From an uncultured virus (IMG/VR IMGVR_UViG_3300017990_000011) (Duplodnaviria > Heunggongvirae > Uroviricota > Caudoviricetes): a stretch of 20,000 nucleotides of DNA. Under the pieces are notes generated by a model. It was given only the letters and a program-made list of their open reading frames with translations, was not told the DNA's origin and did no database searches. Below are positions 1 to 20,000 of the stretch, one piece after another (the first letter of the stretch is position 1; every line of letters begins with the position of its first letter). The stretch lies in IMG/VR virus record IMGVR_UViG_3300017990_000011. One strand, written 5' to 3'. The translations under genes and the position numbers were made by a program.

Positions 1-476
1 GATGGGTGATATGTAGGGATTAACAGTGTATCATTACTATAACTAAATACTTTACCTCTTATGGTCCACATCTTTGGTTTAGGATCAAGCCCCAACAAAT
101 TTATTGAAGCATCAGCGCCCAAGGCTAATATAGCCTTTGGTTTTAATAAATCTATTTGAACTATAATATAAGGTAAACAATGTGCAACCCACTCCTCTTG
201 TAAAGGTTTGCCTGGAGATAAACAACATTTAACTAAGTTAGTAATATATACATCATCTGATGTTAAATTAGAATCACTTAGTATGTCATCTAACAACTTA
301 CCTGCTCTGCCAACAAAAGGTGTACCAACATTATTCTCTTCATGCGCTGGTACCATACCACAAATCATTAGTTTGGCTTGTGGATTGCCTTTATCAAACA
401 CTGGTTTAATTCTACCAGCATGTAGATCACATAACCTACATAAAGCTGCTGTACTTCTTAATTCATTTAAATCCAT
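1..476 (-). CDS. Uracil-DNA glycosylase family 4-like (Fe-S type), 3' end runs off the window
   Basis: Not in ORF track; translated manually from ATG at 476: MDLNELRSTAALCRLCDLHAGRIKPVFDKGNPQAKLMICGMVPAHEENNVGTPFVGRAGKLLDDIL...YITNLVKCC...HCLPYI...ILALG...IPTYHP. The CxxC, PFVGRAG, NxVKC and TYHP motifs are typical of family 4 UDG. Confidence 0.9.
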   Translation of the reverse strand, partial: MDLNELRSTAALCRLCDLHAGRIKPVFDKGNPQAKLMICGMVPAHEENNVGTPFVGRAGKLLDDILSDSNLTSDDVYITNLVKCCLSPGKPLQEEWVAHCLPYIIVQIDLLKPKAILALGADASINLLGLDPKPKMWTIRGKVFSYSNDTLLIPTYHP

Positions 477-477
477 T

Positions 478-600
478 TTATCCCAGTTTTTCAGCAAGTT
501 TTGCGTTCTTGTCGTCTTCTTTATCTTTTTGTTTTTGTTTGGACTCGGCTATACGAAGCTCATTAGCCTCAAGTTCACCCTCACTGTCACGTCTTGGCAT
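478..600 (-). CDS. Small charged hypothetical protein (40 aa)
   Basis: Manual translation MPRRDSEGELEANELRIAESKQKQKDKEDDKNAKLAEKLG*; SD AAGGAGG upstream; fills the gap between neighbouring genes, with its stop 1 nt before the UDG ATG. Confidence 0.65.
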   Translation of the reverse strand: MPRRDSEGELEANELRIAESKQKQKDKEDDKNAKLAEKLG

Positions 601-617
601 GATTTGCCCTCCTTTTA

Positions 618-1040
618 TTAACAGCAACCAGTAAAATCTAAATCCATATCTGGATTCTTAATAGACTCTTCAACTAGTTCCTTTGTGGTAGCAAATACAT
701 CGGAAGAATATATCTTCTTCTGCTCATAACTTAACTCAATAAACTTCTTTGTTTTTTCAGCTTTAGCCTTCTTAGAAACATTACAACCTAATGATTTGGC
801 TTTCCTATTAATACAAGCAGCAATCTTTTTCTTTGTTGAAGCAGAGAACTTGGATCTACCCAAGTAACTTTTTGCTACAGCAACATGCTTACAATCTGGA
901 ATAGGGAAACTTCTATTAGGACCACAAAACGTACCACTCTTAAGTTTTTTTCTATCCTTAGTAGTAAGTTTCTTGCCTAAAGCGTTGTTAGCCCGTTCAA
1001 ACATGGCTTCGTACGCATCGAGTTTTGAATGTCCACCCAT
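618..1040 (-). CDS. Lys-rich hypothetical protein, DUF6582-like (FCGPxRSFPIPDxxH motif)
   Basis: GGAGG SD upstream; central segment resembles the phage-associated F..P..R.(F/Y)P..D..HV motif. Family call from memory only. Confidence 0.55.
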   Translation of the reverse strand: MGGHSKLDAYEAMFERANNALGKKLTTKDRKKLKSGTFCGPNRSFPIPDCKHVAVAKSYLGRSKFSASTKKKIAACINRKAKSLGCNVSKKAKAEKTKKFIELSYEQKKIYSSDVFATTKELVEESIKNPDMDLDFTGCC

Positions 1041-1052
1041 AACTCTATCCTC

Positions 1053-1634
1053 CTATGATAAATCAAAAATATGCTGAAAGATATCATAGTGCTCAGCGGA
1101 GGTTCCGTCGTCTACCCAGCCCATCATTCGTCCATTAGGTTTCAAAGTATGTTTACACGCTAACACCATATCAGCAATTAATGGTAAAGTATCTTCATCT
1201 ATTCTATCATAGCAATCTATGAAGATAAAATCAAATTTCTTTTTTGTTAAATATGCATATTCAATGCCGTTCGAATTCAATATAGTATGATCTTCTTCAC
1301 GATATTCTAATGTGTAACCACGATCAGAATCTTTGATCTTACTATGCACGTCTATAACGTCTTTGTTTATCTCTACTGTAGTCAATGACTTAACTTTAGG
1401 AAAAGTCAATAAGTATCTTGATGCCACTCCAAGACCTAAACCTATTTCTAGACAATCTCCTTGTGGAAAATCCATCAGCTGATCCATATAATCCTGCAAT
1501 TCCGTCTCAAGAGCCCACAGAGTATGTCCTGGTCCTATTTCTAGGAAAAGATGCCCTGACATTTTATAAACACGTGCGTCACCAGACTTAGCTACTAATT
1601 TCCCATCTCTAAAATAGATAAGATCTTCTGACAT
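1053..1634 (-). CDS. Class I SAM-dependent transferase, spermidine-synthase-like
   Basis: CLEIGLGLG motif I, TTVEINKDVI acidic motif, KKFDFIFID, LKPNG. Confidence 0.8.
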   Translation of the reverse strand: MSEDLIYFRDGKLVAKSGDARVYKMSGHLFLEIGPGHTLWALETELQDYMDQLMDFPQGDCLEIGLGLGVASRYLLTFPKVKSLTTVEINKDVIDVHSKIKDSDRGYTLEYREEDHTILNSNGIEYAYLTKKKFDFIFIDCYDRIDEDTLPLIADMVLACKHTLKPNGRMMGWVDDGTSAEHYDIFQHIFDLS

Positions 1635-1667
1635 GTTGACACCCCTTCTATATTTATATAGGTTATA

Positions 1668-1928
1668 TTATTCTGTCGATATTTCTACAGGTTCCGCAAA
1701 TTCAAAAACCAATACCATCTGAGCGCCGTTTACTTTTCCCATATCTCGTTCCGGCCCTGATTCGTATTCAGCAATGACTGGATGTGAATACTGTACACCA
1801 ACATTGCAATTAATAGAATGAGCTAAAAATATATCCAAAGCATCATTAACTTCGGTTCTAATTTTATTTTCCCATTCCTTGGCTTTTTCCACCATTTCTT
1901 CTGGTGTTATGTTTTTGTCCTCTGGCAT
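1668..1928 (-). CDS. Hypothetical acidic protein (86 aa)
   Basis: GGAGG SD within the end of the upstream gene; fits the gene packing. Confidence 0.75.
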   Translation of the reverse strand: MPEDKNITPEEMVEKAKEWENKIRTEVNDALDIFLAHSINCNVGVQYSHPVIAEYESGPERDMGKVNGAQMVLVFEFAEPVEISTE

Positions 1929-1931
1929 GAT

Positions 1932-2420
1932 TTATACCTCCATTCCGCCTTTTTTCTGTTGCTTAGCCATTTCCTTCTCTTGTTCATACACACTGCCTAC
2001 TAATATAGTAAGCTTTCTAGCCCACTCTGGGTCGTCCTCATTGAGTTTTATCTCGGCATAGAAATCTTCGATCTCATGTCCCACAATTTTTGGACTGCCT
2101 TTCTCATCGATAAAAACATGTCTTAACTCATGAGATATAAGGCGTTTCTTATCATCATCATTGGCTAATTCCCATGTCTTTTTATCTACGATAAGGATAT
2201 AATCGTACCCATCAACAGCAACATCATCTTTTGAAAAGAATTTAATCTTCGGGCCAGCCAATTCTATTGACGCAAGAATCATCTTTCCGCCCTTGATTCT
2301 CTTCTTTAAATCAAAAATCAGTTTAAATTTAAGGTTCTGATAAATCGGAAACCTTTCTTCTACCACATCTAAAAATACCTTTACCAAACTTTCGTCGCAT
2401 TCTTCGTAACGTGTTGTCAT
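1932..2420 (-). CDS. Putative phage metallopeptidase (HExxH)
   Basis: LISHELRH zinc motif plus downstream GHEIEDF and DYILIVD..W pattern of phage metallopeptidases. ATG at 2420 preferred over GTG at 2429 on SD spacing. Confidence 0.75.
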   Translation of the reverse strand: MTTRYEECDESLVKVFLDVVEERFPIYQNLKFKLIFDLKKRIKGGKMILASIELAGPKIKFFSKDDVAVDGYDYILIVDKKTWELANDDDKKRLISHELRHVFIDEKGSPKIVGHEIEDFYAEIKLNEDDPEWARKLTILVGSVYEQEKEMAKQQKKGGMEV

Positions 2421-2444
2421 ATTAATCACCCTTTCCTTTCCTGT

Positions 2445-2476
2445 TACAATATAAGCATTAATTAATGTTTGTCAAG
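2445..2476 (-). promoter_or_regulatory. Conserved promoter motif copy 1 (CTTGACAAA-N13-TTATATTGTA)
   Basis: Perfect TTGACA and a TATATT -10-like box; same motif at 10036-10067 and 16581-16612. Confidence 0.8.
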
Positions 2477-2485
2477 TAACTTTTT

Positions 2486-2746
2486 TTAATCTGCTCTCAA
2501 ATCATCGAAATGTTTCTTTAATTTCAGTAAGTCAGCTGCTAATGCTTTAGACTTTCTAATCTTATCACCGTTTCTCTTTTTCTTAGCGTAGTGTTTCTTA
2601 CTCTTACCTTTTTTTATAGTTTTAACTTCACCTTGATAAGAGTTTCCATCTTTATCATAGCAAATATTCATATATTTGCCGCCCTTCAACTTCTTTGTTA
2701 CTACCTTTCCTCCGTTTTTAACACACTTCGTAAAATCTGCTGGCAT
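2486..2746 (-). CDS. Small Lys-rich basic hypothetical protein
   Basis: MPADFTKCVKNGGKVVTKKL...; AGGAGG SD at 2754-2759 favours ATG 2746 over 2752. Confidence 0.75.
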   Translation of the reverse strand: MPADFTKCVKNGGKVVTKKLKGGKYMNICYDKDGNSYQGEVKTIKKGKSKKHYAKKKRNGDKIRKSKALAADLLKLKKHFDDLRAD

Positions 2747-2762
2747 AACCATTCCTCCTGGC

Positions 2763-2782
2763 TGATATGGGGGCCCATATCA
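2763..2782. repeat. Palindrome TGATATGGG-GG-CCCATATCA directly downstream of hsp20
   Basis: 9-bp perfect inverted arms with 2-nt centre; no U-tract on the minus strand, so not called a terminator. Confidence 0.85.
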
Positions 2783-2788
2783 TAATTA

Positions 2789-3265
2789 TTAATCTATTTT
2801 AATTTTAACAAGATCGTCTTTTTCAATATCTTCCTTACCGATAATGCAGTTAACGATCCCATTTTCAAAACTACAATCGATTTTATCCGAGTCAACTTTG
2901 ACAGGGAATTTTAACATTCTTCTAAAAGATCTAGAGGAGATCTCCCTCATAAGGAATTTCTTATCCTTATCTTCAGACTCCTCTTTCTTATCAGCCTTAA
3001 TCAAAAGACAATTATCCTTCAACTCTAGAGACAAATCATCCTTATCAAAACCAGCTAATGCAATTTCGACCTCATATTCTTCGTCAGTTTCTACAACATT
3101 TATCTTAGGGAAAGAACTTTTGGGCTGCAGGTCTGCAAATGCCCTCATATCAAGTGTCCAATCCTTCCAAAAATTATCAAAAATGTCTTCGAAACGACTT
3201 GCTCCAAAAAACCTACTCAGTGAGTCAGGTCTGGATACCATTAAGTCTTTCCTATTTTTTCTCAT
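2789..3265 (-). CDS. Hsp20 / alpha-crystallin small heat shock protein
   Basis: FPKINVVET.EEYEVEIALAGFDKDDLSLEL, REIS.RSF.R, I...FENGIV: canonical alpha-crystallin domain. Confidence 0.95.
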   Translation of the reverse strand: MRKNRKDLMVSRPDSLSRFFGASRFEDIFDNFWKDWTLDMRAFADLQPKSSFPKINVVETDEEYEVEIALAGFDKDDLSLELKDNCLLIKADKKEESEDKDKKFLMREISSRSFRRMLKFPVKVDSDKIDCSFENGIVNCIIGKEDIEKDDLVKIKID

Positions 3266-3274
3266 AATTTATGT

Positions 3275-3304
3275 CCTCCCATAGTGTAAATTTATGGGCC
3301 CCCA
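3275..3304 (-). promoter_or_regulatory. hsp20 leader: SD-overlapping hairpin plus second copy of the GGGGGCCCATA element
   Basis: mRNA UGGGGGCCCAUA-AAUUUACAC-UAUGGGAGG; CCCAUA pairs with UAUGGG, which overlaps the GGGAGG SD. Confidence 0.5.
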
Positions 3305-3306
3305 AG

Positions 3307-3654
3307 TTAAATATAACACAATAGATCATAAAATTGATCGGTTCCATAAGGTGCTCGATTAGAACCAGGAATACAACGCAGCATGTTACTCGCCGCCACA
3401 GTATTCCACGAATGAATAACTATTGTAGTACCGCAATTAGGATTTGAAGTTTTTTCTAGAAATTTTGCAACATCTAGACCCTCACCGTTGCCTGTACCTA
3501 AATCATTATCCAAAAATATATAATCATAAGTAAATTCTTTTAAGTATTCTATAGCTTCATTAGCATTCTCAGTTATATCTAAGTGATGCTGTCCGAATCT
3601 TTCTATAAAGAAATTTACTCTTTGTGTATCATCTTCTAAAATCAAAAATCTCAT
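3307..3654 (-). CDS. Stand-alone receiver domain, cyclic-phosphate-processing (cREC)-type
   Basis: ILEDD, IFLDNDLG (family LDHDLG), G.DVAKFL and IVIHSWN; lacks the canonical REC Lys-Pro. Confidence 0.75.
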   Translation of the reverse strand: MRFLILEDDTQRVNFFIERFGQHHLDITENANEAIEYLKEFTYDYIFLDNDLGTGNGEGLDVAKFLEKTSNPNCGTTIVIHSWNTVAASNMLRCIPGSNRAPYGTDQFYDLLCYI

Positions 3655-3657
3655 TTG

Positions 3658-5709
3658 TTAATAACACTCATCTTTAAGTTTAACGTATTCTTTGAATACT
3701 TTATTTTCTTTCATTATTATACTTACTTCTATCAACTGTTTTATAACATATTTTAATTCTGCCAGCTCTGTGGGTTTGGTTAGATACATCCAAACATGTC
3801 TTTCAGAAAACCAGGATAGATCACTGTTAACCGGCGCTGTCCCTGAGAGAACTATGATTGGTAACTCTGGAAACTTATCACCAAGCTTCTTTGATATTTT
3901 AAATCCATCGATATCTGGTAAATTGATATCCAATATTAAAGCATCAGGTGTTGACTTACATGCTTTTCTTAGACCAACCATGCCGCCTTCTGCAACGTCC
4001 ACATTAAATTCATCGAAACCAGATAAATATGTCCTAATCATATCACTCACATCTTTATTGTCTTCTATAATTAAAATATTGTACACATCTTTGCCTTGAG
4101 TTAACTTGCTTAAGCGATTCTTTATTTTTCTCTCGGCATGCATGATTGCTTTTTTAGCATCAAGTTCATACTTTCTCTCTTTAGTTATGTCTTTACAAAC
4201 ACCAATTACTTTTATTGGAGTACCGTCTTTATCAAACACTATATTACCACGATCAATCCAAGTTAATAGTTTTCCACTTTTGTGTTTGATTTGATATTCA
4301 ACGCTTGTTTGACTATGCTCAGGCGTGATCTGTTTTACTGCATTATCAAATAATGCTCTATCCTTATCAACTATATGTTCGCGCCACGAATCAAATGATC
4401 TTATAAATTCACCAGGCTCGTATCCTAATATACCATCAATATCTCCAAACCAAGTTACACCATTCTTAGGAATGGATCTCTCATAAACAAGATCTACAGT
4501 GGATTCAATTGCCAATTTAAATCTTTCTTTGCTCTCTCTTAATTGTTCTTCTGCTATTTTACGCTCTGTTATATCTTCTTTAACAGCAGCATATCCTGTA
4601 ACATCACCATCCTCATCGCGCATTGGTGTTATAATAGCATTTTCCCAATAAATCTCACCATCTTTTCTTTTGTTGGCGAATTCACCTTGCCAATCTTTGC
4701 CGGCAACTAACGTGTCCCACATCTCTTTGTAAAATTCTTGAGATTGTAGCTCAGCTTTAAGTATTCTAGGATTCTCCCCTATGGCTTCTTCTTTACTATA
4801 ACCACTTACCTGTGAGAATTTGGGATTAACGTAGTCTATTGTGCCTTCTAAATCAGTAAGTACCACTGATACCTGGCTTTGTTCTACTACTGAAGATAAT
4901 TTTTTTAGCTCGGCTTCAGCTTTCTTACGTTTTGTAACATCATTAAACATTGTTGCCATTTTATTTGGGCTTGTTTGAAACGCGCTGATCTCATATACCC
5001 CTGATACACCATCATCACCTTCATAACAGAACTCTGGCCACTCATGAACAACACCATCTCTAGCTATCTCTTTGTATGCATTAGGTATCTCCGTCTCAAC
5101 TAACCGTGGAAATGCTTCTTCTATAGTTTTACCTATGAATTTTGTGTTATCTATACCCATGATTTTATCAGCGGCGGGGTTGGCTCCAACAAATATAAGT
5201 TGCCCGTCTTCATTTAATTCGTATAAATGCATGCCAGCTACTGACGACTCAACTATATTACGGTGTTTCATTTCACTATCATGTAAAGCTTTCTCCGCTA
5301 TTTTACGCTCCGTTATATCCTGCAAATACACAATATAGCCCAACAATATTTGTTCGTCATCATATATAGGAGCTTTAGCGCGGTGGTACCAACCATTTAA
5401 TCTGTCTATAAAAACCTCATCAATAGTTGGGTCTACTATACTAATACAGTTTTGGTCACAATAAGCGAAATTACTATTCATCACATCGAAACAATGTAAG
5501 TCTAAATAATCTTCCCTTTGACCACCAAAATTTTCTAAAAACGCTTTATTAACAAATTTAATTTTTAATTCTGTATTTACAATATGAACTAACGCAGGTA
5601 CGGCGTCCAACACGAACTCCCATTCCTTGGTCCTATCAACTAAATACCCATTTGTGGTTAATACATCGGTTAATTCTCGTAATTTTTTAAGCTCTTCCAT
5701 TACTGTCAT
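3658..5709 (-). CDS. Multi-PAS sensor protein (4 PAS/PAC) with C-terminal receiver domain, no kinase or output domain
   Basis: Four PAS repeats ending QDITERK, NDVTKRK, EDITERK, KDITKER; REC with IIED, LILDINLPDIDG, IIVLSG, YLTKP. Confidence 0.9.
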   Translation of the reverse strand: MTVMEELKKLRELTDVLTTNGYLVDRTKEWEFVLDAVPALVHIVNTELKIKFVNKAFLENFGGQREDYLDLHCFDVMNSNFAYCDQNCISIVDPTIDEVFIDRLNGWYHRAKAPIYDDEQILLGYIVYLQDITERKIAEKALHDSEMKHRNIVESSVAGMHLYELNEDGQLIFVGANPAADKIMGIDNTKFIGKTIEEAFPRLVETEIPNAYKEIARDGVVHEWPEFCYEGDDGVSGVYEISAFQTSPNKMATMFNDVTKRKKAEAELKKLSSVVEQSQVSVVLTDLEGTIDYVNPKFSQVSGYSKEEAIGENPRILKAELQSQEFYKEMWDTLVAGKDWQGEFANKRKDGEIYWENAIITPMRDEDGDVTGYAAVKEDITERKIAEEQLRESKERFKLAIESTVDLVYERSIPKNGVTWFGDIDGILGYEPGEFIRSFDSWREHIVDKDRALFDNAVKQITPEHSQTSVEYQIKHKSGKLLTWIDRGNIVFDKDGTPIKVIGVCKDITKERKYELDAKKAIMHAERKIKNRLSKLTQGKDVYNILIIEDNKDVSDMIRTYLSGFDEFNVDVAEGGMVGLRKACKSTPDALILDINLPDIDGFKISKKLGDKFPELPIIVLSGTAPVNSDLSWFSERHVWMYLTKPTELAELKYVIKQLIEVSIIMKENKVFKEYVKLKDECY

Positions 5710-5729
5710 TTAGAATACCCCTTTAAAAT

Positions 5730-6332
5730 CTAGTCCACAGCCTTAAAAAAATACATCTTAATAAGATACAAAATAAATACTACCAAACCACCACTAACAG
5801 TACCGGCAATTATACCCCATGTAGCAATTTTAGTATTGATCTCCGTAATAGATAGTTTGATTGGTTGTATGGCTTCTTTTTGAGCCGATGCGTCTTTGAC
5901 ATGTTCAACTTTAGATTCAAGTATTTCTGCATGTAAATCGGTTTTAAGTTTGGATATAGCAGCGGTTATGGATTTATCAACAACCTCTTTATCCAACATG
6001 TTGTTGACTTTTTCTACTAAATCATCTATACGTTTGTTAAGTCTTTGTTCAATTTTATCTGTGTCTCCGTCTATCTCTCTATTTAATGCTTTGATGTCAT
6101 CTCTGACATCTTCCTTGAGCTGCATCAGTTGTTTTTGTATAACTGTTTTATTATTTAAATAATCAGCTCGGAGATTCTGCAACGCTTCTTGCATTTTCTC
6201 CATACTAGTCACAAGTTGATTAAACCAATCCTTCTTGATCTGCTCAGCTTCCCTAGTATGTACAATATCAGATATGGGTGAAGAAGATGTCTTGGATAAT
6301 ACTGTTTCTAATTTTTTATCCTCATCGTTCAT
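5730..6332 (-). CDS. Coiled-coil protein with a single C-terminal transmembrane helix
   Basis: Long helical heptad-rich body, then hydrophobic IATWGIIAGTVSGGLVVFILYLIK. Confidence 0.75.
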   Translation of the reverse strand: MNDEDKKLETVLSKTSSSPISDIVHTREAEQIKKDWFNQLVTSMEKMQEALQNLRADYLNNKTVIQKQLMQLKEDVRDDIKALNREIDGDTDKIEQRLNKRIDDLVEKVNNMLDKEVVDKSITAAISKLKTDLHAEILESKVEHVKDASAQKEAIQPIKLSITEINTKIATWGIIAGTVSGGLVVFILYLIKMYFFKAVD

Positions 6333-6342
6333 TTCACAGCAC

Positions 6343-6537
6343 CTAGTCTTTTAATTTTTTGCCACAAAAAGGACAAAAAGATACACTCATCCCAAACCGA
6401 TGGATTTGACTATGTGTTTTCTCCTCAGTTAACTCAATCCAAGACAGGACCCACCCATAAGATGGATCCTGAATGAATAGTCGTTTGTGGTCTTTCTCTA
6501 ACTCTTTCCAATCTTTACAACTGCAAAAATCACTCAT
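6343..6537 (-). CDS. Small putative zinc-binding protein
   Basis: FCSC near the N-terminus and FCPFCGKKL at the C-terminus. Confidence 0.7.
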   Translation of the reverse strand: MSDFCSCKDWKELEKDHKRLFIQDPSYGWVLSWIELTEEKTHSQIHRFGMSVSFCPFCGKKLKD

Positions 6538-6542
6538 TTGTA

Positions 6543-7049
6543 TTAGCTACCCATATAAGGATCGCTGCCATCATACTTACCACCGTATGAATGCCAACCT
6601 TCTGTGGGCCAATTCTTGATACCAGCATTAGCTGTAGCTAGAATACCAGCAGCGGTTCTTTCTTTCGCGTCCATTACATCAAACTTCGGTGGGTCTACCT
6701 GAGCACCCGCACTAGTAGACATAAGCAGTCTGGAAAACTGATCATCACGCACATACTTTACAGTAGAACCCCATACCAATGGATTCTCATTGCGTTCTGC
6801 ATATTGCCACTCTGGTCTAATTGCATTGACATCAGACGAATTATCTTTGTTGGCAAACCAAAGCACCGTCTTGGTGTAATCGTCCGCACTTCTCTGCCCT
6901 ACAAACAAGGCACCAAAATTAGAAATCTTAGAGTCTAAAGCTCGTCTGATAGGCGTATTAACATCAGACCTAATTTGTGTGTCACGATCTGGTTCCTCAA
7001 CACCAGTGTGTGGAATTTGAAAAAAATCGAAATTAAATACCTCAGCCAT
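6543..7049 (-). CDS. Hypothetical protein (168 aa)
   Basis: AGGAGG SD upstream; no recognised motif. Confidence 0.8.
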   Translation of the reverse strand: MAEVFNFDFFQIPHTGVEEPDRDTQIRSDVNTPIRRALDSKISNFGALFVGQRSADDYTKTVLWFANKDNSSDVNAIRPEWQYAERNENPLVWGSTVKYVRDDQFSRLLMSTSAGAQVDPPKFDVMDAKERTAAGILATANAGIKNWPTEGWHSYGGKYDGSDPYMGS

Positions 7050-7102
7050 TTTACGTTCCTCCTATTTTACATTTAGAGGTTAAATAAATAACCCCTTATC
7101 TA

Positions 7103-7118
7103 TATTATAGTACAAAAT
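7103..7118 (-). promoter_or_regulatory. Second promoter-like motif copy A (ATTTTGTACTATAATA)
   Basis: Contains perfect TATAAT; identical 16-mer at 7992-8007. Confidence 0.65.
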
Positions 7119-7119
7119 T

Positions 7120-7683
7120 TCATTTTATAAAATCAAAAATCCGAATTTTTATATTACTTTGTTGTGCCAAGTATGCTGCTGACTCATCATAGTAACCAAA
7201 ACCAGTCACTACAAGCTCTTCTACACCAGCATTAATGATCTCAACCAAACAAGGTGAACAAGGGACACCACATGTCATATACATAGTAGTTTCTTTAGTA
7301 GAAATACCTTCTCTAGCAGCATTAATTAAACTGTTTCTTTCAGCATGCCCTGCCACACAGATGTCAAGCCCCTCGCCGGACTTAAAACCAATAACTCTTC
7401 GAGGACAAATACCTTCCACAGCACCGCCAATTTTATCGAATTCTTTTTTATATTTATTCATAAATTCAGAGTCTTCAAACCACCGCTTATCACATGTTGA
7501 TATACCTCTAGGTGGTCCATTATAACCAGAACTAACGATGCTTTTATCTCTTACTAACACAGCACCTATTTTTCTAGATAAGCATTTAGAGTTTCGGCCA
7601 ATAGTTTTAGCCACATTATACCAATATTCATCCCAACTTCTATACCCTGGTTCCTCAATAGAGTAGCTGTTAATTCCTCCCAT
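7120..7683 (-). CDS. dCMP deaminase (ComEB-like)
   Basis: SWDEYW, SKCL.RKIGAVLV, GYNGPP, HAERN, PCSPC zinc motifs. Confidence 0.93.
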   Translation of the reverse strand: MGGINSYSIEEPGYRSWDEYWYNVAKTIGRNSKCLSRKIGAVLVRDKSIVSSGYNGPPRGISTCDKRWFEDSEFMNKYKKEFDKIGGAVEGICPRRVIGFKSGEGLDICVAGHAERNSLINAAREGISTKETTMYMTCGVPCSPCLVEIINAGVEELVVTGFGYYDESAAYLAQQSNIKIRIFDFIK

Positions 7684-7943
7684 TAGTCATCCTCCTCAAC
7701 TTCTTCGTTAATTGTTATAGTCCACGATAAATCTACATCATTTAAATTATTAAGTATTTTTTCCTTAGCCTCATCCGAGTCGTACTGTAATAGGACAACT
7801 TGATCTGTAGCATTACAAACTGGACACTTAACTGCGATCACCAAAGCGGCCGATTGATCCATAGGTTTTATGGAACACACACCTTTCGCTCCGCAATCAC
7901 ACTGATAATAAATATTGTTCCTTTCATGTTTAATGATTTCCAT
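7683..7943 (-). CDS. Small zinc-ribbon-like hypothetical protein
   Basis: QCDCG and KCPVC pairs; TAATG coupling to the deaminase start. Confidence 0.7.
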   Translation of the reverse strand: MEIIKHERNNIYYQCDCGAKGVCSIKPMDQSAALVIAVKCPVCNATDQVVLLQYDSDEAKEKILNNLNDVDLSWTITINEEVEEDD

Positions 7944-7991
7944 TTTGCCTTTACCCCTCTTTGTACTATTAGGACTGCCTGTCCTTACTAT

Positions 7992-8007
7992 TATTATAGT
8001 ACAAAAT
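7992..8007 (-). promoter_or_regulatory. Second promoter-like motif copy B (ATTTTGTACTATAATA)
   Basis: Identical to 7103-7118 and intergenic. Confidence 0.65.
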
Positions 8008-8016
8008 CCGATAAAA

Positions 8017-8808
8017 TTAAATATAATTATGGTTGTTGCTAATATAATTTAATGTAACGGACATGACTAACTTTTCGATATTTTCTATATCAGGTTCTGA
8101 TGGAAGCGGTGATTTGACATATGCTTTATCAGTGAGTTCGAACAATCTATTGGCCTCATCTTTAACATCTTCCAACTTCCATTTACCTAATTTAATTTCT
8201 AATAATCTTTTCGCATCAGCTCTAGCAACAAATAACTCACCAGTTAATAAGAATTCCATACCCATTCTAAGTAAACGAACACAATGAGCAGCATTTTTAG
8301 TATCATAACCAAACTTATCAACCAATGCCTTACGTTTTTGGCCCATATATCCTTCTGTACTATAGTTTTCCATCTTATGTAGTTGCCCACTAGCATACCC
8401 TGTAAAAGATTGGTAAGCTTTCTTGGAAGAAAACAAATCACGGTTTTCAATTAACAACTTTCCATAGGTGGAACGTTGGATATAGTGATTCTCCTTGAGC
8501 CACAGCATGGACAACACATTGGGATTAGATTTAATAAGTAGATTGACAAACCTTCTAAATTCATAGTTAACAACATCATACTTACCAACAAACCTTTCTC
8601 TTCCCTTATTGTATTTCTTATAGCCACGACCCAATCCAATATAGTATTCTTTAGGTGCCATATACACACCCATTAAATCCACATCATCAATACTATGAGG
8701 ATCTGTGTTAGGCACATACATATCATGCGCAACACTACCACGGTACCCAACCAGAACTGTGCGGTCTGGAAACAATAATCTTTTTAATTCTTCTGTGAGT
8801 TCTTTCAT
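8017..8808 (-). CDS. Pol-beta superfamily nucleotidyltransferase (RlaP/YcgL-like)
   Basis: RGSVAH, DDVDLMGVY (DxD), KSNPNVL, GYA.GQ, YDTKNAAHCVRLL. Confidence 0.85.
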   Translation of the reverse strand: MKELTEELKRLLFPDRTVLVGYRGSVAHDMYVPNTDPHSIDDVDLMGVYMAPKEYYIGLGRGYKKYNKGRERFVGKYDVVNYEFRRFVNLLIKSNPNVLSMLWLKENHYIQRSTYGKLLIENRDLFSSKKAYQSFTGYASGQLHKMENYSTEGYMGQKRKALVDKFGYDTKNAAHCVRLLRMGMEFLLTGELFVARADAKRLLEIKLGKWKLEDVKDEANRLFELTDKAYVKSPLPSEPDIENIEKLVMSVTLNYISNNHNYI

Positions 8809-9410
8809 CCTACTTTCCTAAAGCTTGTCCTATGAAATTCGGTAATCCCATAAGTCTTAATGGCTTTTATATGTTTTTTAGTTAAATAACCTTTGTTTGT
8901 ATCCCACCCATATATAGGAAAGATATCATGTAAATCTTTCATAACCCTATCACGTACTACCTTAGCAATAATACTCGCTGCAGCCACGGATATAGACTTG
9001 TTATCACCCTTAACGACCTGATCCTGAGGTACCCACAGATCATTTAGCTTTACTGTGCCATCTATAATAGCGTAGTCTACCTTAGATAGCTTACTAAGAG
9101 CTTCTTTCATAGCCAACTTAGTGGCTTCTAATATGTTTATCTCATCTATAGTATCACTGCTAACCACTCCCACACCAACATCACACTTCTTCATAATAAT
9201 TGGATATAGGGCTTCTCTTTTCTTAGCAGTGAGTTTCTTAGAATCATTAACCCTCAACAGTAGATCAGGAATAACATCTTCAGGTATCACCGCTGCTGCA
9301 GCTACCACTGGTCCTGCTCCAGGGCCTCTACCTGCTTCATCTACACCTGCTATGTATTCAAACCCCTTTAATTTTACAGACTCTTCGATGTCATAGGTGG
9401 GGTAATTCAT
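8805..9410 (-). CDS. rnhB: Ribonuclease HII
   Basis: GVDEAGRG..AGPVV, DSKKL, IDG, KGD.KS.SVAAASIIAKV.RD, KGY, HR.SF. Confidence 0.96.
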   Translation of the reverse strand: MNYPTYDIEESVKLKGFEYIAGVDEAGRGPGAGPVVAAAAVIPEDVIPDLLLRVNDSKKLTAKKREALYPIIMKKCDVGVGVVSSDTIDEINILEATKLAMKEALSKLSKVDYAIIDGTVKLNDLWVPQDQVVKGDNKSISVAAASIIAKVVRDRVMKDLHDIFPIYGWDTNKGYLTKKHIKAIKTYGITEFHRTSFRKVG

Positions 9411-9691
9411 TTCTTTTTTCTCTTTTTTCTTTTCCTAGGTTTACTTGGATCATCATCATTGACTAACTTACCTATTGCACGTGCTAGATACTGCATAGCT
9501 GCTGCTCTTGCTATTCGTGTATGGCCAAGTTCTTCTTCCACCTGCATCTCTGTGAATTTGGATAAATTTCTTTGTACAAAATTATCACAATGAGGGCATG
9601 TGGTTTCAATGATTGGTCCGTAAATCCTAGTATTATCTACAAAGCATATATAAAGTTTATTACAATTAGAGCACCTAAGCTTTAAAGGCAT
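9407..9691 (-). CDS. Zinc-ribbon hypothetical protein with basic tail
   Basis: CSNC and CPHC pairs; KPRKRKKRKKK C-terminus; ATGA overlap with rnhB. Confidence 0.7.
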   Translation of the reverse strand: MPLKLRCSNCNKLYICFVDNTRIYGPIIETTCPHCDNFVQRNLSKFTEMQVEEELGHTRIARAAAMQYLARAIGKLVNDDDPSKPRKRKKRKKK

Positions 9692-9693
9692 AT

Positions 9694-10020
9694 TTATTCT
9701 CCTTTATCTTTAACAGCTGTTGTAGTGAATCTACTTAGATCACCTGTAAGAGGATGCTGTGATGATTTAGATTTATCAAACACACCTCTACGTTGCTCCT
9801 CTTTAAGTTGTCTAAGCTCCGCTTTGTATAGTTTCTTAAGCTTCTCTTTCTCCGAATAACTCATCCTAAGTGTTGGTATCTCTTCAACTTTCTTTACCTT
9901 GTCTGGACTGAACACAAACAATTTACACTTTCTGGATTTGTTAACATGCACTTTAGTTTTCTTAACTATACAACGGCTTCCTTCCTCTTTTTCACACACT
10001 GAGCATCTTACCTTTGGCAT
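9694..10020 (-). CDS. Cys/Lys-rich hypothetical protein
   Basis: CSVC...C...C; AGGAGG SD; first gene after promoter copy 2. Confidence 0.75.
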   Translation of the reverse strand: MPKVRCSVCEKEEGSRCIVKKTKVHVNKSRKCKLFVFSPDKVKKVEEIPTLRMSYSEKEKLKKLYKAELRQLKEEQRRGVFDKSKSSQHPLTGDLSRFTTTAVKDKGE

Positions 10021-10035
10021 AATATCCTCCTATCC

Positions 10036-10067
10036 TACAATATAATCACTATTTTTGATTTGTCAAG
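10036..10067 (-). promoter_or_regulatory. Conserved promoter motif copy 2
   Basis: CTTGACAAA-tcaaaaatagtga-TTATATTGTA. Confidence 0.8.
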
Positions 10068-10069
10068 GC

Positions 10070-10666
10070 CTATCTGTTTCCAATTCCTACATGTCTCAGA
10101 ATTTCTTGCCAATTATGGACTCTTTTGAACTTACTTTTATCTATGGGACCTTGATTCCATGGCCTATCAAACAACAACAGCCCCTTTCTCCATTTCAATT
10201 TATGTTCTGCCATACTCACTAGGTGTTTTTCTATGTCATCTACATACATATCTAATTTAAGTCTGGCTCCTGTGATTCCTTTTTCGGCGCCAGATCCTAG
10301 TACATGTAGTGTAGTAAATGGTATACTATATTTTCTTAACCACATGAAAGTTTTATATTTATTAGCAGGTGGTCTATTAGTAATAAAATGCAACTCATGT
10401 CCTTGGTGTTTCAATTTATGCAGTGTTTCTATAGCATCTTCAATGGGTTCTCCTGTAAACTGATAGTCAGGGTTGTTGGCAATAAAAAACATATCATCTA
10501 TTATAGCCGCATTCTTTTCCTCATCCTCTACAAATTTACATAAACTGAAACTATAATCTCTGAAACAATTTAGAGGCCAATCAACGCCGTATTCTTCTTT
10601 AAGGTGTTTTTCAAATACATCACCTAAGTTCACAACAACCTCATCAAGATCGAATCCTAATCTCAT
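10070..10666 (-). CDS. HAD-superfamily 5'(3')-deoxyribonucleotidase (NT5C-like)
   Basis: GFDLDEVV, FITNR, K, YVDD, FDRPWN, RV.NW.EI. Confidence 0.85.
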   Translation of the reverse strand: MRLGFDLDEVVVNLGDVFEKHLKEEYGVDWPLNCFRDYSFSLCKFVEDEEKNAAIIDDMFFIANNPDYQFTGEPIEDAIETLHKLKHQGHELHFITNRPPANKYKTFMWLRKYSIPFTTLHVLGSGAEKGITGARLKLDMYVDDIEKHLVSMAEHKLKWRKGLLLFDRPWNQGPIDKSKFKRVHNWQEILRHVGIGNR

Positions 10667-10675
10667 GTTGACCTC

Positions 10676-12394
10676 CTATATATCACAACTACCTGTGGCG
10701 CATTCCATAGCCTCTGGTGCAGCTGAGTTATTTTCTTCCAAGTATTCCCTAACCTCTCCCTCTGGCACTCTGTTCAAAATCTGGCCCTCTCTACTACCAT
10801 CTACATACACTGTTACACCTTTAAGGTCTCGTATATATTCAAGAGTTAGATCACTAAGCTCTTCCTTGGTTGTGCCAGCGGGCATATTAATAGTCTTGCT
10901 CACAGCACCATCAGTATATTTCTGTACCACTGCTTGCATTTCAAAATGATCTTCAGGCTCAAGATCGGCTGTATCAACAAACCAATCTTCTATAGTATCT
11001 TCAGTATTCAACAGTTCTTCATATATAGGATGAACATATAATCTACTTCCTACTCTATCATTCCGTCTGTAAGCCTTTAAGAACAGTGGCTCTACACTGG
11101 AAGTGACCTCAGGCAGTAAACTAATAGTTCCAGTAGGAGCTATAGCCATCAATGTAACATTTCTTATACCGTATGTTTTTATATCCATACGTAAAGAAGC
11201 TGGAAGTGCTCTAACAAAGTGAGCCTTGCTGTATTGCATAGCATCAAACTTAGGAAACGCACCTTTCTCTTCAGCCAAAGCGATGGATGTTTCATATACA
11301 ACGTCTCTGATAAACCGCATCAACTTCTCTGTTTCATATACTGCTTTCTGAGAACCATATCTAAGTTTCTTAGCGAACAGATATTCAGCTAATCCCATAA
11401 CACCGATGCCTATTCTGCGGCCGGCGTGGGCATTAATATCAATTTCATGTAGAACGTACTTATTAACATCAATAACATTATCAAGAAATCTTGTTGCTAA
11501 CTTAATAGTTTTTTCGAGTTTCTTCCAATTAGTATTTACATTGCCTGTGATAAAATTAGGTAGTACTAAAGAACCTAAACAACAGACACCATAGGAACCT
11601 AATGGAACTTCTCCACATGGGTTTGTAGATACAATAGGATCGAAGTAATAGGAATTATTACTTCTTAAGTTATCCCAATTCAACAACCCAGGCTCTGCAC
11701 AGTTGACCATATTCTCTACCACTTTGTCCCATATATCTCTGGCTGGAACAGACCCATAGTCTTGTTGTTGGAATTTAAATAACCATTCATCATTAGATTC
11801 TACCGCGTCTAGAAAATCATCAGTAACTGCGACAGATATATTATAATGACTAAGTTTTCCATGCGTTAGTTTGGCGTCAATGAATCTCATTATATCTGGG
11901 TGACTTACTGCCATTGTAGCCAACGCCGCTGCTCTTCTTGCACCACCACTTTCAATAGTTTCAGCATCACCATCTGACGCGACCAAAAAACTAACTGGCC
12001 CAGATGATTGGCCTCCCTTACCTTTGATTGGTGCCATCTTGGGTCGTAGGTTTGACAGATTACATCCTACACCACCACCCTCACTCCAGAGAATGAGTGC
12101 GTCCTTTTTCCACTGTCCGATCTCTTCGATCGAATCACCAATGGGTAAGACATAACAATTAAACATAGAACCTCTTGGTCGTCTAGAATTTCTTAATATC
12201 CTACCGCCAGGTAAAAAATCCATGTCGTAAATCATTTCCGAAAACTGTTCTTTGTAAGTAGACGCCATACCATTTTCTACATTAGCCATCTCTCCACCAA
12301 CACGTCGGGCGCAGTCTTCCCACATCTCACCCTCCATAAAATATCTGGCAGCGGCTATCTGTAAAGCGTTCTCTGATAACTTGGAATTTCCCAT
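10676..12394 (-). CDS. nrdJ: Class II (adenosylcobalamin-dependent) ribonucleotide reductase
   Basis: FLPGGRIL, NCYV, GGGVG, TNPCGE, CCLGS, RRIGIG, IAPTGTISL, AVSKTINMP, C-terminal CATGSC; no ATP cone and no nrdB adjacent. ATG 12394 preferred over TTG 12397. Confidence 0.88.
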   Translation of the reverse strand: MGNSKLSENALQIAAARYFMEGEMWEDCARRVGGEMANVENGMASTYKEQFSEMIYDMDFLPGGRILRNSRRPRGSMFNCYVLPIGDSIEEIGQWKKDALILWSEGGGVGCNLSNLRPKMAPIKGKGGQSSGPVSFLVASDGDAETIESGGARRAAALATMAVSHPDIMRFIDAKLTHGKLSHYNISVAVTDDFLDAVESNDEWLFKFQQQDYGSVPARDIWDKVVENMVNCAEPGLLNWDNLRSNNSYYFDPIVSTNPCGEVPLGSYGVCCLGSLVLPNFITGNVNTNWKKLEKTIKLATRFLDNVIDVNKYVLHEIDINAHAGRRIGIGVMGLAEYLFAKKLRYGSQKAVYETEKLMRFIRDVVYETSIALAEEKGAFPKFDAMQYSKAHFVRALPASLRMDIKTYGIRNVTLMAIAPTGTISLLPEVTSSVEPLFLKAYRRNDRVGSRLYVHPIYEELLNTEDTIEDWFVDTADLEPEDHFEMQAVVQKYTDGAVSKTINMPAGTTKEELSDLTLEYIRDLKGVTVYVDGSREGQILNRVPEGEVREYLEENNSAAPEAMECATGSCDI

Positions 12395-12405
12395 CAATTA
12401 ACCTC

Positions 12406-12843
12406 CTATATTCCTGTTGAACCGAGACCACCAGTTCCTCTAGCTGTCTCATCTAATTTCGATGTTTCTATAAAATGCCCTTTATAAAAGGACGTAAACA
12501 CAATTTGAGCTACTCTATCACCAGTACGTATAGCAAAATCTTGGCGAGAGAAATTTATTAATGGAATTTTTAACTCGCCTCGAAAATCATTATCTATAGT
12601 TGCTGGTGAATTAATGAGAGTCACACCATGTTTTATAGCCAAACCAGATCTTGGTCTTATTTGCCCCTCTATTTCCTCCGGTATAGCTACCGCTAACCCC
12701 GTTCTAATAAGATAGACATTTCCTGGTTTTAATACATAATTTTCTACCGCATACAAATCAGCTCCTGCACTACCTCTAGTAGCATATAGCGGTATCTGTG
12801 CATCTGTATGCAGTTTTGTAAATAATATTCTTATATCATTCAT
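12406..12843 (-). CDS. dut: Trimeric dUTPase
   Basis: SAGADL, RPRSGLA, TID.DFRGE, GDRVAQ, RG.GGLGSTG; true start likely ATG 12843 (AGGAG SD, ATGA overlap with the endonuclease stop). Confidence 0.95.
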   Translation of the reverse strand: MNDIRILFTKLHTDAQIPLYATRGSAGADLYAVENYVLKPGNVYLIRTGLAVAIPEEIEGQIRPRSGLAIKHGVTLINSPATIDNDFRGELKIPLINFSRQDFAIRTGDRVAQIVFTSFYKGHFIETSKLDETARGTGGLGSTGI

Positions 12844-13553
12844 TTTTTGTCTCCTTGTGTGTATCTCCAAATATAACCACCAGCAGATTTTCTTTTATTT
12901 TTACAGCATGCGTTTATGTTCCTACGTTCTATATTTAATTCTCGGCTGGCATCGATTATTGCATCCCATTCCCTCACAAAATCACCAGTTATATTATATT
13001 GCGTAATTGCTTTAACGTGGTCTGAGCGGTTGTATGATTTAGATTGTTTTTCTCTAGTTTCTTTTGAGTATTTTTTACCAGTGTTTATTTTGGATAGATA
13101 ATTACGAGTCCTTATTGAATGTTTTTTACCATAAAATGGATTGTTTTTGCCTTGTGTTCTAGCTTTACTATTCAAACCTATTTTTATTTTTGTTTCTCTT
13201 GAATGTTTGTGACCTTTTAACGCTTTAGATATTTTATTACGAGTGTCATCATTACACCTATTCCCTTGCCCGCCTTTTGTTTTGTTATACCCCTCTTTAT
13301 CTATATATGATTTAAACTCTTCTATCCAATAAATTTCTCTACTATACAAATCACTTTCTTCACACAACTCTAAGATATTAAATATGAAAGCAGATTTATC
13401 GTATCTAATATAATCCAATTGTAAAGTTTCATTGTGATGGCATTTATATTTAAGTAATTTTTTATGTTGTTTAATCCTCTTATATATATCTACACTAGCT
13501 CCAATATAAACTTTTTTATTAACTTTATTTGTCAGGATATAAATACCAATCAT
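12840..13553 (-). CDS. Free-standing GIY-YIG homing endonuclease with NUMOD3 repeats and NUMOD1-like HTH
   Basis: GIY..TN..NKKVYIG, R...H, E, GYN..KGG; HS.ETK.KI repeats, GKNNPFYGKKHS; I.ACC...RKSAGGYIWRY. Start at ATG 13553 (TAATG overlap with the pol stop). Confidence 0.92.
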   Translation of the reverse strand: MIGIYILTNKVNKKVYIGASVDIYKRIKQHKKLLKYKCHHNETLQLDYIRYDKSAFIFNILELCEESDLYSREIYWIEEFKSYIDKEGYNKTKGGQGNRCNDDTRNKISKALKGHKHSRETKIKIGLNSKARTQGKNNPFYGKKHSIRTRNYLSKINTGKKYSKETREKQSKSYNRSDHVKAITQYNITGDFVREWDAIIDASRELNIERRNINACCKNKRKSAGGYIWRYTQGDKK

Positions 13554-15478
13554 TAGTCTTGCAGCCCTCCGCATTTTTTACAAACAGTTCTAGTACCATA
13601 TTTTTCATCTGAAATAGAGCCCATCTCACTGTGGTTACATTCAACACCGTTAATTTTATGGCTGCAGCTATCTTTTAACCAGCAGTCGCCTATTAGCGCG
13701 TCTGTTTCCATTGGAATCAAATCAAAATATTTTCCAAAACCATCTATTAAAGATTGTTCTACTATAGCCCTTACTTCATGTTTTATATCTTCCCTGGCTT
13801 CAACAATGATCTCATCATGGACTGTTAACAATAACTTAGCATCAAGCCCACTTCGTTCTAATCTTTCCACAACAAGATTCATAGATTCTTTAATAGTATC
13901 AGCATTAGACCCCTGAATGGGGGCATTCTTACCACGCCTCTCTACACTTCCTTTAATCTTATTATAATCTGGGTGCCCATAGTCTGGAAGATTATAATAT
14001 CTTTTCCTACCACTAATGGATCTACTATACCTATTTCTTAACGCATTTCTACCAGATTCAGTCAGAAAACGTTTAACATGTTTATAAGTATTGAGATATC
14101 CATTTATAATTTTTTGAGCGGCAGGCTCAGAGATTTTTAATCTCTTAGCTAGCCCGTATTTAGACATACCATAAACAATACCAAACCCGACAGCCTTAGC
14201 TGCACCACGTTGTTCCTTAGTAACTTCTTCCATAGGTACATTGAACACACCACTTGCGGTCTTAGTGTGGAGATCAATACCATTGGCATATGAATCAATA
14301 AAAATAGGATCCTTTGCTAAGTTTCCAAGGATCCTTAATTCTGCGCCCGACATATCAGATGTGATTAAAACATACCCCTCTTTGGCTATGAAACAACTTC
14401 TAAACTTTTGTTTCTTTGGAATGTTTTGTAGGTTAGGATTAGAGCTACTCATCCTACCAGTAGACACCATCTGTCTAAAGTCTGTGTGTAATCTTTTGGT
14501 TACTTTATTTATCTTTTCTATGAGGGGTTCTGCATAGGTTGAAATCAGTTTGTTGGCTTTGCGGTAATCTAAGAGAGCATCTATAACTGGTATTCCTTTA
14601 TACCTTTTAAGCTCTGCTTCAGATGTGCTCTCTAACTCTAGCCCGTATTTCTTCAATGATTTCATTAGTTGTGATGGGCTGTCTATATTAACTGCGGAGA
14701 CACCGAACATAGTTAGTTGATCCTCTGCTGCAGTCAATGTATCTGCTACTGCTTTCCCTGCTTCTCTTCTATCATCATCGATGTCAGACATAATGGCGCG
14801 CCACTTTGGTACATCCAAAGTAATGCCATTCAACTCCATCTCACACATAGGCTTAAGAAAATTGAATTCTAATTCAGAGACGTTCTCTAAACCCTCCTGT
14901 TGTATCTTAGGCCACTGCATCTCTCTAATCATATCTAATACTACTACATCATTAGCAGCATATTCTAATTGGTATGGTTCAAACTTTTGTCCATATTCTT
15001 GAAATGTACCACGTGGCTCTTTATCCATGTTAACACCAAGATACCTTAAAACCAATGCATCCAATCCTGCCTTAGTATATCTACCAAGATTAAGCATCTG
15101 TTCCACTAACATAGTATCATATACATTATTTAAATAATAACCAGCAGATGTTTTTATCTGCTTCATATCAAACGCTGCGTTCTGTAGTATCTTAGTATGT
15201 TTATCACTTGTAAGAATTGGTTCTAGTGTGTCTAAACCAACACTACTGTGCTCTGTGTCACTTCTGACATCAAAAACAAAATAGTTATTGGGTACACCTA
15301 TCTGTACTAAAGAAATCTTAGAAGTAAATGGATCTAATCCTGTGGTCTCAGTATCCAACGAATACGCTGAGTATCTGTCTAACAAAGACATTACAGTCTT
15401 AGCATCTTCTTCTGTTGTCACATATGTATATTTAGGTTTAGGCAACCTAACCTTTTTAGTTTCAAAAACTGATGTCAA
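13553..15478 (-). CDS. polA: Family A DNA polymerase (3'-5' exonuclease + polymerase, no 5'-3' exonuclease)
   Basis: LDTETTG, QNAAFD, YAANDV exonuclease motifs; TGRMSSSNPNLQNIP, DMSGAELR, AK..GFGIVYG, IQGS.AD, VHDE; TTG start with GGAGG SD. Confidence 0.95.
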   Translation of the reverse strand: MTSVFETKKVRLPKPKYTYVTTEEDAKTVMSLLDRYSAYSLDTETTGLDPFTSKISLVQIGVPNNYFVFDVRSDTEHSSVGLDTLEPILTSDKHTKILQNAAFDMKQIKTSAGYYLNNVYDTMLVEQMLNLGRYTKAGLDALVLRYLGVNMDKEPRGTFQEYGQKFEPYQLEYAANDVVVLDMIREMQWPKIQQEGLENVSELEFNFLKPMCEMELNGITLDVPKWRAIMSDIDDDRREAGKAVADTLTAAEDQLTMFGVSAVNIDSPSQLMKSLKKYGLELESTSEAELKRYKGIPVIDALLDYRKANKLISTYAEPLIEKINKVTKRLHTDFRQMVSTGRMSSSNPNLQNIPKKQKFRSCFIAKEGYVLITSDMSGAELRILGNLAKDPIFIDSYANGIDLHTKTASGVFNVPMEEVTKEQRGAAKAVGFGIVYGMSKYGLAKRLKISEPAAQKIINGYLNTYKHVKRFLTESGRNALRNRYSRSISGRKRYYNLPDYGHPDYNKIKGSVERRGKNAPIQGSNADTIKESMNLVVERLERSGLDAKLLLTVHDEIIVEAREDIKHEVRAIVEQSLIDGFGKYFDLIPMETDALIGDCWLKDSCSHKINGVECNHSEMGSISDEKYGTRTVCKKCGGLQD

Positions 15479-16549
15479 TTACTGACCTCCGTGAATCAAA
15501 TGTGTTATCTTAGCCATATATAAATACCATTTATGTTCTGCTGCTTTGCCGGCTTCATAAATTGGAACTGTTAGAAAATCCAATATCTTTGAGAACTTAA
15601 CGAACTCATTTGGTGATTTAGCGCGCTTCAAACAGCCTACAAAATAACCTGCTACCCCCAATCTTATAGTTTCTATAGGTATATTCTTAAGTTTCTTTTG
15701 ATGATCTACAGCAGATTTAAATTTTCCTTTGATTAAAATTTTACTTAAATCAAATACTAATGGGTCGTCATCACCAATCGGTAGTCCAACAATATCTTTT
15801 GCCGCTTCAATAGTCCAAGACCCCTCAGTTATTATTTGACTCATCCAGACCAGTGCGCTTCTCGGTACACCTTTACTCTCTTTAACCACAAAATTAAGTA
15901 CATCTTTATTATATTCAATCCCCTCAAATTGACAAACATTATCTAACATACCACTAATTAAATCATCATTAAGTGGGGAGAAATTGAAAATAGTACACCT
16001 GCTAAGGAAGGCGTCGCCCTCATCAGTCTTTTTATTCTTTAATTTTTCTGGATGATTCGTACAGAATATAAAATAAACATGTTCAAATCCCGATTCAGTT
16101 GGCTTCAAGAGTAAATCTTGAGCAGCCGGTGTTAATTTATGGGCTTCATCTAACAACAATATTTTATAATTAGAACCAAAAGGAGCATAAGGTAAATCCC
16201 TAACCAACGCATCGACATGGTCTTTACCGCCTGTTTGACCAACATTAATTTCCTTTACATCTAAATCATTTTGATCCATGATTGCAGTACATGAACCACA
16301 TTCTAAACATGGTTTATCTGGCACACCTTGTTCGCAGTTAAGCCCCATAGCTATAATTCTAGCTACAGTGGTCTTTCCACAACCCGCTGGACCTGTCAGT
16401 AACAATGTTCTTGGTAAAGTATTAGTCGATAAATATTGTTTAATTATCTTCTTATTTGTTTCGTTTCCTAAAACTTCGTCAATTCTACAAGGTCTGTAAA
16501 CTACATGTAAATCATTAGACCTCGACTCATTTTCCCGTCTTACAAGCAT
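15479..16549 (-). CDS. dnaX: Clamp-loader AAA+ ATPase, DNA polymerase III gamma/tau-like
   Basis: YRP, GPAGCGKTT Walker A, LNC...PCLECGSC zinc motif, LLDEAH Walker B, LSRC, G.PR. Confidence 0.9.
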   Translation of the reverse strand: MLVRRENESRSNDLHVVYRPCRIDEVLGNETNKKIIKQYLSTNTLPRTLLLTGPAGCGKTTVARIIAMGLNCEQGVPDKPCLECGSCTAIMDQNDLDVKEINVGQTGGKDHVDALVRDLPYAPFGSNYKILLLDEAHKLTPAAQDLLLKPTESGFEHVYFIFCTNHPEKLKNKKTDEGDAFLSRCTIFNFSPLNDDLISGMLDNVCQFEGIEYNKDVLNFVVKESKGVPRSALVWMSQIITEGSWTIEAAKDIVGLPIGDDDPLVFDLSKILIKGKFKSAVDHQKKLKNIPIETIRLGVAGYFVGCLKRAKSPNEFVKFSKILDFLTVPIYEAGKAAEHKWYLYMAKITHLIHGGQ

Positions 16550-16580
16550 AGATCCTTCCTTTCCTTTTTAACATCTTTAG

Positions 16581-16612
16581 TACAATATAATACATAATTT
16601 CCATTTGTCAAG
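16581..16612 (-). promoter_or_regulatory. Conserved promoter motif copy 3, upstream of the replication block
   Basis: CTTGACAAA-tggaaattatgta-TTATATTGTA. Confidence 0.8.
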
Positions 16613-16615
16613 GTC

Positions 16616-19600
16616 TTATTCTAATAAATAATACCAAAACTTAGAGTTTTCTTCATCATTTTGTCTTTCTTCTATAACAATAACCCCACCAGTTGTCGCC
16701 AACAATATCAAATTATCACTACTGGAATATCTTGATACACCTTCTAAAACTGATATATCATTAAATAAAACATTAGATAATATAAGACCATCTCCTGGTA
16801 TATACACATGACCAGCGGTGGCTTCTGTCCAGTTAGATGTATTATTGTATACAGCTATAAACTTAATACCATTAACAAGAGGATCGATTGTTTCTTCTGA
16901 TAATAATATACTTGTATCATAGTAAGATAAATCAACGTACATGTCTTTTAGATAAGTAATTCTGGTACTATAGTAATGCGACGCTCCTGGATATAGTGTC
17001 CTAACATCCGCTCTACATGTGTGTTCAAATGGTACCATAGACCATTCACTATCACTTGTCTTTTTATAAAATATGTTGGAACCACATTTTAATATTTCTA
17101 TTTTAACATCGTACCAAGTATTAAATTCAAATGGGTAATCAGTAAGACTACTTGTACCAATCTGATCATCAGTTACACGGAGATAACCATAGGCTTCTGG
17201 CTCCCCTGAATCTTTATAAAAATAAACTTCTGTATCACGTTCACTGCGATCGAATGTTTCATTATCTCTATAAAGTCCGGCAAAAGAATTAGCTGTTTGT
17301 GTTAGACTCACACTGAATAATAAACGAGGATTGGAGCCACTAATACTTGGCATAAAAGCGTCCCTATCCAACATCAATTCGTTTGCCATTATACCACAGT
17401 CCCAGGCGCTATTATCATTTCTTATTTTTAGAGCGTTGGATTCTAATGTTATAAATGAGCTTGAGTCTGGTGCTTTGTTAAAGGCATATAGGTCGTCATA
17501 GTTATCAAATCTATAAGGTATTGTAAAACTATTTATATCCTCGCTATTTCCCGCTGAGGAGTTTCCATAATACATATAGAACTCAGTAGTTCCTTCTGGT
17601 GGTAATGTTCTTATATAGGACACACCACTAGTGGTCCAATGTTCAAATTTATGTGGTATATCTGTTAAATTATTTATTGGATCTCCACCTTGCCAATACA
17701 TTTCTGCGGAATTATCTGGTATTTGTTTAAATCTTATATCACTACCATCTGGATTTACTTTACTATAATCAAATGAATTAAGATTGCTACTTTCATATAA
17801 CTCCCATTGCGCAAGTTTTAAATTATCATTTGCTGTCATACCACTAAGTCTATACCATCTATAGGGTGTGTAATCATATGAATCCTGGCGTGTGTGGTAT
17901 CTCAGTTCAGCTATCCTATTACCAGTGGCACCTGGAATAGAGACAGCTCTTATGAATTTAAATCGTCTCAACGCCTGTTTTCGAGGATAAAGATATCGCC
18001 AAGACTGTATAGGAGAGCCACCTGAACCCATTATCATAACTTCTTCGCCTGAAAATTCTCCTGTATTAGAACCATAAAATAAAATACTTCTAGGTGCCTG
18101 ATCAGAAGAACTATAAAGCGATCTAAAACCAATCCGATCCACATATTTTGGCTCTTCAAATTCATACTGTAACCAGTTAGTTGGCGGCTGACCTAAATCT
18201 ATATATGTATTCGTATCATCATCAAAAACTATACTAGCATCACCATTTCCAGACCAAGTTGTTGCTACACCATAACTAGTTGCAAGAGACCAAGTAGTGG
18301 TTGACACTCGAATAAATATCGGACAGTAACCAGGATATTTATTCGGGCTTTTCCATTCAGTTGTACCTATTGTACCTAATGAATCCCATGTACCATCACT
18401 GCCATCTGTAGAATCATTAGAACCTTCTATATCAGGGGTATCGGTGATAATTCTATTACTCGCATTAGCATCTGTGGCACACAATTTCATGAAATGAACT
18501 ACCTTTTCGTTGCCGGCGCCAAAATCTACAGCCAAATATGTCATACCCTGACAATATGTTGTCAAATCACCATCGGACATATTACTAGGATCACCACCAG
18601 AATTATTAGCATAGTGTGTGTAAACTTCACCACCATGAAGTAGTGATTCACCAGCTGGGAATACTTTGTAATCCTCTGTTTCTTGCCAGTCATACACCAA
18701 AGCCTTATAGGCGTATAATTCCATAATTAAAATATTTACTGTGGATGTTGATCTTAATCTTATATATCTATAAGGTGTTGCGTTTTCAAAATCTAAGGTG
18801 TGTAATACTTTTGCTGGTGTTGTGCTTTGTTCATGTAAAACAATATAATTTATACCATCATTACTACCAGCTATTTGTGTAGGGTCATACCCATAGCCGG
18901 TTGAGGTAAGACTTCCTGGTTTTATTTCTACTCTACAAACAGCAGTGCCACTACCTGGTCCGAAATCATAGTACCAAGATGAATCAGGTGTATTCCAATC
19001 GCCCCAGGAATCTGTGTTTGGCGGCAACGCTTTGTGCGCATTTGAACTGTTTTCTGCTGCAGAACAGTTAGCATCATTAGTAAAAACAGTGGCACTATAT
19101 GTTATAAGATCTTTTTTATATACTTTATTTGTGTTTAAATCTAAATATGTTTCATATGGATTTCCCACACCTGAAGCTGGAACACCATAACCTTGATTAT
19201 CATATGTACTATAAGGTAGCTCTACATAAACTGTATCATTTTTTATGGTTGGTTGTGGTAGTTTTACCGTTCTTCTATATTGCCAGTTAGATGGCATATC
19301 ATCATCTTGTAGATAATAAAATCTACCTGTTGATGTTTGAAAACATTTACTAGAACCATAATCCAAATCAGTATAGGATCTGGCGGAGGTGTCCATGTTT
19401 ATATGATCAACACCTGAAACAGTTGACACACAAATATAATCATCTGCGCCATGTACATAATTTACTACATTGTTAGTTATATCAGGTTCGCTGAGATATT
19501 GATGTGTGTCTTGAACACCAGAGATTGTAGATATAGTACATCTATATACACCCGAGTCAGTAGTGCCTAGATATACATAAGTATCATCAGCCCAAACAGA

Positions 19601-19720
19601 GTTGACACCTGCGGCGTAACCAACTAACCATATCATTGCCTCAGTCTCACTATCATATACATTGACACCGCTTAGGGTAGATTGATATATATAATCTTCA
19701 GTTGACCATATGTTAGGCAT
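16616..19720 (-). CDS. Large putative virion/tail-associated protein with discoidin (F5/8C)-like and DUF2341-like domains
   Basis: S/T/G/Y/W-rich beta protein; three discoidin-like units (D/EF...GSN...YR/FKFIR...EL), DUF2341-like WQYRR / FDYSKVNPDGSDIRF / FYMYYGN, and propeller-like termini. Confidence 0.75.
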   Translation of the reverse strand: MPNIWSTEDYIYQSTLSGVNVYDSETEAMIWLVGYAAGVNSVWADDTYVYLGTTDSGVYRCTISTISGVQDTHQYLSEPDITNNVVNYVHGADDYICVSTVSGVDHINMDTSARSYTDLDYGSSKCFQTSTGRFYYLQDDDMPSNWQYRRTVKLPQPTIKNDTVYVELPYSTYDNQGYGVPASGVGNPYETYLDLNTNKVYKKDLITYSATVFTNDANCSAAENSSNAHKALPPNTDSWGDWNTPDSSWYYDFGPGSGTAVCRVEIKPGSLTSTGYGYDPTQIAGSNDGINYIVLHEQSTTPAKVLHTLDFENATPYRYIRLRSTSTVNILIMELYAYKALVYDWQETEDYKVFPAGESLLHGGEVYTHYANNSGGDPSNMSDGDLTTYCQGMTYLAVDFGAGNEKVVHFMKLCATDANASNRIITDTPDIEGSNDSTDGSDGTWDSLGTIGTTEWKSPNKYPGYCPIFIRVSTTTWSLATSYGVATTWSGNGDASIVFDDDTNTYIDLGQPPTNWLQYEFEEPKYVDRIGFRSLYSSSDQAPRSILFYGSNTGEFSGEEVMIMGSGGSPIQSWRYLYPRKQALRRFKFIRAVSIPGATGNRIAELRYHTRQDSYDYTPYRWYRLSGMTANDNLKLAQWELYESSNLNSFDYSKVNPDGSDIRFKQIPDNSAEMYWQGGDPINNLTDIPHKFEHWTTSGVSYIRTLPPEGTTEFYMYYGNSSAGNSEDINSFTIPYRFDNYDDLYAFNKAPDSSSFITLESNALKIRNDNSAWDCGIMANELMLDRDAFMPSISGSNPRLLFSVSLTQTANSFAGLYRDNETFDRSERDTEVYFYKDSGEPEAYGYLRVTDDQIGTSSLTDYPFEFNTWYDVKIEILKCGSNIFYKKTSDSEWSMVPFEHTCRADVRTLYPGASHYYSTRITYLKDMYVDLSYYDTSILLSEETIDPLVNGIKFIAVYNNTSNWTEATAGHVYIPGDGLILSNVLFNDISVLEGVSRYSSSDNLILLATTGGVIVIEERQNDEENSKFWYYLLE

Positions 19721-20000
19721 TCATACTCCTATTATCATTCAGAAATTTATTAAGCCAACAAAGAATACCTGTACCACTGTAGTGTGGTATCACTACCTGA
19801 GCAAGCTCTTTAGCCTCATATATAGCATCCTCTGGACACATACTAAATGGTATAAACTTCATACAACCTATATCAGAATAACTACTACCAATATAAATTA
19901 CTTCTTCAGGCGATACTGTGTATCTCTTTAATAGATCATTAGCCAATACTTGTCTCTTACTTTTCTTAGCGTGAAAGAATGGTATATTTTTCGCGCGACA
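19713..20000 (-). CDS. KdsC/CMAS-type HAD phosphatase-like protein, 5' part outside the window
   Basis: Frame stays open to base 20000 (CRAKNIPFFHAKKSKRQVLANDLL...); K..L...EEVIYIG....D..CM.....CP.DA..EAK..A..V....G.G pattern. Confidence 0.7.
   Translation of the reverse strand, partial: CRAKNIPFFHAKKSKRQVLANDLLKRYTVSPEEVIYIGSSYSDIGCMKFIPFSMCPEDAIYEAKELAQVVIPHYSGTGILCWLNKFLNDNRSMNA

Follow-up and report, generated by a model that had tools for sequence, protein, structure and literature searches.

The window, by which we mean the whole stretch of 20,000 nucleotides analyzed here, comes from an uncultured large phage of sediment and seawater source. A preliminary description, made from the letters of this DNA, had pointed to four closely spaced co-directional genes, and all four open reading frames (ORFs) are indeed found as a cassette on the minus strand:

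6332-5730, minus strand: ORF of a tail-anchored coiled-coil membrane protein, 200 aa
5709-3658, minus strand: ORF of a sensor with four PAS domains and a receiver, 683 aa
3654-3307, minus strand: ORF of a stand-alone cREC protein, 115 aa
3265-2789, minus strand: ORF of an Hsp20 small heat-shock protein, 158 aa

The neighbors of the cassette in the window are replication and nucleotide-metabolism genes. The sensor and cREC genes are separated by a 3-nt gap and are in frame (TAA-CAA-ATG). Stop-codon read-through joining the two proteins can nonetheless be ruled out, because in the relative L001 the corresponding gap of 2 nt puts the two genes in different frames. A promoter and terminator scan gave no clear difference from shuffled sequences (26 promoter-like sites versus 20.2 +/- 4.8 in the shuffles).

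The sensor itself can be divided into five parts:

5275..5709, minus strand: residues 1-145, N-terminal helix and PAS1, common to all family members (N-termini of 21 members aligned)
4924..5274, minus strand: residues 146-262, PAS2 (TIGR00229 in 4 stretches, PAS_4 in 4 stretches)
4534..4923, minus strand: residues 263-392, PAS3, with a flavin-type (NifL/Aer-like) S-box (best PAS stretch 266-390)
4150..4533, minus strand: residues 393-520, PAS4 (PAS_3 match at 422-504)
3658..4149, minus strand: residues 521-683 and the stop codon, comprising a helical linker, the receiver (545-656, Response_reg match) and an amphipathic C-terminal tail

Profile searches agree with the earlier claim of four PAS domains and an intact receiver that lack any output domain. 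There are four separate PAS/S-box matches (TIGR00229, “PAS S-box”, and PAS_4 likewise), followed, after a linker of about 25 residues between PAS4 and the receiver, by a Response_reg domain (PF00072, residues 545-656; 67.3 bits, cut-off 30.2). The key receiver residues (E549-D550, D594, S622 and K645-P646) are kept in the 61%-identical homolog P0002, and the receiver’s C-terminal tail is homologous in all eight of the receiver-bearing family members. At E<=1 the 683-aa sensor matches PAS families, Response_reg and one sub-threshold DUF and nothing else, with no match to HisKA, HATPase_c, GGDEF, EAL or DNA-binding families. The protein is under purifying selection, with a dN/dS of ~0.15 against L001 at a saturated dS.

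A redox-sensing role had also been proposed, and here the PDB sequence matches are in accord: the best ones for PAS3 (residues 282-394) are 3ewk (E 9.7e-43), an aerotaxis receptor and a nitrogen fixation regulatory protein, making flavin-type redox PAS domains its closest kin. In these matches PAS3, a putative flavin binder, resembles the FAD-binding sensors NifL and Aer and 3ewk, an MmoS-type “Sensor protein”. LOV blue-light photoreceptors are marked by a cysteine that forms the flavin adduct and is conserved in their flavin-binding motif. At the position of this cysteine PAS3 reads GENPRILK in both the window and P0002 and has none, so that a LOV photoreceptor can be ruled out.

The N-terminal helix and PAS1 are the best conserved part of the sensor. 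Among the 119 other sensor matches listed, none is confined to PAS1 (query residues up to 160) and no bacterial one is of this kind; judged among these matches, PAS1 appears as a domain specific to the phage family. PAS2 to PAS4 with the C-terminal receiver, on the other hand, are like the corresponding parts of bacterial multi-PAS hybrid histidine kinases (P0003, P0012 and P0077, from Bacteroidota, Ignavibacteria and other metagenome bins), but the phage protein has its own N-terminal PAS1 and lacks a HisKA/HATPase core between PAS4 and the receiver. The family is modular, extending from a single PAS domain (157 aa) to PAS2-GAF-PAS-REC (727 aa), with no kinase, cyclase, EAL or DNA-binding domain in any of the 21 members. 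The classical receiver, noted as intact in the preliminary description, is found in only eight of the 21 and thus is not the conserved element.

Nor was a histidine kinase (HisKA and HATPase_c above cut-off) found among the 26 ORFs of the window, which belongs to a contig of up to 144,731 bp, or in any of five related partial phage records (30-57% complete), and there is no kinase domain among the 148 ORFs of the 141.5-kb relative G001. The lack of a kinase noted previously thus extends over all of this material. A two-component system would have a cognate HisKA and HATPase_c, or an HPt, beside the receiver, and the DNA examined has no such arrangement. In the window and the five related records (30-57% complete), cREC accordingly shows the family trait of never occurring with a histidine kinase.

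The product of the third gene had been taken for a second, atypical receiver beginning 3 nt after the sensor. Atypical it is, but it is more than this: it belongs to the published cREC family and is the sensor’s constant partner. Pfam cREC_REC (PF20274) matches it at 61.7 bits (cut-off 27), whereas Response_reg reaches 25.0, under its cut-off of 30.2. It has an acidic pocket (E7-D8-D9 and D49/D51) and a motif H81-S82-W83-N84; in the cREC alignment E7, D8, D9, D49 and D51 are conserved, and most members have alanine where a classical receiver has the lysine that precedes the conserved proline. The AlphaFold model (pLDDT 94.2) aligns with receiver domains at a Foldseek TM of ~0.75 and 12-22% identity, and its best viral structural match carries the name “cREC protein”. 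As modeled, cREC has a confident receiver (flavodoxin-like) fold with pocket aspartates.

In the accessible text of two papers on the family (PMC7824862, PMC9503650), cREC is predicted to be a phosphoesterase/cyclic-phosphate enzyme acting on RNA ends that carry a cyclic phosphate or on ADP-ribose cyclic phosphate; the latter paper (PMC9503650) states that the protein is experimentally uncharacterized and its function a prediction. Our protein is like the jumbo- and medium-phage cREC described there (PMC7824862, PMC9503650) in its above-cut-off profile, small size, stand-alone form, receiver fold, two-aspartate pocket and lack of an adjoining histidine kinase. The neighbors given in that text are Nudix, sirtuin, 2H, RNA ligase and WYL genes (PMC7824862, PMC9503650). 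Compared with those contexts, the tightly spaced neighbors here are different, namely a PAS/GAF(/REC) sensor and Hsp20, a setting to which that text makes no reference. The genome of a relative shares NAD salvage and RNA-repair genes with the cREC phages so described (PMC7824862, PMC9503650). That relative, G001, encodes an RNA ligase, RtcB, RlaP, a TROVE protein, a CCA/poly(A) polymerase-type enzyme, Nudix and PTH2, together with a set for NAD salvage; those for RNA repair and NAD lie 20-100 kb from cREC and do not adjoin it. A row of 20 tRNA genes begins ~4 kb after cREC in G001, a tRNA lies 2.75 kb after it in L001, and in the window RlaP is 4.4 kb upstream.

The gene order is common to seven IMG/VR contigs, two metagenome contigs and two mis-binned MAG contigs. 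Such recurrence was one of the checks proposed for the cassette in the preliminary description, and the same contigs uphold its phage origin. The constant core consists of the membrane protein, the sensor (with its invariant N-terminal helix and PAS1) and cREC. It is present in eight of the ten loci whose upstream side is visible, with the sensor directly upstream of cREC at a spacing of -23 to +37 nt, and in 8/8 loci the two coding regions either overlap or lie almost end to end. The two exceptions, L029 and L030, keep cREC and have a weakly TPR-like gene in place of the sensor. In both, the cREC acidic pocket is lost (G stands at the D49 position, and “LEDD” has given way to other residues); in all eight sensor-linked loci it is intact.

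The assignment to phages rests on gene content, the IMG/VR classification and a single baseplate/virion-type PHROG match beside the clamp loader of G001; Terminase_6N was found in none of the five related records. The carrier is probably a jumbo-sized phage. No cultured phage has a near-DNA match to the window or a tblastn match to cREC, and the 683-aa sensor has partial domain matches alone among them (<60% identity, 13 records). The window has no exact 53-mer match in a viral contig collection; scans of that collection with the sensor and with cREC singly found nothing, and one with the DNA polymerase found one distant locus (L024) that lacks the synteny. A scan of genome contigs yielded three loci: two fragments of the same phage clade binned into MAGs and one distant cREC that has no PAS. 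Searches of the open-access literature brought up no phage cassette of the PAS-cREC or PAS-REC kind.

The make-up of the cassette suggests that its phage reads the state of the host. Tentatively, we favor a kinase-independent phage sensory device in which the sensor controls cREC, the predicted cyclic-phosphate/RNA-end enzyme. Having no output domain of its own, the sensor must act by protein contact, and cREC, small and encoded directly after it, would be its most likely target. The sensor would be cytoplasmic, with the invariant N-terminal helix and PAS1 followed by a variable PAS/GAF array and sometimes by a classical receiver; the tail-anchored coiled-coil protein encoded directly before it is a likely anchor. 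The flavin-type PAS3 could report the redox or energy state of the host, the GAF domain of the relatives may bind a small ligand, and the receiver, where there is one, might receive phosphoryl groups from host kinases or from acetyl phosphate. By switching cREC on or off, the sensor would then tie the RNA/tRNA-repair and NAD-linked functions of the phage to the state of its host.

We count in favor of sensor control of cREC the tight adjacency of the two genes, the loss of the cREC pocket where there is no sensor, the want of output domains in all 21 family members, the conservation of PAS1 and the purifying selection on the sensor. What G001 encodes for RNA repair and NAD salvage, the nearby tRNAs, the receiver fold of cREC and the published prediction for it are further points on the same side. 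Against it we count the collinearity of the region, the lack of a PAS fusion in the cREC representatives scanned, the unequal divergence of the genes and the distance of the G001 repair genes.

Several of these points lend themselves to another explanation, which we consider somewhat unlikely: the sensor and membrane protein could be functionally separate from cREC and held next to it by inherited order, with cREC working alone in RNA/tRNA-end repair and the sensor regulating something else, for example a membrane-located protein of host or phage. Throughout these phages the genes keep the same order from dCMP deaminase to UDG, and the adjacency of sensor and cREC could therefore be inherited order and not functional coupling. 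The genes have also changed at very different rates: between the window and L001 the identity is 91% for cREC, 61% for the sensor and 52% for the membrane protein, with dN values of 0.05, 0.28 and 0.37, respectively, whereas binding partners often change together. Moreover, among the 11 longest of the best 150 cREC representatives there is no fusion with a PAS domain, and L029 and L030 manage with cREC and no sensor. What speaks for coupling is the overlap or near-abutment of the two coding regions in 8/8 loci and the loss of the cREC pocket in precisely those loci that have no sensor (2/2).

Single-domain response regulators serve as phosphate sinks in chemotaxis-type pathways, and the sensor’s receiver, intact and lacking an output domain, is like them. 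The preliminary description proposed a phosphate sink or decoy for host kinases. Spelled out, the receiver, and perhaps cREC, would drain phosphoryl groups from host kinases, or the PAS array would heterodimerize with a host PAS kinase, silencing a host two-component pathway during infection. It is in keeping with this that the key receiver residues are kept in two lineages, that no kinase occurs in the phage DNA examined, that bacterial kinases and cyclases have PAS domains with up to 64% identity to PAS3, and that two relatives lacking a fused receiver have a stand-alone classical receiver 3-7 kb off. But the phosphate-sink regulators differ in that no cognate kinase is known here and the receiver is optional in the family: 13 of the 21 members do without it, including single-PAS forms of 157-159 aa. 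The stand-alone receivers share only ~25% identity with their fused counterparts, the sensor receiver is just 24-36% identical to bacterial receivers among the matches listed, and the conserved PAS1 has no bacterial counterpart among the 119 other matches. With the receiver in 8/21 members and cREC as the constant partner, no sink or decoy role can lie at the core of the cassette; we regard this explanation as unlikely, and less likely than sensor control of cREC.

The membrane protein has a hydrophobic C-terminal stretch at about residues 172-196, read from the translation and taken as a transmembrane helix, and a conserved motif around W36 in its N-terminal part; W36 and W172 are invariant in the alignment. 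Its homologs lie directly upstream of the sensor in 9/9 sensor loci and are missing from the two sensor-less ones. It matches no Pfam family above cut-off, only weak coiled-coil-type profiles, and in the ESM Atlas it finds unnamed viral clusters and generic coiled-coil folds and nothing else. PADLOC gave no meaningful match, those to the membrane protein being coiled-coil noise. A holin/XhlA-type lysis protein was rejected: there is no Pfam match above cut-off and no lysin nearby, and a weak match to phrog_1193 “hemolysin” (E 3.4e-4) stands by itself. That the sensor docks on this protein and controls holin-like lysis timing, as had been suggested, or superinfection exclusion, according to host redox, thus seems very unlikely: the strict association and fast evolution of the two proteins and the phrog_1193 match are offset by the replication and nucleotide-metabolism surroundings, which have no endolysin or holin, and by the lack of a Pfam family or a credible PADLOC match, and the lysis-timing role draws no support from anything beyond the membrane protein itself.

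Returning to sensor control of cREC, a more specific form of it would be a kinase-free pathway of large lytic phages in which the membrane-tethered sensor directly gates a catalytic cREC, tuning RNA/tRNA repair or the destruction of nucleotide signals to host redox and energy state; this we consider doubtful. If true, it would provide the first regulator and the first physiological logic for cREC. The function of cREC is a five-year-old prediction, and its pairing with the sensor points to possible regulators and makes it testable whether lytic phages gauge host physiology with sensors of their own. The published context of cREC is qualified to the extent that there is still no adjoining kinase, yet classical signaling domains (PAS, GAF, REC) do adjoin it.

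To our knowledge, few phage-encoded sensors have been described, and these are mostly transcription factors of temperate phages. Here a multi-domain sensor lacking an output domain has been both retained and varied, beside cREC, across a whole clade of large uncultured phages. Like VqmA of vibriophage VP882, as presented in the accessible text of PMC8284805, it would be a phage-encoded PAS sensor reading a chemical cue. Compared by description, VqmA is a receptor and transcription factor in one (PMC8284805), whereas proteins of the present family lack a DNA-binding domain, comprise 1-5 sensor domains and go together with cREC and a membrane protein.

Finally, the identity of the Hsp20 gene stands as proposed (PF00011, alpha-crystallin domain, 69.3 bits; phrog_432, E 4.1e-25), but not its place as a constant member of the module. 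The ortholog is absent from 4/11 loci and directly follows cREC in the other 7/11, and is thus a frequent but dispensable downstream neighbor.

The four closely spaced genes that the preliminary description had proposed as a kinase-less sensory module (2789..6332) were recovered by ORF calling at exactly these coordinates, among 26 window ORFs that are tightly ordered and all on the minus strand:

5730..6332, minus strand, coiled-coil protein of 200 aa
3658..5709, minus strand, sensor of 683 aa
3307..3654, minus strand, cREC protein of 115 aa
2789..3265, minus strand, Hsp20 of 158 aa

The domain content expected of these genes was borne out as well. Profile searches of the sensor gave TIGR00229 PAS/S-box matches in the four stretches anticipated (PAS1 to PAS4) and a Response_reg match at residues 545-656 (67.3 bits against a cut-off of 30.2), whose supposedly intact receiver residues (E549-D550, D594, S622 and K645-P646) are present and kept in a 61%-identical homologue. 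The sensor had been said to lack a kinase or output domain, and HisKA, HATPase_c, GGDEF, EAL and DNA-binding families were all without a match at E≤1; beyond the PAS families and Response_reg, only a sub-threshold DUF was listed at that threshold. The second, atypical receiver does begin 3 nt past the sensor stop (junction TAA-CAA-ATG), matching Pfam cREC_REC at 61.7 bits (cut-off 27) with Response_reg below its cut-off. The Hsp20 assignment is clear-cut (PF00011, 69.3 bits), and the presumed transmembrane coiled-coil protein consists of a coiled coil and a hydrophobic C-terminal tail. Between the hsp20 stop and the gene after it lies a 20-nt perfect palindrome (2763-2782; 8-bp stem, GC-rich centre), possibly a terminator or a site for protein binding.

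A scan for a histidine kinase in the window and in related, partial records found none. HATPase_c and HisKA are absent from the 26 window ORFs and, in the related 141.5-kb phage record G001, from all 148 ORFs with 100 aa or more. Among five related partial records (CheckV completeness 30-57%) none has HisKA and none has HATPase_c above cut-off, the single match being one of 13 bits inside a 935-aa frame.

Retrievals with a profile of the shared N-terminal region, together with the loci compared below, gave a sensor family of 21 sequences, some of them close relatives.

Architectures in the sensor family and their lengths (a digit counts PAS domains)
PAS alone: 157-159 aa
PAS2: 275-292 aa
PAS3: 382-400 aa
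PAS2-REC: 432 aa
PAS3-REC: 545 aa
PAS4-REC: 683-685 aa
PAS2-GAF-PAS: 686-688 aa
longer PAS/GAF forms: 718 and 810 aa
PAS-GAF-PAS-REC: 716-717 aa
PAS2-GAF-PAS-REC: 726-727 aa

All members share an N-terminal helix, strongly conserved, that leads into PAS1, a region to which none of the 119 other hits of a whole-protein search was confined. A classical receiver occurs in 8 of the 21, and a kinase, cyclase, EAL or DNA-binding domain in none. In the window sensor, the third PAS domain reaches 64% identity with PAS domains from bacterial kinases and cyclases, against 24-36% for the receiver with bacterial receivers. The fused receivers form two groups only ~30% identical, but their homologous C-terminal amphipathic tail shows that they go back to one acquisition. 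G001 and G005 (another related phage record), whose sensors are without a receiver, encode a classical receiver of 120 aa as a gene of its own, 3-7 kb downstream and only ~25% identical to the fused ones. The G001 copy (stretch L040, 8002-8364; Response_reg 71 bits) sits between two tRNA-Leu genes inside a tRNA row, and the G005 copy is 49% identical to it.

Compared with the related locus L001, the sensor has a dN of 0.28 and a dN/dS of ~0.15 (a rough ratio, dS being saturated), against a dN of 0.05-0.10 for flanking genes, 0.05 for cREC and 0.37 for the membrane protein. The sensor is clearly constrained, although its rate is three to five times that of its neighbours; it is no decaying kinase relic.

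Iyer et al. (PMC7824862) defined cREC as a divergent kind of receiver that never accompanies histidine kinases, linked it to NAD/ADP-ribose and RNA-repair genes and predicted that it opens cyclic phosphates; according to a later paper (PMC9503650) it is experimentally uncharacterised and present in up to 18% of jumbo phages. Our cREC model has a confident receiver fold (pLDDT 94.2) and aligns with solved receivers at a TM-score of ~0.75 and 12-22% identity; among viral structures the top match bears the name cREC protein, while by sequence all solved structures are distant (best E 4e-4). The family is large (3,990 representatives at E≤0.001), and a scan of the longest 11 among the top 150 representatives turned up no PAS. 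G001 does encode genes of the kinds described as cREC companions, but 20-100 kb from cREC: RNA ligase, RtcB in two pieces, RlaP, a TROVE protein, a CCA/poly(A) polymerase-type enzyme, Nudix, PTH2 and a four-gene NAD salvage set. Its RtcB ORFs (stretch L045, 1205-2035 and 2227-2784) cover profile positions 154-425 and 12-153; the gene is either broken or interrupted by an intervening element. An RlaP-family nucleotidyltransferase, of an RNA-repair-pathway family, is encoded 4.4 kb upstream of cREC in the window (8017-8808); L001, L002 and G001 have one too.

In L001 a tRNA-Met lies 2.75 kb after cREC, and in G001 a row of 20 tRNA genes begins ~4 kb after it, these and a tmRNA-like call falling within 13 kb (L040, 4821-17823). 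A tRNA of G001 with anticodon CUA, called tRNA-Pyl (stretch L041, 3028-3103), is possibly an amber suppressor. It is a hint of stop-codon recoding in part of the G001 genome, which could be why few structural genes were recognised there.

The gene order of the window is found again in seven IMG/VR viral contigs (35-150 kb), two metagenome contigs and two short contigs binned into MAGs. We compared the window with 11 related loci (L001, L002, L025-L031, L047 and L048). Of the 10 loci in which the upstream side of cREC is visible, 8 have the sensor gene immediately before it (window, L001, L025, L026, L027, L028, L031 and L047); sensor stop and cREC start overlap by as much as 23 nt or lie as much as 37 nt apart. 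In 9/9 sensor loci, truncated L002 included, the gene before the sensor is that of the tail-anchored coiled-coil protein. Hsp20 directly follows cREC in 7 of the 11 with the downstream side visible (window, L025, L028, L029, L030, L047 and L048) and is missing there in L001, L026, L027 and L031. Both sensor and membrane protein are replaced in L029 and L030 by a weakly TPR-like protein of 151-154 aa, and the cREC of these two has lost its acidic pocket (glycine at the D49 position, 'LEDD' motif replaced), which each of the 8 sensor-linked loci retains. In every locus, the sensor-less two included, the cassette is preceded by a zinc-ribbon-like protein of 64 aa with four cysteines (6343-6537) and by a 168-aa protein (6543-7049).

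We tentatively favour a kinase-independent sensor with protein contact as its output. It would signal without a kinase by touching other proteins, with cREC as its likely target and the tail-anchored coiled-coil protein as its likely anchor; in members that have a receiver, this would supply a further input. Adjacency alone proves little, because the whole region is collinear in the clade, and this is the chief weakness of the reading. Beyond adjacency, coupling of sensor and cREC is suggested by the overlap of coding regions and by the fact that the cREC pocket is lost where the sensor is (only two loci), whereas the rate contrast (cREC 91% identical, sensor 61%) speaks somewhat against tight co-evolution; that the two are independent neighbours seems somewhat unlikely. 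The phosphate sink or decoy of the preliminary description is weakened by the absence of a receiver from 13 of the 21 family members, and we consider it unlikely. A membrane or lysis-timing role, exerted through the adjacent membrane protein, is very improbable. All parts of the cassette belong to known families. In the literature searched, and in passages of PMC7824862 and PMC9503650, we found no description of cREC paired with PAS/GAF/REC sensors, nor of output-less sensors that form a diversifying family in large phages.

As to what such a sensor would perceive, redox or a small ligand is plausible on sequence grounds. PAS3 (residues 263-392) matches, over residues 282-394, the PDB 'Sensor protein' 3ewk (E 9.7e-43) and also PDB sequences of an aerotaxis receptor and a nitrogen fixation regulatory protein, which are FAD-binding redox sensors; a GAF domain is added in sensor relatives. 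A LOV photoreceptor is ruled out for PAS3 by a proline at the LOV cysteine position (GENPRILK). PAS1 cysteines C73, C84 and C88 (window 5446-5494, residues 73-88) are kept in the 61%-identical relative and only C73 widely in the family (7/8 aligned); they may form a lineage-specific metal or iron-sulfur site.

The window encodes a family-A DNA polymerase, clamp loader, ribonucleotide reductase, dUTPase, dCMP deaminase, UDG, RNase HII and a 'phage metallopeptidase', and 20 of its 26 ORFs match PHROG families. Cultured phages gave no near-DNA match, their polymerases being ~31% identical at best; near-identical DNA is present in sediment and seawater metagenome runs. Hallmark-gene evidence for a phage is thin, since Terminase_6N is found in 0/5 related viral records and no capsid gene was identified. 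The clade is probably jumbo-sized, because some contigs with sensor and cREC homologues are as long as about 302-305 kb and the related records are so incomplete. Two fragments of the clade (L047 and L048) have ended up in MAG bins with the labels Saccharibacteria and Sulfurimonas, most likely through mis-binning, and these labels are not evidence of host.

Adjoining the clamp loader, G001 has a large LamG-type protein (969 aa) that matches baseplate and virion-structural PHROGs (E down to 1e-50). Its positional counterpart in the window (16616-19720; 1034 aa, F5/8 type C (discoidin) domains, no PHROG match) is probably a variable receptor-binding or structural protein. Finally, a GIY-YIG/NUMOD homing endonuclease gene (12840-13574) lies between the DNA polymerase and dUTPase genes, overlapping both; in G001 dUTPase comes straight after the polymerase, which makes the window gene a lineage-specific insertion.
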